Of a DNA stretch of 64,000 nucleotides, positions 1 through 64,000 are shown in pieces. A program made the position numbers and the translations under genes. This stretch comes from an uncultured Planctomycetales bacterium (GTDB lineage Bacteria > Omnitrophota > Gorgyraeia > Zapsychrales > Fredricksoniimonadaceae), in the NCBI GenBank assembly GCA_964572155.1, contig CAZNDZ010000001.1, positions 910,290 to 974,289 on the forward strand. The letters run 5' to 3'. Within the stretch, counting starts at the first letter, position 1, and the number at the start of each line of letters is the position of its first letter. The notes under the pieces are model-generated. The model was given only the letters and a program-made list of their open reading frames with translations, had not been told where the DNA came from and searched no databases.

Positions 1-2293
1 ACCCATCAAAGATCCATCGGCCTTATCAGGTCAGTGTGTTCAACTTTGGGAAAATATCACAAGCACGCTCCATAAGATTGTTTTATGCGAAGCCTATGCG
101 GTGTTTAACCCGTATGTCGATCTTTTTGAAGCCCTCATGGTGATCTTAGAGGAAACGCAAGTTAAGGAAGATATTTTATTCCTCGAGCAATTAAATAAAA
201 AAGCCGGCGAGCTTTTTGCCCATGAATTAGTCAGTGTGGCAGAAGTTTATTATCGGCTGGCAACGCGTTTTAATCATTATTTGATGGATGAGTTCCAAGA
301 CACTGCCCAAGCCCAATGGCAAAATATTAAGCCTTTGGTTGAAGAAGCCTTAGCCAGCGGCGGGAGTTTGTTTTATGTGGGGGATAAGAAACAAGCCATT
401 TATGGTTTTAGGGGTGGGCTAAGCCGACTGTTTGATCAATTGCCAATGGAGCTAAGCGCCTTTAGTGTTGGTCATCAGAGTTTAGATACCAATTACCGCA
501 GTTCCCGTCAAATTGTTGAATTTAATAATGCCGTATTTGCACATGATAACTTGATGCGCATGGTCGGTGACTTAGAAGTGCAAGATCGATTCAAAGATAA
601 AGACATTGCTTTTAGCCTCGAGGATAAGGCTGCTATCAAGGAAGTCTTTGATGGGGCAACACAAAACTCTAAAGACAATGCCCTATCAGGGTATATTCAT
701 GTTGAAACGGTTTATGGCAAAAAGAAAGAAGAACGCAACGAACAGATTCGCGTTAAAGTTTTGGATGCCATTCATCACGCCCGTCAACGTTTTGCCTTAA
801 ATGACATTGCTTTATTAACGCGTAATAACAGTGAAGTGGAAGAGGTTACAGGGTGGCTTTTAAGTGCAGGCGTGCCAGCGCAATCTGAGCGAACTAGTGA
901 CATCAAAAACCATTGGCTAATCAAACAACTCATGGCCATGCTACGTTTTTTAGATGACCCTTCAGATAACACAGCGTTCGTTGATTTTATTACCTCAGAT
1001 ATTTATCTAAAAGCCACTGGCATCAATTTGCGTGAGATGGAAGATTTCTTATTCCAACATCGGCCTGACAAGAAGGCCATGTTGACACACGTGTATCATC
1101 AGCATTTTAAGGCGCAATACAGCGACGCATGGGAAAAATATTTTACCGTGTTCCTACATCAAGTCGGCGTCTATCCTTTATATGAAACAGTCTTAAACAT
1201 TTGCCAGAAATTCAATGTGCTGTCCATTTTTCCTCAAGAGCAAGGTTTTATCATGCATTGGTTGGAATTGATTAAAGTTTATGAAGAAGAAGGCTGCGAC
1301 CTTCGAGGTTTTATCAATTACTTTGATGCTCTCGAGGATCAATCGCGCTTTGTGCCCATGCCATCGATTGAAGCCGTGCAAGTTTTGACCATTCATAAAT
1401 CCAAGGGTTTAGAGTTTGGTTGTGTGATCATCCCATTTTTAGAAATGACCATCAAGGTTGGCTCCGGCGATAAAAGTGGCGGCCAGTCATTTTTATGGGA
1501 CGAGACCCCAGAGGGTTTACGGTTATTTCGACTTAAAGAAAATTACACACTTTTTTGCGACTTGTTAAAAGACAGGTATGCCGTGGAATATAAGCAAAGT
1601 TTCAAACAAGAATTGAATAATATGTACGTTGCCTTAACACGTGCGGTTGATGAAATGATTGTCTTTATCCCAGAGCGGGTGGGTAATAGTATTAATCCGG
1701 CATTGTCGTTAATCCCAGAAGCATGGCATCATGTGGGGACACCTAAAAATAATGCGGTGCATGCACCCGTCGTTCGAATATCAACGCCTCTCGCTTTAGC
1801 CACATTTAAAGATTGGGCCCAAGGGTGGTCGGAAGAGCTGGCGTTGCCATCGTTGGAAAATCAGGAACTCCGACGGCAAGGTGAAATTATCCATTTTTGT
1901 CTATCACAAATTCAAACCATCCATGGACTAGATGTTCGTGAAGTTGTTGCCACTGCTGTCACCAAGGCAGATCGTCAGTATGCCTTGATGGAAGGGCGGG
2001 CTCTGTATGAAGACAAGATTTTAGCATTGCTGGCGCTACCTGCATGGCAACAATATTTTGATATTCCTGCATCTGTCACGGTTTTATGTGAGCAAGAGAT
2101 TGTTAATCAATACGGGGATACACGCCGCATTGATCGCTTGATCATTGATAACAATCGGGTTTGTGCCATTGATTTTAAACCCAATGAAAATCTAGCTGCG
2201 TATCAAGATCAAATGAATACCTACGTGCAATTATTAAAAGCACTTTATCCGAAGGCCAAGGTCGAAGGGGTGGTATTAACATATGGCCTCTAG
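1..2293 (+). CDS. UvrD/Rep-type helicase C-terminal half fused to a RecB-family nuclease domain (AddA/RecB-like); 5'-partial, gene starts upstream of the window
   Basis: The frame is open from nt 2 with no stop before the listed GTG at 101, so the gene starts outside the window. Helicase motif-VI-like 'YVALTRAVDEMIVF' is present. The C-terminus carries PD-(D/E)xK signatures 'RIDRLIIDN..AIDFKPN' and QxxxY ('QMNTYVQLL'). Confidence 0.6.
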   Translation, partial: PIKDPSALSGQCVQLWENITSTLHKIVLCEAYAVFNPYVDLFEALMVILEETQVKEDILFLEQLNKKAGELFAHELVSVAEVYYRLATRFNHYLMDEFQDTAQAQWQNIKPLVEEALASGGSLFYVGDKKQAIYGFRGGLSRLFDQLPMELSAFSVGHQSLDTNYRSSRQIVEFNNAVFAHDNLMRMVGDLEVQDRFKDKDIAFSLEDKAAIKEVFDGATQNSKDNALSGYIHVETVYGKKKEERNEQIRVKVLDAIHHARQRFALNDIALLTRNNSEVEEVTGWLLSAGVPAQSERTSDIKNHWLIKQLMAMLRFLDDPSDNTAFVDFITSDIYLKATGINLREMEDFLFQHRPDKKAMLTHVYHQHFKAQYSDAWEKYFTVFLHQVGVYPLYETVLNICQKFNVLSIFPQEQGFIMHWLELIKVYEEEGCDLRGFINYFDALEDQSRFVPMPSIEAVQVLTIHKSKGLEFGCVIIPFLEMTIKVGSGDKSGGQSFLWDETPEGLRLFRLKENYTLFCDLLKDRYAVEYKQSFKQELNNMYVALTRAVDEMIVFIPERVGNSINPALSLIPEAWHHVGTPKNNAVHAPVVRISTPLALATFKDWAQGWSEELALPSLENQELRRQGEIIHFCLSQIQTIHGLDVREVVATAVTKADRQYALMEGRALYEDKILALLALPAWQQYFDIPASVTVLCEQEIVNQYGDTRRIDRLIIDNNRVCAIDFKPNENLAAYQDQMNTYVQLLKALYPKAKVEGVVLTYGL

Positions 2294-4958
2294 GATTATC
2301 ACGATCGCATTTACAGAAAACTTCATCGACGCCTTGTGCGATGTGATTGAGCAGGATTACATCAACGCAGGTCGCGACTTATCGCGCTTAAATATCGTTT
2401 TTGGTGGGCATCGACCGGCATTGTTCTTAAAGAAAGAACTATCACGGCGTTTAAAAACTGTTTTTTATCCGCCAAAGATTTCAACCATTGATGATTTTAT
2501 GGCCACCATTGCGCCACAGCGACGGATGTTAAATGACCTAGAGCATTGTTATTTGATCTATACATTAGCCAAGGCACATGCACCCGATATCTTAAAAGGT
2601 AGAGAGGGGTTTGTGCATTTTCTTCCGTGGGCCCGTGAGATTATCCATTTCATTGAACAATTGGATTTAGAAAATACCCCAGCAGATGCCTTGCTTAGGT
2701 TAATAGCCCAAGCCACCATTGGCTTTGATGTGCCTCAAGATATCAATCGATTGCTCAAAAGTTTATTTGTCCTGCGCGGCGTCTATCATGCGCATTTAGA
2801 CAAGCATCAAATTACCAGTCGTGGTTATAGGTATTATCAAGCAGGGCTTCATGTTGCCAAAGCCAACCTCGATCAATTTGATGAGACAATTTTTTGTAAC
2901 TTTTTTTATTTGCATCGCAGCGAAAGCACGGTCATCAAACATTTATTCGAGCACAATCAAGCTTCCCTGTTGATTCAAGGTGATCAGCGACGATGGCCAG
3001 CGCTCAAACGCATTGCCAAAGATTTTGGACAGGAAATCAAAGAGGGCCCGCAGGTTAAAGAGCCCACGTTTCATCTCAATGCCTATGCTGCTTTTGATCA
3101 GCACACACAAGCTGGTTTGGTGAGTCAGATATTAAATACCATCACGGATAAAGAAAAAACGGTCATTGTTTTACCCAATGCGGATGCCATGTTGCCACTC
3201 TTATCCATGTTGTCACATCAAGTCGACGCCTTTAATGTGTCCTTAGGTTACCCATTGCGTCGCAGTGCGATCTATATGCTTTTAGATTTTATATCCCAAG
3301 CCCAACATAACCTACGTGCCGACGGGTATTATTCACGTGATTATTTAAAAGTATTAGGTCATCCCTTGGTTAAAAGTTTGGCGATAGGCACATCAACAGA
3401 TACAACGGCAGATTATATCCGGACACTCGAGGCATGTTTGACGGGTGCTATAACATCATCCATATCGGGATTGTTGTTTATCAACATTGAAGATATTTTA
3501 AAAGATGAACAATGTCAGCCTTATAAAGCAGTTGCCCAAAAACTGCACACGGCGTTATTTGAAGATTGGCAAACCATACACAGCTTTGCGCATTTGGCAA
3601 AAATCTTAGAGCGCTTTAGTGTTTTTATGAATGCCAATACAACGTTAGGCGAATATCCCTTAAACGAACATGTCACACGCGCATTGATGGACATTGCCCG
3701 CGAATGGTCAACGGTTGATTTGCATGACGAGACTTTTCAAACATTGGATTTATTAAAGATCGCGCAAGAACGTTTAGGGCGGGAAGTGGTGGCGTTTAAA
3801 GGTTCGCCGCTTAAAGGTTTGCAAGTGCTTGGCCTCATTGAAACGCGGTCGCTTAGTTTTGACAATGTCATTGTTGTTGATGTCAACGAAGGGGTCTTAC
3901 CCAATTTAAATATTTATGAACCGCTCATCCCGCGTGAGGTCATGATTGGTTTAAACATTGATCGTCTTGAACTCGAAGAAGAAATACAGCGTTATCAATT
4001 CATGCGTTTGATCTCGTCAGCAAAACAGGTGCATTTGATTTATCAAGAACGCGCTGATAAAGAACGTAGTCGATTTGTTGAGGAGTTGGTTTGGCAAGAA
4101 GAACAATCTAAAGCCAAGGTCAATGTTGTGCCCATCACGCGCCCAACCTATGCTGTTAATTTAACCCAGCAACAACGACAAGCCACAAAGACACCCGCGA
4201 TGGTAGCGTTCTTAAAGAACTTTGTTTATTCTGCGACGAGTATCAACACCTATAAGCGTAATCCGTATGAGTTCTACCAGAATTATGTCCTAGGTTTAAA
4301 ACCTAAGGAAGACTTGCTCGAGGATCCAGAAGGCCGTCATGTGGGCACCTTTGTCCACGGCATTTTTGAAGACGCTTTTAAATTACTTTTAGGAAAGCCG
4401 CCCGTGATGGATGATCGTTTTAAAGATTTGGTCATGCGCATGTTCCAAGAACGTTTTGACGCGCATTTTGGAAAAGGGCAGCGCAGCGACGCATTCTTAC
4501 TCAAAGTGGTCTTAGAAAACAGGCTAACAAGATTTTTAGAGATCGAAAGCCTGCGCGTGGCGCATGATGTTGAAAATATTTTGCATATCGAGCGAAAGTT
4601 TGTGGACTCAATTGACTTGCCCTGTGGACAAATCAATCTTTCACTGCGCATGGACCGTGTTGAGCAATTAAAGAGTGGGACGATCTTGGTTATCGATTAT
4701 AAGACGGGCAATGTTGATGACACATCCGTACAAATGCCCCTATATCTCAATTATTTGCGCAAGCAATATCCCAATGTTCCTGTGAATGCCGCCTACTACA
4801 TGTTAAAAACCCAAGAGCTTAACATGTATCTACATAAGAAAGATACGCAAGCGCTCGATGAGATGTTAAAGAAATTCCTAGAAGATTTAGATCTGGTGAT
4901 GAGTGAAATATTTAATCATGAAATCCCTTTTATTGATAAAGAGGATCATATAAAATAA
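2283..4958 (+). CDS. AddB-like PD-(D/E)xK nuclease family protein (helicase-nuclease partner subunit)
   Basis: 891 aa, overlapping the upstream helicase gene by 11 nt. C-terminal RecB/AddB nuclease motif 'ILVIDYKTGN' plus 'QMPLYLNYL' (QxxxY). No Walker A and no C-terminal Cys cluster. Confidence 0.55.
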   Translation: MASRIITIAFTENFIDALCDVIEQDYINAGRDLSRLNIVFGGHRPALFLKKELSRRLKTVFYPPKISTIDDFMATIAPQRRMLNDLEHCYLIYTLAKAHAPDILKGREGFVHFLPWAREIIHFIEQLDLENTPADALLRLIAQATIGFDVPQDINRLLKSLFVLRGVYHAHLDKHQITSRGYRYYQAGLHVAKANLDQFDETIFCNFFYLHRSESTVIKHLFEHNQASLLIQGDQRRWPALKRIAKDFGQEIKEGPQVKEPTFHLNAYAAFDQHTQAGLVSQILNTITDKEKTVIVLPNADAMLPLLSMLSHQVDAFNVSLGYPLRRSAIYMLLDFISQAQHNLRADGYYSRDYLKVLGHPLVKSLAIGTSTDTTADYIRTLEACLTGAITSSISGLLFINIEDILKDEQCQPYKAVAQKLHTALFEDWQTIHSFAHLAKILERFSVFMNANTTLGEYPLNEHVTRALMDIAREWSTVDLHDETFQTLDLLKIAQERLGREVVAFKGSPLKGLQVLGLIETRSLSFDNVIVVDVNEGVLPNLNIYEPLIPREVMIGLNIDRLELEEEIQRYQFMRLISSAKQVHLIYQERADKERSRFVEELVWQEEQSKAKVNVVPITRPTYAVNLTQQQRQATKTPAMVAFLKNFVYSATSINTYKRNPYEFYQNYVLGLKPKEDLLEDPEGRHVGTFVHGIFEDAFKLLLGKPPVMDDRFKDLVMRMFQERFDAHFGKGQRSDAFLLKVVLENRLTRFLEIESLRVAHDVENILHIERKFVDSIDLPCGQINLSLRMDRVEQLKSGTILVIDYKTGNVDDTSVQMPLYLNYLRKQYPNVPVNAAYYMLKTQELNMYLHKKDTQALDEMLKKFLEDLDLVMSEIFNHEIPFIDKEDHIK

Positions 4959-4962
4959 ATGC

Positions 4963-5328
4963 ATGCCAAAAACCATCCTAGTTGTTGATGATGAACCTGT
5001 CATTGTAGAGATTGCCAAGCGCAAGTTAACCGAACTTGGTTATGAAATAGCAACTGCAGGAAATGGGGTGGAAGCAATTAATCAAATGAAGGCCAAAAAA
5101 CCGGATTTGATCTTACTAGATATACAAATGCCCGTCATGAACGGCTACACCTTTATGATGGAAAAAGTAAAAATGCCAGATTATGCCAAAGTTCCGGTTG
5201 TTGTTTTAACCGCCTATGCAGAAATGGAACCCCTTTTCAAACGCCACGGCGCCATCGCCTATATCCTTAAACCCATCAAGCTCCAAGATGTCATCGCCTT
5301 AGTCCAAAAGACCATCGGCGCGCCGTAA
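4963..5328 (+). CDS. Stand-alone response-regulator receiver (CheY-like REC) domain protein
   Basis: 121 aa with N-terminal acidic pair 'VVDDEP', phospho-acceptor context 'LILLDIQMP', 'VVVLTAY' and 'ILKPIK'. No output domain and no adjacent histidine kinase. Confidence 0.8.
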   Translation: MPKTILVVDDEPVIVEIAKRKLTELGYEIATAGNGVEAINQMKAKKPDLILLDIQMPVMNGYTFMMEKVKMPDYAKVPVVVLTAYAEMEPLFKRHGAIAYILKPIKLQDVIALVQKTIGAP

Positions 5329-5361
5329 CCCACTTTTCGGAGATCAACTTGTTTTTCGCCC

Positions 5362-5380
5362 TATAGTATGTATATACTAT
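5362..5380 (+). promoter_or_regulatory. AT-rich promoter-like element with inverted repeat ATAGTAT-gtat-ATACTAT; shares TATAGTATG and TGTATATA with the paralog B upstream region
   Basis: The sequence 'ctatagtatgtatatactatggcatcATG' has a TATACT -10-like hexamer only 8 nt from the ATG and no Shine-Dalgarno. The same 8-9-mers occur at 37384..37398 upstream of paralog B. Confidence 0.4.
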
Positions 5381-5386
5381 GGCATC

Positions 5387-8383
5387 ATGCGTAAATTAGT
5401 TTTTATCATAGTTTTAGCTAGTTTTATTCTAAGCGTCTTTAATATTCCAACACTTAAAGCCAGTGAGATCGTATTACCTTCGCCTGGCACCATGGTTCAT
5501 TTAAGCCCTTCGTTTCAACCCCCAATATTAAAAGGCATTAAAGTTCATCCTGATAACCCATTTAAATTCGAATTTGTGTTGTCGCAGGGCGACAACGCAT
5601 CCGCCGTAGCTGAACACGAAAGTAATTCAGCGAAGGCGGATTTCCTTAAACAAGAATCAACAAAATTAATCAAGTATTTCCTCGCCGCCCTAACCACGCC
5701 CGAAAAAGACATGTGGGTTAATTTAAGCCCCTACGAAAAAGACCGCATTGTGCCCGACGGTTTTGGTCAAACCGAAATGGGACGTGACTTATTAGCCCAA
5801 GATTATATCCTTAAACAAATCACCGCATCCTTAGTTTATCCCGAGGGGGAGATTGGCAAAACATTTTGGAAACGCATTTATGAAGCAACCGCCAATAAGA
5901 ATGTGCCTGTAAACACCTTTAATAAAGTATGGATAGTCCCAGCAAAAGCTGTCGTGTATGAGAACCCAGCATCAGGCACTGCGTATGTGGTTGAATCGTC
6001 ACTTAAAGTGTTAACCGAGCAAGATTACCTTGCTAATACCAAAAATAACAATCAACAAAACAACAATCAAATCGTCCGAGACATCATCATCCCGCAACTC
6101 ACCAAAGAAATCAACGAAGGCAAAAACTTCGCCCAACTCCGACAAGTATACAATTCCTTAATCTTAGCGACGTGGTACAAAAAGAAGATCCGAGACAGCA
6201 TCCTTTCGCAAGTCTACGCAGATAAAAATAAAGTAGCAGGGATCAACATAGACGATCCTTTGGAAAAGCAAAAAATTTATGACCAATATTTACAAGCGTT
6301 CAAGAAGGGGGCGTATAACTTCATCAAAGTAGAGCAAGATCCTTTAACGCAACAGATGATGCCAAGGAAGTATTTTTCGGGTGGGATGCATATGAATATG
6401 GACATGATGTCAACGGTTCATGTAATGCCAAATAGCTTTACCGATTCTAATCAAGCAATGTTGGTACAAGTGAGTATTGCTCCTGAAGGAGCGCGAGTTA
6501 ATGAGGCGATAGATCAACCTAAAGACCCGAAAGTTTTAGCTTTAACAGATTCAATTAATGCATCTATTCATGAAAAAGGTATTTTGGAAATGCAATCAAT
6601 TGATTATGACGATCCTTTATATGTTCAGGTCAGAAATATTATTGCAGTTGCTAACAATCACGAGTTTCATGCTGGAGATGAATACCGTAGCGGGATGGCA
6701 GAAGCGGTTTACAGGGTTGTTCAATATTTAAAATCGAGAAATGATCTTATGAAATTAGACTTTGAGCAGATAGCGAGATTTTTATTGCTAAAAAGGGTGA
6801 TGATTGCAGGAAAATTAGCAGAAAAAGGTAATAGTGATGAAATAGATCTTATTTCAGGTGTAGGAGATAGCGACGGATGGAGGGTTAGATCGCTTGGTAG
6901 GTTTGGATCTCCTCAATCTATTTCTTTTGCTAGTTCCAAGGGGTATCCTGAACTTTATCAAAAGTTAATGCGTAAGAAAAATGAATTTGAATTATCAAAG
7001 AATGGGATATTAACTTATAGAAAAACCTATAGATTTGGAGCGACTAGAACCAAGTATGATCAAATCATTGAAGTTGATAATGATTTTCTGGAATTTAAAA
7101 TTTATCATGCTGATCCAAATTCAGTTCCTTTAATTTTGTTTCATCTGCAAGATCTCTGGACGGAGATATTAAGTAATTCTAATCTAGATAAACGTGATCG
7201 TCTAATAGCTGAAATGGAATGGTGGTTTTATCAGGCTAATCCCTATATCAGGGCTGGGGCAAGCATTGGTAATGCGCTATCTCTTATTGCACAAAGTTTA
7301 ACAGGCAAGATTTTGGATGATCATTTCGAGCACCATGACTGGGACGCTTTATCTAGCACACTCGAGGAATATATCCTTAATCGTTCAAATCAATTTCATC
7401 AATTAAGACAGATACAAGCTGCTTCAAACCCTGCAACTAAAACAGGAAAGACAGCGGACAACGCCCAATTAGCTCAAGACGCTGCCATGCATCATACAGA
7501 GAGTGTTCCTGATTTATCTCAATTTAAAGTAGGAATATCAAATGATCGTATTTCATTATTTAATCAGGGAAAAACTTATGAGTCGCTAAGCAGAGAGGGT
7601 CGAAGTCACATCTTTATATATGGAAATTATGTTATTCGAGTACGGCCTAATACCGAACAAATGTTTCTTAATCTGCAAAGCATCGTAGCCGCATTTAATT
7701 TAGGAAATCAAATTGGCATTCCAATTCCGAGTGTTAGGGCTAGTGGATATATAAATGGAGAAGATGGTAAAGTTTATTCAGCTATCGTTGTTGATCGTAT
7801 AGAGGGTTTTTCTCTTGATAGTAGTTCTATAAAAATGGTAAATCAAGAAGACAGGGTGCGATATACGGAATTATATATTGAATTATTAAGAGCGATGCTT
7901 AAAAATCATGTGGTCCTCGGTGACTGGCAAGCAGCGCAGTTTATGATTGGATATAATGTGAATGACCCTCAAAAAAATATTAAGGCTTGGCTAGTTGATC
8001 CGAAAAGCATGTATGTAGATGAGAATAAACGAAATCGAGCAATAGTGTATTATCAAAATATCTTTTCTCAGGATTTTGTAGAAGTTAATGAATATTTAGA
8101 TTTACGGCTGATTGAAGAATTTTTATTGACGGAAAGTGGAGTACACAGAAGTCGTTTCGAATCTATTCGTGATTCAGCAGCTGCGGCTCGTGGTGGGATT
8201 GATTTTAATGCTGACAAAATAAATTTAGAGACAAATGTCGGTGAGGGGATTAAGTTTCATGTTGATCCTGCCATGTTTAAACAACTTCAAGATGCCCCAG
8301 GATTTACACCGGTTATTATTGACATTCAACCCATGACGGATTTGCCAAAGTTTCTTGGGCTAAAAGTAAGCAACTTGCCTTAA
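5387..8383 (+). CDS. Giant Sec-secreted modular protein, paralog A, with conserved N- and C-terminal modules and unique central cargo; function unknown
   Basis: 998 aa. Sec signal peptide 'MRKLVFIIVLASFILSVFNIPTLKA|SE'. N-terminal ~330 aa and the last ~55 aa are highly similar to ORF 37407..41774 at both protein and nucleotide level. The middle is AT-rich and unrelated. Confidence 0.85.
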   Translation: MRKLVFIIVLASFILSVFNIPTLKASEIVLPSPGTMVHLSPSFQPPILKGIKVHPDNPFKFEFVLSQGDNASAVAEHESNSAKADFLKQESTKLIKYFLAALTTPEKDMWVNLSPYEKDRIVPDGFGQTEMGRDLLAQDYILKQITASLVYPEGEIGKTFWKRIYEATANKNVPVNTFNKVWIVPAKAVVYENPASGTAYVVESSLKVLTEQDYLANTKNNNQQNNNQIVRDIIIPQLTKEINEGKNFAQLRQVYNSLILATWYKKKIRDSILSQVYADKNKVAGINIDDPLEKQKIYDQYLQAFKKGAYNFIKVEQDPLTQQMMPRKYFSGGMHMNMDMMSTVHVMPNSFTDSNQAMLVQVSIAPEGARVNEAIDQPKDPKVLALTDSINASIHEKGILEMQSIDYDDPLYVQVRNIIAVANNHEFHAGDEYRSGMAEAVYRVVQYLKSRNDLMKLDFEQIARFLLLKRVMIAGKLAEKGNSDEIDLISGVGDSDGWRVRSLGRFGSPQSISFASSKGYPELYQKLMRKKNEFELSKNGILTYRKTYRFGATRTKYDQIIEVDNDFLEFKIYHADPNSVPLILFHLQDLWTEILSNSNLDKRDRLIAEMEWWFYQANPYIRAGASIGNALSLIAQSLTGKILDDHFEHHDWDALSSTLEEYILNRSNQFHQLRQIQAASNPATKTGKTADNAQLAQDAAMHHTESVPDLSQFKVGISNDRISLFNQGKTYESLSREGRSHIFIYGNYVIRVRPNTEQMFLNLQSIVAAFNLGNQIGIPIPSVRASGYINGEDGKVYSAIVVDRIEGFSLDSSSIKMVNQEDRVRYTELYIELLRAMLKNHVVLGDWQAAQFMIGYNVNDPQKNIKAWLVDPKSMYVDENKRNRAIVYYQNIFSQDFVEVNEYLDLRLIEEFLLTESGVHRSRFESIRDSAAAARGGIDFNADKINLETNVGEGIKFHVDPAMFKQLQDAPGFTPVIIDIQPMTDLPKFLGLKVSNLP

Positions 8384-8388
8384 AGCGT

Positions 8389-8420
8389 AATTGACGCTCG
8401 CCGTCTTTTGTGTTATTTAT
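8389..8420 (+). repeat. Direct repeat copy 1 (aATTGACGCTCgccgtCTTTTGTGTTATTTat); doubles as a sigma70-like promoter (TTGACG-17 nt-TATTTA)
   Basis: It matches copy 2 at 9574..9606, with a 10-nt and a 14-nt block identical. It lies immediately after the paralog A stop codon. Confidence 0.6.
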
Positions 8421-8489
8421 AAGCTCTAAAGAAGCCCACCTACGTATTATCTCTGCCGCTTCTAAAACCCACCAAATTAGAGGCAGAGT

Positions 8490-8720
8490 ATGAAGTCCCA
8501 TTTAAATATTGATAAAGATTACAAAGTTTGGCTTGCAAATATCAAGGCAAGAGTCCGTAATGCTCAGATTAAAGCAGCTATTAGCGTCAATACAGAATTG
8601 TTAGAACTTTATTGGAGCTTGGGAGCGGATATTTTTAATAAACAAAGAAATGCCAAATGAGGCGAGGGATTAAAGTCAATTGGGCAACAAGTTGTTGCCC
8701 AAATTAGACAAATTCAATAG
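8490..8720 (+). pseudogene. Remnant of a DUF1016/YhcG-family (PDDEXK-like) gene: N-terminal ~75 codons only, with an in-frame TGA at the conserved Trp position
   Basis: The translation 'MKSHLNIDKDYKVWLANIKARVRNAQIKAAISVNTELLELYWSLGADIFNKQRNAK*GEGLKSIGQQVVAQIRQIQ*' aligns to the YhcG N-terminus (..RIRQAQLKAAVSVNRELILLYWHIGKDI...QGWGAKVI..). TGA at 8658..8660 sits where the conserved W is. The reading frame ends at 8718..8720, whereas full-length family members are ~350 aa. Confidence 0.6.
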
Positions 8721-8757
8721 GTGCAAAATAGTGAAATAAATAAGGAAAGGCAGTAAA

Positions 8758-9438
8758 TTGCTATTTTTATATTTAGATGAGTCTGGGAATTATGTTTTTA
8801 CTAAAAAGGGTTCAGAATATTTAATTTTTACGGCTTTAGCAACAAGTAATCCTTACATGTTGCAATATAGGCTTTGTGAAGTAGAGGAGAAGCTTAGAGA
8901 AAATAGTCTAATGACGGCTGAGTCCCAATACTTTCATGCTACAGAAGACAAACAGGTTGTTCGGGATGAGGTCTTTAAAGTTTTGAAAGAGTGTGATGAT
9001 TTTACAGTGGATAGTATTATTGTTGAGAAATGTAAAACGAATATAGAGTTGAGGGAAGAATCTCAATTATACAGAAAGATTTATCATGTTCTTTTGGAGT
9101 ATGTTTTTAAAAGACATCAAGACGTTGAGAAAATTATAATATTTATTCATGCCGCACCGGTTAATAAGAAAAGACATGCCTTTGAGAAAGGGATTAAAGA
9201 AACCCTAAACGGTATTTTGGATAAAGAGCGACTTGGTGGGAAAATAAAATACCACATTCAGTATCTTCCAACAATTTCTAGCTATGGATTACAGGCTGTT
9301 GATTATTGTTCATGGGCTTTAAAGAAGAAATGGGGAGAATGGGGGGAGAAGATCGACTTACGACCATATGGTTGCATTTCGAATAAGGTAAAGAGTGAGT
9401 TTGAGATATTTAAAATAGGTCAAAAGATATATTATTGA
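8758..9438 (+). CDS. DUF3800-family protein
   Basis: 226 aa, TTG start preceded by SD 'AAGGAAAGG'. N-terminal 'LFLYLDESGNYVF' matches the DUF3800 'IYIDESG' signature and C-terminal 'LQAVDYCSWAL' matches its 'QLADLIAYAI' motif. Strongly AT-rich relative to neighbours. Confidence 0.6.
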   Translation: MLFLYLDESGNYVFTKKGSEYLIFTALATSNPYMLQYRLCEVEEKLRENSLMTAESQYFHATEDKQVVRDEVFKVLKECDDFTVDSIIVEKCKTNIELREESQLYRKIYHVLLEYVFKRHQDVEKIIIFIHAAPVNKKRHAFEKGIKETLNGILDKERLGGKIKYHIQYLPTISSYGLQAVDYCSWALKKKWGEWGEKIDLRPYGCISNKVKSEFEIFKIGQKIYY

Positions 9439-9573
9439 CGCGCTCTAGTTTATAGAATATACTTTTAATGCATTTAAAAGGTACCCTCTGGCTGAAAAAT
9501 CCCTCGGGATCGACCGAAAGGTTTAGGTTGGAGGGTCAAACTTTTTCTGGGCTATGCAAACTCCTGCAACTTC

Positions 9574-9606
9574 ATTGACGCTCCAAGGCTTTTGTGTTAT
9601 TTTATC
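9574..9606 (+). repeat. Direct repeat copy 2 (cATTGACGCTCcaaggCTTTTGTGTTATTTtat); promoter-like element immediately upstream of yggS
   Basis: See copy 1. TTGACG-17 nt-TATTTT lies directly upstream of the yggS start at 9612. Confidence 0.6.
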
Positions 9607-9611
9607 CCCCT

Positions 9612-10301
9612 ATGGTTAAAGATAATTTTCTTAAAGTTCAAGCACAAATGAACGACGCTGCTAAAGCGTCTGGGCGCAAGCCTGAGGATGTTATTTTAGT
9701 TGCTGTGACGAAGACGGCGCCTTTAGACGATATTGGTGCTGTTATTGAAGCTGGGGCTTTGCATATTGCGGAAAACAGGGTGCAAGAGGCTCAGGCGAAG
9801 TTTCCAACGCTTAAAGCTAAATATCCTCAAGTCACCACGCACATCATTGGGCATTTACAAAGTAATAAGGCGAAAGATGCCATTCAAGTAGTGTCCATGA
9901 TTCAGTCTGTGGATAGTTTGAAATTAGCCAATGAGATTCAAAAACAAGCATTGAAATTAAATGTTACGGCTAATATCTTGGTGCAATTTAATACAGCGCG
10001 TGAAGAACAAAAGTTTGGTGCGACGCCGGAAGAAGCATTAACGTTGATTGAAGGCATCAGCCAATTATCACATGTGCGCATCAAAGGTTTAATGACCATG
10101 GCGCCTTATACAGAAGACCAAGGCATTGTGCGTAAAACATTTGCGGATTTGCGTAAAATTAAAGAAGATGTTGCATCACGTTTTAAAGGTCATCCATCCG
10201 TTGACATGGGCATCATGTCCATGGGCATGAGTGGTGATTATAAGATTGCCATCGAAGAAGGTTCAACCATGGTGCGCGTCGGGAGCGCTATTTTTAAATG
10301 A
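9612..10301 (+). CDS. yggS: YggS-family pyridoxal-phosphate homeostasis protein (alanine-racemase-fold PLP enzyme)
   Basis: 'MVKDNFLKVQAQMNDAAKASGRKPEDVILVAVTKT' is a typical YggS N-terminus. The start is refined to the ATG at 9612; the track ORF begins at 9594. TGA stop overlaps the proC start (ATGA). Confidence 0.85.
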   Translation: MVKDNFLKVQAQMNDAAKASGRKPEDVILVAVTKTAPLDDIGAVIEAGALHIAENRVQEAQAKFPTLKAKYPQVTTHIIGHLQSNKAKDAIQVVSMIQSVDSLKLANEIQKQALKLNVTANILVQFNTAREEQKFGATPEEALTLIEGISQLSHVRIKGLMTMAPYTEDQGIVRKTFADLRKIKEDVASRFKGHPSVDMGIMSMGMSGDYKIAIEEGSTMVRVGSAIFK

Positions 10302-11065
10302 AAAGAATAGTGATCATCGGCGGTGGTAACATGGGCGAGGCCATCATCAAAGGTCTTAAAAGACAAGTGTTCGTCTGCGAATCAGATCCTGCCAAGACCA
10401 AGGCTTTGGCTAAAAAATATAAAACGGTTGCGATTGATCTTGATCAAGCATCATCCTGTGATGTGATTATCTTCGCAGTTAAGCCTCAAGACATGGGCGC
10501 TGTATTGGCGCAAATTGAAAATAAAGGCCAATTGTTTATCTCAATTGCCGCAGGATTGACCACAACCTATTTTGAAAAGCATTTGGGTGGCAAGGCGCGG
10601 GTTATTCGTTCTATGCCAAATATGCCGGCACTCATTGGTGAAGGCATCACGGCTTTATCTGCTGGAAAATATGCTAAGCCGCAAGATTTGAAATTGGCTC
10701 AAGAAATTTTAAATAGCGTCGGAACAACAGTTGTAGTTAAAGAATCGATGTTAGATGCGGTCACAGCTGTTTCTGGTAGCGGCCCTGCGTACGTATTCTT
10801 ATTTGTAGAACAATGGTTGGCAGCTGCAAAGGCATTAGGTTTCAAACAAGCCGAAGCAAAAGAGCTGGTCTATCAAACATTGATCGGTAGTGCACACCTA
10901 TTAAAGAAAAGCGAATTCGACGCAGGTACATTGCGTGAAAAGGTTACATCAAAAGGTGGTACAACACAGGCGGCATTAGAAGTTTTTGCAAAGAATAAAT
11001 TTAATCAAACGGTAAAGAATGCTTTATTCGCGGCTAGCAAAAGAGCGAAGGCATTATCAAAATAG
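10298..11065 (+). CDS. proC: Pyrroline-5-carboxylate reductase
   Basis: 'MKRIVIIGGGNMGEAII' Rossmann N-terminus and a P5CR C-terminal domain ('GGTTQAAL'); 255 aa. Confidence 0.9.
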   Translation: MKRIVIIGGGNMGEAIIKGLKRQVFVCESDPAKTKALAKKYKTVAIDLDQASSCDVIIFAVKPQDMGAVLAQIENKGQLFISIAAGLTTTYFEKHLGGKARVIRSMPNMPALIGEGITALSAGKYAKPQDLKLAQEILNSVGTTVVVKESMLDAVTAVSGSGPAYVFLFVEQWLAAAKALGFKQAEAKELVYQTLIGSAHLLKKSEFDAGTLREKVTSKGGTTQAALEVFAKNKFNQTVKNALFAASKRAKALSK

Positions 11066-11075
11066 AGGAGTGCAT

Positions 11076-11933
11076 ATGGCAATCGTCGGCGTCATTGGTG
11101 GCAGTGGTTTGTATCAGATCGACGGGATTGAAGATGTTAAAGAAGTTGTCGTTAAGACACCGTTTGGCGATCCGTCTGACGCATATATCACCGGCACATT
11201 AAAAAATACACCGGTCGTCTTTTTGCCGCGTCATGGCAAAGGCCATCGCATTTCTCCCTCGGAAATTAATTACCGCGCCAACATTTGGGGTATGAAGAAA
11301 TTAGGGGTCGAGGCTATTTTATCTGTTTCTGCCTGTGGATCATTGCGCAAAAAATATAAGCCCATGGATTTTGTGATCCCTGATCAATTCCTAGACCGCA
11401 CGCGCAAAGCCCGTATTGATACGTTTTTTACCAAGGGTATCGTCGCGCATGTGGCTTTTGCTGATCCAATATCAAAAGAAATTGCTGATGTGTTGGATGA
11501 ATCCGCGAAGAAATTAGGCATCAAAGCGCATCGTGGTGGGACGTATGTGAATATGGAAGGCCCACAATTTTCGACCAAGGCAGAATCAAATTTATACCGT
11601 AGTTGGGATATGGACATCATTGGCATGACCAATCTAACGGAAGCCAAATTAGCGCGCGAAGCAGAAATTTCTTATGCAACACTCGCGGCAGTCACCGACT
11701 ACGATTGCTGGCATCCTTCGCATGATAGTGTGACAGTTGAAATGATCATTGCGAATTTAAATCAAAATGTGGCCAATGCCAAAAATATTTTACGCGCCGC
11801 CATCCCTGTGGTTGGCAAAATGAAAACATTTAGCGCAGCAGATGCCTTGAAGTATGCGATCATTACCAACAAAGATATGATCCCTGCTAAGGTTAAAAAA
11901 GATTTAGAGATCATCATCGGGAAATATTTGTAA
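11076..11933 (+). CDS. mtnP: S-methyl-5'-thioadenosine phosphorylase
   Basis: 'MAIVGVIGGSGLYQI...FLPRHGKGHRISPSEINYRANIWGMK' is MTAP/PNP-family. Start chosen at ATG 11076 with SD 'AGGAG'. Confidence 0.85.
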   Translation: MAIVGVIGGSGLYQIDGIEDVKEVVVKTPFGDPSDAYITGTLKNTPVVFLPRHGKGHRISPSEINYRANIWGMKKLGVEAILSVSACGSLRKKYKPMDFVIPDQFLDRTRKARIDTFFTKGIVAHVAFADPISKEIADVLDESAKKLGIKAHRGGTYVNMEGPQFSTKAESNLYRSWDMDIIGMTNLTEAKLAREAEISYATLAAVTDYDCWHPSHDSVTVEMIIANLNQNVANAKNILRAAIPVVGKMKTFSAADALKYAIITNKDMIPAKVKKDLEIIIGKYL

Positions 11934-14683
11934 TGGATTATCAGAAAACGCTTAACTTGCCCCAAACTGAATTTGCCATGAAGGCAGGTTTGGTGCAAAA
12001 AGAACCGAAAATTTTAGAACGCTGGAATGCTGATCGTGTTTATGAGCGCATTCGCCAAAAAGCACAAGGCCGTAAAGCCTTTATCCTGCACGACGGGCCA
12101 CCGTATGCCAACGGACATATTCACATTGGCCATGCCTTAAATAAAACACTGAAAGATATCATCGTCAAATACAAGACCATGAAAGGTTTTGATGCGCTAT
12201 ATGTCCCAGGATGGGACTGTCATGGTTTGCCCATCGAACATCAATTGCTCAAAGATTTAAAAGCAAATAAGGGAGACTTTGATACCGTCGAGTTCCGCAA
12301 GAAAGCCCATGATTATGCGATGAAATATGTTGGGCTGCAGCGTGATGAATTCAAACGCTTGGGGATCTATGCCGAGTGGGATCATCCTTATTTAACCTTG
12401 GCGCCAGAATATGAATATTGGATTTTAAAGTCCTTAGGCGCTTTAACCAAAAAAGGCTATGTGTACCGCAGTTTAAAACCTGTTAACTGGTGCTACAGCT
12501 GTGAGACTGCGCTTGCCGAAGCGGAAGTTGAACATGAAAACAAAGAGTCTCCGACGGTATACGCACGTTTTGCGGTTAAAGATTTGCCACAAACATTTTT
12601 ATTGATTTGGACCACAACACCATGGACATTATTGGCCAACGTTGCGGTTGCGGTGAATAAAGATTTCACTTATGTCTATGCCAGCAATGGTCAAGAGACA
12701 TTGATCTTAGAGAAAAATTTAGCAGCTAATTTGGTTCCAGATTATAAGATCACCAAAGAAGTAAAGGGTGAGCAGTTAACGTCGCTTTCCTACACGCATG
12801 TTTTTGGCAAGCGCCCGTCATGTCCTGTGGTGACAGCGGACTATGTCACCAAAGATGATGGGACAGGGATTGTTCACATCGCCCCAGGCCATGGTCAAGA
12901 TGACTATCAAGTAGGTCTTAAGAATAATTTACCCGTCGTGATGCCGGTTAATAATAAAGGTGTGTTTACAGAAGAAGGCGCACCCTTTGCAGGACAATTT
13001 GTTTTCAAAGCCAATGATGTCATCATCAAAGATCTCAATGATCGCGGGCTTTTATTTAAAACACAAAAGATACAACATTCCTATCCACATTGTTGGCGTT
13101 GCAAGAATCCGATCATCTTTCGTGCGACGGAACAATGGTTTCTCAATGTAGATCATGATCATTTGCGTGATCGTCTGAAAAAAGCGATCGAAACCCAAGT
13201 TGAATTTATCCCTGCGGCAGGTAGAGAGCGTATCTTTGCCATGGTTAATACCCGTCCTGATTGGTGTTTGTCCCGTCAGCGCCATTGGGGTGTGCCGATC
13301 CCTGCGTTGTCTTGTGCCGGTTGCAAGGATGAACAAAAATTATTCGTAGACGTCATAGACCATTTGGCTGACCAAGTAAAAACACAAGGCAGCGGCATTT
13401 GGTTTGAAAAATCCGTCGAGGATTTATTGCCTAAAGGTTTTAAATGCCCAGATTGCGGCGGCCATGATTTTACAAAATCTAATGATATCTTAGATGTCTG
13501 GTTTGATTCAGGCGTGAGCCATCAGGCGGTGTTTCATTCAATGATTCATAAGCCATTGCCCGCTGACTTATATTTAGAAGGTTCTGATCAACATCGCGGT
13601 TGGTTTCAATCATCACTGATCCCGTCGATGGCGATCGATGGCAGACCACCATATCGTCAAGTGTTGACCCATGGTTTTGTGGTTGATGGTCAAGGCCGCA
13701 AGATGTCAAAGTCTTTAGGCAATGTGATTAAGCCTCAAGAAATGATTGATCAAAACGGGGCAGAGATCATCCGCATTTGGGTCGCGGCCAGTTCCTTTAA
13801 TGATGATGTGCGCATTTCAAAAGAAATCGTAGATCGCTTGATTGATGCGTATCGTAAGATCCGTAACACCGTGCGATATTTATTAGGGAATTTAAGCGGC
13901 TTCGATCCCGATAAAGACATTGTGCCTTATGCTCAAATCCTAGAGTTTGATCGTTTAGCGTTGCATCATTTAGCGCAGACGATCAACACGGTCGAAGAGG
14001 CATATGAGGCTTATGATTTCCCAAAAGTTTATAAGACTATTCATGCGTTTTGTAATGAGACGCTTTCAAGCATTTATCTTGACATCTTAAAAGACCGGCT
14101 GTATACTTGCCCCGCTTCGTCACTGGAAAGAAGGAGCGCGCAAACCGTTCTTTATTATATCTTAGACGCTGTAACCCGTTTATTAGCACCAGTTATGGCT
14201 TTTACCGCAGATGAAATTTTTGAGTTAAGTCCAAAGCCTAAAGCCTTGGCTGATTTAAAAAGTGTTCATTTGCTTAATTGGCCGGCCGTCGAAGAAAGCT
14301 GGATTAATCATGATCTAGAGCAAGATTTTCGCCTTTTGCTAGATTTGCGTGTCATTGTGCTCAAAGCATTAGATGAGAAACGCAAAGCAGGGGATATTGG
14401 CAGTGCTTTAGAAGCAAGCGTAACCATTAAGACCAGTGATAAAACCAAGATAGCGTATTTGAATGCCAAGCGTTCTTTATTAGAATCAGTTTTTATTGTT
14501 TCTTCTGTTGAAATAAAGCAAGAAGGAACGACCGATTGGACGATTGATGTCCAAAAAGCCAAAGGGGATAAGTGCGGCCGTTGTTGGAATTATCGTTTGG
14601 ATGTGGGTCAGGATACAAACCACCCAAGCATTTGCGGCCGTTGTGTAGCACAAGTCAACATTATTAACGCAGGGAGTAAATAA
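11933..14683 (+). CDS. ileS: Isoleucine--tRNA ligase (type 1, with C-terminal Zn finger)
   Basis: HIGH motif 'HIGHALNK', KMSKS motif 'KMSKSLGN', C-terminal 'CGRCW..CGRC'; 916 aa. Confidence 0.95.
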   Translation: MDYQKTLNLPQTEFAMKAGLVQKEPKILERWNADRVYERIRQKAQGRKAFILHDGPPYANGHIHIGHALNKTLKDIIVKYKTMKGFDALYVPGWDCHGLPIEHQLLKDLKANKGDFDTVEFRKKAHDYAMKYVGLQRDEFKRLGIYAEWDHPYLTLAPEYEYWILKSLGALTKKGYVYRSLKPVNWCYSCETALAEAEVEHENKESPTVYARFAVKDLPQTFLLIWTTTPWTLLANVAVAVNKDFTYVYASNGQETLILEKNLAANLVPDYKITKEVKGEQLTSLSYTHVFGKRPSCPVVTADYVTKDDGTGIVHIAPGHGQDDYQVGLKNNLPVVMPVNNKGVFTEEGAPFAGQFVFKANDVIIKDLNDRGLLFKTQKIQHSYPHCWRCKNPIIFRATEQWFLNVDHDHLRDRLKKAIETQVEFIPAAGRERIFAMVNTRPDWCLSRQRHWGVPIPALSCAGCKDEQKLFVDVIDHLADQVKTQGSGIWFEKSVEDLLPKGFKCPDCGGHDFTKSNDILDVWFDSGVSHQAVFHSMIHKPLPADLYLEGSDQHRGWFQSSLIPSMAIDGRPPYRQVLTHGFVVDGQGRKMSKSLGNVIKPQEMIDQNGAEIIRIWVAASSFNDDVRISKEIVDRLIDAYRKIRNTVRYLLGNLSGFDPDKDIVPYAQILEFDRLALHHLAQTINTVEEAYEAYDFPKVYKTIHAFCNETLSSIYLDILKDRLYTCPASSLERRSAQTVLYYILDAVTRLLAPVMAFTADEIFELSPKPKALADLKSVHLLNWPAVEESWINHDLEQDFRLLLDLRVIVLKALDEKRKAGDIGSALEASVTIKTSDKTKIAYLNAKRSLLESVFIVSSVEIKQEGTTDWTIDVQKAKGDKCGRCWNYRLDVGQDTNHPSICGRCVAQVNIINAGSK

Positions 14684-15135
14684 TGCCCGTCAAGAAAACT
14701 GTAAAGAAAGCTGTGAAGAAATCAGCTCCTGTAAAACCAATGTATCCTGTATCAAAACCTGTTAAAACAAATCCAAAGTTTGATGGGTATAAAAAACTTT
14801 TATTGAATATTAAAGAAAAAATTACGGGTGATATCCGTAATTTATCTGACGATAATAAAGGTAGCAGCAACGACCGCGGAGGCGATGTCTCAGGACACGC
14901 GTTGCACATGGCGGATGTTGCCACCGATATGTATGATCGTGAGTTTACGTTAGGTTTAGCCGCCAATGAACGCGAATTGTTGTATCAAGTTGATGAAGCT
15001 TTGATGCGCGTACAAGAAGGCACCTATGGGATCTGCATTGTTTGTAAAAAATCTATCCCTGTGACACGTCTTAAAGCATTGCCACACGCAAAGCTTTGTT
15101 TGAAGTGCCAAGAAAAGTCTGAGGCCAGACGTTAA
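14683..15135 (+). CDS. DksA/TraR-family C4 zinc-finger transcription factor with Lys-rich N-terminal tail
   Basis: C-terminal 'CIVCKKSIPVTRLKALPHAKLCLKCQE' is a four-Cys DksA/TraR finger. Conserved position between ileS and lspA. The N-terminus is 'MPVKKTVKKAVKKSAPVKP'. Confidence 0.8.
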   Translation: MPVKKTVKKAVKKSAPVKPMYPVSKPVKTNPKFDGYKKLLLNIKEKITGDIRNLSDDNKGSSNDRGGDVSGHALHMADVATDMYDREFTLGLAANERELLYQVDEALMRVQEGTYGICIVCKKSIPVTRLKALPHAKLCLKCQEKSEARR

Positions 15136-15144
15136 GTTGACCCT

Positions 15145-15627
15145 ATGACGCACGATCAAAAACGTTCAAGGCTTGATTTAGTGATATTTGGCCTGACCAC
15201 GTTATCCATCATCGGTTTTGATCGCCTCTCTAAGATTTTCTTTAGTAAGATCCTCGACCTTAATGAGTCATTGATTCTAATTAAGAATGTTTTGCATTTT
15301 ACTTTAGTGCATAACACAGGGATTGCGTTTGGTTTATTTAAAGACAGTGGTTCAGTTTTTGTCATTATTCCATTAATCTTAACTGGATTATTGGTTTACA
15401 ATATTTACTATTATCGCAACAGCGCCCATCTAACGCGCACGTATATCGTGGCTTTCTCATTGATCTTAGGTGGGGCTATTGGTAATCTCATTGATCGCAT
15501 TACGTTGGGGTACGTGATTGACTTTATCGATTTTCGTATCTGGCCTGTATTTAACCTTGCAGACAGTGCCATCACCATCGGTGCTGCGGTCATCTTCTTA
15601 AAATGCATCCCATCTTCGTCCAAATAG
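15145..15627 (+). CDS. lspA: Lipoprotein signal peptidase (signal peptidase II)
   Basis: 160 aa polytopic membrane protein with 'NTGIAFG' and 'FNLAD' SPase II motifs; the ileS-lspA linkage is conserved. Confidence 0.85.
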   Translation: MTHDQKRSRLDLVIFGLTTLSIIGFDRLSKIFFSKILDLNESLILIKNVLHFTLVHNTGIAFGLFKDSGSVFVIIPLILTGLLVYNIYYYRNSAHLTRTYIVAFSLILGGAIGNLIDRITLGYVIDFIDFRIWPVFNLADSAITIGAAVIFLKCIPSSSK

Positions 15628-16322
15628 GTAGTTTCCCAATACATACATATGGTGTCATGTTGGCTGTTGCGGTGGTTGTGTGTGCATTTTTATTAAGCCG
15701 TGATGCTGCAAAATTAAAGATTTCTGAAGATACGGTTTTTGATTTGATGCTATGGGTGGTGATGGGTGGTTTTATCGGCGGTAAGATTTTTTATACATTG
15801 TTATTTTGGGATAACACGACGGATGATTTCTTAAGTGCGCTGTTTCAACGTGCAGGTTTTGCGTGGCAAGGCGGCTTTATCGGCGGGTGGATTGCTGGAC
15901 TTTGGTTTGTTAAATTAAAGAAATTAAAGTTTCGTTTGATGTTAGATTTGGCGGCGCCCTATATTGCCTTGGGTCAAGCAATTGGACGCATGGGGTGTTT
16001 TGCTGAAGGCTGTTGTTATGGCAAGCCATGGGATTTAGGGGTATACTTTCCCGTGCATCATGCACGGTTGCATCCAACGCAGTTGTATGAAACAGGGATG
16101 TTGTTTGCTATATTTCTGATTTTGAAATTCGTTAAAAAGCCTTCATGGCCGGCAGGTATGATTTTTGTTTTATATTTATGGTTAGCTGGTATTGAGCGTT
16201 TTGTTGTAGAGTTTTACCGTGATGATCATGAAATTTTATTTTGGGGATTGAGTTTAGCGCAATGCGTTGCAGCAGGAATTTTTGTGGCAGGCATCGTCAT
16301 GTTTATAAGGTTTAGAAAATGA
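15603..16322 (+). CDS. lgt: Prolipoprotein diacylglyceryl transferase
   Basis: 'MHPIFVQIGSFPIHTYGVMLAVA' is an Lgt N-terminus. 239 aa, polytopic. TGA stop overlaps the next start. Confidence 0.8.
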   Translation: MHPIFVQIGSFPIHTYGVMLAVAVVVCAFLLSRDAAKLKISEDTVFDLMLWVVMGGFIGGKIFYTLLFWDNTTDDFLSALFQRAGFAWQGGFIGGWIAGLWFVKLKKLKFRLMLDLAAPYIALGQAIGRMGCFAEGCCYGKPWDLGVYFPVHHARLHPTQLYETGMLFAIFLILKFVKKPSWPAGMIFVLYLWLAGIERFVVEFYRDDHEILFWGLSLAQCVAAGIFVAGIVMFIRFRK

Positions 16323-17209
16323 AACAAACGTTCCATGTTGAAGAAGCTTATCAGGGATTGCGCTTGGATGTGTATTTAACCCAAGTGATTGAAAATATCC
16401 CATCGCGCAGCTTTGTCGAGAAGTTGATCGATGAAGGTGTGGTCACCATTAAGAATAAAAAGGTTAAGACCAATTATAAAGTTTGTACCAATGATGACAT
16501 TATTGTCGATGTGGATCCTTCCGCATGGGCGAAGCAAGATATCAAGCCCGAATATATCAAATTAAATATCTTTTATGAAGATGAGGATATTGCTGTCATT
16601 AACAAGCCCATTGGCTTGACGGTGCATCCAGCTGCAGGGGATAAGGGTGGCACCTTGGTCAATGCCTTGGTGTATCACTTTAATAATTTATCCGACGTCA
16701 ATGGCGATATTCGCCCAGGCATTGTGCATCGTTTGGATAAAGATACGTCGGGATTATTGTTGGTGGCAAAAACCAATGTGGCGCATGCGCGTCTCGGTCG
16801 ACAATTTGAAAAGCATACGATCTTTAAACGTTATGTTGCAGTCGTGCAAGGTAAGGTTCAATTTGATCAAGGTTTGATTGATGTGAATATCAAACGCCAT
16901 GTGAAATATCATGATCAACGTCAGATCAGTGAAGATAAGTCAGAAGGTAAAGAAGCTGTCACGTTGTATCAGGTATTAAAACGTTCAGATAAGCAAACCC
17001 TTGTTGCGCTTTATCCTCAAACAGGCCGGACACATCAATTGCGTGTGCATATGAAACATTTGGGTCATCCTATCTTGGGGGATGATAAATATGGGCGTAA
17101 AGAAAGTTTCACGCGCCTAGCATTGCATGCGCAAGGCATTGGCTTCATTCATCCTACGACAAAACAATATATGGAATTTGCTTGCGCCATCCCTAAGGAA
17201 TTTCTATAA
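16319..17209 (+). CDS. rluD: 23S rRNA pseudouridine synthase (RluA family with N-terminal S4 domain, RluD-like)
   Basis: S4 domain 'LRLDVYLTQVIENIPSRSFVEKLIDEGVVTIKNKKV'; catalytic motif 'HRLDKDTSGLLLVAKT'. Confidence 0.85.
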   Translation: MKQTFHVEEAYQGLRLDVYLTQVIENIPSRSFVEKLIDEGVVTIKNKKVKTNYKVCTNDDIIVDVDPSAWAKQDIKPEYIKLNIFYEDEDIAVINKPIGLTVHPAAGDKGGTLVNALVYHFNNLSDVNGDIRPGIVHRLDKDTSGLLLVAKTNVAHARLGRQFEKHTIFKRYVAVVQGKVQFDQGLIDVNIKRHVKYHDQRQISEDKSEGKEAVTLYQVLKRSDKQTLVALYPQTGRTHQLRVHMKHLGHPILGDDKYGRKESFTRLALHAQGIGFIHPTTKQYMEFACAIPKEFL

Positions 17210-17218
17210 TCAATTGTT

Positions 17219-18040
17219 ATGAATGCCCGCGGAAAAACATCCACCATTTTTATCATCTTAATCATTGTCCTGCTTGCCTCAGCGACGTCGATAGGCTTCT
17301 TTTTATATAATAAAGAAAAACAATTTCGCAAAGACATTCAAGCTGAGCTTGAAACCAGTCATTATAATGAAATGAAATTGCAGGGTGATTTAAAAGAAGC
17401 AAAGAAGCAAGTTGCTTTGTCAGAAGATAAAGCCAAAGAAGCAGATGAGAAGATCAATAATTTGATGGATGAGATGGATCTTAATGAAGGTGTGCGCAAA
17501 GAATTAAAAGCAGAGAATGCTACGCTTAAAGAAGCCATTGAAATGGCTAAGAAAGATAAAGAAAAATTTCTCAAAGATGTTGAGATAGCGCAAAAAAAAT
17601 ATAAAGAAGTCTCAGAGTTATTTAAATCAGAACAAGATAAAGTTAATGCCTTACAGTTAAACTTGGCCAAATTACAAACTGCCAATGAAGAAGCCGAAAA
17701 GAAGATGGCGGCGATGAAGGAAGGTTTTGTTAACGACAATGGCATTCCAGGAAAAGTTGCGCCTGCGAAAATTGAATTAGACACAATAGTGGTTAATCCC
17801 AACGATGGCACCCGAGGTAAGATTTTAAGTGTCGATAAAGATTCAGATTTTATTGTTTGTAATTTAGGTGTTAAGAAGGGTGTGAAGGCGGGGGATGTGA
17901 TGTCAGTATATCGTGGTGAAGAATATCTAGGCGATGTGCGCGTGTCCCGTGTTCAAGAAGAATTATCAGCGGCGGATTTAATCCCGCCATTTTCTAGTCG
18001 TAAAGTCCGCAAAAACGATAGTGTGGTTTTTAAGCCGTGA
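17219..18040 (+). CDS. Membrane-anchored coiled-coil protein with small C-terminal beta domain (function unknown)
   Basis: N-terminal TM helix 'TIFIILIIVLLASATSIGFFLY', ~150 aa of K/E-rich coiled coil, and C-terminal 'GKILSVDKDSDFIVCNLGVKKGVKAGDVMSVYR'. Confidence 0.5.
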   Translation: MNARGKTSTIFIILIIVLLASATSIGFFLYNKEKQFRKDIQAELETSHYNEMKLQGDLKEAKKQVALSEDKAKEADEKINNLMDEMDLNEGVRKELKAENATLKEAIEMAKKDKEKFLKDVEIAQKKYKEVSELFKSEQDKVNALQLNLAKLQTANEEAEKKMAAMKEGFVNDNGIPGKVAPAKIELDTIVVNPNDGTRGKILSVDKDSDFIVCNLGVKKGVKAGDVMSVYRGEEYLGDVRVSRVQEELSAADLIPPFSSRKVRKNDSVVFKP

Positions 18041-19254
18041 ATTTAAAAGTTAATCCGATCCCATCATTGCAAGGCAGCATTTATCTGCCAGCTTCAAAAT
18101 CATATTCCATCCGCGCTCATTTCATTAGTGCATGTGGTGGCAATTCTAGCATCCTAGGGTTTTCTAACTGTGATGATGCCATGGTTGCTAAAACAATCGC
18201 CAAAGATTTATCGCTCAAGAAAAAAGTTTATAATGTCGGCGAATCAGGAACATCGCTTCGATTTTTATTGCCTTTATTATCATTGCATGTACCAAGCGCA
18301 AAGGTGAATGGTAAGGGCACGCTCATCGGTCGACCGAATCATCATTTATGTGAAGCATTGCGTGCGAATGGGATGGACATTGTGGGCGATGGTCCAAAAG
18401 AGTCTGTGCCAATTGTGTATCGTGGTGGGCAGATTAAAACAGGCGTCATTTCTATTGATGGGTCGGTGAGTTCGCAGTTTATTTCAGCATTATTGATCAC
18501 CTTGCCACGTTTAAAAGAAAATACGCGGATTGTCATCACTGGTAAAAAATTAGTCTCCAGTGATTATATTGTGATGACCAGACAAATATTAGCCGCTGCA
18601 GGGATTAAGGTAACGCAGAAATCTCCTCGAGAAATCATCATCAAAGGCAATCAACAATTTAAAGGCTTAAAGAAATTTCATGTCCCATCCGATTATGGAT
18701 TGGCGGCATTCCCCATGGCTGCGGCCGCTTTGTTGCCTTCTAAAGTTATTTTAAAAGGTGCTTTTAATGATCGTTACATTCAGTCCGATGGACATATTTT
18801 GAATTTTTTAAAAAAGATGGGTGTTAAATTTACCAGAAGTTCAAGCGCCATCACCATGCGAGGGCCGTTTCAATTAAAGGGCGGCGTGTTTTCTTTAAAA
18901 GATTGTCCAGATTTGGTGCCGATCATGAGCGTCTTGGGAATGTTTGCAAAAGGTAAAACAACCTTGACTAATATCGCGCACGCGCGCGTTAAAGAATCAG
19001 ACCGCATCAGTGATTTAGCCAAGGAATTAAAAAAGGTGGGGGCTTGCGTTGTAGAAAAACCGGATTCTTTAACCATTATCCCGCAAGAAAAGTATGTGAC
19101 AGACCAAATTTTAGACCCGCATCACGATCACCGTTTAGCCATGGCTTTCGCTGTTTTGGGTTTAAGGGTGGGCTTGACCATTCAAAACATTGAGTGCACC
19201 CATAAGTCTTACCCTGATTTTGCCAAAGACATGAAAACTCTTGGAATGGCTTAA
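18037..19254 (+). CDS. aroA: 3-phosphoshikimate 1-carboxyvinyltransferase (EPSP synthase)
   Basis: EPT-family fold with 'LPASKSYSIRAHF' (compare AroA 'LPGSKSISNR'). Distinct from the MurA at 52907, which has 'SGSKNATLP'. 405 aa. Confidence 0.7.
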   Translation: MNLKVNPIPSLQGSIYLPASKSYSIRAHFISACGGNSSILGFSNCDDAMVAKTIAKDLSLKKKVYNVGESGTSLRFLLPLLSLHVPSAKVNGKGTLIGRPNHHLCEALRANGMDIVGDGPKESVPIVYRGGQIKTGVISIDGSVSSQFISALLITLPRLKENTRIVITGKKLVSSDYIVMTRQILAAAGIKVTQKSPREIIIKGNQQFKGLKKFHVPSDYGLAAFPMAAAALLPSKVILKGAFNDRYIQSDGHILNFLKKMGVKFTRSSSAITMRGPFQLKGGVFSLKDCPDLVPIMSVLGMFAKGKTTLTNIAHARVKESDRISDLAKELKKVGACVVEKPDSLTIIPQEKYVTDQILDPHHDHRLAMAFAVLGLRVGLTIQNIECTHKSYPDFAKDMKTLGMA

Positions 19255-19357
19255 GTTATAGCGATAAAAACGTTTGACACCGCTGTTTGTTTTAAGTATC
19301 ATGTCCAACATGGTAAATCAAGTTCAAAAACTTTTTCGCAAAGCATCCGATGCCTTC

Positions 19358-20383
19358 ATGGGCATGTTCTCTAAAGACATGGGCATTGACTTAGGCACAG
19401 CTACAACCTTAGTTTACGTTAAAGGTGAAGGTGTGGTTTTGTGTGAACCTTCTGTCGTTGCTATTGAAAAAGATACCAATCGTGTTGTTGCTGTTGGTGA
19501 AGAAGCAAAGAAAATGTTAGGCCGCACCCCAGGCAGCATCGTGGCGATCCGTCCTATGAAGGATGGGGTTATTTCCGATTTCGAAGTGACTGAAGCCATG
19601 CTGAAATATTTCATTCAAAAAGTACAACCCAGTAAATTTTCATTTCGTCCAACCATTGTTATTGCAATCCCGTCGGGTATTACCGAAGTTGAAAAACGCG
19701 CGGTAATTGATTCCGCCGAGCATGCCGGTGCCCGTAATGTTATTTTAATTGAAGAACCTAAAGCTGCGGCGATTGGTGTTGGTTTACCTGTCCATGAACC
19801 TGCAGGTAACATGATCATTGATATCGGTGGTGGTACAACCGAATTTGCTGTTATCTCTTTAGGTGGTTTAGTCTATGCCAAGTCAATCCGCATTGCCGGT
19901 GATGAAATGGACATGGCCATCATTGAATATTTACGAAAGACCTATAACTTGATGATCGGTGAACGCACCGCGGAAGAAATTAAAATCCGTTTGGGTTCTG
20001 CCTATCCTTTAGAAGAAGAATTAAACATGGACGTTCGCGGTCGTGATTTGATTGCAGGATTGCCGAAGACAATTAATATCACATCTGTTGAGATTCGTGA
20101 AGCCTTGCAAGATCCTGTGCAAGCCATCGTCGATGCATCAAAATCAACGTTGGAACATACCCCCCCAGAACTTGCTGCGGATTTAATTGACCGTGGTATT
20201 GTTATGGCTGGTGGTGGTTCATTGTTACGCGGTTTGGACAAACGCATCGCTGAGGAAACAGGACTTCCTGTCCATGTTGCGGATGATCCTCTAACTGCGG
20301 TGGTCATGGGAACAGGTGAGACGTTAAATATGTCTGCCACCATGCGTCGCCGTTTTACTGCGCAAGCTAAGCTTGACTTCTAA
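19358..20383 (+). CDS. mreB: Rod-shape-determining actin homolog MreB
   Basis: '[25 protein letters not shown]' and '[17 protein letters not shown]' actin-fold motifs. Start refined to ATG 19358. Confidence 0.9.
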
Positions 20384-20388
20384 TTTTT

Positions 20389-21177
20389 GTGTATCGCAAA
20401 TTTCTTAAACCAGCCATTTATCTAGTCATCTTTATCATCCCCTTAAGCATTGTTTTGTTTAAACCAAAATCACCAACGGCGATCGCGGTACTAGACAGAG
20501 CCTCAAGGCCTATCAATGCTGTTCAAGAATTTGTCTTTGAGTTTAAAAAGTTTTGGTATGCGCATGACACGTGGGATGCGTACATGCGTTTGCGCAATCA
20601 AACAGATTTGTTGAAGGCCAAAGTGATTAAGTTGCAAGAAATGAATTTAGAAGCGAATCGTTTGGAGGCGATCAATGAGTATCGTCGGCATCAAACTTTT
20701 ACAACGGTTGTGGCCAATGTGGTTGGTCGGGATCCGTCGAGTTGGAATGCTTCATTGATTCTAGATAAGGGTAGTATTCATGCGATCAAGGTGGGCATGC
20801 CCATTGTAAGCCCATTGGGGGTTGTTGGTAAGATCATTGAAGTTGGTAAGACCACCAGCAAAGCAATTCTTTTATCTGATCCAAACTTCAGTGTTGCCGC
20901 CGTGGTGAGTCGCACACGTGAGCATGGATTGTTAACGGGCACATTGCAAGGTGTTTGTCGTTTGCAATATTTAACCGATAATGCGGATGTGAAAGTAGGG
21001 GATAAAGTTGTCACATCAAAATTAAGTTCATCATTCCCAGAAGGCTTATTTGTTGGCACCATCGTCGATGTGCAGGCATCTCAAAATAGTCATACCGTTG
21101 AATGTTTGGTTGACCCTGCAGTTGATTTATCGGTCTTAGAAGAAGTTGTGATTTTAAAATCAGGAGCGCAATCGTGA
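20389..21177 (+). CDS. mreC: Rod-shape-determining protein MreC
   Basis: N-terminal TM helix, coiled coil, beta domain 'GMPIVSPLGVVGKIIEVGKTTSKAILLSD'; directly downstream of mreB. Confidence 0.8.
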   Translation: MYRKFLKPAIYLVIFIIPLSIVLFKPKSPTAIAVLDRASRPINAVQEFVFEFKKFWYAHDTWDAYMRLRNQTDLLKAKVIKLQEMNLEANRLEAINEYRRHQTFTTVVANVVGRDPSSWNASLILDKGSIHAIKVGMPIVSPLGVVGKIIEVGKTTSKAILLSDPNFSVAAVVSRTREHGLLTGTLQGVCRLQYLTDNADVKVGDKVVTSKLSSSFPEGLFVGTIVDVQASQNSHTVECLVDPAVDLSVLEEVVILKSGAQS

Positions 21178-21890
21178 ATGCCATTGAAATAAAAGACGTG
21201 GTTAAGACATATAAAACAGGCACAAAGGCATTGAAAGAAGTTAGCTTAACCGTCGCAAAAGGCGACTTCTTTGCCTTGCTTGGCGCTAATGGGGCAGGCA
21301 AGACGACACTAATTAGCATCATTACTGGTTTGGTGAATAAAACATCGGGTACGATTAAAGTGTACGGCCATGACATTGATCATGATTTTTCAGCAGCTAA
21401 AGGCTGTTTGGGTGTTGTGCCACAGGAATTTAATTTTAACATGTTTGAAAAAGTTGAAGATATTGTGGTTAATCAAGCGGGTTATTTTGGGGTGGATTAT
21501 CCGATAGCTAAAAAAGATGCTGAGCAAATCTTGAAGAAAGTTGGGCTTTGGGAAAAGCGTAATACCATGGCGCGGACATTGTCCGGCGGTATGAAGCGAA
21601 GGCTGATGATTGCACGCGCGCTCATCCATCATCCAAAGATTTTAATCTTGGACGAGCCAACTGCTGGTGTCGACGTTGAGTTGCGCATTGGCATGTGGGA
21701 ATATTTAAGAGAAATTAACGCGCAGGGCACCACCATTATTTTAACCACGCATTATCTAGAAGAAGTCGAACAAATGTGCCGTCATGCTGCCATCATCAAG
21801 AAGGGTGAAATAGCACGTTTGGATACTGTTGTGAACTTAACCAAGAATCAAAAGTTAGAAAAAACTTTTCTGGAGATCATCAAAGAATGA
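21174..21890 (+). CDS. ABC transporter ATP-binding protein
   Basis: Walker A 'GANGAGKTT', signature 'LSGGMKRRL', Walker B 'ILILDEP'. Confidence 0.85.
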   Translation: MNAIEIKDVVKTYKTGTKALKEVSLTVAKGDFFALLGANGAGKTTLISIITGLVNKTSGTIKVYGHDIDHDFSAAKGCLGVVPQEFNFNMFEKVEDIVVNQAGYFGVDYPIAKKDAEQILKKVGLWEKRNTMARTLSGGMKRRLMIARALIHHPKILILDEPTAGVDVELRIGMWEYLREINAQGTTIILTTHYLEEVEQMCRHAAIIKKGEIARLDTVVNLTKNQKLEKTFLEIIKE

Positions 21891-22660
21891 CATTCGCTGC
21901 TCAACTCATATCGCTAAAAACGATCATACGTAAGGAAATTACGCGTATCATGCGCATCTGGACGCAGACCTTGTTGCCGCCTCTGGTAACACAGACATTA
22001 TATTTTTTAATCTTTGGAAAATTCATCGGCTCTCAAGTGGCTGCGATCAATGGCATTAGTTATATGGCCTTCATCGTCCCAGGGCTTGTCATGATGGCGA
22101 TCATCAGCAGTGCCTACGGCAATGTGGTCAGTTCATTCTTTGGTGCAAAATTTCAGCGCAACATTGAAGAAGTTTTAGTGTCTCCGACGCCAGAATGGGT
22201 GATCATTTTAGGTTATGTCTGTGGCGGGTTGATCCGTGGGTTTATCGTTGGTACGCTTGTATTTTTAATTTCTATCTTCTTTGTGCATCCGGTCGTGCAT
22301 AATATTTGGATCGTTTTATTCTTTATGATCTTTACATCCATTGTGTTCTCGTTAGCAGCATTGATCAATGGTATCTTCGCACATAATTTTGATGAGGTGG
22401 CATTATTCCAGAACTTTATCTTAACGCCGTTTATTTACTTGGGCGGCGTGTTCTATTCGATTAGCCATTTGCCACATGGTTGGCAAGTTTTTTCATATTT
22501 TAATCCGCTCGTCTATATGATCAATGGTTTCCGTTACGGATTCTTTGGATTTTGTGATGTGTCATTATGGATTTGTGCATTTATTGTCATTGTCTTGACA
22601 ATCGTTTTAGCCTGGGCTAATTTATATCTTTTGAAGAAGGGTATTGGGATTAAATCTTAA
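21887..22660 (+). CDS. ABC-2 type transporter permease
   Basis: 257 aa with six predicted TM helices; translationally coupled to the ATPase gene. Confidence 0.75.
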   Translation: MTFAAQLISLKTIIRKEITRIMRIWTQTLLPPLVTQTLYFLIFGKFIGSQVAAINGISYMAFIVPGLVMMAIISSAYGNVVSSFFGAKFQRNIEEVLVSPTPEWVIILGYVCGGLIRGFIVGTLVFLISIFFVHPVVHNIWIVLFFMIFTSIVFSLAALINGIFAHNFDEVALFQNFILTPFIYLGGVFYSISHLPHGWQVFSYFNPLVYMINGFRYGFFGFCDVSLWICAFIVIVLTIVLAWANLYLLKKGIGIKS

Positions 22661-22683
22661 AAAAGGTGACTGTCACCTTTTTA
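22661..22683. terminator. Intrinsic terminator hairpin (GGTGAc-t-gTCACC) flanked by A and T runs, possibly bidirectional
   Basis: 'aaaaGGTGACtGTCACCttttt' between the permease stop and the yceI start. Confidence 0.6.
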
Positions 22684-22698
22684 CACATGGAGGAAGGT

Positions 22699-23277
22699 AT
22701 GAAAAAGTTAATGTTATTAGTACTGGGTGTTTTGTTTTCATTCAATGTGCATGCCGCAGATGAGTACATACTTGATAATGCGCATTCACAAATTGGTTTC
22801 TCCGTTAAGCATTTGATGGTGTCGACAACCAAAGGTTTCTTTGGTGATTATACTGGTAGCATTACTTTTGATCCTGCTGATCTAAAAGCTTTTAAAGCCG
22901 AAGCCGTCATCCAAAGTAAGAGCATCAACACAAGCAATGAAAAACGCGATGAACATCTGCGTGCTGCCGATTTCTTTGATGTTGCACAATTCCCAACAAT
23001 CACCTTTACCAGCAAATCTTTAACAGGTGATAAGGGCAAATATACGCTCGTGGGTGATTTAACCATGCATGGTGTCACCAAAGAAGTATCTTTTCCCGTT
23101 GAAATCGCCGGCCCCGTCAAAAGTCCCTTTGGCGATATAGCCATCGGCCTTTCAGGTTCCTTAACCATCAACCGCCAAGATTATGGGGTTAAATGGAATA
23201 AGAATCTAGATAATGGTGGGTTAGCTGTCGGTGATGAGGTTGTTATCAATGTTGATTTAGAAGCGCATAAGAAGTAA
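22699..23277 (+). CDS. yceI: YceI-family periplasmic polyisoprenoid-binding protein
   Basis: Signal peptide 'MKKLMLLVLGVLFSFNVHA', then 'YILDNAHSQIGFSVKHLMVSTTKGFF'. SD 'GGAGGAAGG'. Confidence 0.8.
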   Translation: MKKLMLLVLGVLFSFNVHAADEYILDNAHSQIGFSVKHLMVSTTKGFFGDYTGSITFDPADLKAFKAEAVIQSKSINTSNEKRDEHLRAADFFDVAQFPTITFTSKSLTGDKGKYTLVGDLTMHGVTKEVSFPVEIAGPVKSPFGDIAIGLSGSLTINRQDYGVKWNKNLDNGGLAVGDEVVINVDLEAHKK

Positions 23278-23297
23278 TTTTTCATTAAAGTTTTACC

Positions 23298-23337
23298 TAA
23301 AGCCCTTTGCCTATAAAGCAAAGGGCTTTTTATTTTT
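23298..23337 (+). terminator. Rho-independent terminator
   Basis: 'AAAGCCCTTTGCctataaaGCAAAGGGCTTTTTATTTTT'. Confidence 0.8.
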
Positions 23338-23438
23338 CTAACCCATTGGTGCTACAGCTGTTTAAAGCCAGTCATGACAGCGTCGATGCAGAGCTGAAAA
23401 CGTTTCCTCGAAAACGCTCATATGCCCTTGTAGGGGGC

Positions 23439-23466
23439 TTGACAGGTGCTATCCTTGTTGTAGAAG
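23439..23466 (+). promoter_or_regulatory. Sigma70-like promoter (TTGACA-16 nt-TAGAAG) ahead of a ~70-nt leader
   Basis: Perfect -35 hexamer at 23439..23444. The leader contains hairpin AGGACggaaaggatagGTCCT, which encloses the SD. Confidence 0.35.
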
Positions 23467-23537
23467 CTTAAGTGAGCCTAAGGCTTGCTAAGGCTTTTAG
23501 TCCCGGTTCAAACCCAGGACGGAAAGGATAGGTCCTT

Positions 23538-24197
23538 ATGAATACTTCATTCATTCTGGATCCATTAAAGACAGTGTTTAGTATGATTATTACTTATGTG
23601 CCGACGATTATAGGCGTTTTAGCAGCCTTAGTTATTGGTGGAATTATTGCACGCGAAGTCGGAAAAGTTGTTAGCTCATTCTTAAAGAGCGTCCACATTG
23701 ACAAAGTCAGCTCAACAGTTGGGCTTGATCATGTCTTGACAACCGGCGGTATTAAACGCCATGTCAGCGACCTGATCGGTCATGTGGTCTCTTTGGGGAT
23801 TACCATCACGGTGTTGGTAATCGCATTGAGCTATGCCGGCATCACCGTGATCGGGACCGTAACAGACCCAATCATGAGCTATGTACCTACGGTTATTACC
23901 GGGGTATTGATCTTAATGGTGGGTATGTTCTTAGCGCATATCGTCTCAGTATTTGTTCGCTTGGTTGCGGCAAATACCGCTATGCCTAAACCCGAATTAC
24001 TTGCAACGTTTACAAAGTGGGCCGTTGTGCTCATGGCCATCTCGGCTTTTGTCGATAAGATTGGCTTTGGGTATTTATTCACCGGTACACCATTGATCTT
24101 AATGATTGCGTCACTTGGCCTTGGCTTAGGTTTGGCCTTTGGTTTAGGTGGTCGCGATCATGCCGCCCATTATCTCGATAAGTTGTTTAAGAGATAA
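23538..24197 (+). CDS. Polytopic membrane protein with repeated short TM-helix modules (function unknown)
   Basis: 219 aa with five to six hydrophobic helices, an internal repeat of a helix-loop unit, and GLGLGLAFGLGG near the C-terminus. Confidence 0.55.
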   Translation: MNTSFILDPLKTVFSMIITYVPTIIGVLAALVIGGIIAREVGKVVSSFLKSVHIDKVSSTVGLDHVLTTGGIKRHVSDLIGHVVSLGITITVLVIALSYAGITVIGTVTDPIMSYVPTVITGVLILMVGMFLAHIVSVFVRLVAANTAMPKPELLATFTKWAVVLMAISAFVDKIGFGYLFTGTPLILMIASLGLGLGLAFGLGGRDHAAHYLDKLFKR

Positions 24198-24245
24198 GTA
24201 AAGATCCCTCAGCTACTCTGTATGGGGCAGGGTAGCTTCCACAGG

Positions 24246-24287
24246 GTCCCGGAGTCCGCAAGGGCTTCGGGACTCGTCCTTTTTTAG
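24246..24287 (+). terminator. Rho-independent terminator
   Basis: 'GTCCCGgagtccgcaagggcttCGGGACtcgtccTTTTTT'. Confidence 0.65.
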
Positions 24288-24346
24288 CCCATCTTTGTCA
24301 CAATATTTCTGTTGTGCACAGGAAACTTTATGGTATACTACCGGCC

Positions 24347-24640
24347 ATGGAAAAAAGGCAATATCCGCGTTTTGATTTTACTGAGCCGGTCGGCTATCAC
24401 GATGATGAGGGGTATCCCGAGTCAGGTAGTTTAGCGGCTGATCTTAGTCAAAGTGGGGTGCGCATTAGGATTAATGAATTTGTGCCATTGCGCAAGGTCA
24501 TAAGTCTTAAGCTTCACTTAAATAATCCAACGCGCGTGGTGTCTGTCCGAGGTCAAGTGATGTGGGTCCGTGAAGTTCCGTATAGCGAGAGCTTTGATGT
24601 GGGTATCCGTTTCTTGGAAATTTTAAAAAATGTCGTTTGA
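24347..24640 (+). CDS. PilZ-domain (c-di-GMP-binding) protein
   Basis: RxxxR motif 'RQYPRF' and D-x-S-x-x-G motif 'DLSQSGVRI'. Start chosen at ATG 24347; the track ORF starts at GTG 24314. Confidence 0.65.
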   Translation: MEKRQYPRFDFTEPVGYHDDEGYPESGSLAADLSQSGVRIRINEFVPLRKVISLKLHLNNPTRVVSVRGQVMWVREVPYSESFDVGIRFLEILKNVV

Positions 24641-24654
24641 AAGGATAATGTTTT

Positions 24655-24843
24655 ATGGCCGATGAAAAACCAGCCGTGGTCGAAGAAATCAAGAATTGCC
24701 CGGCATGTAAAAAACCTTTAAAAAGAGCCCGTCGTTTTTACCGTAATGGTGGGTATTATTGCAACGCCAACTGCTTCAAAAAAGCAGATGCTACCGCTAA
24801 AGAAGCAAAAGCTAAAGCGCAAGCTGAAGCCCCAGCAGCATAA
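24655..24843 (+). CDS. Small zinc-ribbon protein with Ala/Lys-rich tail
   Basis: 62 aa with 'CPACKK...YCNANC' (four Cys) and C-terminal 'KEAKAKAQAEAPAA'. Confidence 0.45.
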   Translation: MADEKPAVVEEIKNCPACKKPLKRARRFYRNGGYYCNANCFKKADATAKEAKAKAQAEAPAA

Positions 24844-24857
24844 TCATTTTTTCAGGA

Positions 24858-25244
24858 GTGACTGTGTCAAAAGCGAATCCCCAAGGTGCAGAACGTCGCA
24901 GGCATTTTCGTTTAGATCATAATGTTCCGGTCAAAATATCCAGTGCAGATCTGGATATTGTGACGGAAACATCGAATTTAAGTTGTTCGGGTGCGTTTTG
25001 TCGCGTTAATAAATTTATCGCGCCAATGACCAAGCTCAAGCTTAATTTATTACTGCCCATTCGCAAGAACAATAAGATCGTTACCAAACGTGTTCATTGC
25101 GAAGGGGTGGTTGTTCGTGCCGAATCTGTCCCAACAGGGGATTATTTTCAAACCGCTATTTTCTTTAGTGATATTTCTCCCAAAGATGCGCAAGTCATTC
25201 ACGATTTTGTTGAATCAATCGTCAAAGAAAAAAATCAAACCTAA
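24858..25244 (+). CDS. PilZ-domain (c-di-GMP-binding) protein
   Basis: 'RRRHFRL' (RxxxR) and 'NLSCSGAF' ([DN]xSxxG); 128 aa. Confidence 0.65.
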   Translation: MTVSKANPQGAERRRHFRLDHNVPVKISSADLDIVTETSNLSCSGAFCRVNKFIAPMTKLKLNLLLPIRKNNKIVTKRVHCEGVVVRAESVPTGDYFQTAIFFSDISPKDAQVIHDFVESIVKEKNQT

Positions 25245-25907
25245 ATGAGTTCACCGTCAGTCCAAGTCTTGTATGAAGATGAAATTGCTTTTGTCTTCTA
25301 TAAACCTGCGGGCCTTTTGACAATCCCAACTGATAAGGGTGTTGAGCAAAGTTTATATCGTTTGGTCAATCAGATTTATCCAGTCCCAGAAGGTTTGTTG
25401 CCAGCACACAGGTTAGATCGCGACACGTCGGGAGTTATCTTGTTTGCCAAGGGTAAGGCTAATCAAGATTTGCTCATGCAATTGTTTAAGGAAAAGAAAG
25501 TTAAGAAGCAGTATGTGGCTTTTGTGCATGGCAAAGTGGAGAGAAAAGAAGGCACCATTCGCATCCCCATCAAAGATTTTTTCCAAAGAAAATTCAATCG
25601 TCAAATGCCAGCACAATCAGCCTTGACGCACTATAGGGTTAGAGATTATTATAAAGACTTTAGTGTGGTGGATGTGATGCCAATCACAGGCCGTACCAAT
25701 CAGATCCGCATCCATATGGCCAAGATTGGTCATCCGATCGTCGGTGAAGATAAGTATGCGTTTCGCAAAGATTTTGAATTACGCTTTAGACGCACGGCCT
25801 TGCATGCAGCTGTCTTAGAATGGCCACATCCAAAGACCGGGAAAATGATCCGCGTCGAAGCACCTTTAGCGGCGGACATGCAGGAATTCTTAAAGAAACA
25901 TTCATAA
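25245..25907 (+). CDS. RluA-family pseudouridine synthase
   Basis: 'HRLDRDTSGVILFAKG' catalytic motif; 220 aa with no S4 domain. Confidence 0.85.
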   Translation: MSSPSVQVLYEDEIAFVFYKPAGLLTIPTDKGVEQSLYRLVNQIYPVPEGLLPAHRLDRDTSGVILFAKGKANQDLLMQLFKEKKVKKQYVAFVHGKVERKEGTIRIPIKDFFQRKFNRQMPAQSALTHYRVRDYYKDFSVVDVMPITGRTNQIRIHMAKIGHPIVGEDKYAFRKDFELRFRRTALHAAVLEWPHPKTGKMIRVEAPLAADMQEFLKKHS

Positions 25908-25922
25908 CGAAAGAGGTTTTAC

Positions 25923-26222
25923 ATGGAAAAACGTTCACTTAATGAATGGTCAGCATATTGTCACGGCATTGCTAAAGAAAAAGGTTTTTGGGAAAAAGAA
26001 CGCAATGTGGGTGAAGCGTTGATGCTCGTTGTGACCGAACTTGCTGAAGCCATGGAAGGCTATCGTCATAATGATCAAGCCAATTTCAAAGAAGAATTAG
26101 CAGATACGTATATTCGTTTATTCGATTTATGCGGCGGGCTTGGCATTGACATTGAAGCAGAAATTTCAAAGAAAACTGAATTTAATAAAAGTCGTCCCTA
26201 CAAACATGGCAAGCAGTGTTAA
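25923..26222 (+). CDS. MazG-like nucleotide pyrophosphohydrolase domain protein
   Basis: 99 aa all-alpha protein with 'VVTELAEAMEGY' and 'KEELADTYIRL' EExx(E/D)-type metal-binding helices. Confidence 0.5.
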   Translation: MEKRSLNEWSAYCHGIAKEKGFWEKERNVGEALMLVVTELAEAMEGYRHNDQANFKEELADTYIRLFDLCGGLGIDIEAEISKKTEFNKSRPYKHGKQC

Positions 26223-26239
26223 TGATTAAGGGAGCGTCT

Positions 26240-26695
26240 ATGCGTTTTGCCTTGTGTTTGATTTTGCTTATGTTCACGAGTGCTTGCACGACGGTTAACG
26301 TCGGTAATTATATTAAATCCGACCATCCATACACAAAAAAGATTTATGGAAATTTTGATAAAATTCTAGAAACTGTTCGGCAGGTCCTGGCTAAGAATGG
26401 ATATAAGGTTACATCTGAATCGTATCCATCGGTGTATGAACGTTCAGCTGATGAACATCGTGAAACACCAAAAGATGTTTTACTCTTTACCGAGATTAAG
26501 CAGCATTCAATGGTTCTATATTCATCGTATACACATTTAAATGTGTTTGTGCATGCCGTGGCAGAAGGCGCTGAAGTGGAAGTGCGTTATGGCAAGGTCA
26601 CCTCGGCGTTGATCAAAGATTTTCAAAATACACGCAATGATAAATTAGGAAACGCTATTTTAGATCAAATCGAACGTGCGATGTTGGTTAATTAA
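26240..26695 (+). CDS. Lipoprotein (function unknown)
   Basis: Signal peptide with lipobox 'MRFALCLILLMFTSAC'; SD 'AAGGGAG' 7 nt upstream of ATG 26240. Confidence 0.55.
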   Translation: MRFALCLILLMFTSACTTVNVGNYIKSDHPYTKKIYGNFDKILETVRQVLAKNGYKVTSESYPSVYERSADEHRETPKDVLLFTEIKQHSMVLYSSYTHLNVFVHAVAEGAEVEVRYGKVTSALIKDFQNTRNDKLGNAILDQIERAMLVN

Positions 26696-26696
26696 T

Positions 26697-28667
26697 GTGG
26701 AAAAGTTTGTCCTTCAAAGTGATTTCAAACCTGTTGCTGATCAAGTCAATGCCATTGATTTCTTATCCAAAGGCCTAGATCAAGAAGCACCTGCCCAAAT
26801 TTTGCTTGGGGTCACAGGTAGCGGCAAGACCTTTACTATTGCCAATACCATCGCCAAGGTCAATCGTCCAGCGCTCGTCATTTCCCACAATAAAACATTA
26901 GCTGCTCAACTGTATAGTGAGCTTAAAGAATTTTTCCCAAACAATGCCGTCGAGTATTTTGTTAGCTACTACGATTATTACCAGCCAGAAGCGTATATCC
27001 CGCAAACCGATGTATATATTGAAAAAGATTCTGCCATTAATGATCGTCTAGATCGTTTGCGTCTGGCTGCCACCACGTCACTCATGTCCCGTCGGGATGT
27101 GATCATTGTTGCTTCTGTATCATGTATCTATAACTTAGGTTCGCCTGATGATTATCAAAATTATATGGTGCAATTGCAAGTAGGGCAAAAGATTGACCGT
27201 GATGCGGTCTTAGAGCAATTAGTGTCCATCCAGTATGAGCGCAATGACTATGAATTTTCCCGCGGCAAAATCCGTGTGCGTGGGGATGTCTTGGAGGTTC
27301 AGCCTGCTTATCGTGAAGATGCGCTGCGCATCGAATTCTTTGATGATGAGATTGAGCGTATCCGTCAGATCAATCCGATTTCAGGGGAAACCATTGCCAC
27401 CTTAGAAAAATGCGCGGTTTATCCTGCCAAGCATTTCTTGATTTCACCGCCTAGGCTTGAAACAGCGATAAAAGAAATTGATGAAGAGTTAACAGAGCGA
27501 CTTAAAGTTTTGGAGGCAGAAGGCAAGTTGGTTGAGGCGCAACGCCTAAGGTCGCGCACTAAGTATGACATGGAGATGATGAAGGAAATTGGCACCTGCA
27601 AAGGCATTGAGAATTATTCACGGGTGTTATCGGGAAGACCTGCTGGGAGTCGGCCATTTACCTTGATTGATTATTTCCCCAAAGATTTTATCACGATCAT
27701 CGACGAGTCCCACGTGACGGTACCACAATTAAATGGGATGTATGAGGGGGATCGTTCGCGCAAGACCATGTTGGTGAATCATGGGTTTCGATTGCCCTCG
27801 TGTTTGGATAATCGACCACTTAAATACCATGAACTAAAGCCATTGTTGGGCGCGACCATTTATGTTTCAGCGACGCCATCGCCTTATGAGCGCAAAGAAG
27901 CAGGCAGCAGGGTGGTTGAGCAGATCATCCGTCCGACGGGCATTGTTGATCCACCGATCATTTTATGTAAAACAGAGGGACAAGTGCAAGATTTGATTGA
28001 ACGCACCAAGATTCGGGCAGGACGTAATGAGCGGGTTCTCGTCACCACTTTAACCAAGCGCATGACCGAAGATTTAAGTGAATATTTAGCTGAGGCAGGC
28101 ATTAAGACAAAGTATCTGCACTCTGACATTGAAACAATCGACCGCGTTAAAATTTTACAGGATTTACGCACAAAGAAATTTGATTGTCTTGTCGGAGTTA
28201 ACTTATTGCGTGAAGGTTTGGATTTACCAGAAGTATCCTTGGTGGCCATATTCGACGCTGATAAACAAGGGTTCTTGCGCTCTCAAACATCGCTGATTCA
28301 AACCGCCGGTCGTGCGGCCCGTAATATTCACGGTGAAGTTGTCATGTATGCCGACACTGTCTCTGATGCCATGCGGGGCATGATGAGTGAATGTGAGCGC
28401 CGTCGTAAGATTCAAATTGCCCATAACACCAAAAATAATATTACGCCAACAACGATTAAACGGGCCTTGCATGTGGGCATTGACCAGTTTGCCGAAGCAG
28501 AAGCGTTGACAGCTGAAATTGTGGGGCTCAATGATGAACAATTTGCCCATAGCAATCGCATCCATGATTTAGAGACACAAATGGAATTGGCGGCACGAAA
28601 TTTAGAGTTTGAGAAAGCAGCAAAATTAAGAGATAAAATCAAAGCCTTGCAAGCACAGGCGCACTAG
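26697..28667 (+). CDS. uvrB: Excinuclease ABC subunit B
   Basis: 'FKPVADQVNAIDFLSKGL', Walker A 'GVTGSGKTFT', DEAH-like 'IIDESHV', and the C-terminal UvrB/UvrC interaction helix. Start probably the GTG at 26697; an ATG at 26676 is also in frame. Confidence 0.95.
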   Translation: MEKFVLQSDFKPVADQVNAIDFLSKGLDQEAPAQILLGVTGSGKTFTIANTIAKVNRPALVISHNKTLAAQLYSELKEFFPNNAVEYFVSYYDYYQPEAYIPQTDVYIEKDSAINDRLDRLRLAATTSLMSRRDVIIVASVSCIYNLGSPDDYQNYMVQLQVGQKIDRDAVLEQLVSIQYERNDYEFSRGKIRVRGDVLEVQPAYREDALRIEFFDDEIERIRQINPISGETIATLEKCAVYPAKHFLISPPRLETAIKEIDEELTERLKVLEAEGKLVEAQRLRSRTKYDMEMMKEIGTCKGIENYSRVLSGRPAGSRPFTLIDYFPKDFITIIDESHVTVPQLNGMYEGDRSRKTMLVNHGFRLPSCLDNRPLKYHELKPLLGATIYVSATPSPYERKEAGSRVVEQIIRPTGIVDPPIILCKTEGQVQDLIERTKIRAGRNERVLVTTLTKRMTEDLSEYLAEAGIKTKYLHSDIETIDRVKILQDLRTKKFDCLVGVNLLREGLDLPEVSLVAIFDADKQGFLRSQTSLIQTAGRAARNIHGEVVMYADTVSDAMRGMMSECERRRKIQIAHNTKNNITPTTIKRALHVGIDQFAEAEALTAEIVGLNDEQFAHSNRIHDLETQMELAARNLEFEKAAKLRDKIKALQAQAH

Positions 28668-28709
28668 ATAAATAGTGATTGCAAGATCGTTTTGTGTTAA
28701 GATTAATTT

Positions 28710-32499
<3,790 letters not shown>

Positions 32500-32558
32500 G
32501 GGATGTAGTATATATTAACAGCTTGAAAAATCAAATATTTATATTAGAATGGACCCTT

Positions 32559-33611
32559 ATGGATAGAAGCTTCTACATAGGACTCGCCAAAGCAGCGCTT
32601 GCCGGCAACGAAATCGACAATGCTACCTGTGAGCGCATTTTAGGGGATAATACCTTAGAGATTTTGCCGCTTTTGGATGCTGCTTTCCAAGTGCGTAAAA
32701 CCTATCATGGCACGAAGGTGCGGGTCCATATCTTAAACAATGCGCAGAATGGGCATTGCCAAGAAGATTGTCATTATTGCGCTCAAGCCAAGTCATCCAA
32801 AGCAGACATTGAAGAATATGGCATTAAACCAGACGCTGAAATCTTAGCAGAGGCACGCCAAGCTTATGCAAAGGGCGCATCGTGCTATTGCATGGTTTTT
32901 GCTGGCCGTCAGGCATCCCAGTCACGCATCGATCGTTTAAAGCGGGTCTTAACACAAATCAAACAAGAATTTCCAGATCGCGAAACCTGTGTATCGACGG
33001 GTTTTGTTTCGTTAGAAGGTGCTGTGCAACTAAAGAGCGCAGGGCTTGATCGACTAAATCATAATTTAAATACATCAGAATCCAATTACAATAATATTTG
33101 CACGACCCACACGTATACAGATCGTTTAAATACCTTGCTCGCGGCGCGACAAGCAGGATTAAAATTATGCGCTGGTATGATCGTCGGTATGGGGGAGCGT
33201 AATAAAGATATCATTGAAGTGGCTAAAGAGTTGCGTAAGCTTAAAGCAGAATCAATTCCGGTTAATTTGCTTGTTCCGATCGAAGGCAATCAATTGCAAG
33301 TCACCGATGATTTAACCCCTGAATTTTGTCTGCGTGTTCTATGTTTGTTTCGATTCTTAAACCCGTCGGCAGAGATACGTGTGGCCGCAGGGCGAGAGAT
33401 TCGTTTGCGGTCCATGGAAGTGATGGCATTGTATCCTGCAAATTCTATCTTCATGCAAGGCTATTTGAATGCGAAAGGTGCCGATAATGATCATGCGGTC
33501 ACGATGATCAAAGATGCTGGATTTGAGATTTTGTCTGATGAGCCTTTGAGTGTGCCCTCAAAGGTTGAAGTTGAGTTAAAAGGTTTGAACGAATTACGCC
33601 CCGCACAATAA
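32559..33611 (+). CDS. bioB: Biotin synthase (radical SAM)
   Basis: Radical SAM 'CQEDCHYCAQ', and 'LNHNLNTSESNYNNICTTHTYTDRLNTL' (compare BioB '[28 protein letters not shown]'). Start refined to ATG 32559. Confidence 0.75.
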   Translation: MDRSFYIGLAKAALAGNEIDNATCERILGDNTLEILPLLDAAFQVRKTYHGTKVRVHILNNAQNGHCQEDCHYCAQAKSSKADIEEYGIKPDAEILAEARQAYAKGASCYCMVFAGRQASQSRIDRLKRVLTQIKQEFPDRETCVSTGFVSLEGAVQLKSAGLDRLNHNLNTSESNYNNICTTHTYTDRLNTLLAARQAGLKLCAGMIVGMGERNKDIIEVAKELRKLKAESIPVNLLVPIEGNQLQVTDDLTPEFCLRVLCLFRFLNPSAEIRVAAGREIRLRSMEVMALYPANSIFMQGYLNAKGADNDHAVTMIKDAGFEILSDEPLSVPSKVEVELKGLNELRPAQ

Positions 33612-33629
33612 GTATTTTTTTGATTATTC

Positions 33630-33657
33630 TTGCCAAACCCCTTGCCAGTGCTATATT
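33630..33657 (+). promoter_or_regulatory. Sigma70-like promoter for korAB-trxB (TTGCCA-16 nt-TATATT)
   Basis: 'cTTGCCAaaccccttgccagtgcTATATTaat' lies ~57 nt upstream of the korA start. Confidence 0.35.
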
Positions 33658-33714
33658 AATAAAAATTATGTTATCATTCCAAAGTATAACTTTTCCAACA
33701 TAAGAGGGTTTCGT

Positions 33715-35523
33715 ATGTCAGTTGAAAAATGTTCAGTTGCACGGTTTGAATTGCTCATGGATGCAGGGTTTGGTGCGCAGAAAGCAGGGGACATTCTCTT
33801 GCAAGCGTTTGTGGCCATGGGTAAATATGTTTATGTAGAGCCGATGATCCCTGCGGAAATTTCACCCCCAGCGCGTTCTCGTCCAGCTTTATCCGGCGTT
33901 ATTATCCGTTTAGCAGATTTTGATGTGACCAATATTGGTAATGACACCGACGTTATTTTAGCTTCTCATGAAATTGTACTTGATCGTCGTCTAGATGATC
34001 ATGAACATAATCCAAAATGCCGCATTTTGTTGGATATGGGAGATCAAGCGGATAACCCAGATTCATACGAAACAGTTTTGAAGCGTTGCACCAAAGAAGG
34101 TTTGAAAGTTATCCCATTTCACGTCGATGAAGTTTCAAAAAACATCTTGAAAGAAATGGGCGGTAAAGGTCAGAATTTGTATTACTTAGGCATGTTGGCT
34201 TATATTTACGGGATGGATGAAGCCATCGTCCAACAAGAAATTGTGAAGACCTTCGGCAAGAAATTAAAGCCTGAGATCCTCGAAAAAAATATCACCTTGT
34301 ACCATAACGGTTATCAATTAGCCCAAAGCATGGTTGATTTCCGCATTCAAGTTGATACCAAGCCTCGTCAAGGTGAAAAGATCTTGATCGACGGTAATTC
34401 AGCTTTAGCCATGGGTATCATTGATGCCGGTATTAAATTATTTTCAGGTTATCCCATCACACCAGCATCATCGGTCATGCACACTTTAGCTAAGATATTC
34501 CCTTCATACGGGGGCATGGTGCACCAAGCTGAAGATGAAATTGCAGCGATCGGTACAGCGGTGGGTTCTTATTTTGGAGGCGTTCCGTCGATCACAGCCA
34601 CATCTGGTCCAGGGTTGTCGCTCAAACAAGAATTCATTGGGTATTCTCAATCTGCAGAAATTCCATTAATTGTTTTGGACGTTCAACGTTCAGGCCCGTC
34701 AACAGGTATGCCAACAAAAACCGAACAGTCAGATTTACCGTCGGTAATTTTTGGTTCACATGGCGACTACACCAAGGTTGTTATCAGCGTTGCCAACGTT
34801 ATTGATTGTTTTTATGCACCACATTTAGCGCGTTACTTAGCTGAGAAATTACGTTTGCCGGTTTTTATCTTAAGTGATTTCCAAACCGCAAATAGTTATA
34901 AAGTTATTACCAAGCCGACCGTTGTCCAAATGGATAATCCTGAAGATATTCCGGATTTCATCTTAGAACGTTTTCACATGAAGCGTCTTCCAGCAACGGT
35001 TGAAATGGTACGTATTTCACAAGCTGTACCAGGTACGGAAGGTGGCATGCGCCGTGTCACAGGTCTTAATTCTGACGCACAAGGTAAGGTTAGCTATTTC
35101 TCCGACACCAATCAACGCGGTCATCATATCCGCAATGAAAAAGTCCATCATGTCCGTCGGGCTTTGGATTTGCCAGAATTGTTTGGTAAGGATGCTAATG
35201 AAATCCTCGTCGTTGGTTGGGGTAGTACACGTGGGGCATTAGAAGAAACCATCACCATGTGTCAAAAAGAAGGTTTACCCGTTTCTGGGATGCATTTTAA
35301 AGTGGTGTATCCTTTGCCATTAATGATCAAAGACCTTTTTAAGAAATATAAAAAGGTGCTTTCTGTGGAAGTTGCGTATGGTGATGAATTAAAACCATCC
35401 CCGTTGGCCATGTTATTACGCAGCGAAACATTGGTTGATGTCAGGCCATTGATGGCAGAAGCCACAGGCCGTCCGATACGTCCTAGAATAGTTTTAGAGA
35501 AGCTTAAGGAGATACTCAAATGA
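33715..35523 (+). CDS. korA: 2-oxoacid:ferredoxin oxidoreductase alpha subunit (KorA-type, fused alpha/gamma)
   Basis: 602 aa with pyruvate/2-oxoglutarate:ferredoxin oxidoreductase domains ('GYPITPAS', 'TSGPGLSLK'). Confidence 0.75.
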   Translation: MSVEKCSVARFELLMDAGFGAQKAGDILLQAFVAMGKYVYVEPMIPAEISPPARSRPALSGVIIRLADFDVTNIGNDTDVILASHEIVLDRRLDDHEHNPKCRILLDMGDQADNPDSYETVLKRCTKEGLKVIPFHVDEVSKNILKEMGGKGQNLYYLGMLAYIYGMDEAIVQQEIVKTFGKKLKPEILEKNITLYHNGYQLAQSMVDFRIQVDTKPRQGEKILIDGNSALAMGIIDAGIKLFSGYPITPASSVMHTLAKIFPSYGGMVHQAEDEIAAIGTAVGSYFGGVPSITATSGPGLSLKQEFIGYSQSAEIPLIVLDVQRSGPSTGMPTKTEQSDLPSVIFGSHGDYTKVVISVANVIDCFYAPHLARYLAEKLRLPVFILSDFQTANSYKVITKPTVVQMDNPEDIPDFILERFHMKRLPATVEMVRISQAVPGTEGGMRRVTGLNSDAQGKVSYFSDTNQRGHHIRNEKVHHVRRALDLPELFGKDANEILVVGWGSTRGALEETITMCQKEGLPVSGMHFKVVYPLPLMIKDLFKKYKKVLSVEVAYGDELKPSPLAMLLRSETLVDVRPLMAEATGRPIRPRIVLEKLKEILK

Positions 35524-36425
35524 GCGCCCCTACAACAGCTCCAATTACAATTAAAGACTTAAGTACAGAAAACCCACGCTGGTGTGCAGGGTGTGGCGAT
35601 TTCGGTATTATCATGGGTTTAAAAAGATTTATTGTTGATCGTCAATTGCAACCTGCAAAGACCATCAATGTTTCAGGGATCGGTTGTTCAGGTCGTGCAC
35701 CAAATTATTTTAATACCTATGGCGTTCACTCTATCCATGGTCGTCCCATCACCGTGGCTTTGGGTATTGCCTTGGCTCGTCCGGATTTGAACTTGTTCGT
35801 TCATGCGGGCGATGGGGATGCGCTTAGTATCGGCGGGAACCATTTAATTCACGGGATCAATAAAAACTTTAATTGCGTGTTTTTGATGTATGACAATGAA
35901 GTTTATGCGTTGACTAAAAATCAAACTTCTCCGACGACACGTAAGGATCATCCAACCAATACACAGCCTCAAGGAAGTTTCTTGAATCCTTTGAACCCTA
36001 TCACCGTGGCTTTAGGTTTGGGGGCTTCGTTTGTGGCTTCAACGGCAGATTGGATCCCAGATCATTTAACCAATACAATGAAAGCCGCATTTGATCATCC
36101 AGGGTTTTCATTTGTACATATTTCTCAACGTTGTCCACACTTTGATCCAAACAATTTTGATCATAAATCATCGTCATGGTTTTCATTTTTGAAGCATCCA
36201 AATGGCATTGATGCAGATCGTCGTTTGGCTGATAAGACAGAAGTGATTGAACATGATCCGTCGGATATGATGGCTGGATTCAAGTATGCCGCTGCTGAAC
36301 GCCGTTACTTTGGTTTGTTCTATCAAAATAAAGATAAACCCCGTTATGATGAAATCTTGCATAACGTTGTTAAAAATGCGCCTAAGAAAGACCGCTCGAA
36401 GATTTTAGATGGCTTTAATATCTGA
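35520..36425 (+). CDS. korB: 2-oxoacid:ferredoxin oxidoreductase beta subunit (TPP-binding)
   Basis: 'WCAGCGDFG', TPP motif 'HAGDGDALSIGGNH'; start overlaps the korA stop (ATGA). Confidence 0.8.
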   Translation: MSAPTTAPITIKDLSTENPRWCAGCGDFGIIMGLKRFIVDRQLQPAKTINVSGIGCSGRAPNYFNTYGVHSIHGRPITVALGIALARPDLNLFVHAGDGDALSIGGNHLIHGINKNFNCVFLMYDNEVYALTKNQTSPTTRKDHPTNTQPQGSFLNPLNPITVALGLGASFVASTADWIPDHLTNTMKAAFDHPGFSFVHISQRCPHFDPNNFDHKSSSWFSFLKHPNGIDADRRLADKTEVIEHDPSDMMAGFKYAAAERRYFGLFYQNKDKPRYDEILHNVVKNAPKKDRSKILDGFNI

Positions 36426-37356
36426 GAAATTAATCATCATTGGTTCAGGACCTGCAGGGCACACGGCCGCGATCTACGCGGCCCGTGCTAATTTAAGCCC
36501 TTTGATGTTCGAAGGCATGTTTGCCGCTGGCGTCGCTGCTGGTGGTCAATTAACAACCACGACAGAAGTTGAAAATTTCCCAGGGTATGAGGCCATTTCT
36601 GGACCTGAGCTCATGGAAAAAATGCGTGCGCAATCATTGCATTGTGGTGCGCGTATTCTAACTGAGACTGTCGACAAAGTTGATTTATCCAAGCGTCCAT
36701 TTATCGTCTTGTCGGGCGCTCAAGAATATAGTGCGCAGGCATTGATCATTGCAACAGGTGCGACCGCCAAGCGCATGAATTTACCTGGGGAAGAACGTTT
36801 ATGGCAAAAGGGCATATCCGCCTGTGCTGTCTGCGACGGGGCTTTACCATTTTTTCGTAATAAAGTTTTAGTTGTCGTCGGTGGTGGGGATAGTGCTGTT
36901 GAAGAAGCCAACTATCTAACGAAGTTTGCTTCCAAAGTCATCATGCTTGTCCGTCGAGATGTCTTGCGTGCATCCAAAGTTATGCAAGAACGCGCGAAGC
37001 ATAATCCAAAAATTGAAATCAAATTTAATACGCATCCCATCGAAGTCTTGGGTGAGAAAATGGTGTCGGGTATTAAAGTTGAAGATACTGTTACCAAACA
37101 ACAATCGGTCATAGATGCCGGTGGTTTATTTTATGCCATTGGTCATGTTCCCAACACCGAATTTTTAGGGGGACAAGTTGCACTTGATGAAACAGGTTAT
37201 ATCAAGGTCCAAGCAGGAACAACCAAAACATCCGTCGAAGGTGTTTTTGCCGCAGGGGATGTTGCTGACAAAGTCTACCGCCAAGCCATCACCTCAGCCG
37301 GCACAGGCTGCATGTCCGCTTTAGACGCCGAACGCTTCCTTTCCGAACACGCTTAG
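36409..37356 (+). CDS. trxB: Thioredoxin-disulfide reductase
   Basis: 'IIIGSGPAGHTAAIYAAR', redox-active 'CAVCDG', second Rossmann 'VVGGGDSAVEEA'. Confidence 0.9.
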   Translation: MALISEKLIIIGSGPAGHTAAIYAARANLSPLMFEGMFAAGVAAGGQLTTTTEVENFPGYEAISGPELMEKMRAQSLHCGARILTETVDKVDLSKRPFIVLSGAQEYSAQALIIATGATAKRMNLPGEERLWQKGISACAVCDGALPFFRNKVLVVVGGGDSAVEEANYLTKFASKVIMLVRRDVLRASKVMQERAKHNPKIEIKFNTHPIEVLGEKMVSGIKVEDTVTKQQSVIDAGGLFYAIGHVPNTEFLGGQVALDETGYIKVQAGTTKTSVEGVFAAGDVADKVYRQAITSAGTGCMSALDAERFLSEHA

Positions 37357-37383
37357 AACATCCATCAAAATTGGCATTTTTAT

Positions 37384-37399
37384 TGTATATATAGTATGC
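37384..37399 (+). promoter_or_regulatory. AT-rich promoter-like element upstream of paralog B sharing TGTATATA/TATAGTATG with the paralog A upstream region
   Basis: 'ttgtatatatagtatgcttaagtaATG' has TATAGT 11 nt before the ATG and no SD. Confidence 0.4.
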
Positions 37400-37406
37400 T
37401 TAAGTA

Positions 37407-40400
37407 ATGCATAAAAGTCTTATCTACATCTTAATCGTCGCATTTGCCTGTGGAACCTTGTGCCCAAATAGGGTTTTGGCCAATGAGCTTGTTTTACCAG
37501 CGCCAGGTACAATGGTTCATTTGAGTCCTTCGGTTGATACGCCCATTTTAAAAGGCATCAAAGTACATCCCGAAAATCCTTTTAAATTCGATTTCGTCTT
37601 GTCGCAAGGTGATGCAACTTCAAACTTAAACGTAACATCAAACAAACTTGTTAAGTATTTTCTAGCCGCATTGACCACCCCAGAAAAAGACATGTGGGTT
37701 AACTTAAGCCCATATGAAAAAGACCGCATTGTCCCTGAGCATTTTGGTACAACAGAAATGGGTCGAGATCTTTTAGCCCAAGATTATTTGCTAAAACAAA
37801 TTACCGCGTCGCTGGTTTATCCTGAAGGGGAAGTGGGGCAAGCCTTCTGGAAAAAAGTCTATGCGTTATCACCGAATAAAAATATCCCTGTAAACACCTT
37901 TAACAAAGTATGGATCGTCCCTAATAAAGCCGTTGTTTATGAAAACGCCAAAGCTGGCAGCGCCTATGTGGTTGAATCATCCTTGAAAGTCATGACTGAG
38001 CAAGATTACCTTGCCGACACAAAAAATAAGAGCACATCAACTAATAATCAAGTTGTGCGCGATATTGTCATCCCACAACTCACCAAAGAAGTCAACGAAG
38101 GCAGCAACTTTGCGCAACTGCGACAAGTATACAATTCCTTAATCTTAGCGACGTGGTACAAGAAAAAGATCAAAGACAGCATCCTGTCACAAGTATACGC
38201 CGATAAAAATAAAGTAGCCGGCGTAAATATCGAAGACCCCCAAGAAAAGCAAAAAATCTATCAGCGTTACCTTGAAGCGTTCAAGAAGGGGGCCTACAAC
38301 TACATCAAAGAAGAGCAAGACCCTGTAACGCATCAAATCATTCCTAAGAAATATTTTTCTGGTGGGATAAGCGCAACAAATTTTAGTAATCAAGCTATGA
38401 CGGTAACAACAGATCCTTCCAATATTCAAAAAGGAATGAATGGTGATAATTTAAAAATTGTATCTGTGTCTATAGACAGGGCGCAAATTGTTCCCATTGT
38501 CCCAATTGCTTCAGTTAATGTTAATGAAGGTGTGACGAATAAATGGCTTGGTAATCATTTGGATCAAATAGATATGTTTCAAGCTTTTGAAATTCTCAAC
38601 GAAGAACATCCTGAATTTAAAAAATTAGAAGAACAAGAAAATAAGATTCTTGTTATCGGGGGAACAGTAGAAGAAGTTAATTTCTTAATTCGGCGATATC
38701 CAAAATCAAGCATTACGGTAGTCAGCTTAAATGAATCTGATTTAAGAGGCTTGCAAGCGTTTGAAAGTAATATGGGAGTAGGAAAAATTAATGGTTTATT
38801 TCTAGGCGATGTCAGAGATTTGACAGCAAGAGAAATTCCTGATGATTCTTTTGATATTGTTTTCTCTCATGGGATAGATTCTTCGACTTTCTTAAGTGAG
38901 GTTGATGCTACGAAAGTATTACAAGGAATAGCATCTCAAGAAATGCGCATGCTTAAAGCGGGTGGCCTTTTATATCATCCTTATATAGGGGATAAAAATG
39001 CTTTAAAGCAATATTATTCGCAACAGTCTGAAGCTGGTTCTCTAAAAGAACTTAAATCAGGTAAAGAGTACCCAGAATTCTTTGTTAAAAGTATGCAGGG
39101 TTCAACTCAATTAAGTAAACAAATATTTGATAGGGCACAAGCATCAAAGAAATTAGTTGTTACAAATCGGGCTAAGGAAATTTTGAGAGAAGTATTTGAT
39201 ATTGGACCGGGTGTTTGGGTGAAAATCCGCGATCTGAGAAAGGGTGAGATTGCTGTTCAGAGAGGTTTATCTGGTTCAGAGCATGAAGGGGATTATATTG
39301 GAGATGGTATTTCTGAAGCATTGAATATATTAAATGGAAAGGTAGATCTCGAAAAACGGTCATACAGTCGAAATGATTTGGATGAATTAACATATGCAGT
39401 AACAAGTCATTATGCTTTACCTTTTGCAATGCGATTTGCTGTTGATGACAAAATTGATCCAGAGATAGGTTTGAGCGAAGAACATATTTATTTGAAAGGT
39501 ATGAATCCTGAAAATTTACTTCAAGTTGCTTTGATTCCTAATCGATCACAGGCTTATTATTGGGCTAGACGGTATCTTAGCTTAATAGAGGATTTAGGTA
39601 TTAAGTTCCGACCTAATAGCAACGGTAAAGTTTTTTCTGATAGCGTTAAAGAGATTATGAAAGAGATAGAGTTCGGAAAGAAGACAGCTTATGGAAGACC
39701 AATAAAAAATTCAGATTATATCAATTCGAAGTTAAGTGCATTATTTGAAAAGTATGAAGCGCCATCCCAGCAGGTTGTTAATTTTATCAGCTCTGGTGCA
39801 ATGATTTCAGAACGTAATATGAACGTGGCGGATAATGCACAAGCATCGTCTGAGGGTAAAATGTTTGGAAGCGTTGAATACCAAGCAATGAAGAATGAAA
39901 AAGATATATCGGTTTCAGTGAAGGACGGTCAACTTATTCTTGAGGGAAAAGAAGGGGTTTATAAAATGCCGTTTTTTGATTCTAAGGATGTTCAAATAGG
40001 AAAACGCATAGGTCAACGAGATGAAAATTCTAATATGGGGTATAGAAAGATCGTTTTCAAAAACAGTGTAGAATTTTTGGGGTATATGCCAGAATTAGGT
40101 AGTTTAACAGCGTTGGAAAGTTTTCTTAAAACACTGAGCATAGTACATACAAACCCTCAGGCTGAGGCTGCATTACCAAGGATTTATGGAGCTTATTATA
40201 ATGATAGAAATGAAATTGAATTAATCGTTGATAAATTTGATTTGCCTCATCCAGACTCTAATTATTTAACAAAAGATGCATCAGTTGAGGTTTTAGATAA
40301 TACATCACAAATACTTTCTGATGGTGTGTTGGCCAGTATTGTATTAAATGGTCTTAATTTAAGCAAAGTGTTCGAAGTTGATTATACGTTTATTGAAGCA

Positions 40401-41774
40401 AATGGACATTTGAGATTTTCATTTCCTGTTAGAACTATCCAATGGATGGAAGAAGTTGGCAGAGGTAAGATTTTTAGAGTCGAGAAGGAGTACCCCTCAC
40501 TAGATTTTGATGCAATCTTGGATGTGCAATATATGATTAAGGAGGGATACCTTCGAGAAGTTATTTCTTATAAAGCCATATTTGCATCGTTTGTAAGAAG
40601 CGCATTTTCTAGATTGATAGCATTTGATCAATCATTACCAAAGATATATTTGATGAGTGGGTATGCTTTGAATGATCTTGTCAGCAATTTGCGTTTTAGA
40701 TTTCTACGGAGAATGATTAACGAATATGGTTTCAAAGCAGTAATCAAAATACAAAACCAACTACATCTCAACGATCCTCGCTTAGAGCGTATTATTTTAG
40801 AAAGAATACACCAACAGTCAAATAATCTTCGTTGGATATTCGAAGTAGAAACAGATCTGGGAGAGTTTATATTTAAGACAGATAGAGATTTGCCATGGGA
40901 CAAAAGAGTAAGATTGGCTTTGAAAATGAAGTTAAAAGATTTTCAATTAAAAACGAATACAGGATTTGATTTTAAAAGTACATATGAAAGTCTATATCAG
41001 GACTTTGTTAAAGAGTCAGGCATTTCAAATCAATCCATGAGCTCTAATCTAAACGGAGCTAAAATATCTAGAAGAGGAATAATTGCTGGTGCGGTTGGTT
41101 TGGGTTTGGCGAGAGTGTTACCTAAGGCTTCTGCGCAACCAGTGAACATTGAGTCAGTGAGAATAATAAACCCTAAAACTTCTTTTGGATATTCTATATT
41201 TGAATGGGATGCGATGAAAGAAGAGGAAAATCTTAGAATAAGTTTGAAAGCTGCAGACGCGCTTGCACAGATATATTTAATGAAAGATCCAAGATCTAAG
41301 TTGTCTGATTTTCTTGAGGTGGCAAAGAATGCTGCATCTGATGAAGATAGAAATACAATGCGATGGGTGTTTCATGTGCTTGATAAACGGGGGGATAGTT
41401 GGACAGATAAAATTAATTGGGATAATAAAGCGGATGTGGATGCGCAGTTTAAGCGAGTCTATGATGACGGGTCTAATGAGCTGAGAAAGTCGGCAAATAT
41501 AGCATTAGGAAAGTATTGGTCGCCGGAATTATTAAAAGCGGTTTTGGCAAAAGATAAGGCTATGAACGTAGATACGAATCAGGATCTTGGTGGTATTGAT
41601 TTTAATGCTGATAAAATGAAGTTAGAGCTTCAGAATTCTGGAGATAGCATTAAGTTTCAGATGGATGCGGCAGAGCTTAAGCAATTGCAGGATGCGTCTG
41701 GGTTTACGCCGGTTATTGTGAATATTCAACCAATGACGGATTTGAAATTGTTTTTGGGTTTGTCTCAAAAATAA
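37407..41774 (+). CDS. Giant Sec-secreted modular protein, paralog B, with conserved N- and C-terminal modules and unique central cargo including a class-I methyltransferase-like segment
   Basis: 1455 aa. Signal peptide 'MHKSLIYILIVAFACGTLCPNRVLA|NE'. The N-terminal ~300 aa after the signal and the C-terminal ~55 aa are highly similar to ORF 5387..8383. The middle is AT-rich and unique. Confidence 0.85.
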   Translation: MHKSLIYILIVAFACGTLCPNRVLANELVLPAPGTMVHLSPSVDTPILKGIKVHPENPFKFDFVLSQGDATSNLNVTSNKLVKYFLAALTTPEKDMWVNLSPYEKDRIVPEHFGTTEMGRDLLAQDYLLKQITASLVYPEGEVGQAFWKKVYALSPNKNIPVNTFNKVWIVPNKAVVYENAKAGSAYVVESSLKVMTEQDYLADTKNKSTSTNNQVVRDIVIPQLTKEVNEGSNFAQLRQVYNSLILATWYKKKIKDSILSQVYADKNKVAGVNIEDPQEKQKIYQRYLEAFKKGAYNYIKEEQDPVTHQIIPKKYFSGGISATNFSNQAMTVTTDPSNIQKGMNGDNLKIVSVSIDRAQIVPIVPIASVNVNEGVTNKWLGNHLDQIDMFQAFEILNEEHPEFKKLEEQENKILVIGGTVEEVNFLIRRYPKSSITVVSLNESDLRGLQAFESNMGVGKINGLFLGDVRDLTAREIPDDSFDIVFSHGIDSSTFLSEVDATKVLQGIASQEMRMLKAGGLLYHPYIGDKNALKQYYSQQSEAGSLKELKSGKEYPEFFVKSMQGSTQLSKQIFDRAQASKKLVVTNRAKEILREVFDIGPGVWVKIRDLRKGEIAVQRGLSGSEHEGDYIGDGISEALNILNGKVDLEKRSYSRNDLDELTYAVTSHYALPFAMRFAVDDKIDPEIGLSEEHIYLKGMNPENLLQVALIPNRSQAYYWARRYLSLIEDLGIKFRPNSNGKVFSDSVKEIMKEIEFGKKTAYGRPIKNSDYINSKLSALFEKYEAPSQQVVNFISSGAMISERNMNVADNAQASSEGKMFGSVEYQAMKNEKDISVSVKDGQLILEGKEGVYKMPFFDSKDVQIGKRIGQRDENSNMGYRKIVFKNSVEFLGYMPELGSLTALESFLKTLSIVHTNPQAEAALPRIYGAYYNDRNEIELIVDKFDLPHPDSNYLTKDASVEVLDNTSQILSDGVLASIVLNGLNLSKVFEVDYTFIEANGHLRFSFPVRTIQWMEEVGRGKIFRVEKEYPSLDFDAILDVQYMIKEGYLREVISYKAIFASFVRSAFSRLIAFDQSLPKIYLMSGYALNDLVSNLRFRFLRRMINEYGFKAVIKIQNQLHLNDPRLERIILERIHQQSNNLRWIFEVETDLGEFIFKTDRDLPWDKRVRLALKMKLKDFQLKTNTGFDFKSTYESLYQDFVKESGISNQSMSSNLNGAKISRRGIIAGAVGLGLARVLPKASAQPVNIESVRIINPKTSFGYSIFEWDAMKEEENLRISLKAADALAQIYLMKDPRSKLSDFLEVAKNAASDEDRNTMRWVFHVLDKRGDSWTDKINWDNKADVDAQFKRVYDDGSNELRKSANIALGKYWSPELLKAVLAKDKAMNVDTNQDLGGIDFNADKMKLELQNSGDSIKFQMDAAELKQLQDASGFTPVIVNIQPMTDLKLFLGLSQK

Positions 41775-41807
41775 TGAAAAATATTATAAGCATGCTAATA
41801 TTGATTT

Positions 41808-42197
41808 ATGAAATCAACTACTAAGACTTGGATAGCTTTAGCAAAGAATGATTTATCCTTAGCTAAAGAGTTGGTTAAGAAGAAGGGGCGGTATCATTAT
41901 TGTGTTCACTTTTGTCATCAATCTTTAGAAAAGATGTTGAAGGCTATTATTAGCGAACGAACAAGATTGTTGCCATTACCGACACATAATTTTAAGACGT
42001 TGTTGGATCAAAGTGGGTTAAAAGATATTCCTGAAGATATTAAGATTTTCTTGTATGGGATGATACCTAATTATATAGGAACAAAATACCCTGAAGATAT
42101 TATGAAGCTTTATAAGAAGTATAATAAAATTTATGCTGATGGGGTTTTAAAGAGAACGGTTGAGGTTGTAAAATGGTTAGAAAAATTAGCGAGATAA
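41808..42197 (+). CDS. HEPN-domain protein (toxin-like component of a HEPN/MNT pair)
   Basis: 'CVHFCHQSLEKMLKAIISERTRLLPLPTHNFKTLL' (R-x6-H) and 'MIPNYIGTKYPED' match the HEPN (PF05168-type) consensus '..AEKALKA....THDL..LL...YYIEARYPD'. Confidence 0.75.
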   Translation: MKSTTKTWIALAKNDLSLAKELVKKKGRYHYCVHFCHQSLEKMLKAIISERTRLLPLPTHNFKTLLDQSGLKDIPEDIKIFLYGMIPNYIGTKYPEDIMKLYKKYNKIYADGVLKRTVEVVKWLEKLAR

Positions 42198-42499
42198 AGA
42201 GAATATTGGCCGAATATAAGGCTGAGTTAAAGACGCATGGCGTGCGCGTTTCTAAGATGTATTTATATGGCTCTTACGCAAATGGGAATCCAAAGTCTTA
42301 TAGTGATATTGATGTGGTGGTAATCTCGTCAGATTTGGCTAAGTATCCTGCATTAAAGCGTCAAGAGGTGTTGTCACAATGGACTATTCCAGTCAATGCG
42401 CCTTTAGAAGTAATTGGGTACACACCAAAAGAATTTAGTTTGGCTAAAGGAACAATTTTTGGCCAAATTCTAAATCAAACTGCAATATCGTTAAATTAA
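42173..42499 (+). CDS. Minimal nucleotidyltransferase (MNT) domain protein (antitoxin-like partner)
   Basis: 'MYLYGSYANGNPKSYSDIDVVVI' is the G-S-x9-D-x-D nucleotidyltransferase motif; overlaps the HEPN gene by 25 nt. Confidence 0.75.
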   Translation: MVRKISEIKRILAEYKAELKTHGVRVSKMYLYGSYANGNPKSYSDIDVVVISSDLAKYPALKRQEVLSQWTIPVNAPLEVIGYTPKEFSLAKGTIFGQILNQTAISLN

Positions 42500-42599
42500 G
42501 AATATTTTCTTCTTTTTGATTTGAATTTGACTCTCCTTCGCGTTAAGATTAAAACATAATTTGTGACCCACACTAACTCGGATTTGAATCCCAAAAGAA

Positions 42600-43091
42600 A
42601 TGTCTTTAAACTTTAGTCAGTACACTTTAGCCAAGTATTTAGATCAACTTTCTACCAAAGAGCCTGTTCCAGGTGGTGGGTCGGCGGCGGGTTTGTCGGC
42701 GGCGTTGGGTGCTTCGTTGTTGTCGATGGTGGCGAATTATTCGATTGGACGTAAGGTGAATACAAAGGCGGTTGAAACGCGCTTGGCAAAATCGTTGAAG
42801 GCCTCCGAAAGTATTCGCAAACGTTTATTGGAATTAACATCGCTAGATTCAGAGGCGTATTTGAGCATTGTCGCGGCACGTAAGGCGGATGCGGCAACGC
42901 AAAAGAAGGCTAGCCGTAACGCAGCGGCGGTTGGCAAAGAAATTTGTAAGTTGTGTTATAAGGCAATGGAATTGACACCTTTCTTAGTTGAAAAAGGAAA
43001 TCCATATTTAATTAGCGACGTGGAAGTGGCGGTTGAATTATTACAAGCGGGGTACATCGGTTCAATGGTTATGGTGAAGGTCAATCAATGA
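42600..43091 (+). CDS. Formiminotransferase-cyclodeaminase C-domain / methenyl-THF cyclohydrolase (FchA-like) protein
   Basis: 'PVPGGGSAAGLSAALGASLLSMV' and 'ISDVEVAVELLQAGYIGSMVMVKVN' match the FTCD_C/FchA family. Confidence 0.75.
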   Translation: MSLNFSQYTLAKYLDQLSTKEPVPGGGSAAGLSAALGASLLSMVANYSIGRKVNTKAVETRLAKSLKASESIRKRLLELTSLDSEAYLSIVAARKADAATQKKASRNAAAVGKEICKLCYKAMELTPFLVEKGNPYLISDVEVAVELLQAGYIGSMVMVKVNQ

Positions 43092-43921
43092 GTGCACAAA
43101 TTTTAGATGGCAAACAATTAGCAGCCAAGCTCATTGTTGATTTACAAGCACGCATTAGCAAACTTCATCAAAAGCCCGTCTTATTCGCCATCCATTTACT
43201 ACAAGATCCTTCGATAGAGTCTTATGCAGCCTCACAAGCAAAGACAGCGCAGAAATTAGGCATTGAATACCGTCGTGTTGATGCTTCAGGTAAGTCACAA
43301 GATGCGGTCATTGAAATCCTACAAGACATTCTAAAAAATCCTGACGCAGCCATTTTTATTTTTACCCCCACACCTAAAACGATCGATTTAAAAGTGATTT
43401 ATGATCGCATCCGCAATATACGCGGCATCGAAGGTGTTTATCCAAATAATGTAGGGTTATTGTTCTTAGGCTGGCAAGGTAGTGTTGAACCACCAACGCC
43501 TGCAGCAGCCATGCAATTATTAAAATCTACCAATGTTTCCCTAGCAGGCAAGACGGCAGTAATAATCGGCAGGTCAAATACTGTCGGTAAGCCTTTAATG
43601 CATTTATTATTAGCAGAAGATGTGACGGTTAGCGTTTGCCACTCTAAAACACCACAAGATCAAATGATTGCCATGCTCAAGTCGGCAGACATTGTGTGTG
43701 CGTGTTTGGGTAAACCATTTTTTGTGAAAAAGGATTGGGTTAAGCAAGGTGCGATGGTCATTGATATTGGTATCAATCAGGTTGATGGCAAGATTGTTGG
43801 CGATGTATCGCCGGATGTTAAGGATGTTGCTGGGTACTTGTCGCCGGTGCCTGGGGGTGTTGGGCCTGTGACATCGGTGTGTTTAATGGCTAATGTGATC
43901 GAAGTCTTGGAAAAAAAATAA
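43088..43921 (+). CDS. folD: Bifunctional methylenetetrahydrofolate dehydrogenase/cyclohydrolase
   Basis: 'MSAQILDGKQLAAKL', 'YAASQAKTAQK' (catalytic Lys context), and 'GGVGPVT' at the C-terminus. Confidence 0.85.
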   Translation: MSAQILDGKQLAAKLIVDLQARISKLHQKPVLFAIHLLQDPSIESYAASQAKTAQKLGIEYRRVDASGKSQDAVIEILQDILKNPDAAIFIFTPTPKTIDLKVIYDRIRNIRGIEGVYPNNVGLLFLGWQGSVEPPTPAAAMQLLKSTNVSLAGKTAVIIGRSNTVGKPLMHLLLAEDVTVSVCHSKTPQDQMIAMLKSADIVCACLGKPFFVKKDWVKQGAMVIDIGINQVDGKIVGDVSPDVKDVAGYLSPVPGGVGPVTSVCLMANVIEVLEKK

Positions 43922-43922
43922 T

Positions 43923-45089
43923 ATGTCGAAAATTGTTATCTTAGGTGATTCTCAAACAAGTATTAGTGCGATTGAAACGTTGCGTGCCAGTGGTTTTGAC
44001 GGCGAGATTGTACTTTTTTGTTCGCAAGGTGTTTTACCATTTGATGGGGATCTATTTGCGGCTTGGGTTGCCAAAGATGTGAAAGAAGCACAGGTGCACT
44101 TGAAGTTAGATAAGTTTTTTGAACAAAACAAAGTTGCGGTCATTGCCAATGAGAAGTTGACCCGCATTAGCACCAAACGTCATCAATTAACTACGGAAAA
44201 TAAAACACATGTTGCTTTTGATAAATTATTGATTACCGATTTACCTGCCGTAGCATACCCAGCGATCAAGGGTTGCCAAAAAGAAGGGGTTTATAACACA
44301 TATCATTTTCCGTCAGTAAAACATTTAACCAAGACCTTGCACGAGATTGATAATGCGATCGTGAAGGTGACCTGCCTTGAAGGTTTTGAATTTGGCTGTG
44401 CCTTGTCGCGCGCTGGCAAAGAAGTGGTGATGTTGGCGCCAAAAGAAGGTTTGTTGTCGAGCATCTTTGATGAAGAAACCTCGATGTTGCTTAAACAAAT
44501 CGTCGAAGCCAAAGGGATACGCGTTGTTTATGATGACATTGACGAAGTTTTAGGAGATACGAATGTTAAGGCTGTAAAGCTTGAGTCTGGTAAGGTTATG
44601 GCGGCCGAGGGCGTTATTTTTGATAATGTCACGCCAGATTTGAAAATATTGCAAGAAACAGACCTTTTGGTCGACGGTGTTTTTAAGGTTAACGAATTTC
44701 ATCAAACAACTATAGATGGTATTTTTGCCACAGGCACTGCACTTTCAGGATTTGGATTAATTAAAGATCAGTTGATCATGCAGGGCAAAGATGCAGCGTT
44801 AAATATGATCGAACCAAAACATAAGCTAGAGATGCCACAATTGATTGTGCGGGATTTTGGCACGAAGGTTTGCGATGGCTTTTATGGTGGGATTTTGCGT
44901 TTACCTGAAGGTGGTAAAGAGCACATGAAGTTTGATGGTCCGTCCAATGTCTACAAAAAGATTTACCTCGATAATGACAAGCTCGTTGGTGCCGTGTGGA
45001 TGAATGCGACGTTAGACAAGCCTCGCGTTGTTAAAGCATTACAAGATGCACAATTCTTGCCAGCTGGCCAAGAAGAACAATTCCTATGA
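43923..45089 (+). CDS. Pyridine-nucleotide-disulfide-oxidoreductase-family homolog with degenerate dinucleotide-binding motifs
   Basis: Two-Rossmann FAD/NAD reductase architecture ('KIVILGDSQTSISAIETLRASGFDGEIVLF'; 'KVTCLEGFEFGCALSRAGKEVVML'). Both GxGxxG motifs are replaced (GDSQTS and LEGFEFG). Confidence 0.45.
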   Translation: MSKIVILGDSQTSISAIETLRASGFDGEIVLFCSQGVLPFDGDLFAAWVAKDVKEAQVHLKLDKFFEQNKVAVIANEKLTRISTKRHQLTTENKTHVAFDKLLITDLPAVAYPAIKGCQKEGVYNTYHFPSVKHLTKTLHEIDNAIVKVTCLEGFEFGCALSRAGKEVVMLAPKEGLLSSIFDEETSMLLKQIVEAKGIRVVYDDIDEVLGDTNVKAVKLESGKVMAAEGVIFDNVTPDLKILQETDLLVDGVFKVNEFHQTTIDGIFATGTALSGFGLIKDQLIMQGKDAALNMIEPKHKLEMPQLIVRDFGTKVCDGFYGGILRLPEGGKEHMKFDGPSNVYKKIYLDNDKLVGAVWMNATLDKPRVVKALQDAQFLPAGQEEQFL

Positions 45090-47455
45090 GTGAGAAACAA
45101 GTTTTCCTAATTGATGCCTATGGTTTGATTTATCGGGCGTATTATGCCGTTAAATCCTTAACCAATAGCAAGGGCCAGCCCACCAACGCTGTTTATGGTT
45201 TTTGTAATATTTTGCGTAAGTTATTAGCCGATTTTAAACCCACCCATTTGGCCGTATGTTTTGATATGGCTAAGAAAACCTTACGCCAAGAAAAATATGC
45301 CGACTATAAAGCGCATCGTCAAGCCATGCCAGATGATTTGATTCCACAGATTGATACAATCCGAGACATTGTTAAAGCTTACAATATCCCCATTGTCGAA
45401 ATGGAAGGGCATGAGGCCGATGATATCATGGCGACCTTAGCCAAACGTTTTGGCAAACAGGGTACTGTTATCATTGTCACCGAAGATAAAGACATGGGGC
45501 AATTGGTTACTGATCATGTAAAAATTTATAGTGCCCGTCAAGAAAAGATCATCGAAGCCAAAGATGTTAAAGAAAAGTTTGGTGTGAATCCCAATCAAAT
45601 TGTGGATTATATTGCCATTGCGGGAGATACGTCTGACAATATCCCTGGGGTTAAAGGCATTGGCGAGGTTGGTGCTAAAAAATTGCTCGAAGAGTTTGGA
45701 ACGCTTGAGAATATTTATAAGAACCTTGAATCAATCAAGGCTCAGAAATTGCGCGAGAAATTAGAAGCTTCTAAGGCAGATGCGTTTATGAGCCAAGAAC
45801 TTGCAACACTTCATCCTGACGTGGATGTCGCCATCACTTTTGATGATATCAAAACCCAAGAGCCAAATCGAGCGCGCTTACTTGAGCTATTTCAAGATTT
45901 GGAATTCAAGCGCTTTGCCCAAGAATTGAGTATTGTTGATGCGCCTCCTGTAAACACAGCCAATGTTGATTTTAAAATCAATGTGCATGTGCCCCAAGAT
46001 GGTGGGGTTGATGTTGTTTATGATTTAAAAGCATTATTGAAATTAGGCGGGCATCAGTTTAAGGGCAAGGTGTTCGATGTTTATCTTGCTGGGTATTTAT
46101 TAAGCGGCGGACAAAAATTTGATGTGAGCACCTTGGCATGGAATTATTTGAAATCAAATGTGCACGCAGATATTTTAAAGGATTTATATGCGCCCATGCA
46201 TCAAGCGCTCAAAGATCAAGGGCTAGATGGACTATATTACAATATTGAATTGCCGCTCGTTTTTGTTTTAAACACCGTCGAACATAATGGCGTTAAGTTA
46301 GATAGAGATTTTTTATTAACGCTTTCTAAAGAGAGTCAAATTAAGATTGAACAGATACAGCAAGAATTGTTTAAAAGTGCTGGTTGTGAATTTAATATGA
46401 ATTCACCCAAGCAATTAAGTGAAATCTTATTTGAAAAATTAAAGTTGCCGGTTATTAAGAAGACAAAAACAGGTTTCTCGACGGATGAAGAAGTCTTAAC
46501 CCGTTTAGCCGAGAAGCATCCGTTGCCTGCTTTAATCTTGGAATATCGCCAAATAGCAAAATTAAAAAGTACTTATATCGATGCGCTACCTTTGCTCATG
46601 GATCCTAAAACCAATAAGGTCCATGCCACGTTTAATCAAGCAGGTGCGGAAACAGGGCGGTTAAGTTCGCATAATCCCAATTTACAAAATATTCCCATCC
46701 GTACAGATTTAGGCAAACGCATACGCCAAGCTTTTATCGCTTTTGATGATCACAGCACGTTATTGTCCGCCGATTATTCTCAGATTGAATTGCGCATCTT
46801 GGCGCATTTATCGAATGATGAAAATTTGATTAAAGCCTTTCAGCAAGACCAAGACATTCACCGCTATACCGCTTCGCTCATGTTTGACGTCAAAGAGTCT
46901 GAGGTCGACGATAAAATGCGTTATGCAGCCAAGCGCATTAATTTTGGCATCATTTATGGGATGAGTGCGTTTGGTTTATCTAAAGATTTGGATGTCTCGG
47001 TTAAGCAAGCCCAAGATTTCATAGATCGTTATTTCTTACGTTATCCTAAAGTGCATGCATATCTAGATGGTGAAGTTCAAAAGGCAAGGGATGTGGGTTA
47101 TTCGACCACCATGTTTAACCGTCGTCGCTATTTGCCAGATATTAATAATCGTAATGTAGGCTTACGTCAATTTGCAGAACGTCAAGCCATCAATGCGCCC
47201 ATCCAAGGCACGGCGGCAGATTTGATTAAAAAAGCCATGGTGGATATTGATCGCGCCATGCATCAAAAGAAATTAAAGTCTTTGATGATTATGACCGTCC
47301 ATGATGAATTGGTTTTTAACGTGCATCTGGATGAAGAAAAAGAAATGATAGATTTAGTTAAACGAAGCATGGAAGAAGCGTTAGAATTATCTGTACCCAT
47401 TAGAGTTACGGTCAAAATTGGCCAACAATGGCTTAACATGTCAGCAGTTCATTAA
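45086..47455 (+). CDS. polA: DNA polymerase I (5'-3' exonuclease + polymerase; proofreading domain apparently vestigial)
   Basis: 5'-nuclease N-terminus 'VFLIDAYGLIYRAYYA', pol motifs 'DYSQIELR' and 'QVHDEL'-like 'TVHDELVF'. 789 aa with no DxE exo I motif. Confidence 0.9.
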   Translation: MSEKQVFLIDAYGLIYRAYYAVKSLTNSKGQPTNAVYGFCNILRKLLADFKPTHLAVCFDMAKKTLRQEKYADYKAHRQAMPDDLIPQIDTIRDIVKAYNIPIVEMEGHEADDIMATLAKRFGKQGTVIIVTEDKDMGQLVTDHVKIYSARQEKIIEAKDVKEKFGVNPNQIVDYIAIAGDTSDNIPGVKGIGEVGAKKLLEEFGTLENIYKNLESIKAQKLREKLEASKADAFMSQELATLHPDVDVAITFDDIKTQEPNRARLLELFQDLEFKRFAQELSIVDAPPVNTANVDFKINVHVPQDGGVDVVYDLKALLKLGGHQFKGKVFDVYLAGYLLSGGQKFDVSTLAWNYLKSNVHADILKDLYAPMHQALKDQGLDGLYYNIELPLVFVLNTVEHNGVKLDRDFLLTLSKESQIKIEQIQQELFKSAGCEFNMNSPKQLSEILFEKLKLPVIKKTKTGFSTDEEVLTRLAEKHPLPALILEYRQIAKLKSTYIDALPLLMDPKTNKVHATFNQAGAETGRLSSHNPNLQNIPIRTDLGKRIRQAFIAFDDHSTLLSADYSQIELRILAHLSNDENLIKAFQQDQDIHRYTASLMFDVKESEVDDKMRYAAKRINFGIIYGMSAFGLSKDLDVSVKQAQDFIDRYFLRYPKVHAYLDGEVQKARDVGYSTTMFNRRRYLPDINNRNVGLRQFAERQAINAPIQGTAADLIKKAMVDIDRAMHQKKLKSLMIMTVHDELVFNVHLDEEKEMIDLVKRSMEEALELSVPIRVTVKIGQQWLNMSAVH

Positions 47456-47460
47456 ACCTT

Positions 47461-48843
47461 ATGAAAATTGTCTTTTGTGCCTCAGAGGTAGTCCCTTTTG
47501 CAAAGACCGGCGGTTTAGCCGATGTTTGTGGTTCTTTGCCGCCAGCCCTTGAAAAATTAGGGCATGAGGTTATCATCATCACCCCTCGGTATAAAGCGTC
47601 AAAAATTTCCATGCCGTCGCCCATTGTGCGTATTGGTGAAAACGTAAAGGTGTATTTCATTGAACACTCCCAATATTTTGGACGCGAAGGTTTGTATGGC
47701 GATGCCAGCGGGGACTATAAAGATAATTTAGAACGCTTCGCATATTTTTGTCATGCCGCGCTTAAGTTACTTAAAGAAATAAAATTCAGACCAGATATTG
47801 TACATTGTCATGATTGGCATACGAGTTTAATTCCTATTTTGCTTAAGACAAAATATGGTGATGATGATTTTTTTAAGAAAACCAAGTCGGTGTTGACCAT
47901 ACACAATTTGGCGTATCAAGGCGTTTTCCCAAAGAGTCAATATAGCAAGCTTAATGTCGAGGGGCATTTGTTCCATACTCAAGGGTTAGAGTTTTATGAT
48001 CAAATCAATGTGCTAAAAGGCGGCTTGATTTTTTCAGATGCTATCACGACGGTAAGCCCTCAATATGCCAAAGAAATTCAGACCGATGCGTTTGGTTGCG
48101 GCTTAGAGGGGGTTTTACGCAATCGAGTGAATGATGTGCATGGCATCTTAAATGGTTTAGATTACGATGCGTGGAATCCAAGTGACGATCCATTTTTAGA
48201 AACGCCGTTTAGTGCAGCAAACATCGAGGATAAAGCTCAGAATAAAGCAGCCTTGCAGGCGCTCATGGGCGTTGCAGTTTCTAAAAATACGCCATTGTTT
48301 GGTTTTGTGGCGCGCTTGTGTCATCAAAAAGGTTTGGATTTGATCATTGATGCGATGAATGAAGTTTTATCACTCGGAGCTCAAGTGGTGATCACGGGGC
48401 ACGGGGATAAAAGGTATCATCGCATGTTAGAAGAATGTGCTAGTTATTATCCAGATAGGGTTGGTTTGCATTTAAAATTTGACGAGCCTGTCGCGCATAA
48501 AGTTTATGCGGGCAGTGATTTCTTTTTAATGCCTTCGGTTTTTGAACCTTGTGGTTTGGGGCAAATGATTGCCTTGCGTTATGGGTCGATCCCGATTGTT
48601 TATCGCACCGGTGGTTTGGCAGATACCATCCGTTTATATGATGTGATTCACCAAACAGGCAATGGCTTTGTCTTTACGGAATATTCTAAGCCGTCCTTTG
48701 TTCGCGCCGTGGCTGAGGCTGTAAAAACGTATAAACATAAGCTGCACATGGACTTTTTATTAGCGCAGGCCATGCGCATACGTTTCTCTTGGGATAAAAG
48801 CGCTAAAGATTACGTCAGGATTTATCAGAAATGCCAGTCATAG
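47461..48843 (+). CDS. glgA: Glycogen (starch) synthase
   Basis: 'MKIVFCASEVVPFAKTGGLADVCGSLP' is a GT5 N-terminus; 460 aa. Confidence 0.85.
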   Translation: MKIVFCASEVVPFAKTGGLADVCGSLPPALEKLGHEVIIITPRYKASKISMPSPIVRIGENVKVYFIEHSQYFGREGLYGDASGDYKDNLERFAYFCHAALKLLKEIKFRPDIVHCHDWHTSLIPILLKTKYGDDDFFKKTKSVLTIHNLAYQGVFPKSQYSKLNVEGHLFHTQGLEFYDQINVLKGGLIFSDAITTVSPQYAKEIQTDAFGCGLEGVLRNRVNDVHGILNGLDYDAWNPSDDPFLETPFSAANIEDKAQNKAALQALMGVAVSKNTPLFGFVARLCHQKGLDLIIDAMNEVLSLGAQVVITGHGDKRYHRMLEECASYYPDRVGLHLKFDEPVAHKVYAGSDFFLMPSVFEPCGLGQMIALRYGSIPIVYRTGGLADTIRLYDVIHQTGNGFVFTEYSKPSFVRAVAEAVKTYKHKLHMDFLLAQAMRIRFSWDKSAKDYVRIYQKCQS

Positions 48844-49430
48844 GCTTAACAGGAAGCATAGGTACAGGCAAAAGTACGGTGGCAGCCATGTTTGCATTAA
48901 AAGGCGTTAAGGTCATTGATGCTGACGCCATCACGAGGGAGCTTTTAACAAAAGATAAAAATTGTATTAAAAAAGTGGCAAAATCCTTTCCAGATGCTAT
49001 ACTTAATAAAGTTAAAATTAACCGTCTAAAACTTGCCGACATAGTTTTTCAAAATCCGCGTGAATTACAAAAACTTACCAAGATTATTTATCCTGAGGCG
49101 CTAAGAAAAGTTAAACAACAGATTTTGTCATATAAGAAGCAAAACCCTTGGATCATATTAGATGTCCCTTTATTATTTGAAGCAGGTTGGGACAAGTTGA
49201 CAGACACAACAATAGTCGTAAAAGCCCGCCGCGATCAGCAAATAACGCGCGTGCAACAACGCATGGGATTAACCAAAGCTCAAATCCAACAGCGATTAAA
49301 AATGCAACTTCCGCTACGTCAAAAGTGCCAAATGGCGGATATCATCATCGATAATAGTGGCACCATCAATCAGACGCGCACTCAGGTCAGCGCGATATTT
49401 CATAGATTAAACACACGTAAAGTAAACTAG
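48831..49430 (+). CDS. coaE: Dephospho-CoA kinase
   Basis: '[21 protein letters not shown]' P-loop; 199 aa. Confidence 0.85.
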
Positions 49431-49441
49431 GAGTTAACAAC

Positions 49442-50773
49442 ATGGGTAGGACCGAAACAACAAAAAACGATAAAGAAGAAAAAGAAAACGGTGATTATAA
49501 GCCAAAGAATCCAGGTGGCAAGACCGTTAATATAGAAGAATTAAAAGAAATGAAAATGGCTGAGCTATCCAAGCTCGCCCGTGATTTAGATGTGCAAGGT
49601 GCGTCCACCTTAAAGAAACAAGATTTGATTTTTAAGATCTTACAAGCTCAAGCTGAAAAAGAAGGTTTGATGTTTGGCGAGGGAACGCTAGAAATTTTAT
49701 CTGAAGGTTTTGGTTTCTTACGCTCTGCCAAATACAATTATTTGCCTTGTCCCGATGACATTTATATTTCCCCATCTCAAATCCGCCGTTTTGACTTAAA
49801 GACCGGCGATACTGTTTCAGGACAAATTAGACCACCTAAGGAAGGTGAAAAATATTTCGCACTTTTAAAGGTCGAGGCTGTCAACTTTGAAAATCCTGAA
49901 AAATGTAAAGATAAGATTTTCTTTGATAACTTAACACCACTTTATCCAAAAGAACGTTTGAATTTGGAAATCGGCCAAGAAGAAGTTACGACGCGGATTA
50001 TCAATTTATTGACCCCATTAGGCAAAGGTCAACGCGCGTTAATTGTGGCGCCACCATTTAGTGGTAAAACTGTTATCATGCAAAAGATGGCAAATTCCAT
50101 CGTGACCAATCATCCTGATGTTGTGTTGATTGTCTTGTTGATCGACGAGCGTCCAGAAGAAGTTACAGATATGCAACGTAGTGTTAAAGGTGAAGTCATT
50201 GCCTCAACGTTTGATGAACCTGCCGAACGCCACGTGCAAATCGCTGAGATCGTCATTGAAAAAGCCAAACGTTTGGTCGAACACAAGAGAGACGTTGTTA
50301 TCTTGCTCGATAGTATCACCCGTTTAGCGCGTGCGTATAACACGGTTGTGCCTCACTCTGGTAAGATCTTATCTGGTGGTGTGGACTCCAATGCCTTGCA
50401 TAAACCAAAACGTTTCTTCGGTGCCGCGCGTAACATTGAAGAGGGTGGGTCACTCACCATCATCGCAACCGCGTTGGTTGATACCGGAAGCCGTATGGAT
50501 GAAGTTATTTTCGAAGAATTCAAAGGTACCGGTAACATGGAATTGCAGTTGGATAGAAACTTATTCCAACGCCGCATCTATCCTGCGATCGATATCAAGC
50601 GTTCTAACACACGTCACGAAGAATTGTTGGTATCTGAAAGCGATCTTCAACGCATGTGGTTATTGCGCAAAGCCTTTAACGACCTTAATTCCGCAGAAGC
50701 GATGGAATTATTGATCAATAAAGTAGGCAAATTCAAGACCAACGCCGACTTTTTGGCGAATATGAACAAATAG
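49442..50773 (+). CDS. rho: Transcription termination factor Rho (with ~30-aa charged N-terminal extension)
   Basis: 'GFGFLR', Walker A 'APPFSGKT', Q- and R-loops; 443 aa. Confidence 0.95.
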
Positions 50774-50858
50774 CCCTAGTTGTAAACTTTGCTTGCAAAG
50801 CAAGGGGATTTAGGCTACTATATCGGCTTCTAAAGTCAAGTAAACAGGAGTTAACCGT

Positions 50859-51062
50859 ATGAAAGCAAATATTCACCCAAACTATGAAATTGCCACCATT
50901 TCTTGCGCTTGCGGGAATGTGATTAACACACGTGCGACGAAGAAGGCGATTCGTGTGGAAATCTGTTCACAATGCCATCCGTTCTTTACGGGTTCTAAGA
51001 AGTTAGTGGATACGGCAGGACGCATTGAAAGATTCAATAAGCGTTATGCTAAGGGCAAATGA
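50859..51062 (+). CDS. rpmE: 50S ribosomal protein L31
   Basis: '[22 protein letters not shown]...[10 protein letters not shown]'. Confidence 0.9.
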
Positions 51063-52122
51063 TTTATCCAAGCTTAAGATAAGTGAAGAACGTTTCTTAG
51101 AGCTTGAGAAATTAATGGCGGATGAAACCGTCGCTGCAGATCAATCACAGTACGGAAAACTTGCAAAAGAGTTTTCCGTACTTTCTGATTTAATGGAGCA
51201 TTTTCGCACCTACCAAAAGCTCGAACGTCAGCACCAAGAACTCCAAGACATCATCAGAAATAAAGCCGAAGCTGATTTAAAAGAATTAGCCCAAAGTGAA
51301 TTAGCCGATGTTGAGCCATTGCTTGCACAAGAAACACAATTTTTAACAGATCATTTTGATCCTACCAAAAATCAACCTGACCGTGACATCATCATCGAAG
51401 TTCGTGCGGGAACTGGCGGGTTAGAGGCTAGTTTATTTGCCATGGATTTGTACCGCATGTATACCAAATATGCTGATCGCAAAGGTTGGAAATTGGAACT
51501 GATGGAAATGGCGAGTACCGAAGCGGGGGGATTAAAAGAAGTTATATTCTCTTTAAGTGGTAAAGAATGTTCCAAACGATTAAAGTGGGAAAGCGGCGCG
51601 CATCGCGTGCAGCGTGTTCCGACGACAGAAGCGTCAGGGCGTATCCATACATCCGCAGTTACCGTCGCAGTGATGTTTGAACCAGAAGAAATTGACATTG
51701 AAATTCGACCACAAGATTTGAAGATTGACGTTTATCGCTCATCGGGTCCTGGGGGCCAGAGTGTTAACACCACCGACTCTGCGGTGCGTATCACGCATTT
51801 ACCGACGAACACCGTCGTTGTCTGCCAAGACGAACGTTCGCAATTAAAGAACCGCGCGAAAGCCATGCGCATTTTGCGTGCCCGTATCTTGGATCACATG
51901 CAGCAAGAATCTTATGCCAAGGAAGCCGCATTACGTAAGTCTCAAGTAGGTTCCGGCGACCGCAGCGAGAAGATTCGCACCTACAATTTCCCAGATCGAC
52001 GTGTCACCGACCATCGCATAGGTTTTACCAGCCACCAATTAGAAGCCATTCTAAATGGTGATATGGATGAATTAACCGACGCACTTGTGGCGGCGGAAAG
52101 AGAACTCAAAGAATCTGCCTAA
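51025..52122 (+). CDS. prfA: Peptide chain release factor 1
   Basis: GGQ motif '[12 protein letters not shown]' and codon-recognition tripeptide region '[15 protein letters not shown]'. The start is uncertain: 51025 overlaps rpmE by 38 nt, and an in-frame ATG at 51046 is possible. Confidence 0.85.
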
Positions 52123-52893
52123 ATGTCAGAAGAAGAGATCATTTTAAGTCACATCCTCCAATGTTCGCGCGCAGATCTCCTCTTGCGTGGAAAACATCTT
52201 GACCCTTCACAAGAAAAGCAATTCAAAGAATTTTCCGATCGTCGTAAACAAGGCGAGCCGTTGCAATATATTTTAGGCACTTGGAATTTTTATGGGTTGG
52301 AGTTTATGGTGAATCCGGCTGTTTTGATACCTCGGCCTGAAACAGAGATGTTGGTCGATATGGCTTTAAAACAGTTTAAGGGTACGGATATTTTGGATTT
52401 AGGAACGGGTAGTGGGAATATTGCGATTACGATGGCGAAGTTATTGCCGTATGTTCAAGTCACGACAGTGGATGTTTCTTTGGATGCGATTGAGGTGGCG
52501 ATTTCAAATGCTCAGGTGCATGGGGTGGAAAGTCGTGTTGAATTTGTGCACGCGGATATGCAGGAATATCTTAAGACATCAGAGAAGAAGTTTGACCTGG
52601 TTATTTCAAATCCGCCCTATATCCCAACGCCTGACATGGTGCATTTGCCTCAAGATGTGAAGCAAGAACCTGTGCTTGCATTAGATGGTGGGCCTGATGG
52701 TTTAGATTTTTATCGGTTTATCATAAACACAAGTCCACGCTTGATCTCATCAGGGGGATACCTTATGATGGAGTTTGGCGACGGTCAAGCAGATGCTTTA
52801 AAGGCATTAGCCCAAAGCCAACCGTTATTTTCCCAATGTGAAATTTTAAAGGATTTAGTAGGTAAGGATAGGATCATTGTGTTGCATAGATAG
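52123..52893 (+). CDS. prmC: Release-factor glutamine N5-methyltransferase
   Basis: 'ILDLGTGSGNIAI' SAM motif I and 'ISNPPYIP' NPPY motif; downstream of prfA. Confidence 0.85.
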   Translation: MSEEEIILSHILQCSRADLLLRGKHLDPSQEKQFKEFSDRRKQGEPLQYILGTWNFYGLEFMVNPAVLIPRPETEMLVDMALKQFKGTDILDLGTGSGNIAITMAKLLPYVQVTTVDVSLDAIEVAISNAQVHGVESRVEFVHADMQEYLKTSEKKFDLVISNPPYIPTPDMVHLPQDVKQEPVLALDGGPDGLDFYRFIINTSPRLISSGGYLMMEFGDGQADALKALAQSQPLFSQCEILKDLVGKDRIIVLHR

Positions 52894-52906
52894 GAGATTT
52901 TAAGAC

Positions 52907-54169
52907 ATGGAAAAATTTGTAATTGAGGGTGGGCGTCGATTAAGCGGGGAAATTCATGTGAGCGGTTCTAAGAATGCCACGTTACCCATTTTAGCAGCCA
53001 CCTTATTGACCGACGGTGTTTGTGAAATCCGTAACGTCCCAAAGTTGCGTGACACGTTAACCATGTGCAAGCTATTACGCTCTTTAGGGAAAACGGTTGA
53101 TATCAGCGGCAACAAGGTGACCATTTCAGGTGCGGTCAATAATCATGAGGCAGACTATAAATTAGTCTCAACCATGCGCGGTTCTTTTTGCGTGTTGGGT
53201 CCATTGCTTGGTAAATTATCCAAGGCCAAGGTGTCCATGCCGGGGGGTTGTGTTATAGGTGTGCGTCCAATTGATTTGCACATGAAAGGCATCATGGCCT
53301 TAGGTGTAAAAGCAGATTTTGATGCAGGGTATGTCATTGCTCATGCCGCTCGTTTAAAAGGCGCACAAATGTATTTAGGCGGAACATTTGGATCGTCGGT
53401 GTTGGCCACAGCGAACGTGATGATGGCTGCAACCTTGGCACATGGTGAGACAATTATTGAATGTGCGGCATGTGAACCCGAGATTGAAGATTTAGGAAAT
53501 TTCTTAAGTGCGATGGGAGCTAAGATCCAAGGTCACGGGACACCGCGCATTGTGATCAATGGGGTTAAGAAACTCAATGGCACAAGCTATAAAATGGCTT
53601 CCGACCGTATTGAGGCTGGAACGTTTTTGCTCATGGCAGCGGCGACAAAAAGTGATATACTTGTCAAGGACGCGCATTATAACCATTTGTTGGCGTTGGT
53701 GGATAAATTGCAATCGATTGGTGCTGAAGTCAAACGTGTCGGTAGCCATGACATTAGGGTTAAATGTAAGAAGACGCTTAAACCTGCAAATATTGTGACC
53801 CATCCACACCCAGGATTTCCAACAGACTTGCAAGCGCAATATATGGCTTTGATGGCGATCACACCAGGGGTTAGTATTATTAATGACCGTGTGTTCCCAG
53901 ATCGTTTCATGCACATTGCTGAGCTTAATCGTATGGGGGCTCAGATCCGTCGGGACACAGGGGTGGCGATTGTAGAAGGTGTTAAACAATTATATGGTGC
54001 GCCCGTTATGGCCTCAGACTTGCGTGCATCCGCGGCGCTGGTTATGGCTGGTTTAGTTGCCAAGGGCAAAACAGAAATTTACCGCATTTATCACTTAGAT
54101 CGCGGTTATGAAAATTTAGACGTGAAGCTCAACAACATTGGGGCAAAAGTATCCCGAGAAAAAGAGTAA
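52907..54169 (+). CDS. murA: UDP-N-acetylglucosamine 1-carboxyvinyltransferase
   Basis: 'IEGGRRLSGEIHVSGSKNATLPILAATLL' is a MurA N-terminus; 420 aa. Confidence 0.9.
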   Translation: MEKFVIEGGRRLSGEIHVSGSKNATLPILAATLLTDGVCEIRNVPKLRDTLTMCKLLRSLGKTVDISGNKVTISGAVNNHEADYKLVSTMRGSFCVLGPLLGKLSKAKVSMPGGCVIGVRPIDLHMKGIMALGVKADFDAGYVIAHAARLKGAQMYLGGTFGSSVLATANVMMAATLAHGETIIECAACEPEIEDLGNFLSAMGAKIQGHGTPRIVINGVKKLNGTSYKMASDRIEAGTFLLMAAATKSDILVKDAHYNHLLALVDKLQSIGAEVKRVGSHDIRVKCKKTLKPANIVTHPHPGFPTDLQAQYMALMAITPGVSIINDRVFPDRFMHIAELNRMGAQIRRDTGVAIVEGVKQLYGAPVMASDLRASAALVMAGLVAKGKTEIYRIYHLDRGYENLDVKLNNIGAKVSREKE

Positions 54170-54178
54170 GACAAGCAT

Positions 54179-54745
54179 ATGATTTTGATGATCGATAATT
54201 ACGATTCATTCACCTATAACTTGGTGCAGTATTTTGGGGAATTAAAAGCTGACATGAAAGTCATCCGCAATGATGATTTAAGCTTATCTCAAATCACCGC
54301 ACTTAAGCCTAAAAAGATCGTTGTGTCACCTGGGCCAGGACGGCCAGAAGATGCGGGGGTTTCCGTCGAGGTGATTAAAAAATTATCCGGTAAAATACCC
54401 ATCTTAGGTGTTTGCCTTGGCCATCAGGGCATAGGCTATGCCTTTGGTGGTAAGATCATACATGCAAAAAAATTAATGCACGGTAAAACCTCTAAAATTG
54501 AGCATACCGGCCAAAATATCTTTAAGAAATTACCTCATCCTTTTGACGCAACGCGTTACCATTCTTTGGTCATTGATAGAAAGACCATTCCCGATTGCCT
54601 TGAAATCACGGCATGGACAACCGATGATAAAGAGATCATGGGTGTGGCCCATAAAACTTTGCCGTTATGGGGCGTGCAATTTCACCCTGAATCTATTCTC
54701 ACAACACACGGGAAAGAGATCTTAGCGAATTTTCTAAAGTTATGA
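54179..54745 (+). CDS. trpG: Anthranilate synthase component II / aminodeoxychorismate synthase glutamine amidotransferase
   Basis: '[19 protein letters not shown]', catalytic 'GVCLGHQ', 'VQFHPES'. TrpG vs PabA cannot be distinguished. Confidence 0.8.
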
Positions 54746-55755
54746 TGCGTGATTACATTTCAAAGATTGAGCATGGGACAAATTTAAACCATGACGAGAT
54801 CACGTTGTGTCTGGAATTGATCATGTCCGGACATGCGGATTTTGCTGATGTGAAAGATTTTTTATTGGCATTAAATGCCAAAGGCCCGACGGTTGAGGAA
54901 ATTACTGCGGCTGCCATGATCATGCGCCGATATGTAATTCCAATCAAAACAAAACATGGCGTGGTCCTCGATACGTGTGGGACGGGGGGCGATCATGGTA
55001 ATACGTTTAATATCTCGACGGTTGCTGCCATTGTCATTGCGGCCTGTGGGGTGGTTGTGGCCAAACATGGCAATCGCTCCATCACCAGCCGTTGTGGCAG
55101 CGCGGATGTCTTAGAAGCATTGGGGGTTAATTTACAAATCGAAGAGCGTCGTCTAAATCAATGTTTAGACCAAGTTGGTTTGGCTTTCCTATTTGCCCAG
55201 CGGCTACATCCGGCGATGAAAAATGTCGCAACGGTGCGTAAAGAGCTTGGGGTTAAGACGATTTTTAATATCTTAGGTCCACTGACCAATCCCGCATTAG
55301 CATCGCATCAGGTGATGGGGGTTTATAGCCGCGAATTAACCGCGCCGATTGCGCATGTGTTAAAGAATTTAGGATTAAAGCGGGCTTTGGTTGTGCATGG
55401 CAGTGATGGCCTCGATGAGATTACAACGACGGGGAAAACATTTGTCAGTGAGTTTAATGGCAAAGAAATCATTTCCTATGATGTGCATCCTGAGGAATTA
55501 GGTATTGCGTTAGCACAAAAGTCAGATTATATCGGCGGAGATGTTAACGAGAATGCGCAAATTGCTGTCGATGTTTTAAAAGGATCACAAGGTCCCAAGC
55601 GAGATATTGTCTTAGTCAATGCCGCCTATGCGCTTTATACAGCCGCGGCTGTTGATAGCCTAGGTTCAGCCATGCAAATGGCGACGCATGCGATTGATTC
55701 AGGACGCGCTTTTGATAAGTTAGAAGAATTAAAGGAGTTTACCAGTCGTGGCTGA
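54742..55755 (+). CDS. trpD: Anthranilate phosphoribosyltransferase
   Basis: '[28 protein letters not shown]'. Confidence 0.9.
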
Positions 55756-56539
55756 GGATTTTTTAAAGAAGATCTATAAAGAAAAATCAGATTTGCTTAA
55801 ATCCAAGTCTGTGTATTATGCCAATTTGAAAAAGAATATGGCGCCCTCGGGGATCAAGGCTTATGAGGTTTTTAAGAAGGCCATTGCCAAAAAGGGTCAG
55901 ATCAATTTAATTGCTGAAGTTAAGAAAGCTTCGCCGTCCAAAGGACTTATTCGTGAAGATTTTGATGCGCTTAAAATTGCTAAGATTTATGCTGATCACA
56001 AAGTCGCGGCCATTTCGGTATTGACGGAAGAGAATTATTTCTTAGGCAAGAGCGCTTATTTGCGCAAGATTAGCGACGAATTTAATGTGCCAACACTTAT
56101 GAAAGATTTTATTATCCATGAGTATCAAATTTTTGAAGGTGCTTTTTGTGGCGCTTCCGCGGTTTTGTTGATCGTGGCCATGCTCGAGGATAATCAATTA
56201 AAAGATTTGATGGCGGCAGCAAAGAGCTTAGGGCTTGATTGTTTGATTGAAGTGCATGATGAGCGTGAAATCGAGCGTGCGGTGAAAGCTAATGCCCAAA
56301 TAATTGGTGTTAATAATCGTAATTTGCATACGTTGGAAGTTGATATAAAAAATTGTTTACGCATGATCCCGTATATTCCGGCCACCACTTTGATTGTGGC
56401 CGAGAGCGGGCTACAAACCCATGAGGATATCTTACGCGTGCAGCAAGCAGGGGCTAATGCCGTGCTCATTGGAGAAACGTTCATGAGCGCCAATAATATT
56501 GGTGCCAAAATAAAGGAAGTGATGTATGGTTCGCATTAA
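55748..56539 (+). CDS. trpC: Indole-3-glycerol phosphate synthase
   Basis: 'LIAEVKKASPSKG', 'IGVNNRNL'; 263 aa. Confidence 0.9.
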   Translation: MAEDFLKKIYKEKSDLLKSKSVYYANLKKNMAPSGIKAYEVFKKAIAKKGQINLIAEVKKASPSKGLIREDFDALKIAKIYADHKVAAISVLTEENYFLGKSAYLRKISDEFNVPTLMKDFIIHEYQIFEGAFCGASAVLLIVAMLEDNQLKDLMAAAKSLGLDCLIEVHDEREIERAVKANAQIIGVNNRNLHTLEVDIKNCLRMIPYIPATTLIVAESGLQTHEDILRVQQAGANAVLIGETFMSANNIGAKIKEVMYGSH

Positions 56540-57173
56540 AGTATGTGGGATAACCAATGAGTTAGACGCAGGTCGTGCCGCAAGAGCTGGCGCTTCTGCC
56601 ATTGGATTTATTTTTTATAAAAAAAGCCCAAGATTTGTGTCTCCTTTTAAGGCCCGCAAAATCATTGAAACTTTGCCACCGTTTGTGGCGACGGTCGGTG
56701 TTTTTGTCAATCAACCCTTTGGTGCTGTGAAAGACATTGTCGAACATTGCGGCTTAAGCGCCGTACAATTGCATGGGGATGAAGATCCTCATTTCTGCAA
56801 TCGCATCCGTCGTTCCAAAGTTAAGGTCATTAAAGTTGTGCGCGTCGGCGATGAGATCAATGTTGCGGCATTAAAAGAGTATAAGGTGGATGCGTTTCTG
56901 TTTGATACCGCAGATGATAAGAATTATGGCGGAACGGGTAAAACCTTTAATTGGAAATTGTTACACGATGTAAAATCTTTGAATATTCCCATCATTTTAT
57001 CCGGTGGCTTGAATCATCAAAATGTCATTGAACCGGTCACTCAATTAAAGCCATACGCGGTTGATGTGAGCAGTTCGATCGAAGAATCAGCTGGTAAAAA
57101 AGATCATAAGAAAATGAAAGAATTCATCGACGTGGTGTCCTATATTTCTGGACCCAACGTGAAAGAGTCATGA
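56526..57173 (+). CDS. trpF: Phosphoribosylanthranilate isomerase
   Basis: 'MVRIKVCGITN...AVQLHGDE'; 215 aa. Confidence 0.85.
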   Translation: MVRIKVCGITNELDAGRAARAGASAIGFIFYKKSPRFVSPFKARKIIETLPPFVATVGVFVNQPFGAVKDIVEHCGLSAVQLHGDEDPHFCNRIRRSKVKVIKVVRVGDEINVAALKEYKVDAFLFDTADDKNYGGTGKTFNWKLLHDVKSLNIPIILSGGLNHQNVIEPVTQLKPYAVDVSSSIEESAGKKDHKKMKEFIDVVSYISGPNVKES

Positions 57174-58153
57174 ACTATTTAACATCCGTTGAAGTTGGAA
57201 AAATCGTGCATGCGGCCGCCTATCAGATCCGTCTGTTTTTAGGTACAGCCAATGCTGCGGATTTTTCAGGGGATTGCAAGGCATCGATCATTGCCTTTCA
57301 CCAAGACCCAAATGAGTTTTCCGATGAGATCTTACTTGAAAAAGGTGCTCATGTGGAGGATGCTCATCGCTATCCGGTGCGCATTGAATTGCGTGGCATT
57401 AATCCTAAAGGGGCTGCCCAGGTGGTGGCCAAGGGCATTTGGGGTCCAGCTCGTAAGAAGGCATTGACAGTTTTACGTCGAGAATTAGCGCATCGTAGTC
57501 AACCGTTAGCCATTCGCATTGCAGGTTCTTCATCGTTTGAATTCAACCGTACAGGTGTTGATAAGAGTTTACCTATTCATTTCTTGCGCACATGCTGGAA
57601 AGATGTTTTGGATCAAATGCAATATAAGCCTGGGCGTTTTATTGATAGTTATAAGAACCGCATTGTCATTGCTGCAGACGGTGATGGGACGATTTATGAT
57701 GGCCCAAAGACAACGCATTTGCCTTTGCTCAAAGATAGCCCTGTATTTGAACCTGTGATGAAATATTTAAAGGCAGGTGGAATTTTTATGCTGGTTTCCG
57801 GCAATGATTTGGGGCGTAGTTTTAAACGCTTGATTGCAGGCATCCCTGAGGAGCATCATCATCAACTCTTGGTTGCGGCAAATGGCGGCGCGGATTTAGC
57901 TTGTGTAGGTGAAGGGATTAAACCAAAGCTGATTAAGGATTACGATACTAAGGCTTTGCAATATATTGAACACGATTATCAACAGCCGCTGTTGGATATT
58001 ATTTATATTGGCGATGATGGTTCTCCTGATGGCAATGATCGCGCTGCGTTTGAAGCCGTGGGGGCGAATCGTAGCTTTCTAGTGTCTACCCTTGAAGATA
58101 CCCGCATGTTATTAGAAAAGTGGATGCATGAGCGAAAAATTGATATTGCCTAA
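57170..58153 (+). CDS. Two-domain protein: unknown N-terminal domain + HAD-superfamily (IIB/Cof-like) phosphatase domain
   Basis: HAD motif I 'AADGDGTIYDG', motif II 'MLVSGND', motif IV 'IGDDGSPDGNDRAAF'. The N-terminal ~170 aa is unassignable. Confidence 0.5.
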   Translation: MNYLTSVEVGKIVHAAAYQIRLFLGTANAADFSGDCKASIIAFHQDPNEFSDEILLEKGAHVEDAHRYPVRIELRGINPKGAAQVVAKGIWGPARKKALTVLRRELAHRSQPLAIRIAGSSSFEFNRTGVDKSLPIHFLRTCWKDVLDQMQYKPGRFIDSYKNRIVIAADGDGTIYDGPKTTHLPLLKDSPVFEPVMKYLKAGGIFMLVSGNDLGRSFKRLIAGIPEEHHHQLLVAANGGADLACVGEGIKPKLIKDYDTKALQYIEHDYQQPLLDIIYIGDDGSPDGNDRAAFEAVGANRSFLVSTLEDTRMLLEKWMHERKIDIA

Positions 58154-58841
58154 AACCCAAGCACCGCAAATGTTCGACAAGATAGCCCGTCGTTATGACT
58201 TGCTAAATCGCTTGTTATCGTTGGGGATGGATATTTCTTGGCGTAACCGTTTAAAAGCGTTGTGCCCCAAGCAAAAGAATTTGAAAGTTTTAGATTTAGC
58301 CAGTGGCACCGCGGATGTGATCATCACCTTGGTTGAAGGTAATGAAAATATTGAAGAAGCCTTAGGCATTGACCCTGCGGTTAAGATGCTAGACGTCGGT
58401 CGTGAGAAAATTGAACGTTTAGGTTTATCATCCCGCATCCGTTTGCAAGAGGGTGATGCTCAAAATTTAGAGTTAGATGATAATCGTTTTGATGTGGTCA
58501 CCATTGCTTTTGGCATACGCAATGTACCTGATATGCGACGAGGTTTGCTTGAGATGTACCGCGTCACCAAACAGGGTGGACAGGTCATGATCTTAGAATT
58601 TTCAAAACCCTCTAATCCCATCTTGGCAGCTGGTCATTGGTTATACCTGAGCACCATTGTCCCATGTGTTGGTTTTCTTTTTTCAGGCAATATCAAAGCC
58701 TATCAATATTTATCTCAGACCATACAATCATTTCCTTATGGAGATAGATTTTGTAAAATTTTAAATCAATTTGGATTTATCAACGTCCGCGCGTATCCAC
58801 TCTTAGGCGGTGTTGCCACCATCTATGTCGCCCAAAAGTAA
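58128..58841 (+). CDS. menG: Demethylmenaquinone/ubiquinone C-methyltransferase
   Basis: 'MFDKIARRYDLLNRLLSLGMDISWR' and SAM motif 'VLDLASGTAD' of the UbiE/MenG family. Confidence 0.85.
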   Translation: MSEKLILPKTQAPQMFDKIARRYDLLNRLLSLGMDISWRNRLKALCPKQKNLKVLDLASGTADVIITLVEGNENIEEALGIDPAVKMLDVGREKIERLGLSSRIRLQEGDAQNLELDDNRFDVVTIAFGIRNVPDMRRGLLEMYRVTKQGGQVMILEFSKPSNPILAAGHWLYLSTIVPCVGFLFSGNIKAYQYLSQTIQSFPYGDRFCKILNQFGFINVRAYPLLGGVATIYVAQK

Positions 58842-60147
58842 ACCTATCTTAGATTTTATGCAAGCCAAAAGCTTGATGGCACAAGCCATTAAAAGCTATG
58901 TACCCTCTGAAGCTGTGACTCGTTTTGAATTTCGCATCAAGCCTATCGATCAAATCCTTTGGTTGTCCAATCAACGTTTTGATGTGAAAGTGTATGGGGC
59001 TAATCAAGAGGAAACAGCGAGCATTGCCGGTGTCGGTGAAGCCTTGGCACTGAGGGGTAAAGGCGCAGTTTCTTATAAAAAGATTTTTGAGCAATTAAGA
59101 CGAGCGTTGAATCCAAGATATCCTTATTTGCAGTGGTATGGAGGTTTTGGCTTTGACCCAAAGAAAGCCGATGCCGCATGGGAAGGTTATGATGCTTGGG
59201 GTTTTGTGATGCCGCGTTTTGAATTAGCCAAAGATAAAAGTCGCATGATATTTTGCTGTAATTTATGTGGGGTAATTGATCAGAAAAAAATCTTAAAGCA
59301 ATTAGAAGATTTGAGGCTTCCACCTGTCGCGTCACCCATCACATTAAATGTTCATAATCGTCGAGATTTTCCTGAGGCTGTTGCATGGTCGGGTGGGGTG
59401 AATGCTGTTTTAAAAAATATTCGCAAAGGTTCAGTTGAAAAAGTTGTACTAGCCCGTAAAACTGATTTTGATCTCAAAGAAAATGTAAATCCATGGATCA
59501 TTCTATACAATTTAAAAAAGGTGACGCCTAACAGTTATCACTTTGCTTTTGAATTTAAAGGGCGTGTTTTTCTTGGGGCATCGCCGGAACGTCTGTATAA
59601 ACGCTTTGGCCGTATGTTGCAAAGCGAAGCTTTAGCAGGCACAAAACCTGCGGCGGTAAAGCCAGATGTTTTGCTTAATTCTGCTAAAGATGGTTACGAG
59701 CACAAGATCGTCGTTGATGCGATCGAGCAGGCTTTAAAACCATTAAGCACTAAGGTTGTCATAACGCCAAAGCCGTTGATTAAAAAATTATCGAATGGCA
59801 TTCATTTGCATACACCCATCCAAGCGCAATTAAAGGATGGTGTTTGTGACGAAGATATTCTAAAATCATTACATCCAACGCCAGCGTTGGGTGGACGGCC
59901 AACAGCGCAAGCCTTGCAAATGATTCGTCGCCTAGAGCCATTTGGCCGAGGGTGGTATGGCGCTCCTGTTGGATATGTCGGCTTAGATTGGGCTGAATTT
60001 GTGGTTGGCATTCGTTCAGGGTTGTTGCATAAGAAAAAACTCTCCGTATATGCAGGGGCAGGGATTGTTAAAGGTTCTGATCCTAGTGACGAGTGGGATG
60101 AGATTGAAAATAAGATCAGCAATTTTTTTAGGATCATCAAACAATGA
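58810..60147 (+). CDS. menF: Isochorismate synthase (menaquinone-specific)
   Basis: Chorismate-binding C-terminal domain 'LHPTPALGGRP', 'GWYGAPVGYV', 'GAGIVKGSDP'. Confidence 0.8.
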   Translation: MLPPSMSPKSKPILDFMQAKSLMAQAIKSYVPSEAVTRFEFRIKPIDQILWLSNQRFDVKVYGANQEETASIAGVGEALALRGKGAVSYKKIFEQLRRALNPRYPYLQWYGGFGFDPKKADAAWEGYDAWGFVMPRFELAKDKSRMIFCCNLCGVIDQKKILKQLEDLRLPPVASPITLNVHNRRDFPEAVAWSGGVNAVLKNIRKGSVEKVVLARKTDFDLKENVNPWIILYNLKKVTPNSYHFAFEFKGRVFLGASPERLYKRFGRMLQSEALAGTKPAAVKPDVLLNSAKDGYEHKIVVDAIEQALKPLSTKVVITPKPLIKKLSNGIHLHTPIQAQLKDGVCDEDILKSLHPTPALGGRPTAQALQMIRRLEPFGRGWYGAPVGYVGLDWAEFVVGIRSGLLHKKKLSVYAGAGIVKGSDPSDEWDEIENKISNFFRIIKQ

Positions 60148-61856
60148 AAACTTTTGAGAATATTAATTATTGCTGGGGTGGTTTGATTGCGGAAGAATTA
60201 ATCCGTCAGGGTGCGGATTATTTTTGCATTGCCCCTGGGTCACGATCTTCGCCGCTATCGGTTAGTATTGCCCGCAATAAGAAGGCAAAAGTCTTTGTAC
60301 ATTTTGACGAACGTGGTTTAGCGTTTCATGCTTTAGGTTATGCAGCCGCAACAGGAAAACCTGCCGTTTTAGTTTCCACGTCAGGAACAGCTGTTGCTAA
60401 TTTTATGCCAGCGGTTGTTGAAGCATCGAAGAAAAAATTACCATTAATTGTCATCACAGCAGATCGACCACCTGAATTGCGTCAAACAGGAGCGGTTCAA
60501 ACCATTGATCAGGTGGGTATTTTTGGAAAGTATGTGGCATGGGCGGTTGATATGCCGTGTCCCGATATGCAGATTCGACCAGAATATGTGTTAACAACCA
60601 TCGATCAAGCTGTTTCAAAACGCGCTGTTGTTCATATCAATTGCATGTTCCGTGAACCTTTGGCACCGACGGAAGTCAAAGTAGATTGGGCGGGATATTT
60701 AAAAGGATTAAAATCTTGGCAAGAATCCAATGAGCCATACACACAATACCTTAAGGCCAAAGGAAGCTTGGATAAAGTTCAATTAGACCAAGTGGCTGAG
60801 GTCATCAATAGCATTAAAAACGGCATCATTGTCGTTGGTAAGATAGACCCAAAAGCCAAGCCTGCGGTTTTAAGTTTAGCTCGACGTTTGGGTTGGCCTG
60901 TTTTTGCGGACATTTCGAGTGGTTTACGGCTTGGTACTCAAGATAAGTATGTCATTTCATATTTTGACCAGATCTTAATAAATGCACCTGATACAAAAAT
61001 CGACGGTGTCCTGCATTTAGGCGGACGTATGACATCAAAGCGGTATTATGAATTTATCTTTGCTCAAGCACCTAAACATTATGTGATGGTCATTAATCAC
61101 GGCCTGCGTTCTGATCCAAATCATCAGGTGACGTTGCGTTTAGAAGCAAGTGTGCAAGATTTTTGTAAGAAATTAAGTGTAAAACAGCGTCCTTCATCGA
61201 CGCTACTAAATCAATTGATTAAGACTAATACCCATATAGATCAGGCCATCGATCAATTCTTTGGTGATGACACGCGCATCTGTGAACCACGGGCGGCGCG
61301 CATGGTTTCACAATTACTACCTAAAGACAGTGGTTTGTATTTGTCCAACAGCATGCCTATTCGAGACATGGACATGTATGCAGATCCTAAAGCCAAAGTC
61401 GTTGTGGTGTGCGGCAATCGCGGTGCTTCCGGCATCGACGGACTCATTGGTTCAGCCATCGGTTTTGCCCAAGGCATAAAAGCTCCTGTAACACTTATGG
61501 TTGGTGATCTAGCCGCGTTGCATGATTTAAATTCGCTCGCCATGCTTAAAGATGCAGCGTATCCTGTGACCATTGTGGTTATTAATAACGGGGGCGGCGC
61601 CATCTTTTCATTCTTGCCGATTGCAGAGCACAAAGATGTCTTTGAAAAACTTTACGGGACACCACACCCATTTATGTTTAGCAATGCCGCAGCCATGTTT
61701 GAACTCAATTATGCACAGCCTCGCAATACCCAAGATTTTAAGAAGGTTTATTTACAATCGTTAAAATCCAATACCTCAACCATCATTGAAGTTTTCACCA
61801 ATCGGGAAGAAAATTTAAAAGTTCATCACGCCCTGCAAGTAAGTTTTAGAAAGTAA
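60144..61856 (+). CDS. menD: 2-succinyl-5-enolpyruvyl-6-hydroxy-3-cyclohexene-1-carboxylate synthase
   Basis: TPP-enzyme, 570 aa, with 'GSRSSPL' and 'GDLAALHDLNSL'; follows menF. Confidence 0.85.
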   Translation: MKTFENINYCWGGLIAEELIRQGADYFCIAPGSRSSPLSVSIARNKKAKVFVHFDERGLAFHALGYAAATGKPAVLVSTSGTAVANFMPAVVEASKKKLPLIVITADRPPELRQTGAVQTIDQVGIFGKYVAWAVDMPCPDMQIRPEYVLTTIDQAVSKRAVVHINCMFREPLAPTEVKVDWAGYLKGLKSWQESNEPYTQYLKAKGSLDKVQLDQVAEVINSIKNGIIVVGKIDPKAKPAVLSLARRLGWPVFADISSGLRLGTQDKYVISYFDQILINAPDTKIDGVLHLGGRMTSKRYYEFIFAQAPKHYVMVINHGLRSDPNHQVTLRLEASVQDFCKKLSVKQRPSSTLLNQLIKTNTHIDQAIDQFFGDDTRICEPRAARMVSQLLPKDSGLYLSNSMPIRDMDMYADPKAKVVVVCGNRGASGIDGLIGSAIGFAQGIKAPVTLMVGDLAALHDLNSLAMLKDAAYPVTIVVINNGGGAIFSFLPIAEHKDVFEKLYGTPHPFMFSNAAAMFELNYAQPRNTQDFKKVYLQSLKSNTSTIIEVFTNREENLKVHHALQVSFRK

Positions 61857-61858
61857 GC

Positions 61859-63163
61859 ATGAACTTTAATGACATTGATTTTAATGAAGAGTTCTCCCAA
61901 GTCTTTGAAGCGCTCGAGAACACCAGTCAGAGTTTGTTTATTACGGGCAAGGCAGGGACGGGCAAGTCCACGTTATTGCAGTATTTCCGCCATAAAACTC
62001 AAAAAAATATTGCTGTCTTAGCGCCAACGGGTGTCTCGGCCATTAACATCAAAGGTCAGACCATTCATTCCTTTTTTCAATTCAAGCCTGATATCACACC
62101 GCAAAACGTGGGGGATATTCCCATTCGCAAGAAAAAGCGCGAGCTGTTTAAGAAATTAGACGCCATTGTTATCGATGAGGTGTCTATGGTGCGGGCTGAT
62201 CTTATGGATTGTGTAGATCAAGTGTTGCGTCTAAATGGCCCAGAATTTAATAAACCTTTTGGCGGCGTGCAGATGATTTTCTTTGGTGACCTATTTCAAT
62301 TGCCGCCGGTTGTGATGCGCGAGGAAGAAGAAATATTTCGCACATCCTACAGGACACCATTTTTCTTTTCAGCCAAAGTTTTTCAACAATTCAAATTTAG
62401 AACCATGTATTTAAAAAAGATTTACCGTCAAAAAGACGAGCAGTTTATCCATATGCTAAACGCCGTGCGGGATAATCAAGTGGCCGCGCATCATGTGCAT
62501 GCATTTAATACCCGTTTTAAACCCAACCATCAATTTGACCCTAAAGAAATCTATATTTCTTTAACAACCACGAATGCCTTGGCCGAGCGGGTCAATGTTA
62601 AGCAATTAGAATCTTTAGCCACGCCAACCAAGGTTTACGAAGGTATCTTGTCAGGAGAGTTTGATAAAAAATCTTTGCCAACCGCGCAAATCTTAGAAAT
62701 TAAAAAAGGCGCTCAGGTCATGATGCTCAATAATGATGTGGATAAGCGTTGGGTCAATGGTTCCTTGGGTGTTGTTGTTGGTATTAAATCCGGCGATGAG
62801 GGGGATGATATCATCATCGTTGATTTAGAAAATGGTCAACAAGTCGATGTGAAAAAGTTTACGTGGGAAATCTATCAATATTATTATGACGATGACATTC
62901 AAGCGCTATCATCGAAAGTCATGGGCTATTTTACCCAGTATCCCTTAAAGCTTGCATGGGCGGTGACCATTCATAAGTCACAAGGCCAAACCTTTGACCG
63001 CGTGATCATTGATGTCGGTTTTGGCACGTTCGCTCATGGGCAAATGTATGTTGCATTAAGCCGCGCCACGTCGCTCGAGGGGATAATTTTAAAACAACCG
63101 TTAAACCCACGCCACATCCTTTTAGATGAGCGGGTTGTTGATTTTATGAGTTCCCAAGAGTAG
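61859..63163 (+). CDS. Pif1/RecD-family ATP-dependent DNA helicase
   Basis: Walker A 'GKAGTGKST', 'IDEVSMV', 'AVTIHKSQGQTF', 'ALSRATSLEGIIL'; 434 aa. Confidence 0.75.
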   Translation: MNFNDIDFNEEFSQVFEALENTSQSLFITGKAGTGKSTLLQYFRHKTQKNIAVLAPTGVSAINIKGQTIHSFFQFKPDITPQNVGDIPIRKKKRELFKKLDAIVIDEVSMVRADLMDCVDQVLRLNGPEFNKPFGGVQMIFFGDLFQLPPVVMREEEEIFRTSYRTPFFFSAKVFQQFKFRTMYLKKIYRQKDEQFIHMLNAVRDNQVAAHHVHAFNTRFKPNHQFDPKEIYISLTTTNALAERVNVKQLESLATPTKVYEGILSGEFDKKSLPTAQILEIKKGAQVMMLNNDVDKRWVNGSLGVVVGIKSGDEGDDIIIVDLENGQQVDVKKFTWEIYQYYYDDDIQALSSKVMGYFTQYPLKLAWAVTIHKSQGQTFDRVIIDVGFGTFAHGQMYVALSRATSLEGIILKQPLNPRHILLDERVVDFMSSQE

Positions 63164-63173
63164 AATTCTTCCT

Positions 63174-64000
63174 ATGTTCCTACAACTTGTCGCCTTACTT
63201 TTTTTGACGATCAATGCCTGGGCTGATGACCGCACCTTGGCCGTGACTCAGGCTTTAACCCAAGTCCAAGAAAAAAAAGCAGAAGCCAGCACTTGGGAAG
63301 GTCAGAACTCTGATCAACCCTATGTCACTCTGCTTAGTGAATACGAGACCACCATCAATCCAGACTGGTCTTTTGATGAAACCTATCATATCCGCATCCG
63401 TATACAAAAAGATTCCGGCAAGGAACTAGGTCAATGGCCCATTTACTATAATAAATCCCGCGAGACCATCAAAGAGTTAAAAGCTTTTGTCGAAGCGCCA
63501 GACGGGAAGAAGTATGAGGCGAGCAACATTCAAGATGTCCAAGCCTATGATAATTCGCCGATGTATTCTGATATGATGGTAAAAATTGTCACTTTGCCAC
63601 AAGTAAATATTGGCAGCATGCTTGATGTGACGGTGAAAAGCCACACCACCCGTAAAGAAATCCCAGATCAATTTTTCGACGAAGTTGTTTACCCAACCGT
63701 ACCAACCAAGTTCGCTCGTTTCACCTACATATTCCCTGAGACCAAGGACATTCAATTTAAGTCATATCGTCAAGATTACAAACCCATTATTGAAAAAAGC
63801 GAAGGGCGTATCAAATATTCCTTCGTGTTTGAAGAAACCAAAGAACTTGTTCAAGAGGAGTTAATGCCGCCGATTCATCAAACATTGGGTGGATTATATT
63901 TGTCATCGGTGCGTGATTGGAAAGAGGTTGCGGATTGGTATAGACGATTAGTAGCAAAAAATATTGTCGAAGATGAAGCCATTGTTGCAAAGGTTAAGGA
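63174..64000 (+). CDS. Secreted hypothetical protein, 3'-partial (continues beyond the window)
   Basis: ATG at 63174 with signal peptide 'MFLQLVALLFLTINAWA'. The frame is open to the window end. Absent from the ORF track because there is no stop within the window. Confidence 0.5.
   Translation, partial: MFLQLVALLFLTINAWADDRTLAVTQALTQVQEKKAEASTWEGQNSDQPYVTLLSEYETTINPDWSFDETYHIRIRIQKDSGKELGQWPIYYNKSRETIKELKAFVEAPDGKKYEASNIQDVQAYDNSPMYSDMMVKIVTLPQVNIGSMLDVTVKSHTTRKEIPDQFFDEVVYPTVPTKFARFTYIFPETKDIQFKSYRQDYKPIIEKSEGRIKYSFVFEETKELVQEELMPPIHQTLGGLYLSSVRDWKEVADWYRRLVAKNIVEDEAIVAKVK

Follow-up and report, generated by a model that had tools for sequence, protein, structure and literature searches.

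A phylum-wide family of Omnitrophota proteins with predicted Sec signals, conserved ends and exchangeable cargo that looks like a new way to package effectors for delivery to other cells

In the MARTX toxins of Vibrio and its relatives, conserved ends flank a strain-variable, shuffled array of effectors that are freed by proteolysis between the domains. AvrB-like modules are known from the type III effectors of plant pathogens. The Omnitrophota are a widespread, uncultured, ultra-small (nanobacterial) phylum, thought to be predators or parasites of other microbes; ideas on how they act on their partners have been confined to speculation about their giant genes. The giant Omnitrophota proteins described as 'Archaeovorins' (West-Roberts et al., 2023 preprint) are 10-100 kaa long with many transmembrane helices, carry SecA-like and C39 or S8 peptidase domains, adjoin a type II-like secretion locus and have been suggested to be processed into smaller polypeptides (10.1101/2023.11.21.568195).

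Two much smaller proteins are encoded by ORF A (5387..8383, + strand, 998 amino acids) and ORF B (37407..41774, + strand, 1455 amino acids) of the 64,000-nucleotide stretch analysed here (the window), with coordinates and lengths as first annotated. Their N-terminal 334 amino acids are 72% identical (BLASTP, E 1e-162) and their last 58 are 71% identical (E 2e-20), with no significant BLASTP similarity between these two modules, so that the conserved ends and unrelated middle described in the first-pass annotation are borne out by alignment. The features of both are collected in Table 1. The term 'giant' used there is too strong for proteins of 1-1.5 kaa when the phylum has others of 10-100 kaa, and the two-member family is one only within the window, where tblastn with each module finds two copies, A and B; a wider search for further copies, which had been proposed, found at least 6 paralogs on the same 1,344,502-bp contig and at least 4,539 matching proteins in public data.

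Table 1. Features of ORF A and ORF B, in positions of the window (arrow, predicted cleavage site)
Feature	Position	Strand	Basis
ORF A signal peptide, aa 1-25 (MRKLVFIIVLASFILSVFNIPTLKA then cut before SE)	5387..5461	+	basic n-region, hydrophobic core, SPase-I-like site LKA↓SE
ORF A N-module, aa 26-333, last residues the invariant YFSGG	5462..6385	+	
ORF A linker motif NQAM, aa 355-358, instance of [DN]-x-A-[MQ]	6449..6460	+	motif enrichment
ORF A cargo module 1, putative AvrB/XopAH-like Fido domain, aa 405-672	6599..7402	+	Pfam AvrB_AvrC, P0127 homology, PDB profile
ORF A double linker motif DNAQLAQDAAM, aa 691-701	7457..7489	+	separates the two BLAST-defined cargo modules
ORF A cargo module 2, aa 724-927, recurrent, probably protein-kinase-like	7556..8167	+	weak PDB profile matches
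ORF A C-module, aa 936-992, GGIDFNADK...GIKFHVDPAM...PGFTPVIIDIQPMTDLPKFLGL	8192..8362	+	71% identity to B C-module
ORF A 6-aa tail and stop codon after C-module	8363..8383	+	
ORF B signal peptide, aa 1-25, ...NRVLA↓NE	37407..37481	+	SPase-I type site
ORF B N-module, aa 26-320, YFSGG end	37482..38366	+	BLASTP/tblastn likeness to A
ORF B linker motif NQAM	38388..38399	+	
ORF B cargo module, aa 353-550, possibly Rossmann-type methyltransferase-like (weak)	38463..39056	+	weak CbiT match; common to P0230
ORF B DRAQ motifs flanking cargo module	38475..38486 and 39129..39140	+	
ORF B linker motif DNAQ, aa 809-812	39831..39842	+	
ORF B internal twin-arginine (Tat)-like signal, aa 1221-1243, SRRGIIAGAVGLGLARVLPKASA	41067..41135	+	regex and hydrophobicity scan
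ORF B linker motif DKAM	41553..41564	+	
ORF B C-module, aa 1395-1452	41589..41762	+	BLASTP likeness to A

Both proteins begin with a predicted cleavable Sec signal peptide, as first annotated, with a basic n-region, a hydrophobic core and an SPase-I type site; these calls are based on hydrophobicity and on the residues at the cleavage site. They recur throughout the family: of 103 homologs whose start is intact, 99 have a strongly hydrophobic 10-mer, 89 an Ala at -1 and 81 an Ala or Val at -3, and the cleavage region has the family-wide pattern P-x-A-x-A↓Q-[DE]-[FL]-x-LPxPG. The N-module that follows is about 310 amino acids long and ends in an invariant YFSGG, while the C-module, of about 60 amino acids with the pattern GGIDL...GIKFHxDPAM...PGFxPVIINIxP...FLGL, lies at the very C-terminus. 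The N-module is predicted to adopt a mixed alpha/beta fold with long helices; its confident model has no fold match in the PDB, and the module has no invariant Cys or His. A full-length AF2 model of ORF A, built from an alignment of whole family proteins and meant to show how the N- and C-modules pack, was poor (pLDDT 51.5). Profile searches of Pfam, NCBIfam, PADLOC and PHROGs, together with comparison to solved structures, found no family or relative for either module, in agreement with the first-pass annotation, and no description of the protein family was found in the literature. By these searches the family is undescribed and its two conserved modules are without known relatives.

All taxonomically informative record names among the matches are Omnitrophota, and it is from these homologs that the window is assigned to the phylum. 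In the GTDB species representatives the matching stretches number at least 590, with several to a MAG, and the C-module matches 5,209 cluster representatives (50% identity), being C-terminal in every match listed and ending all 119 of the other full-length matches listed. The two modules share an ORF in 56 of the 69 complete ORFs taken from other genomes, so the conserved-ends, swapped-middle architecture noticed in A and B is general. Family proteins range from 762 to 3,138 amino acids, and strongly hydrophobic segments beyond the signal peptide were found in 9 of 176 members only. On this distribution the family is ancient and phylum-wide in Omnitrophota, and ORF A belongs to a set of at least six paralogs in its genome and of thousands across the phylum.

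The AT-richness of the middle, also remarked on at the outset, is confirmed: taken together, signal peptide and N-module have a GC content of 0.41, the C-modules have one of 0.38-0.41 and the cargo stays at 0.35-0.36. Most of this contrast lies at third codon positions, with GC3 at 0.44 in the N-module against 0.26 in the cargo; the 16 other genes of the window stand at 0.41 +/- 0.03, and the same bias of N-module over cargo is seen in 52 of 56 family members elsewhere. A and B are 75% identical over 934 nucleotides of the N-module region, with pS 0.65, dS about 1.5 (saturated) and dN/dS 0.12. Another paralog pair, in one MAG, has N-modules that are 91% identical in protein sequence and yet a pS of 0.67, with the similarity ending exactly at YFSGG. 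This pattern of substitution indicates that the N-module is under extreme purifying selection. Since synonymous sites are saturated, the duplication that gave rise to A and B was not recent and gene conversion is excluded, including GC-biased conversion as the source of the conserved, GC3-richer ends.

The cargo modules are bounded by a short linker motif, [DN]-x-A-[M/Q], which occurs 476 times outside the N-module of family proteins where 62 would be expected, a 7.7-fold enrichment. Its first instance lies at a median of 8 amino acids past YFSGG, and the motif lies at a median of 13 ahead of the C-module; ORF A has 5 instances and ORF B 6, each against 0.7 expected, and none was found in the housekeeping ORFs of the window. 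The wobble positions of the motif and the bases upstream show little conservation, which argues that selection acts on the peptide; this low information content and the lack of a Shine-Dalgarno-like signal also led us to reject a DNA recombination site or an internal translation start. Phase variation through poly-G at the FSGG junction, suggested by a run at one locus (L001), was likewise rejected, as only 4 of 86 scored junctions have six or more Gs and the runs in the window genes are interrupted. A regex and hydrophobicity scan of 176 members found 14 internal Tat-like signals in 13 of them, mostly 2-12 amino acids past the M or Q that closes a linker motif; these could be relics of captured genes.

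Similarity of any kind between cargo regions is seen in only 110 of 13,366 protein pairs (0.8%), and single cargo modules recur across members in differing combinations. The first cargo module of ORF A has a Pfam AvrB_AvrC match of 23.8 bits (gathering cut-off 23.2) that covers 55 residues only, and a weak NCBIfam match to XopAH (score 21, cut-off 220). It is homologous in pairwise comparison to three tandem modules of family member P0127 (E down to 2e-29), which itself matches AvrB_AvrC at 6.5e-18 (65.5 bits), and with a four-sequence profile of the module AvrB chains are the only significant PDB matches (best E 9e-5). Only about 70 residues align with AvrB, over the WW...R-G/A-S region of the degenerate Fic motif, whose opening His (HWW) is Glu in ORF A (EWW). 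Together these matches suggest an AvrB-like Fido module. The second cargo module recurs in two copies each in family members P0122 and P0134 and has no Pfam match; with a five-sequence profile, VRK Ser/Thr kinases make up nine of its ten best PDB matches, the alignments running from hinge to catalytic loop, and the module is probably protein-kinase-like, at E values (0.2-0.8) that are not statistically significant. The cargo module of ORF B, common to family member P0230 (E 9e-12), may be a Rossmann-type methyltransferase-like domain, to judge from a weak NCBIfam match to CbiT (E 0.1). A search that apparently covered proteins no longer than about 1.75 times the query found no free-standing homologs of the ORF A cargo.

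Elsewhere in the family, Pfam identifies Pkinase, PPDK_N, SAM methyltransferases, HATPase_c, GGDEF, GNAT, PRK, HEAT and AvrB_AvrC domains as cargo, as well as a GDSL lipase; further matches carry precomputed Pfam accessions that we take to be those of NUDIX, HAD, guanylate kinase, PGK, PP2C, Glyco_hydro_26 and Peptidase_M48. The identifiable cargo thus appears to consist mostly of cytoplasmic-type enzymes and regulators that use ATP, SAM, acetyl-CoA or GTP, a description that fits the annotated minority only, since most cargo has no recognisable domain.

The genes are scattered amid housekeeping genes. No conserved neighbour, immunity or transporter gene was found in the window or across 80 family loci, where the most recurrent neighbour families reach at most 5 loci and are all housekeeping, and no secretion-system genes lie in the window or adjoin family genes elsewhere. 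With no conserved partner gene, the family genes appear to be stand-alone units. A viral origin was rejected on finding the N-module in only 3 of 2.9 million viral contigs and no PHROGs match, and an origin in defence systems on finding no PADLOC match.

The reading to which we lean, at somewhat short of an even chance, is that family members are polyproteins exported by Sec that carry several effectors between constant handles for delivery. The N- and C-modules would be read by a conserved envelope machine, which would explain why the ends are frozen while the cargo varies freely, and this machine would carry the protein out of the periplasm, either onto the cell surface or into an attached cell, host or prey. 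The linker motifs would be processing sites at which cargo modules are freed as separate effectors, some of them beginning with a ready-made Tat signal that could be used in the cytoplasm of a prokaryotic target; ORF A would then carry as payload an AvrB-like Fido enzyme along with a module that is probably kinase-like. All three elements of this scheme are ones that we infer: secretion past the periplasm, cutting at the linker motif and a target cell. A more specific version, in which the polyprotein takes a new delivery route across the outer membrane into an attached prokaryote, is cut at [DN]-x-A↓[M/Q] and has some of its effectors re-exported by the victim's own Tat system, is conceivable though unlikely. 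A counterpoint to the argument from cargo is that ATP- and SAM-dependent domains are also present in the giant Omnitrophota proteins, which others read as envelope-associated.

The proteins might instead be scaffolds for the producer's own envelope, with N- and C-modules that anchor to its outer membrane, peptidoglycan or surface layer and cargo that is displayed for adhesion or surface remodelling, with no delivery at all. The Sec signal is in keeping with such a role, and the extreme conservation of the N-module would suit the binding of an invariant envelope component; some of the cargo is also extracytoplasmic in type, namely the GDSL lipase found by Pfam and the presumed Glyco_hydro_26 and Peptidase_M48 domains. 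The giant Omnitrophota proteins, whose set of domains is similar, have been read as proteins of the surface or of attachment (10.1101/2023.11.21.568195). We nevertheless consider display decidedly unlikely: most of the identifiable cargo needs cofactors (ATP, SAM, acetyl-CoA or GTP) that are unavailable outside a cytoplasm, Pfam and NCBIfam reveal no known anchoring domain or motif, hydrophobic segments past the signal peptide are as rare as noted above, and the boundary motif and internal Tat-like signals would be left unexplained.

It is quite improbable that the proteins serve their producer within the periplasm, the N-module being a shared functional or chaperone-like domain fused to accessory domains in a lineage-specific expansion with no intercellular role. 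Nucleotide-dependent enzymes are not expected to work there, the AvrB-like module is otherwise known from plant-pathogen type III effectors, and the cargo, which hardly any two members have in common (0.8% of pairs) and which is atypical in composition (GC3 0.26 against 0.41), looks like an arms-race or accessory repertoire rather than core physiology. These points outweigh, in our judgement, a Sec signal unaccompanied by any further secretion signal in Pfam or NCBIfam, the dispersal of the genes among housekeeping genes and the purifying selection on the conserved modules, all of which a periplasmic role would fit.

The first-pass annotation likened the architecture to polymorphic effector or toxin systems, and with cargo that includes kinases, methyltransferases and an AvrB-like Fido module, the effector half of that comparison remains reasonable. 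A classical polymorphic toxin with its immunity protein, used in competition between related bacteria, is very improbable, because the variation sits in the middle of the protein, with a conserved module after it at the C-terminus, and because no conserved downstream gene is seen in the 80 loci; the DUF3800 gene and HEPN/MNT pair downstream of A and B are not shared immunity candidates, and the identifiable cargo is mostly of no known toxin type. What the family does have of such systems is a payload that is hypervariable between conserved, trafficking-like ends, with a short boundary motif that calls to mind the VENN-type pre-toxin motifs of CdiA, and on one contig a MafB19-like deaminase ORF lies 3' of an N-module ORF. 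That A and B are a recently duplicated pair with ends homogenised by gene conversion, as the first-pass annotation had suggested from their nucleotide similarity, can be given almost no credence in view of the saturated synonymous sites, the equally saturated independent pair and the age and spread of the family; in its favour are the 75% nucleotide identity over the N-module and the fact that A and B are slightly closer to each other (72%) than to the other homologs listed (at most 69%).

If delivery of effector polyproteins is the right reading, the family may be the standard payload format of Omnitrophota, with thousands of members and several in each small genome; the N- and C-modules could then be used as search keys for effectors, the linker motif would be a candidate cleavage site and the Tat-like signals a readout of the target compartment. 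The more specific delivery route, if true, would be a self-contained, cassette-based effector platform in Omnitrophota, unrelated to secretion types I-XI. Should delivery prove wrong, a major candidate phylum would still have in this family a large uncharacterised part of its envelope biology, and the two conserved domains merit family models and structures in any case.

The family belongs to none of the known systems with which it was compared. AvrB/XopAH effectors reach plant cells by type III secretion and have a known enzymatic activity on RIN4; AvrB, AvrC and XopAH differ from the first cargo module of ORF A in setting, since the latter lies in an apparently Sec-exported polyprotein of a non-proteobacterial phylum, with no type III context. 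Type Va autotransporters have a C-terminal beta-barrel of about 250-300 amino acids, whereas the C-module has about 60 and matches no autotransporter family. The predicted mixed alpha/beta N-module, which has no Haemagg_act match and no conserved neighbour, is likewise unlike the TpsA proteins of two-partner secretion, which have an N-terminal TPS beta-helix domain and an adjoining gene for a TpsB transporter. Type IX cargo is closer in plan, with an N-terminal Sec signal and a small conserved C-terminal domain on very diverse proteins, but Pfam and NCBIfam give the C-module no match to the T9SS C-terminal domain; T9SS is moreover a system of the Bacteroidota group, and its cargo has no conserved 310-amino-acid N-module. 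The family shares with CdiA, Rhs and MafB a constant part with a hypervariable payload, a short junction motif and many paralogs or variants per lineage; it is set apart by a payload that is internal and multi-modular, the C-module occupying the extreme C-terminus, by the lack of an adjoining immunity gene at the 80 loci and by an N-module with no TPS, LXG, PAAR or Rhs match in Pfam or NCBIfam and no fold match in the PDB.

The Archaeovorin giants belong to the same phylum and, by their published list, overlap with the family in HEAT, HATPase_c, PPDK_N and GGDEF domains (10.1101/2023.11.21.568195). Their description sets them apart from a family of 0.8-3.1 kaa proteins with rare hydrophobic segments and no conserved neighbours, and no SecA-like, C39 or S8 domains were found in A or B (Pfam, NCBIfam), whose neighbours are housekeeping genes; the family also has N- and C-modules of its own, the giants being compared by their published description only. 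The overlap in repertoire presumably extends to NUDIX and HAD, if we read the family accessions rightly.

With MARTX there is no sequence or fold relationship. The conserved ends of MARTX toxins carry glycine-rich A/B/C repeats, RTX nonapeptide repeats among them, and a cysteine protease domain activated by inositol hexakisphosphate frees their effectors. The family modules have no RTX, HemolysinCabind or other match at E <= 1 in Pfam or NCBIfam, GGIDFNADK does not fit the repeat pattern GGxGxDxUx, and neither a cysteine protease domain nor any peptidase family is found in A or B with the same databases. MARTX is a type I system, with an uncleaved C-terminal signal, no Sec signal peptide and adjoining ABC/MFP genes, while the family has a conserved, cleavable Sec-type signal, no C-terminal type I signal and no adjoining transporter genes; at 310 + 60 amino acids the constant regions of the family are far shorter, and phylum and likely targets differ. 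The likeness to MARTX is one of architecture, a central array of unrelated, modularly shuffled domains between conserved ends, and it is found across the family.

The two large ORFs, A and B, were found as the first-pass annotation had described them, each with a conserved head that follows the signal peptide and closes in YFSGG (the N-module, about 310 aa), a conserved tail of about 60 aa that opens with GGIDL or GGIDF (the C-module), and between these a set of variable modules referred to here as cargo. In pairwise BLASTP the proteins share 72% identity over residues 1-334 (E 1e-162) and 71% over the final 58 residues (E 2e-20), and no significant similarity between the two aligned blocks. 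Both carry the Sec signal peptide that had been claimed, with a basic n-region, a hydrophobic core and an SPase-I-like site (between LKA and SE in A, between VLA and NE in B). Of 103 homologs whose start is intact, 99 contain a 10-mer of strong hydrophobicity and 97 a K or R in the n-region, position -1 is Ala in 89 and position -3 is Ala or Val in 81; the consensus runs P-x-A-x-A up to the site and Q-[DE]-[FL]-x-LPxPG beyond it. The middles are indeed AT-richer (GC 0.35-0.36, against 0.41), mainly at third codon positions, where GC3 is 0.26 in the cargo of A and B, 0.44 in their N-modules and, for comparison, 0.41 +/- 0.03 over 16 further window genes; in other genomes, too, cargo GC3 lies below that of the N-module in 52 of 56 members.

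A and B are far from being the two-member family originally proposed. No third copy of either module was found when each was compared with the whole window by tblastn, but a search with the full protein gave at least 4,539 proteins (1,399 with the N-module by itself), and at least 590 stretches were confirmed in a pattern scan that took a single genome for each GTDB species; there are several per MAG, and at least eight loci in one of these. A and B are database proteins P0121 and P0124, and we take four further members, P0146, P0173, P0180 and P0224, to lie on the same 1,344,502-bp contig. Every meaningfully labelled source name among the N-module matches and in the GTDB scan is Omnitrophota or Omnitrophica, apart from generic 'uncultured Planctomycetales' labels and a single partial 'Minisyncoccia' record. 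Among 2.9 million viral contigs, just 3 encode the N-module. Four near-identical members (P0191, P0195, P0229 and P0231) are distinguished solely by how many copies they have of a tandem cargo repeat of about 55 aa, which indicates length variation at the strain level.

At loci from other genomes the two constant modules lie in one reading frame in 56 of 69 complete ORFs (762-3,138 aa), and in the exceptions inspected a frame change splits the ORF and the C-module lies in an adjacent frame. The C-module forms the terminus of all 119 other full-length database matches listed; a profile of it found 5,209 cluster representatives out of 1.84 billion, again at the extreme C-terminus in every match listed, the longer ones mostly bearing an N-module and the short ones resembling contig-edge fragments. 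N- and C-module identities co-vary between members (Mantel r 0.64; none of 300 permutations reached this value). The C-module search also found a 'mini' member of 176 aa (P0333), in which a signal peptide and the first 90 or so N-module residues are followed by DKAQ and a complete C-module, and which looks like a natural deletion of the cargo and most of the N-module. At one locus (L001, 7890..7980) eight consecutive G at the FSGG codons cause a frameshift, and a 347-aa ORF holding the N-module is called on its own, immediately ahead of its cargo. Removing one G makes the ORF continuous again; a sequencing error, a pseudogene or a phase switch confined to this locus could each account for the run. 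Phase variation through poly-G at this junction was rejected as a general mechanism of the family.

The nucleotide similarity of A and B had been taken to suggest recent duplication or gene conversion. The N-modules are 75% identical at the nucleotide level, but with pS 0.65, dS about 1.5 and dN/dS 0.12 this identity reflects extreme constraint on the protein, not recency, and the likelihood of a recent duplication is low. An independent pair of paralogs from one MAG (JABDGZ01; L010, 2362..5868, and L023, 9920..14143) shows the pattern even more clearly: the N-modules are 91% identical, with saturated synonymous sites (pS 0.67) and pN 0.078, and the similarity ends precisely at YFSGG, beyond which the cargo is unrelated. 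Three residues of the N-module, S114, K143 and K180, are invariant; that they might form a Ser-Lys protease is speculative.

The cargo modules are bounded by a short motif, [DN]-x-A-[M/Q], of which 120 proteins contain 476 instances outside the N-module, where shuffling predicts 62. A has five instances and B six (0.7 expected in each), while the 46 remaining window ORFs together contain 11, with 8.1 expected. Past YFSGG, the first instance follows after a median of 8 residues, and the last precedes GGIDL by a median of 13, with others falling between cargo modules; one copy (DPAM) lies inside the C-module itself. In the DNA, there is little information at the wobble positions or in the bases upstream, so the motif is selected as a peptide, and a recombination site or an internal start was rejected. 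Thirteen of 176 members, B among them, contain, deep within the protein, a twin-arginine motif that leads into a hydrophobic stretch, mostly 2-12 residues past the M or Q of the boundary motif (as in DEAM-TSRRSLLLGAG and DLAM-KAKTSRRDFL), so that cleavage ahead of the M would yield a normal-looking Tat signal peptide. These junctions are the strongest hint that the motif may be a processing site; the internal signals might also be left over from genes that were captured whole.

The cargo itself is highly diverse, only 110 of 13,366 protein pairs sharing cargo similarity of any kind, and is identified in part. In ORF A, module 1 (aa 405-672) is probably an AvrB-like Fido domain: it scores barely over the curated cut-off for Pfam AvrB_AvrC, is homologous to three tandem modules of P0127, which matches that Pfam family at 6.5e-18, and as a four-sequence profile against the PDB finds AvrB chains as its only significant matches (best E 9e-5). 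Module 2 (aa 724-927), present in two copies each in P0122 and P0134, is probably kinase-like; its profile ranks VRK protein kinases first in the PDB, aligned from the hinge to the catalytic loop, at non-significant E values of 0.2-0.8. ORF B has a weak methyltransferase-like module in common with P0230, the rest of its cargo being without a match. Fifty cargos of other members contain 75 Pfam families, including PPDK_N, Pkinase, HEAT, several SAM methyltransferases, HATPase_c, GGDEF, GNAT, Kdo kinase, PRK and GDSL lipase. The precomputed Pfam accessions of the full-protein matches include what we take to be NUDIX, HAD, PolyA_pol, PGK, guanylate kinase, aminotransferase, PP2C, CheR, response regulator, GT1, GH26 and M48. 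The cargo domains recognised in these ways overlap with those published for giant proteins of Omnitrophota (10.1101/2023.11.21.568195).

Features of the two family genes and their surroundings in the window
Feature	Position (nt)	Strand	Size or place	Remarks
ORF A	5387..8383	+	998 aa	neighbours: UvrD-like helicase, PD-(D/E)XK nuclease, response regulator, DUF3800 gene, YggS-like gene
Terminator-like hairpin	8680..8702	-	between ORF A and DUF3800 gene	
DUF3800 gene	8758..9438		375 nt downstream of ORF A	TTG start; low-GC stretch, about 0.33
608-aa ORF	30673..32499	-	608 aa	overlaps start of next plus-strand ORF
ORF B	37407..41774	+	1455 aa	neighbours: 2-oxoacid:ferredoxin oxidoreductase, thioredoxin reductase-like, HEPN/MNT pair
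Tat-like signal in Sec-exported ORF B	41067..41135	+	aa 1221-1243	twin-arginine motif and hydrophobic stretch
HEPN domain gene and overlapping minimal nucleotidyltransferase gene	41808..42499		34 nt downstream of ORF B	typical toxin-antitoxin pair; AT-rich, GC about 0.31-0.35

Both genes lie among housekeeping genes, of which the window also consists elsewhere, as far as sampled. The 608-aa ORF is the sole minus-strand ORF of at least 150 aa that is not contained in a plus-strand ORF; Pfam gives nothing for it at E <= 1e-6. On the JGI contig of P0029 an N-module ORF is followed head to tail by ORFs of 886 aa (dCMP/cytidine and MafB19-like deaminase domains) and 1,471 aa, and then, on the opposite strand, by a SurA/Rotamase_2 PPIase gene; a Rotamase_2 PPIase is likewise reported beside the giant Omnitrophota genes (10.1101/2023.11.21.568195). 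Upstream regions were scanned for the family genes of L003-L082 and for A and B (5360..5386 and 37371..37406). A -10-like hexamer ends 4-10 nt ahead of the ATG in 26 of 87 family genes (exactly 6 nt in 13), with TTG or TGGCA 15-26 nt farther upstream in 21 of the 26, and just 9 of the 87 have a Shine-Dalgarno core; among other window ORFs, 2 of 49 have the hexamer and 17 of 49 the Shine-Dalgarno core. The hexamers close to the ATG and the rarity of Shine-Dalgarno cores suggest leaderless, individually promoted transcripts.

We tentatively read the family as effector polyproteins, in which the constant modules would serve a conserved envelope machine as handles, the protein would leave the periplasm, the boundary motif would be cut and the cargo would act inside another cell. 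Most domains recognised in the cargo require cofactors confined to the cytoplasm. We consider a scaffold for surface display unlikely, and periplasmic proteins for the producer's own use more improbable still. A classical toxin-immunity system has a low probability: partner genes are absent, and clustering every ORF that lies up to 4 kb from a family gene gave no neighbour family recurring in more than 5 of 80 loci.

The family sequences are public, under source names that, where seen, are 'hypothetical protein' or automatic annotation unrelated to the conserved modules; no description of the family was found in the searchable literature, nor a model for it in four HMM libraries. The defining features of polymorphic toxins, two-partner secretion, autotransporters and T9SS cargo were looked for in the family and were absent. 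MARTX toxins have conserved ends, a central shuffled effector array and proteolytic release. They are the nearest analogy in logic; of their defining features the effector array is present, while all others tested are lacking. That the family marks a categorically new delivery route is rather doubtful, the concept of constant delivery parts around a variable payload being already known; what is new is the N- and C-modules themselves, the boundary motif and the Sec-dependent context.

What the first reader, a model, noticed from the sequence alone, without database searches (positions are those of the whole stretch)
8389..9607. ~1.2-kb AT-rich mini-island flanked by ~31-bp imperfect direct repeats, inserted between paralog A and yggS
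'aATTGACGCTCgccgtCTTTTGTGTTATTTat' (8389..8420) and 'cATTGACGCTCcaaggCTTTTGTGTTATTTtat' (9574..9606) are direct repeats. Each reads as a sigma70-like promoter (TTGACG-17-TATTTA/T) immediately upstream of a gene start. Between them lie a truncated DUF1016/YhcG remnant, a DUF3800 gene and a possibly structured 130-nt spacer. All are clearly lower in GC than yggS/proC downstream. The arrangement looks like an integration scar, that is, duplication of the yggS promoter region when a defence/mobile-type cassette was inserted. No integrase remains.
Basis: seen in the sequence. Interest (0 to 1): 0.6.

Follow-up and report, generated by a model that had tools for sequence, protein, structure and literature searches.

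The report
Duplicated yggS promoter flanking defence islet
A 1.15-kb piece of foreign, AT-rich DNA (a decayed nuclease gene, a DUF3800 gene and the small conserved RNA attached to it) sits between two copies of the promoter of the housekeeping gene yggS in an Omnitrophota genome. It is an ordinary integration scar in a variable hotspot, and its most interesting part is the uncatalogued RNA.

Summary
The repeat is real. ATTGACGCTC-N5-CTTTTGTGTTATTT occurs at 8390-8418 and 9574-9602 (25/29 identical). The next-best match in the 64 kb is at chance level.

It is the native yggS promoter. Relatives carry exactly one copy, ending 8-9 nt before the yggS ATG, so the mRNA is probably leaderless. In those relatives the copy lies directly after a response-regulator gene, which is the empty site. 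Two public-collection scans found no dispersed copies.

Other relatives carry VapBC or ParDE-like cassettes at the same gap, so the gap is a hotspot. The 998-aa "paralog A" is itself an insertion there.

The islet holds three things:
- a DUF1016/YhcG stub of 61 codons;
- an intact DUF3800 gene;
- a conserved ~75-nt hairpin RNA gene with its own promoter and terminator, not a "spacer".

DUF3800 plus RNA (8755-9551) recurs as one ~800-bp module at four or more unrelated loci. The RNA core is 87-98% identical where the coding sequence is 57-79%. It matches no Rfam 15 family.

One of those loci (L036) is also bracketed by imperfect direct repeats of local sequence (123 nt, 89%).

How the duplication arose remains inferred.

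The parts
4963..5328 (+). Response-regulator gene (121 aa). This is the conserved left border of the hotspot; in empty-site relatives it lies directly upstream of the yggS promoter.
   Evidence: PF00072 gene of 121 aa immediately before yggS in L004, L009, L010.
5387..8383 (+). Paralog A, a 998-aa signal-peptide protein. It is itself absent from empty-site relatives, so it is an older or separate insertion in the same gap.
   Evidence: A homolog is present in L005.
8379..8420 (+). yggS-promoter copy 1 (core 8390-8418: -35 TTGACG 8391-8396, -10 TATTTA 8414-8419). It has an ancestral-like left flank and spacer (GCCGT) and now points into the islet.
   Evidence: spacer 4/5 identical to L009 and 3/5 to L004; left flank 7/11 to L004.
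8490..8672 (+). DUF1016/YhcG pseudogene stub: 56 codons, then TGA in place of Trp. Read-through matches only positions 1-48 of the 137-position N-domain profile, and the C-terminal nuclease part is missing.
   Evidence: (PADLOC PDC-S02).
8680..8702 (.). Perfect 10-bp palindromic hairpin TTGGGCAACAAgTTGTTGCCCAA. It looks like a terminator on the minus strand only. Its role is unknown.
8758..9438 (+). Intact DUF3800 gene (226 aa, TTG start, motifs LDESG and QAVD), of the RNase H-like family.
   Evidence: Fold information comes from PMC7736814 and PMC10910872.
9435..9463 (+). Promoter of the DUF3800-linked RNA (TTGACG-17-TATACT). It overlaps the DUF3800 stop codon and is conserved in all module copies.
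9470..9547 (+). Conserved ~75-nt hairpin RNA with a U-run (core 9477-9538). It is the 3' part of the ~800-bp DUF3800 module 8755-9551.
   Evidence: No Rfam match.
9562..9604 (+). yggS-promoter copy 2 (core 9574-9602: -35 TTGACG 9575-9580, TG-extended -10 TATTTT 9598-9603). Its spacer is divergent (CAAGG) and its right flank is ancestral.
   Evidence: right flank 12/12 identical to L004.
9612..10301 (+). yggS (229 aa). The ATG lies 8 nt after the -10 hexamer, so the mRNA is probably leaderless. proC follows.

Best explanation
The repeat is the native sigma-70-type (TG-extended -10) promoter of yggS. In this Omnitrophota clade it abuts the start codon so closely that the mRNA is probably leaderless.

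The gap between the response-regulator gene and this promoter is a recombination hotspot that holds different accessory cargo in different lineages.

In the window's lineage a foreign AT-rich segment recombined into the promoter. It originally comprised a YhcG-type nuclease gene, later mostly replaced or deleted, plus a DUF3800+RNA module. The event left one promoter copy on each side. This is the outcome expected when a circular DNA carrying a promoter-like stretch integrates by a single crossover or site-specific exchange within the -10 block.

The upstream copy keeps the ancestral left flank and spacer and now reads into the islet. The downstream copy keeps the ancestral right flank and keeps yggS expressed. 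Both are held intact by selection while the unconstrained bases drifted or came from a diverged donor.

What is shown: the identity of the repeat, the empty sites, the variable hotspot, the modular cargo and the conserved RNA. What is inferred: the crossover mechanism, transcription from each copy and leaderless translation.
For: A single copy sits directly before the yggS ATG in L004, L005, L006, L009-11 and L014.

Empty sites are L004 and L009-11.

Other cargo occupies the same gap: a MazE-like antitoxin plus PIN toxin in L005, and a ParE pair in L006.

The pattern is hybrid. Copy 1 has a spacer 4/5 identical to L009 and a left flank 7/11 identical to L004. Copy 2 has a spacer at most 1/5 identical to any ortholog but a right flank 12/12 identical to L004.

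The islet GC is in the lowest 3.3% of same-size windows.

The DUF3800+RNA module 8755-9551 recurs at 72-75% nucleotide identity in three unrelated contexts (L033/34, L035, L036). A fourth, more divergent copy (L038-40, coding sequence 59% identical) was found through its protein and RNA.

The module in L036 is likewise bracketed by imperfect direct repeats that duplicate local sequence: 123 nt, 89% identical, covering the 3' end of the neighbouring glycosyltransferase gene.

The motif is not dispersed.
Against: No recombinase, excised circle or donor carrying the CAAGG-spacer promoter was found.

Spacers also vary strongly among orthologs (L005 and L006 are 1-2/5 identical to L004). Copy 2's odd spacer could therefore be drift rather than donor sequence.

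Copy 2's left flank also resembles the ancestral intergenic sequence (8/11), which a purely foreign origin does not predict.

Copy 1's -10 lacks the conserved final T, so its activity is uncertain.

No transcription data were available.

The nearest empty site comes from a genome whose YggS is only 91% identical, not from the same species.
Confidence: 0.72

Rival explanations
1. This is a true replicative target-site duplication. A transposase- or casposase-like enzyme made staggered cuts about 30-40 nt apart in the promoter, and gap repair duplicated it. The differences between the copies are later mutations.
For: The direct repeats flank the insert exactly, and both copies show similarity to the ancestral sequence for about 11 nt to the left of ATTGAC.
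Against: A duplication of 29-40 nt is far longer than known transposon target-site duplications (my own knowledge). There are no terminal inverted repeats at the islet ends and no transposase. Unconstrained positions are only 6/16 identical between the copies, less than between orthologs of different species (L004 against L009: 13/16). The parallel case in L036 duplicates 123 nt.
Confidence: 0.08
2. There was no duplication. The incoming YhcG gene brought its own promoter of the same class, and the resemblance to the yggS promoter is convergence on a strong consensus, possibly used as microhomology for the left junction.
For: A related YhcG stub in L037 has its own promoter ATTGACACGTCTTAACGCGCGTGTTAATTTATCACCC. 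It shares ATTGAC, GTGTTA and TTTAT with the motif.
Against: L037 shares only the hexamers (2/14 in the stretch between them). Copy 1 matches the yggS promoter of L004 at 24/24 block positions, at 3-4/5 spacer positions and in its left flank. No other promoter in the 64 kb comes closer than 11 mismatches.
Confidence: 0.1
3. The 29-mer is the attachment site of a host-encoded site-specific recombinase (Xer/dif-like, as in IMEX elements or pdif modules) that happens to overlap the promoter. The islet would then be a recombinase-less passenger module.
For: The layout of two conserved arms around a variable centre, and direct repeats around a small integrase-less module, recall pdif and IMEX modules (my own knowledge). 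TTGTGTTATTT resembles the XerD arm TTATGTTAAAT at 8/11 positions (read by eye).
Against: The left arm shows no dyad symmetry with the right arm. The variable 5 nt are not where a dif central region would lie relative to the XerD-like arm. There is one copy per genome in relatives, always at yggS, and GC skew does not switch at this position. The conserved blocks coincide exactly with the -35 and extended -10 elements.
Confidence: 0.05
4. This is an assembly artefact or chimera that joins two strains at a repeated promoter.
For: One contig (L003) breaks at 8639, inside the islet.
Against: Two further independent assemblies from other samples span both copies at 100% identity.
Confidence: 0.01

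Closest known systems
Genomic islets and integrative elements bounded by att direct repeats that re-create the target (for example islands at tRNA 3' ends)
   Same: Imperfect direct repeats of tens of nt flank foreign, compositionally deviant DNA. One repeat restores the function of the interrupted target. Empty sites exist in relatives.
   Different: The target is a promoter rather than a gene's 3' end. The islet is only 1.15 kb and no integrase or excisionase gene is left. The recombination has not been demonstrated.
Defence/accessory-gene hotspots between conserved core genes
   Same: The same response regulator | yggS gap carries different small cargo in different lineages: a MazE-like antitoxin plus PIN toxin, a ParE pair, a 998-aa secreted protein, and YhcG/DUF3800.
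   Different: Only the window's lineage shows a duplicated border sequence. The cargoes are single cassettes rather than large islands.
DUF3800-associated RNA motifs I-XI (Weinberg et al. 2017, PMC5737381)
   Same: A structured, highly conserved RNA sits next to a DUF3800 gene and is followed by an intrinsic terminator. Its function is unknown.
   Different: It matches no Rfam 15 model, even at E<=10. In all five distinct copies it lies on the same strand, 39-76 nt 3' of the gene, with its own conserved promoter. I could not check that every one of the 11 published motifs is in Rfam.
Retron type VII (RT + DUF3800; Mestre et al. 2020, PMC7736814)
   Same: A DUF3800 protein is paired with a non-coding RNA gene, and the best PADLOC hit is DUF3800_VII.
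   Different: There is no reverse transcriptase in the islet or next to any of the module copies. The protein keeps the QxxD motif that retron-linked DUF3800 lacks.
Integron gene cassettes (ORF + attC)
   Same: A compact ORF plus a 3' imperfect hairpin is found in many contexts, and homology starts at the ORF start.
   Different: The 3' element has its own promoter and U-run and an almost invariant sequence. There is no integron integrase and no cassette array. The attC features were not tested formally.

Membership tests
Sigma-70 promoter with TG-extended -10 | -35 close to TTGACA, a 16-18 nt spacer and -10 close to TATAAT (A2, T6), optionally with TG upstream | tested here: met
   Copy 2: TTGACG-17-TATTTT with TG. 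It is conserved before yggS in six relatives.
Sigma-70 promoter with TG-extended -10 | The same criteria applied to copy 1 | tested here: inconclusive
   TTGACG-17-TATTTA lacks T at position 6 and is not reported by the scanner. There are no TSS data.
Integrated genomic islet with att-type direct repeats | Direct repeats at both borders | tested here: met
   25/29 identical, unique in the window.
Integrated genomic islet with att-type direct repeats | An empty site with a single repeat copy in related genomes | tested here: met
   L004 and L009-11.
Integrated genomic islet with att-type direct repeats | A cognate integrase or recombinase gene | tested here: not met
   The only ORFs with family hits are the DUF1016_N stub and DUF3800.
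Transposon / IS insertion | Terminal inverted repeats and a transposase | tested here: not met
   No inverted repeat pairs the islet ends and there is no transposase ORF.
DUF3800 (PF12686) | A Pfam match above the gathering score; an N-terminal DE motif and a C-terminal QxxD motif | tested here: met
   42.2 bits against a cutoff of 21. LDESG and QAVD are invariant in 25 homologs.
DUF1016 / YhcG (PADLOC PDC-S02) | A full-length protein with the N-domain and the C-terminal nuclease domain | tested here: not met
   Only profile positions 1-48 of 137 of the N-domain are matched, there is an in-frame TGA, and there is no C-domain. It is a pseudogene stub.
Rfam DUF3800 RNA motifs | A covariance-model match | tested here: not met
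   No hit at the gathering score or at E<=10 in the window, nor at E<=1 in four other module copies.
Rfam DUF3800 RNA motifs | A conserved structured RNA adjacent to a DUF3800 gene, often with a terminator | tested here: met
   Core 87-98% identical against 57-79% for the coding sequence. All stem substitutions keep pairing and 3 pairs change on both sides. Folding z-score is -3.1.
Retron type VII | A reverse-transcriptase gene next to DUF3800 and the ncRNA | tested here: not met
   There is no RT ORF in the islet or in the neighbourhoods of L033, L035, L036 and L038.
YggS family PLP-binding protein | An Ala_racemase_N fold protein of about 230 aa, orthologous to named YggS proteins | tested here: met

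The most novel reading that the evidence does not exclude
The ~800-bp unit of a DUF3800 RNase H-like gene plus a promoter-bearing ~75-nt hairpin RNA is a self-contained, mobile RNA-protein system. Its RNA would be a previously uncatalogued (twelfth) DUF3800-associated class. The unit would spread between chromosomal sites without its own recombinase, by a mechanism that leaves imperfect duplications of the local target (29-40 nt here, 123 nt in L036).
Probability: 0.3. Interest if true: 0.6.

Novelty: new member of a known kind. Interest (0 to 1): 0.38.

Why it matters
As an integration scar it is routine. It documents a small accessory-gene hotspot upstream of yggS in Omnitrophota, and it shows how a promoter that must abut its probably leaderless gene can be duplicated so that both host gene and cargo stay expressed.

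The more useful product concerns the DUF3800 puzzle raised in 2017. Many unrelated structured RNAs accompany this RNase H-like protein, and neither the RNAs nor the protein has a known function. This locus supplies a compact, well-delimited example: protein plus an RNA with its own promoter and terminator. The RNA is far more conserved than the protein and matches no Rfam family. That makes it a convenient pair for expression, pull-down and cleavage experiments.

Tried and rejected
Rfam. The gathering-score search on the whole window and the E<=10 search on 8350-9650 gave nothing relevant. The DapZ and CRISPR-DR51 hits are chance, or a terminator hairpin.

Motif scans. The GTDB genome scan and the JGI metagenome scan found no second locus type. 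The non-Omnitrophota hits are generic TTGACGC...TGnTATTT promoters. Two hits on one 'Aenigmatarchaeota' contig (L019, L028) differ in flank and context and were not pursued.

Module searches. A phage and plasmid BLAST of the module found no match. An IMG/VR exact-pattern scan for the RNA core found none.

L033. Its full-length DUF1016 protein, which lies beside a DUF3800 module, is unrelated to the window's stub, so this is no evidence for a conserved YhcG-DUF3800 pair.

YhcG stub homologs. Only short fragments came back. One is truncated by an IS element but no DNA was available. L037 shows only a promoter of the same class.

Extended repeat to the left (8346-8362 against 9537-9554, CAAAGTTTCT-TGGGCTA). 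It is marginal (51/2000 shuffles), and both sides are independently constrained (the paralog C-terminus and the RNA terminator). I do not claim it.

A possible third partial promoter copy after the response-regulator stop (5349-5367). It is not significant (67/1000) and overlaps the paralogs' own shared upstream sequence.

The dif/Xer reading was rejected on arm symmetry and position. Supplementary files of PMC5737381 are not held, so the published motif drawings could not be compared.

Full report
OBSERVATION

The two sequences are present as described. The shared core is ATTGACGCTC-N5-CTTTTGTGTTATTT at 8390-8418 and 9574-9602. It is 25/29 identical: a 10-nt block containing the -35 element and a 14-nt block containing a TG-extended -10 are perfect, while the 5-nt stretch between them matches at only 1/5.

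Allowing 3 mismatches, the pattern has exactly these two hits, against none in 100 shuffles. A Hamming scan of the whole window on both strands puts the pair at 6 mismatches of 31. Every other position has at least 11, the level seen in shuffled sequence.

The 1155 nt between the copies are 35.4% GC, against 42% for yggS and proC. That places them in the lowest 3.3% of same-size windows. The upstream 998-aa gene is also low (37.9%).

Independent assemblies from three other samples cover the region at 100% identity. Two of them span both copies, so this is not an assembly artefact.

WHAT THE REPEAT IS

YggS homologs identify the organism as Candidatus Omnitrophota. I fetched the contigs of the closest YggS relatives. 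Every one carries a single copy of the motif, ending 8-9 nt before the yggS ATG:

- L004 (91% YggS identity): ATTGACGCTCGTCGCCTTTTGTGTTATTTTATCCCCCTATG
- L009, L010, L011 (77%)
- L005 (86%)
- L006 (81%)
- L014 (from the genome scan)

The motif is therefore the native yggS promoter. The scanner reads copy 2 as TTGACG-17-TATTTT with TG upstream. The -10 hexamer ends 8 nt before the ATG and there is no Shine-Dalgarno sequence, so the mRNA is probably leaderless. That is inference; no transcript data were available.

Exact-pattern scans of one genome per GTDB species and of the JGI metagenome collection returned only Omnitrophota yggS promoters plus unrelated promoter-like chance matches. The motif is not a dispersed repeat.

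EMPTY SITES AND A HOTSPOT

In L004 and L009-11 the 121-aa response-regulator gene (window 4963-5328) is followed after 16 nt by the promoter and yggS. Other relatives carry different cargo in the same gap:

- L006 has a small ORF plus a ParE toxin gene between the regulator and the promoter.
- L005 has a homolog of the 998-aa protein, followed by a MazE-like antitoxin gene and a PIN toxin gene, before the promoter.

Neither L005 nor L006 has a second promoter copy.

The window has regulator, then 998-aa protein, then promoter copy 1, then the islet, then promoter copy 2, then yggS. So the gap is a hotspot with nested, lineage-specific cargo, and the duplication is peculiar to the window's lineage.

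ANATOMY OF THE ISLET

- Copy 1 is followed by a 69-nt leader and a DUF1016/YhcG stub. The stub has 56 codons and then TGA where relatives have Trp. Read-through extends the Pfam match only to position 48 of the 137-position N-domain, and no C-terminal domain is present. PADLOC files the stub under the defence candidate PDC-S02.
- A perfect 10-bp palindrome lies at 8680-8702.
- The DUF3800 gene (8758-9438) is intact. It has the LDESG and QAVD motifs, which are invariant in 25 homologs.

THE 'SPACER' IS AN RNA GENE

BLAST of the islet against contigs carrying DUF3800 homologs shows 72-75% nucleotide identity from 8755 to 9545-9551 and nowhere else. That interval is the ORF plus 107-113 nt downstream of it. 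The matches are three other copies: L033/L034, L035 and L036. A fourth copy, L038-40, is more divergent (coding sequence 59% identical, DUF3800 protein only 55%). It was found through its protein and RNA rather than by BLAST. The neighbouring genes differ in each case: an AsmA-like/834-aa region, DUF4143, glycosyltransferase/GH4, and a restriction-modification system.

Within that downstream stretch two elements are conserved in every copy:

- a promoter that overlaps the DUF3800 stop codon (TTGACG-17-TATACT in the window, 9435-9463);
- a 62-nt core, AAAGGTACCCTCTGGCTGAAAAATCCCTCGGGATCGACCGAAAGGTTTAGGTTGGAGGGTCA, followed by a T-run.

Pairwise identity of the core is 87-98%, whereas the coding sequences are 57-79% identical.

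The core folds into one long hairpin (-28 kcal/mol, z = -3.1). Every substitution in the 18-pair lower stem preserves pairing and three pairs change on both sides. With only five distinct sequences the shuffle control is modest, 39/500.

No Rfam 15 family matches. This holds at the gathering score, at E<=10 in the window, and at E<=1 in four other copies. A covariance model built from these sequences finds the RNA only beside DUF3800 genes. It also gives a weak hit next to a 31%-identical DUF3800 gene on an IMG/VR contig.

The literature says the following:

- Weinberg et al. 2017 described eleven mutually dissimilar structured RNAs associated with DUF3800 genes. Several have terminators and their function is unknown (PMC5737381).
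- DUF3800 has been modelled as RNase H/RNase H2-like. It occurs as the accessory protein of type VII retrons and alongside some Cas12a2 loci (PMC7736814, PMC10910872).

The module here fits that picture but has no reverse transcriptase, and its RNA is not in Rfam.

HOW THE DUPLICATION AROSE

- Copy 1 has a spacer close to the ancestral one (GCCGT, against GTCGT in L009 and GTCGC in L004). Its left flank resembles the ancestral one (7/11 to L004), but its right flank is foreign.
- Copy 2 has a spacer unlike any ortholog (CAAGG, at most 1/5). Its right flank is identical to L004 (12/12).

This hybrid pattern is what a single reciprocal exchange within the shared -10 block would leave, if the chromosomal promoter recombined with a circular DNA carrying a similar sequence. 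That could be a Campbell-type or a site-specific integration.

It does not look like a fresh staggered-cut duplication. The unconstrained positions (flank and spacer) are 6/16 identical between the copies. The orthologous promoters of L004 and L009, which belong to different species, are 13/16 identical at the same positions. The 24 promoter-block positions are identical, which indicates selection on both copies.

There are caveats. Spacers also differ strongly in L005 and L006. Copy 2's left flank is 8/11 identical to L004. So long drift after an old duplication cannot be excluded.

One parallel was found. In L036 the DUF3800+RNA islet is bracketed by 123-nt direct repeats, 89% identical. They duplicate the last 26 codons and the 3' flank of the neighbouring glycosyltransferase gene. 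This is the same architecture with a different target, and again there is no recombinase. L033 and L035 show no such repeats within about 400 nt.

FUNCTIONAL READING (INFERRED)

yggS appears to be leaderless, so any insertion between the promoter and the ATG would silence it. The downstream copy avoids that.

The upstream copy is the only strong promoter-like site ahead of the stub and DUF3800. The only other candidate nearer to DUF3800 is a weak 9/12 match at 8705-8732. Copy 1 probably drives the cargo, although its -10 (TATTTA) lacks the usual final T.

The RNA has its own promoter and terminator.

COMPARISON AND VERDICT

It read the region as an integration scar that duplicated the yggS promoter, with a defence-type cargo and no integrase.

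As a class this is a known kind of thing: a small islet with att-like direct repeats in a hotspot between core genes. The new information is threefold:

- the repeat is a clade-conserved promoter of a probably leaderless gene;
- the site is a multi-cargo hotspot;
- the 'spacer' is a strongly conserved, uncatalogued DUF3800-linked RNA that forms a mobile ~800-bp module with its protein.

Noticed in passing
window 5387-8383 and 37407-41774; 41808-42499: Paralogs A (998 aa) and B (1455 aa) share only the N-terminal 334 aa (72%) and the C-terminal 58 aa (71%) around unrelated middles. Paralog A has a marginal AvrB_AvrC hit at residues 572-626. Each is followed by a small accessory cassette. B is followed by a HEPN + nucleotidyltransferase pair, and the paralog A homolog in L005 by a MazE-like antitoxin plus PIN toxin.
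   Followed up: partly
L036 938-1060 and 2553-2675: Direct repeats of 123 nt (89% identical) duplicate the 3' end of a glycosyltransferase gene and bracket another DUF3800+RNA islet. No empty site could be fetched because the look-ups were exhausted.
   Followed up: partly
L041 3667-3783 (minus strand), IMG/VR contig: There is a weak covariance-model hit directly after a 31%-identical DUF3800 gene (25 bits with default filters, 13 bits with filters off). It shares the GCUGAAA...UAGG...GGUCAA stem framing but has a 58-nt apical insertion and lies on the opposite strand. It may be a distant relative of the RNA.
   Followed up: partly
window 9434-9445: The RNA promoter's -35 region in the window reads ATTGACGCGCTC, close to the yggS promoter's ATTGACGCTC. 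Other module copies have ATTGACATGCCC, ATTGACAGGCCC or ATTGACATAAAT. Three of the window's four ATTGACGC sites lie on the + strand within this 1.2 kb.
   Followed up: no
window 8639; proteins P0190-P0202: One assembly (L003) breaks at 8639, inside the YhcG stub. All 17 database relatives of the stub are short DUF1016_N fragments (56-101 aa), many ending just after the conserved ...KWG. One (P0190) is followed by an IS4/IS5-type transposase gene. YhcG genes in these genomes seem to be disrupted repeatedly near the same point.
   Followed up: partly
window 8680-8702: A perfect 10-bp palindrome, TTGGGCAACAAgTTGTTGCCCAA, lies between the YhcG stub and DUF3800. It looks like an intrinsic terminator only on the minus strand, where no gene remains.
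   Followed up: no
window 9594 vs 9612: Some gene callers start yggS at GTG 9594 (235 aa), which lies inside the promoter. The closest homologs are 229 aa and support ATG 9612.
   Followed up: yes
L038 5656-5742: A tRNA gene lies near the restriction-modification and DUF3800 cluster on that contig. This may be an island border.
   Followed up: no

Follow-up and report, generated by a model that had tools for sequence, protein, structure and literature searches.

Gene B of an Omnitrophota genome belongs to a large family of predicted exported proteins with constant ends and variable internal modules

Introduction

MARTX toxins of Vibrio and its relatives have constant ends around a recombining array of effectors, with proteolytic release sites between the domains. 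They are longer than 3500 aa, are exported by type I secretion without a Sec signal, and contain glycine-rich repeat arms and a cysteine protease domain (CPD) that cuts after Leu. In Rhs proteins, the variable tip, as opposed to the core, is classically AT-rich. Polymorphic toxins (Rhs, CdiA, PAAR/LXG) combine a conserved N-terminal part, a short motif, and hypervariable domains (PMC4436062). The T9SS cargo proteins of Bacteroidota consist of a Sec signal, functional domains, and a conserved C-terminal domain (CTD), which acts as the signal for secretion across the outer membrane and is cleaved off (PMC11285876). Oomycete Crinkler (CRN) effectors possess a signal peptide, a conserved N-module, a motif that is the recombination point, and diverse C-terminal effectors (PMC5289972). 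Here, we describe gene B, found in a 64,000-nt stretch of DNA (the window). To judge from its sequence, the product of this gene belongs to a very large, Omnitrophota-restricted family of exported proteins, in which head and tail are constant and the middle domains are swapped.

Results

Gene B and its constant modules

The ORF of gene B is intact and codes for a product of 1455 aa, as originally predicted. The gene, its constant parts, and its paralog in the window are as follows:

37371..37400, + strand: promoter-like site TTGGCA-18-TATGCT, directly upstream of B
37407..41774, + strand: gene B, 1455 aa, modular Omnitrophota family member
37407..37481, + strand: predicted Sec signal peptide (aa 1-25, cleavage between VLA and NE), by inspection
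37482..38372, + strand: constant N-module (aa ~26-322, end ...KKYFSGG)
41589..41771, + strand: constant C-module (aa 1395-1455, GGIDFN...GFTPVIVNIQPMTDLKLFLGL), 71% identity to A
5387..8383, + strand: paralog A, 998 aa, constant modules as in B, cargo different

The promoter-like site matches the consensus at only 9 of 12 positions, and the regional count of such sites is not higher than in shuffles. The N-terminus of B consists of MHKS, LIYILIVAFACGTL, and CPNRVLA, with NE after the cleavage site. Inspection revealed an n-region, an h-region, and an AxA site in every paralog, and on this basis B is predicted to be secreted.

Paralog A was the sole other match to B within the window. In this comparison, aa 1-321 of B showed 72% and aa 1395-1452 showed 71% identity to A, and the sequence between the two modules matched neither A nor anything elsewhere in the window. 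The cargo is 1069 aa long in B vs 601 aa in A. This agrees with the predicted architecture, in which constant modules surround unique cargo, unrelated between the two proteins, of ~1070 aa in B and ~600 aa in A. The N-module, expected to end with KKYFSGG near aa 325, has this terminus at aa 314-320. The cargo is coding, since 1069 stop-free codons in a row at cargo composition have a probability of ~1e-40.

The family comprises at least 4535 proteins at E<=1e-3, the matches covering the N-module only (20-36% of B), and neither Pfam-A nor NCBIfam contains a model for it. Named members are all Candidatus Omnitrophica, and at least six paralogs, recorded like B with a longest contig of 1,344,502 bp, appear to share the contig of B. 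The members are built of a signal peptide, an N-module of ~300 aa (...YFSGG), a variable cargo with extremely varied Pfams, and a C-module of ~60 aa with the pattern GGIDL...PVIINIQP...FLGL. Among the at least 4535 proteins of this plan, B is a lineage-specific one with no close cargo homologue. Its N-module shows 55-73% identity to 119 listed homologues (B itself left out), has 92 invariant columns in a 36-sequence alignment (A1), and matched no sequence in Pfam, NCBIfam, or the PDB; no confident structure model was obtained for it (pLDDT 51). In essentially all members listed, the C-module is the C-terminal part of the protein; it has no sequence relative in the PDB.

Delimiters and cargo modules

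The cargo of B is composed of four modules separated by delimiters:

38388..38399, + strand: delimiter NQAM (aa 328-331), at the family position 'YFSGG + ~8 aa + DxAM'
38475..38486, + strand: delimiter DRAQ (aa 357-360)
38487..39128, + strand: cargo module 1 (aa 361-574), divergent class I SAM-methyltransferase-like
39129..39140, + strand: delimiter DRAQ (aa 575-578), copy 1 of a 17-nt direct repeat (family D5)
39141..39830, + strand: cargo module 2 (aa 579-808), unnamed compact alpha/beta domain
39831..39842, + strand: delimiter DNAQ (aa 809-812), copy 2 of the 17-nt direct repeat (family D5)
39843..41027, + strand: cargo module 3 (aa 813-1207), 395-aa orphan
41028..41039, + strand: delimiter NQSM (aa 1208-1211)
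41037..41135, + strand: Tat-like signal MSSNLNGAKISRRGIIAGAVGLGLARVLPKASA, opening module 4 at the delimiter Met
41136..41552, + strand: rest of cargo module 4 (to aa 1382), orphan
41553..41564, + strand: delimiter DKAM (aa 1383-1386), at the family position just 5' of the C-module

The separator of the modules is D-x-A-M, with D-x-A-Q and N-x-A-M as rarer variants, and it also marks the constant ends. In 124 kaa of family cargo, D.AM was observed 294 times vs 14 expected (21-fold), and it is the top gapped tetrapeptide (z ~75). It lies at most 40 aa after YFSGG in 85 of 120 members and at most 40 aa before GGID in 74 of 120, the chance value being 1.1% in both cases. D.AM was not found in non-family proteins bearing the same modules, and the remaining proteins of the window showed no enrichment (3 observed vs 2.1 expected). 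The codons at the motif vary, so the delimiter is a signal at the peptide level. The HMMER domain starts in B are situated 4-5 residues past delimiters, and seven of nine strict Tat-like segments, other members included, fall within 30 aa after a delimiter. The ends of shared cargo blocks lie at most 10 aa from a delimiter in 27% of cases vs 9% for random placement (~3-fold).

Since modules open with Met at ~80% of delimiters, and Tat-like signals follow a few to ~10 residues past this Met, the delimiters could be internal translation starts, and the modules in-frame fused cistrons that are also made as separate proteins. This is extremely improbable: ~20% of delimiters end in Gln (CAA/CAG) instead of Met, neither a Shine-Dalgarno-like sequence nor other conserved nucleotides precede the ATG, the codons for D and A vary, and a start codon does not require the conserved upstream D and A residues.

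A comparison of the cargo with 5.8 billion proteins returned the sequence of B as the sole match. An exhaustive HMMER scan of 1.84 billion cluster representatives revealed remote cargo homologues (at most 45% identity) for only two of the four modules. The matches of module 1 cover aa 364-579 of B, and the classified ones are mostly other family members. Sub-threshold matches to Methyltransf_11/25/31 (E 0.035-0.05) were obtained, and the module 1 homologues P0125, P0134, P0151, and P0160 likewise gave weak methyltransferase matches. The predicted fold of module 2 is confident, with disordered ends of the model, and its fold matches weakly suggest an ADP-ribosyltransferase-like domain. In homologues, module 2 is C-terminal in proteins of 650-4850 aa, one of them with a near-threshold PAAR motif. 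Module 3 gave only two weak HMMER matches, P0167 and P0172 (E 2e-4 to 5e-4, aa 868-1026), and module 4 a single one, P0171 (E 5e-4, aa 1260-1386).

Composition along the gene

The N-module of B has a GC content of 0.411 and a GC3 of 0.431, the cargo 0.353 and 0.263, respectively, and the C-module a GC3 of 0.393. The GC3 background, taken from 200-codon windows of 34 other genes, was 0.407 +/- 0.040, relative to which the cargo windows have z values of -2.3 to -5.0. The shift is purely synonymous, since GC at codon positions 1+2 stays at ~0.40 along the whole gene. Almost all of the shift concerns third-position C (C3), which is ~0.27-0.28 in the N-module and ~0.07-0.08 in the cargo (background 0.196 +/- 0.036). 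The maximum-likelihood change point was placed after codon 311 in B (nt 38339, LR 81) and after codon 313 in A. The composition of the ORF is therefore not uniform, and the prediction of an AT-rich cargo with a sharp break where the N-module ends was correct. The GC of the N-module had been described as host-like. This does not hold, because the module is a C3-rich codon-usage outlier (distance from background 0.135, vs 0.089 +/- 0.018 for other genes and 0.147 for the cargo), and C3 in its central part (0.30-0.32) is the highest among 200-codon windows of the 64 kb (background maximum 0.27). C3 is low (0.02-0.09) in the cargo, the C-module, and the two genes downstream of B, a HEPN/MNT pair (HEPN gene, 0.04). 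The C3-poor composition is also common to the cargo of A, the pair, and a DUF3800 gene.

In family members of other genomes, C3 falls from the N-module to the cargo in the same way (L001, 0.26 to 0.09; L003, 0.19 to 0.09; L042, 0.27 to 0.09), and the step is smaller in GC-richer genomes. Because it is also present in A and in these genomes, the step is a family trait and gives no sign of a recent foreign event in B. The accessory, variable gene pool of the family is marked by this C3-poor composition, and the AT-rich cargo gives no indication of any particular recent foreign source.

The step may also reflect different evolutionary regimes within one gene, with no transfer at all. Here, strong purifying or codon selection, or GC-biased gene conversion among paralogs, would act on the constant modules, and the cargo, evolving fast in place under AT-biased mutation, would become an orphan. 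A family-wide step that scales with genome GC fits this, as do the constant GC at positions 1+2, the orphan modules 3 and 4, and the above-background C3 of the N-module. We nevertheless regard it as unlikely. The N-modules of A and B have a nucleotide identity of only 74% and no identical run longer than 41 nt, so recent conversion has not taken place, and for selection alone, 17-20 points is a wide GC3 gap within a single transcript. Moreover, cargo modules do move, as blocks are shared between otherwise unlike members: 61 of 120 share a cargo block with another member, A shares one with P0002, and B shares modules 1 and 2 with P0121, P0122, and P0125.

Locus and synteny

The genes around B are as follows:

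36409..37356, + strand: thioredoxin-reductase-like (TrxR-like) gene, left flank, ending a conserved rSAM-OFOR-TrxR block
41808..42197, + strand: HEPN-domain protein (129 aa), Pfam HEPN 1e-13, RLLPLPTH (Rx6H motif)
42173..42499, + strand: minimal nucleotidyltransferase (MNT, 108 aa), NTP_transf_2 2e-9, GSx10DxD, PADLOC PDC-S09
42600..43091, + strand: FTCD_C gene, right flank, opening a conserved FTCD_C-FolD-NADH oxidase-PolA-GlgA block

In ~35 syntenic loci of related Omnitrophota, the TrxR-like and FTCD_C genes are adjacent in 11 and have pirin between them in ~20; a different, non-orthologous family member occupies this place in L003, L042, and L035. The nearest available relative shows a TrxR identity of 83%. 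Since the site is empty in relatives or holds pirin or a non-orthologous member, the whole of gene B with the HEPN/MNT pair is an insertion. The insertion site is intergenic, lies in a conserved housekeeping block, and is reused. A repeat search and Pfam scans found neither repeats flanking the insertion nor an integrase or IS element, and no orthologue with the same cargo was found in relatives. The conserved promoter-like element upstream of FTCD_C is kept at ~42530-42570. The domains and motifs of the predicted HEPN/MNT pair directly after B were confirmed. No link of the pair to B beyond adjacency was found, and other family members are without such a pair.

The original prediction was that foreign DNA (38400..42500) had recombined into N- and C-modules forming a conserved, fixed scaffold. 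In this case, the modules would be resident, and only ~38400..42500 would have been acquired recently from an AT-rich donor. The sharp change point, the C3-poor composition from the cargo to the HEPN/MNT pair, and the cargo without a close homologue are consistent with it, as is P0002, which is 73-78% identical to B in the N-module and entirely different in its cargo. This origin is highly unlikely, and synteny alone already weakens it: relatives have neither module at the site, so the indel is the whole gene. In addition, the stretch taken to be foreign would include the conserved C-module, the N-module is itself an outlier, the step recurs in A and in other genomes, neither the 5.8 billion proteins nor the 1.84 billion cluster representatives contained a donor, and no traces of a mobile element flank the insertion. 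Modular recombination, as part of the prediction, is supported; the fixed scaffold and the recent foreign origin are not.

Discussion

Proposed function of B

An effector function is the most likely one for B. The family plan, the whole-gene insertion, and the module swapping suggest that B is probably an exported, processed effector polyprotein. It would be exported by Sec, and the constant modules may help to export, target, or anchor the protein. The cargo modules would be effectors or toxins aimed at a host or competitor, released by proteolysis between A and M/Q of D-x-A-M/Q. Diversity may arise when modules are exchanged through recombination in or close to the delimiters and constant modules. 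The C-terminal position of module 2 homologues in large proteins, with PAAR near threshold, and an AvrB_AvrC match just above the cutoff in the cargo of A lend the family an effector flavour. Several points speak against the effector reading. Tat-like signals inside a protein exported by Sec are hard to make sense of, and housekeeping-type enzymes (kinases, HAD, PRTase, GNAT, receiver domains), not classical toxins, account for many cargos of the family. No gene resembling an immunity gene was identified, and the enrichment of block ends at delimiters is only ~3-fold.

The housekeeping-type cargos raise the question of whether the family exports or displays the cell's own enzymes on a multi-enzyme scaffold in the periplasm or at the surface. 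The N- and C-modules would then anchor it in the envelope, and D-x-A-M would be a flexible-linker or docking motif that stays uncleaved. Most long proteins of Omnitrophota are reported to combine several enzymes at the membrane or surface, with methyltransferase, HATPase, GNAT, and HAD domains (bioRxiv 10.64898/2026.06.07.730766), and the mostly ordinary enzyme and signalling Pfams of the cargo and the missing immunity gene would fit such a role. It is quite improbable, as many cargo domains need SAM, ATP, NAD, or PRPP, which are not available outside the cell. The effector-flavoured cargos (the ART-like module 2, its PAAR-linked homologue, the AvrB-like segment in A) and the extreme presence/absence turnover with orphan cargo, typical of conflict genes, speak against it as well.

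Comparison with known systems

The genes after B resemble HEPN-MNT (type VII) TA systems in the Rx4-6H motif of HEPN, the GSx10DxD of MNT, and the overlapping operon (25 nt). Unlike in a typical pair, the HEPN gene comes first, and MNT scored 26.8 against NCBIfam MntA, below the cutoff of 60.

With T9SS cargo, B shares a Sec signal, arbitrary domains, and a short C-terminal domain common to hundreds of otherwise unrelated proteins. However, the CTD of T9SS cargo is a 70-100-aa Ig-like beta-sandwich with Pfam/TIGRFAM models, none of which match B, and T9SS cargo has neither a shared N-module nor D-x-A-M delimiters. T9SS is not known to occur in Omnitrophota. The CRN effectors likewise form large lineage-specific families with a conserved N-module ending at a motif, but they are eukaryotic, lack a conserved C-module, usually have a single effector region, and are unrelated in sequence.

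B is similar to polymorphic toxins in its conserved N-terminal part ending at a motif, its AT-rich variable part, its accessory presence/absence loci, and the module 2 homologues in large proteins. It differs from them in that the variable part is internal, with a conserved C-module after it and several modules in each protein; ordinary enzymes make up many of the cargos, and neither a cognate immunity gene nor a known trafficking domain was identified. Unlike MARTX toxins, B has no repeats or CPD (no Pfam hit), and its Sec-type signal, small unrelated constant modules, and D-x-A-M/Q sites are its own. In architecture, the family of B is MARTX-like in its constant ends, its variable internal array of putative effectors, and its short inter-domain sites.

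Constant modules of gene B

The open reading frame at 37407..41774 (+), predicted to code for a protein of 1455 aa, was confirmed and is intact. When the window was searched with the B protein (tblastn), the only matches were B itself and the open reading frame 5387..8383 (+), which codes for the 998-aa paralog A. The predicted layout of constant ends around a unique middle was borne out: residues 1-321 and 1395-1452 of B are 72% and 71% identical to A, and no match was found between them. At the nucleotide level, the N-modules of A and B are 74% identical, and no identical run between them exceeds 41 nt.

The N-terminus of B reads MHKS, LIYILIVAFACGTL and CPNRVLA/NE. By inspection, it resembles a cleavable Sec signal, and the same layout was seen in all paralogs inspected. 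It is followed by an N-module of about 300 aa, which ends in B, as in the family, with the pattern ...[KR][YF]F[SA]GG. The C-module pattern (GGID[LF]...PVIxNIxP...FLG) is found at residues 1395-1455. Short D-x-A-M/Q delimiters lie after the N-module, between the modules of the variable middle (the cargo) and before the C-module. Searches of Pfam-A (2025), NCBIfam (2026) and PDB sequences gave no match to the N-module or the C-module, and a profile search of PDB sequences with the C-module returned nothing relevant. The PDB-sequence profile matches of a 36-sequence N-module alignment (A1), which has 92 invariant N-module columns, were discarded because they fall in junk cargo columns. The AlphaFold2 model of the N-module built from 36 sequences was unusable (pLDDT 51), since the alignment is too uniform (62-73% identity). 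No PADLOC model matched B or A.

The family in Omnitrophota

With B as the query, at least 4535 proteins matched at E<=1e-3 (8000 candidates scored). The 119 homologues among the matches listed, B itself left out, align to B over its N-module alone (20-36% of the length of B) and are 55-73% identical to residues 1-322 of B. Every named one among the matches listed belongs to Candidatus Omnitrophica. The family members in this set are 800-2500 aa long, and nearly all of them carry the C-terminal module of about 60 aa, with the consensus GGIDL-x-NLQ-x-N-G-x-IKFH-x-DPAML-x-QLQNAPGF-x-PVIINIQP-x-DL-x-FLGL. More divergent forms of both constant modules were found in four homologues (P0121, P0122, P0124 and P0128). 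The records of B, A and the homologues P0010, P0032, P0043 and P0075 have in common a longest contig of 1,344,502 bp, which indicates at least six paralogs in the genome; we infer that all six lie on this one contig. Viral contigs, searched by exact-peptide seeds, contained no family member. In the literature consulted, which included the 2026 complete-genome Omnitrophota preprint, Seymour et al. 2023, the lipocone paper and papers that mention Omnitrophica fusions, we did not find the constant modules or the D-x-A-M motif described; such absence is not proof of novelty.

The cargos cover a very wide range of Pfam families among the matches listed: methyltransferases, GNAT, receiver domains, HTH, HEAT, kinases, PP2C and GGDEF, as well as HAD, PLD, PRTase, PGK, helicases and M48/M23 peptidases. 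Such cargo modules probably act as effectors or toxins. A less likely rival explanation is that enzymes of this kind are displayed for the benefit of the producing cell itself.

In one related locus (L008), positions 922-1392 hold an intact 156-aa open reading frame in which the signal peptide and the first ~50 aa of the N-module are joined to the last ~45 aa of the C-module. The join passes through the stretch VIPALPAGRQGNAGIH...DPRFRGDDSG, and the frame appears to be what is left of a family member after deletion of its cargo. Variable loops of the N- and C-modules repeatedly contain peptides of the types VIPAKAGIQ and (D)SRFRGND (e.g., in members P0012, P0069, P0102 and P0133), and L008 bears such a stretch at ~1110-1230. 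The two peptides look as if one short palindromic DNA repeat had been inserted in frame and translated in either direction.

The D-x-A-M/Q delimiter

Counted over the cargos of 119 members (124 kaa), D-x-A-M was observed 294 times against 14 expected. No other gapped tetrapeptide comes close to this enrichment (z ~75); N-x-A-M and D-x-A-Q also exceed expectation. The motif follows YFSGG (~8 residues on, within 40 aa) in 85/120 members and precedes GGID (~6 residues ahead, within 40 aa) in 74/120, where chance predicts 1.1% per such window in each case; with a relaxed pattern, the counts rise to 111/120 and 96/120. In the rest of the window proteome, no enrichment was detected (3 observed, 2.1 expected), and the motif is absent from the non-family proteins with homologues of B's modules. 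DPAM is also present within the C-module consensus itself. The delimiters of paralog A include NQAM at aa 355 and DAAM at aa 698, and those of B are listed below.

Delimiters and Tat-like signal of gene B (window coordinates, strand, feature)
38388-38399, +, delimiter NQAM, aa 328
38475-38486, +, delimiter DRAQ, aa 357
39129-39140, +, delimiter DRAQ, aa 575
39831-39842, +, delimiter DNAQ, aa 809
41028-41039, +, delimiter NQSM, aa 1208
41037-41135, +, Tat-like signal, aa 1211-1243, reading ...NQS-M-SSNLNGAKISRRGIIAGAVGLGLARVLPKASA-Q
41553-41564, +, delimiter DKAM, aa 1383

Twin-arginine (Tat)-like signals occur inside the cargos of B and of the members P0075, P0059, P0078, P0095, P0103 and P0029, which is odd for proteins that already have an N-terminal Sec signal. 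In 7 of the 9 strict cases, the signal begins at the delimiter Met/Gln or a few residues past it. The residue following D-x-A thus behaves as the N-terminus of a protein. Release of the modules through cleavage between the alanine and the M/Q of the motif could account for this position; internal translation starts are a very unlikely rival. The codons of the motif vary and the flanking nucleotides are not conserved, so the signal is one at the peptide level. Module release by cleavage would involve a protease, and S41/Ctp proteases, which cut between the two alanines of D-x-A-A in the photosystem II D1 precursor, offer a lead.

At least one cargo block is common to another member in 61/120 members. 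The ends of the shared blocks lie within 10 aa of the motif three times more often than under random placement. Such boundaries suggest that module exchange may drive the diversification of the cargos; divergence in place is a less likely rival.

Cargo modules of B and A

The delimiters split the cargo of B into four modules. When 1.84 billion cluster representatives were scanned exhaustively with HMMER, 56 matches to this cargo emerged. They form two clean blocks, aa 364-579 and 583-788, which start 4-5 residues past a delimiter; the matches to aa 868-1026 and 1260-1386 are only marginal. A word-indexed search of 5.8 billion proteins with the cargo found B as the sole match.

Module 1 resembles a divergent class I SAM-dependent methyltransferase. 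It scored below the cutoff with Methyltransf_11/25/31 (15 bits, E 0.035-0.05), and its homologues gave weak methyltransferase matches, with P0125 barely attaining the Methyltransf_11 cutoff. The sequence of the module shows the motifs VIGGT...SLNESD...GDVRD...DIVFS. Those of its homologues that could be classified are mostly other family members.

Module 2 represents a domain family without a name. Two divergent members of the Omnitrophota family (P0121 and P0122) contain it; P0122 is a minimal member made up of signal peptide, N-module, module 2 and C-module. The module also occurs as a stand-alone domain in proteins of 230-300 aa, and larger proteins (650-4850 aa) carry it at their very C-terminus, one of them with a near-threshold PAAR motif. 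A further word-indexed search, with the module 2 profile, found two proteins only, both already known. The structural model is confident (pLDDT 86) with disordered ends. Neither a Foldseek comparison of the model with the PDB nor a profile search of PDB sequences gave anything significant or relevant, respectively. The residues invariant in the family are G, P, W, R (QRG), G, E, G, Y, W, G and F. An RSxS-like segment follows the invariant Glu, and the canonical order of the ADP-ribosyltransferase catalytic triad (R-S-E or H-Y-E) is not evident. An ADP-ribosyltransferase-like fold is treated as a lead and not as a result. A 17-nt direct repeat with 15/17 identity flanks module 2, at 39129-39145 (GATAGGGCACAAGCATC) and 39831-39847 (GATAATGCACAAGCATC), and its copies encode DRAQAS and DNAQAS. 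The repeat could provide microhomology through which cassettes are exchanged, or could simply reflect one peptide encoded twice by favoured codons. Both remaining modules, 3 and 4, are orphans, the latter opening with the Tat-like signal.

In the cargo of A (6389-8191), residues 572-626 of the protein match AvrB_AvrC, a type III effector family, just over the cutoff (25.2 bits with the cargo alone and 23.8 with full-length A; cutoff 23.2). This weak match was the only one obtained with Pfam on B and A. The A module at aa 724-927 is ~30% identical to two tandem modules of the homologue P0002 (locus L001). A is followed by an AT-rich DUF3800 gene at 8758-9438 (Pfam 1.7e-10; PADLOC DUF3800_VII; GC 0.335, C3 0.075, where C3 is the fraction of C at third codon positions).

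Composition along B and its relatives

The GC and codon-usage profile along B proved non-uniform, and the predicted compositional break stands as measured.

Base composition of gene B and of the other genes in the window
N-module of B: GC 0.411, GC3 0.431, C3 0.27
Cargo of B: GC 0.353, GC3 0.263, C3 0.08
C-module of B: GC 0.383, GC3 0.393, C3 0.016
Background (other genes in the window): GC3 0.407 +/- 0.040, C3 0.196 +/- 0.036

Codon positions 1+2 have a GC content of ~0.40 throughout, which makes the difference a synonymous one; third-position C accounts for almost all of the shift in B. The GC3 of the cargo windows is 2.3-5 SD under background. A likelihood analysis places the change point after codon 311 of B and codon 313 of A, at most ~10 codons from the end of the N-module. 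The cargo is thus AT-rich, as had been proposed. The N-module is not host-like, as had also been proposed, but an outlier: its codon usage is as distant from background as that of the cargo, in the opposite direction, and its middle has the top C3 among all 200-codon windows of the 64 kb. Both paralogs' N-modules (37407-38381 and 5387-6388) are such C3-rich outliers, with 0.30-0.32 in the middle against a background maximum of 0.27.

The step is also present in A (C3 0.27 in the N-module, 0.09 in the cargo) and in family members of the related loci L001 (0.26 to 0.09), L003 (0.19 to 0.09) and L042 (0.27 to 0.09); in L006 and L052, which are richer in GC, it is less pronounced. It is therefore a standing trait of the family and not a recent event specific to B. 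The HEPN and MNT genes after B and the DUF3800 gene after A are C3-poor like the cargo (0.04-0.09), and low-C3 composition marks variable or accessory sequence.

The insertion site and the HEPN/MNT pair

Elsewhere in the window, the DNA is ordinary chromosomal sequence, coding for AddAB-like nuclease, IleRS, Lgt/LspA, MreBC, UvrB, ThiC, OFOR, FolD, PolA and GlgA. Using FTCD_C (42600..43091) and the TrxR-like gene (36409..37356) as anchors, we retrieved ~35 syntenic Omnitrophota loci. Their conserved order is rSAM-OFORa-OFORb-TrxR and, across the junction, FTCD_C-FolD-NADH oxidase-PolA-GlgA. TrxR and FTCD_C are directly adjacent in 11 loci, including that of the closest relative, L004 (TrxR 83% and OFORb 93% identity). 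The best FTCD_C match in species-representative genomes, which do not include the source genome, is 73% (L010); L004 has 71%. In ~20 loci, a pirin gene occupies the junction. In L003, L042 and L035, a family member is found there, next to TrxR genes that are each ~78-79% identical to that of the window. These three members and B are not orthologous to one another: their N-modules are 45-55% identical, and they have no cargo in common.

Because the junction in relatives is empty, pirin-filled or occupied by non-orthologous members, the indel is the whole of B together with HEPN/MNT. The original prediction of a foreign cargo block recombined into a fixed scaffold is consequently not upheld: acquisition of the cargo only would fit the AT-rich step inside B, but that step is family-wide. 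Presence/absence polymorphism was indeed found in the relatives, for the complete B plus HEPN/MNT unit, and fixed N- and C-modules at the site were not. An AT-rich block within a gene thus need not signal a recent foreign insertion; here, the whole gene is the true indel. The TrxR-FTCD_C site has been entered repeatedly by family members.

The junction (window 37357-42599; loci L002-L011 and L023-L050) is a recurrent variable spot, and other junctions are also occupied by family members, namely rSAM/OFORa in L006 and the region upstream of rSAM in L010. No direct or inverted repeats flank B, and Pfam scans of the window genes gave no integrase, transposase or IS match. A conserved intergenic element (...TCCTTTCCGTTAATATAAAT...) lies just upstream of FTCD_C in many genomes (L002, L003, L005, L007 and L008). 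It is kept in the window at ~42530-42570, downstream of MNT (CTCCTTCGCGTTAAGATTAAA), and is probably a promoter or leader of FTCD_C. The sole large minus-strand gene in the region, 30673-32499 (-), codes for 608 aa; it has no Pfam or PADLOC match, yet is 71-81% conserved in L004 and L006.

The HEPN/MNT pair after B was found to be genuine by domains, motifs and gene overlap.

Genes of the HEPN/MNT pair (window coordinates, strand, feature)
41808..42197, +, HEPN gene, Pfam HEPN 1e-13, Rx6H motif RLLPLPTH
42173..42499, +, MNT gene, NTP_transf_2 2e-9, GSx10DxD motif GSYANGNPKSYSDID

The two genes overlap by 25 nt. The pair has the features of HEPN-MNT toxin-antitoxin systems (Rx4-6H, GSx9-13DxD, adjacent or overlapping genes) and is a self-contained toxin-antitoxin module; no support was found for its neutralising the modules of B. 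With DUF3800 after A and HEPN/MNT after B, both family members of the window lie beside accessory genes of defence or toxin-antitoxin type.

Possible function of the family

The Omnitrophota, a widespread phylum of mostly uncultured nanobacteria, are believed to live at the expense of other cells. The family proteins would be exported via Sec, and the constant modules may form an export, targeting or anchoring device. One could further imagine that a host-dependent Omnitrophota cell delivers the secreted polyprotein to a partner or prey. There, it would be cut into individual effectors, each with a native-like N-terminus, and the modules that open with a Tat-like signal (e.g., module 4 of B) would be re-exported by the recipient's own Tat system into the recipient periplasm. 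We consider this combination of cleavage by a dedicated protease at D-x-A-M/Q, polyprotein delivery and Tat re-export unlikely as a whole. If true, it would constitute a new phylum-wide system of effector delivery and diversification resting on two constant domains. Thousands of exported proteins that have head, tail and punctuation motif in common, and whose enzymatic modules vary almost without limit, would make a strong candidate for the partner-interaction toolkit of Omnitrophota. For domain discovery, the family offers a ready-made collection of domain boundaries, as the delimiters flag the module ends even of orphans such as modules 3 and 4 of B.

Comparison with known systems

By analogy, the nearest functional counterparts would be MARTX toxins, polymorphic toxins, type IX secretion cargo proteins and oomycete Crinklers. 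Polymorphic toxins have the toxin domain at the extreme C-terminus, whereas B ends in the family-constant C-module. They begin with an N-terminal trafficking or secretion domain (PAAR, LXG, Rhs, TPS), and B has no Pfam or NCBIfam match to one at E<=0.1. Their cognate immunity gene lies directly downstream, where B has the HEPN/MNT pair. MARTX toxins contain glycine-rich A/B/C repeats and an internal cysteine protease domain (Peptidase_C80), to neither of which B has a Pfam match. Type IX secretion cargo carries a C-terminal sorting domain; the C-module of B matched no Pfam, TIGRFAM or NCBIfam model and no PDB sequence. B therefore lacks the testable defining features of each analogue, and it belongs with the theme of polymorphic, modular effectors while being a member of none of these systems.

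Follow-up and report, generated by a model that had tools for sequence, protein, structure and literature searches.

A HEPN-first gene pair assigned by its sequence to Class II of the HEPN/MNT modules in an Omnitrophota genome

Two small overlapping genes that follow a large gene for a secreted protein raise the question of whether they form a toxin-antitoxin module and, if so, why they stand in what looks like the wrong order. The window, that is the whole stretch of DNA that was analysed, comprises 64,000 nucleotides of an Omnitrophota genome assembly (GCA_964572155.1, contig CAZNDZ010000001.1). From its letters and reading frames, the original prediction had described a HEPN/minimal nucleotidyltransferase (MNT) pair of two plus-strand reading frames overlapping by 25 nt, placed directly after a gene termed paralog B. 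The reading frames, their overlap and their placement 33 nt downstream of paralog B on the same strand were all recovered exactly.

37407..41774, + strand: paralog B, a 1455-aa secreted 'carrier-domain' protein, directly upstream of the pair
41808..42197, + strand: HEPN gene, 129 aa, pI 9.7, PF05168 'HEPN-T', assigned to the AF0298-like alternative-site type
41985-41987, 42084-42086 and 42087-42089, + strand: codons of the key HEPN residues H60, K93 and Y94, respectively
42173..42499, + strand: minimal nucleotidyltransferase (MNT) gene, 108 aa, PF01909 and PF18765
42173..42197, + strand: 25-nt stretch shared by the end of the HEPN gene and the start of the MNT gene

Based on the observations set out below, we favour, with a probability of roughly 60%, the view that the pair is a selfish, self-contained Class II HEPN/MNT module in which a HEPN effector is restrained by MNT.

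Class assignment and gene order

Judged by their sequences, both open reading frames are far beyond chance and represent real genes under selection, because they have many homologues of near-constant length: at 50-80% identity there are more than 100 homologues of HEPN and more than 190 of MNT, nearly all of them 129 and 108 aa long, respectively, and the named ones belong to 'Candidatus Omnitrophica'. The description of the pair as AT-rich, like paralog B, also holds, with a GC content of 0.337 vs 0.416 for the window and a GC3 of 0.32-0.34, which is close to that of paralog B (0.31) and below that of the downstream genes.

In Pfam, HEPN matched PF05168 (E=1.2e-13, 51.7 bits, cutoff 22) over profile positions 2-116 of 117, and this was the sole family matched at E<=0.01, there being no match to PF01934 or PF08780. 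MNT matched NTP_transf_2 (PF01909; E=2.3e-9, 37.9 bits, cutoff 21) and also Polbeta (PF18765), and the nucleotidyltransferase signature that had been pointed out in it, 'GSYANGNPKSYSDIDVVV', is present and is a real GSx10DxD. A single-sequence search of the PDB with HEPN gave nothing meaningful; a profile search was needed, and it matched TM0613 and TT1696. Searches of NCBIfam, including its HepT models, and of PADLOC with HEPN gave no match. Foldseek comparison of the AF2 model of HEPN (pLDDT 91.3) gave TM values of 0.80 for TT1696, 0.75 for ST0689, 0.73 for AF0298 and 0.72-0.75 for sacsin HEPN, but only 0.45-0.59 against most HepT toxin chains; on this model, the HEPN fold is nearest to the classical PF05168 structures. 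For the MNT model (pLDDT 92.5), the top matches were the antitoxins 2rff, Legionella 8xeo, Shewanella MntA 7bxo and HI0073, and the fold also matched ANT(9), LinB, AadA and KNTase. Profile searches, the kind of check that the original prediction had named, and fold searches support both domain calls.

HEPN/MNT modules have been divided into two classes (Yao et al., 2020, PMC7641770). Class I combines PF01934 (DUF86) or PF08780 with PF01909, carries an RX4HXY motif and includes the type VII HepT/MntA systems, whereas Class II combines PF05168 with PF01909, is without RX4H, has a conserved tyrosine and retains GSx10DxD in its MNT (PMC7641770). The pair in the window shares with Class II modules (COG2250-COG1708; PMC2701414, PMC7641770) the adjacent small PF05168 and PF01909 genes, the absence of RX4HXY, the conserved HEPN tyrosine, the MNT GSx10DxD, a mobile and patchy spread, and TT1696, ST0689 and AF0298 as nearest folds. 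With the Class I HepT/MntA systems of Shewanella (SO_3166/SO_3165), Aphanizomenon and Legionella it has in common a HEPN-fold protein partnered by a GSx10DxD MNT, the resemblance of MNT to the MntA structures 7bxo and 8xeo, and a tyrosine beside the putative active site. In contrast to those systems, its HEPN belongs to PF05168 and not to PF01934 or PF08780 and lies far from the HepT chains in the fold comparison, RX4HXY is lacking, MNT scored 26.8 bits against the NCBIfam MntA_antitoxin equivalog model, below the cutoff of 60, and MNT is not the upstream gene; four defining features of Class I are missing. On sequence grounds, the pair is a Class II HEPN/MNT module, not a Class I HepT/MntA (type VII) system, and it is a real but ordinary member of a widespread class of which thousands of pairs are known. 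In itself the locus adds little, being one more member of a known but experimentally unexplored class: no biochemical study of Class II existed as of 2020 (Yao et al., 2020, PMC7641770), and our literature searches for experiments on PF05168-class pairs found none.

The textbook statement that "MNT is almost always 5'" fits Class I (DUF86), in which the tested pairs have MNT upstream of HEPN (PMC7641770), and is not grounds to flag Class II pairs. The order in the window had seemed reversed because the pair was compared with Class I, which is the wrong reference class. HEPN was followed by an overlapping MNT on the same strand in 29/29 distinct related loci, which came from Omnitrophota, Planctomycetota, Myxococcota/'Deltaproteobacteria', Pseudomonadota MAGs, Berkelbacteria and unbinned metagenome contigs. 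Among classical PF05168 pairs on RefSeq plasmids, five of six were HEPN-first, with overlaps of 4-74 nt, namely those of Thermus thermophilus HB8 pTT27, T. scotoductus pTSC8, Meiothermus taiwanensis and Thermomicrobium roseum (two loci); the lone nucleotidyltransferase-first pair was that of T. brockianus pTB1. This plasmid census is small, as the TT1696 and TM0613 seeds gave only Thermus, Meiothermus and Thermomicrobium plasmids, and the window's HEPN found one weak match only in the plasmid collection. HEPN-first is the normal order for Class II, and with Class II as the correct reference class the supposed anomaly vanishes.

The predicted HEPN site and its MNT partner

The string 'RLLPLPTH' had been proposed as the R-x6-H motif of HEPN. 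It is present, but its arginine, R53, is without conservation: it is unique to the window's HEPN, the relatives having D, N, K, E or G in an alignment of 34 homologues, and the same column holds G, K, N, D, Q or E in 150 representatives of the wider family. We rule it out as a catalytic motif and regard it as a chance string in which only H60 is conserved. The second proposed string, 'NYIGTKYPED', does occupy the homologous HEPN motif position, but the canonical residues there are substituted. In a profile-to-PDB comparison, 'GTKYPEDI' aligned with 'PTRYPDAL' of TM0613 and 'PTRYPDAH' of TT1696, and therefore the true Rx4-6H position is K93-x4-I98, where both residues of the canonical RNase dyad have been replaced.

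Other residues of this region are strongly conserved, with H60, K93 and Y94 as the invariant residues of the window's subfamily. Among the 150 wider-family representatives, H60 was present in 145, a basic residue at position 93 in 148 (R in 142, K in 6) and Y94 in 148, and histidine at position 98 in none. P95 and an acidic residue at position 96 were also conserved in HEPN homologues, and in the 34-homologue alignment E96 and D97 were invariant beside K93 and Y94. A conservative R-to-K change is the sole difference between the window's HEPN subfamily and the wider clade, and this lysine in place of a near-universal arginine also sets it apart from other Class II modules. The AF2 model places H60 between helices 29-51 and 76-84, and K93 in the loop that follows the latter helix, within the stretch of lowest confidence (loop 91-100, pLDDT 67).

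Anantharaman et al., 2013 (PMC3710099) described AF0298-like HEPN-T proteins and AbiV as lacking the motif histidine and keeping the basic residue, and noted in this variant a second, strongly conserved histidine, in a helix2-helix3 insert, for which they proposed an alternative active site. The window's HEPN has the basic K93, an isoleucine and not a histidine at position 98, and the conserved H60, which lies N-terminally in the helix2-helix3 insert. Its sequence therefore marks it as an alternative-site protein of the AF0298-like 'HEPN-T' type, the alternative H/K site being a published proposal. It departs from AF0298-like HEPN-T and AbiV in having lysine, not arginine, at the basic position, and from AbiV also in its partner, which is an RNA antitoxin for AbiV and MNT here.

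In MNT, G33, S34, D45 and D47 are shared by all 32 homologues compared and E79 is near-invariant; in MntA, the counterparts of D45 and D47 are the catalytic D39 and D41. The catalytic set G33-S34...D45-x-D47 plus E79 is thus intact at the sequence level, and we predict that the protein is active.

The same two proteins could instead form a two-subunit nucleotidyltransferase, in which HEPN would be a non-toxic binder of substrate or nucleotide, much like the C-terminal domain of the kanamycin/lincosamide nucleotidyltransferases, and MNT would catalyse modification of a small molecule (e.g. an antibiotic) or a protein. This was the original proposal for HEPN/MNT pairs (PMC3710099, PMC2701414), and the absent RNase dyad, the invariant E96 and D97 beside K93 and Y94 and the likeness of MNT to ANT(9), LinB, AadA and KNTase would all suit it; the HEPN-first order poses it no problem, and resistance genes are likewise mobile. 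Nevertheless, given that the top fold matches of MNT are MNT antitoxins and not resistance enzymes, that the resistance-family models all stayed below cutoff, that the family-wide H, R/K and Y are the residues proposed for an alternative RNase site (PMC3710099), and that the broken-HEPN remnants and tandem arrays described below better fit a module of toxin-antitoxin type, we consider a two-subunit enzyme rather unlikely.

The cassette, its spread and its insertion site

The selfish, self-contained module that we favour would be expressed from two short elements, one before each gene.

41793..41801, + strand: putative extended -10-like promoter element TGCTAATAT, its hexamer ending 6 nt before the HEPN ATG
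42162..42165, + strand: SD-like GAGG within the HEPN reading frame, 7 nt ahead of the MNT ATG

The pattern TGnTAnnnT, starting 12-24 nt upstream of the HEPN start, occurred in 8/19 related loci, against 0.27 expected at random positions and 9/196 at other ORF starts (Fisher p=1.2e-5). No SD was seen upstream of the HEPN start. The cassette probably carries its own promoter, and the end of the -10 hexamer, so close to the HEPN ATG, therefore implies a leaderless or very-short-leader mRNA. A generic scan for sigma-70 promoters and terminators performed at chance level and gave no terminator after MNT, and the RNA fold of the intergenic sequence downstream of MNT was not significant (z=-1.3).

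At the junction, nearly every related locus has GAGG or GGAG 8-11 nt ahead of the MNT start. The MNT ATG is embedded in K/R-W-L codons of HEPN, such that HEPN W123-L124 and MNT M1-V2 share nucleotides, and the overlap is 25 nt long in loci of Omnitrophota and Berkelbacteria but 34-49 nt long in those of Planctomycetota and Myxococcota/Pseudomonadota. Because an SD-like site and a start codon both lie within the HEPN codons, the sequence suggests that MNT translation is coupled to that of HEPN. The operonic, toxin-antitoxin-like architecture that had been proposed holds up in the overlapping genes and their conserved junction.

The HEPN/MNT family is patchy across five phyla, and the flanking genes differ in each locus. 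Elsewhere the cassette neighbours leuA/aroE, metH/ppa, a TPR gene with a pilus cluster, gyrA, fab genes or pyr genes; in one locus (L058) it lies at the margin of an integrase/Prim-Pol element, beside another small gene pair, and in two others (L025, L027) the pair is tandemly duplicated. The pair shows generic traits of a toxin-antitoxin system, with small proteins encoded in one two-gene operon and a spread that is mobile and patchy, and from its sequence context the cassette looks like a small, self-contained, mobile unit. In most loci its GC content is below that of the flanks; AT-richness is thus a property of the cassette itself, and low GC, being cassette-wide in most hosts, loses the value that the original prediction had given it as evidence tying the pair to paralog B.

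Decay of the cassette appears to be one-sided. HEPN was broken and MNT intact in L022 (stop codon), L031 (frameshift) and pTB1 (split), and the converse, a broken MNT beside an intact HEPN, was not seen among the loci examined; in L034 a HEPN remnant alone was kept. Loss of HEPN first is the pattern predicted if HEPN is harmful, in a sample of three in which the MAG frameshifts are possibly assembly errors.

If HEPN is indeed harmful and held inactive by MNT, it could be freed on phage infection, so that the module would serve abortive infection; such a role would share the mechanism that we favour and differ in what it is for. Among the candidate defence families of PADLOC, MNT matched PDC-S09 (2.5e-10) and PDC-M05A; AbiV, a related HEPN with an alternative histidine, acts as an RNase against phage (bioRxiv 10.1101/2024.05.05.592566); HEPN-T genes are often found in clusters with restriction-modification systems (PMC3710099); and the surroundings of the cassette in L058 would be in keeping with defence. 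However, the neighbours of the pair in the window are PFOR, folate-metabolism genes and PolA, with no known defence genes flanking it, most cassettes elsewhere lie in housekeeping operons, HEPN itself has no match in PADLOC, and no HEPN/MNT copies were found on IMG/VR viral contigs or in the GenBank phage collection. We regard an anti-phage role as improbable.

The site of the cassette in the window can be compared with the corresponding site of relatives that share the surrounding genes.

5387..8383: paralog A
37357..42599, no strand assigned: lineage-specific block between Pyr_redox (315 aa) and FTCD_C, with the genes for paralog B, HEPN and MNT

Four syntenic relatives (L040-L043), anchored on the downstream FTCD_C gene, keep the order PFOR-alpha/beta - Pyr_redox(315) - FTCD_C - FolD - Pyr_redox(388) - PolA, with protein identities to the window of 77-88% for PFOR/Pyr_redox and 59-70% for FTCD_C. 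In these relatives Pyr_redox is separated from FTCD_C by a pirin-like gene or by no more than ~100 bp, and this presence/absence survey found none of paralog B, HEPN and MNT at the syntenic site; the segment 37357-42599 is therefore specific to the lineage and occupies a variable spot. Relatives without both support the earlier suggestion that the pair is accessory DNA that may have arrived with, or next to, paralog B. Around the 5.2-kb insertion the repeats were short, chance-level matches, with no target-site duplication and no att-like repeats; there are no tRNAs in the window and no Rfam matches at 36.5-44 kb.

A signal peptide, an N-terminal region of ~334 aa (72% identity) and a C-terminal region of ~58 aa are common to paralogs A and B, whose middles are unrelated; a Pfam search with paralog B gave no match. 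Their N-domain family has more than 1312 matches, none with a functional name, and is almost entirely from Omnitrophica where the sources name them, with several members per MAG and diverse added domains (HAD, methyltransferase, kinase, HEAT). A gene of this family lay within 2 kb of the cassette in 5/16 Omnitrophota-type loci, directly upstream in the window, L057 and L034 and downstream in L017 and L014. Against a background of ~1 family gene per 98 kb, drawn from only ~200 kb sampled, this gives a binomial P~3e-4, and the five linked loci have dissimilar flanks and HEPNs that are not grouped in a single clade.

Such adjacency invites the view that the pair and paralog B are linked in function, the two small genes serving the variable cargo of that secreted protein in an immunity or accessory role, or acting as a dedicated stabiliser of the locus. 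The narrow gap on a common strand, the joint absence of pair and paralog B from the relatives' site and the recurrence in unrelated surroundings speak for it, and the recurrence gives limited support to the earlier idea that the pair may stabilise the locus. The idea does not extend to the other 11/16 Omnitrophota-type loci or to any non-Omnitrophota locus, all of which are without such a neighbour; no pair follows paralog A, the side of the cassette on which the family gene lies varies between loci, a promoter signature of its own precedes the cassette genes, and the background estimate comes from a small sample. It may simply be that variable regions, as hot spots, accumulate both elements. 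A functional tie to paralog B is very improbable in our view, and we reject an immunity pair specific to the paralog B cargo as the main explanation, since most cassettes lack such a neighbour and paralog A lacks a pair. A broader version would make the HEPN-first Class II modules a mechanistically distinct system, with a His...Lys/Arg alternative-site effector, a leaderless transcript and a coupled modifier, that in Omnitrophota sits preferentially beside the hypervariable loci of secreted carrier-domain proteins and stabilises or services them, as opposed to inserting at random as a selfish element; we think this a long shot. That members of a polymorphic family of secreted proteins recur beside the cassette in Omnitrophota is nonetheless a modest new lead.

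A proposed working of the module

We propose the following model for the selfish HEPN/MNT module, in which the promoter and coupling steps draw on conserved sequence, the roles of effector and MNT on conserved residues and Class I analogy, and the selfish behaviour on comparative evidence. First, a promoter abutting the HEPN start codon would give a bicistronic, probably leaderless mRNA. HEPN would be translated first, and ribosomes reaching the internal GAGG and the embedded ATG would then produce MNT in a coupled manner. HEPN, a basic four-helix bundle without the Rx4-6H dyad, would be the effector and is a candidate toxin, which may target RNA via an alternative site formed by H60 and K93, as suggestions in the literature would allow (PMC3710099, PMC7641770). 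MNT would most likely restrain HEPN by binding it and by nucleotidylylating a tyrosine near the active site, for which Y94 is the best candidate. Both the toxicity of HEPN and AMPylation by MNT are proposed here by analogy. The cassette as a whole would behave as a selfish module of addiction or defence type, which in the window may have come with, or next to, paralog B.

Several observations count against a toxin and its antidote. A toxin-first order gives the antidote no head start, the canonical dyad is substituted, no HEPN model of PADLOC or NCBIfam recognises the protein, and MNT falls below the MntA cutoff. Other operons, such as higBA, hicAB and mqsRA, likewise place the presumed toxin gene before the antidote gene in a coupled arrangement; unlike MNT, their antitoxins are labile binders and repressors and not enzymes, and the protein families are unrelated.

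The window's pair defines a large mesophilic branch of Class II, with 491 clusters at 50% identity (E<=1e-10), whose hosts are uncultured bacteria of the Omnitrophota, Planctomycetota, Myxococcota and Berkelbacteria, in contrast to the thermophiles and archaea of the Class II modules described previously. Its hallmarks are an H...R/K-Y-P-E/D site under sharp conservation, a coupling junction that is likewise conserved and a promoter that probably gives a leaderless transcript, and H60, K93 and Y94 are concrete residues for a first biochemical test of Class II.

Putative carrier-domain proteins with variable cargo

Two paralogous genes in the window each encode a large secreted protein:

5387-8383, paralog A
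37407-41774, paralog B

The two proteins share a signal peptide, an N-terminal domain of ~334 aa, 72% identical between them, and a C-terminal segment of ~58 aa, which reads 'GGIDFNADK...GFTPVI..IQPMTDL..FLGL', and their central regions are unrelated to each other. The N-domain family returned >1312 matches, none of which carries a functional name; among those whose source gives a name, almost all are from Omnitrophica, with several per MAG, and the domains added to the N-domain vary (HAD, methyltransferase, kinase, HEAT). The family appears to be polymorphic, of the 'carrier domain plus variable cargo' type. In Pfam, the central region of paralog A (residues 572-626) only just passes the cutoff for AvrB_AvrC, a family of type III effectors (23.8 bits vs a cutoff of 23.2), which is a possible hint at the nature of its cargo. 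In the window, the HEPN/MNT pair was not found after paralog A; a DUF3800 gene (8758-9438) lies there instead, after a gap of ~370 bp and within the same AT-rich stretch.

Cassettes beside carrier-domain genes

A gene of the carrier-domain family lies <2 kb from the HEPN/MNT cassette in five of the 16 Omnitrophota-type loci, an adjacency with a rough binomial P of ~3e-4 (background sample of ~200 kb):

window, 37407-42499
L057, 2748-6695
L034, 826-4153
L017, 2219-6590
L014, 3297-5863

The flanking genes differ among these five loci, and the HEPNs of the linked cassettes are not monophyletic. In the window, the cassette and paralog B occupy a spot that is variable among relatives, namely the interval from Pyr_redox (315 aa) to FTCD_C, here compared with four related genomes of conserved synteny (L040-L043):

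Window, 37357-42599: paralog B, HEPN and MNT
L040-L042: a pirin-like gene of ~220 aa
L043: about 100 bp

Decay, tandem pairs and the gene junction

Three loci carry decayed cassettes:

L022, 702-1447
L031, 3992-4633
L039 (Thermus brockianus plasmid pTB1), 1161-1953

The interrupted gene was always HEPN, by stop codon, frameshift or split, with MNT intact in all three, and no intact HEPN beside a broken MNT was seen. At L034 (4001-4153), the sole leftover of the cassette is a HEPN remnant of 50 codons, itself interrupted by a stop. Two loci from Myxococcota/Deltaproteobacteria (L025, 3124-4698; L027, 1748-3540) each hold two HEPN-then-MNT pairs in tandem, and the first pair of L025, which belongs to a divergent subfamily, is also HEPN-first. 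In L058 (1670-6683), the cassette is preceded by Prim-Pol/DUF3987, HTH_17, a tyrosine integrase and a pair of small genes (DUF433/DUF5678), and it therefore borders an integrative element, adjoining a second TA-like pair, DUF433/DUF5678. The MNT start codon, embedded in the HEPN gene, lies partly within the TGG codon of HEPN W123. Since W123 is kept in 135 of the 150 representatives of the wider HEPN family (P0342-P0491), the HEPN-first overlapping junction may span the whole clade of 491 clusters.
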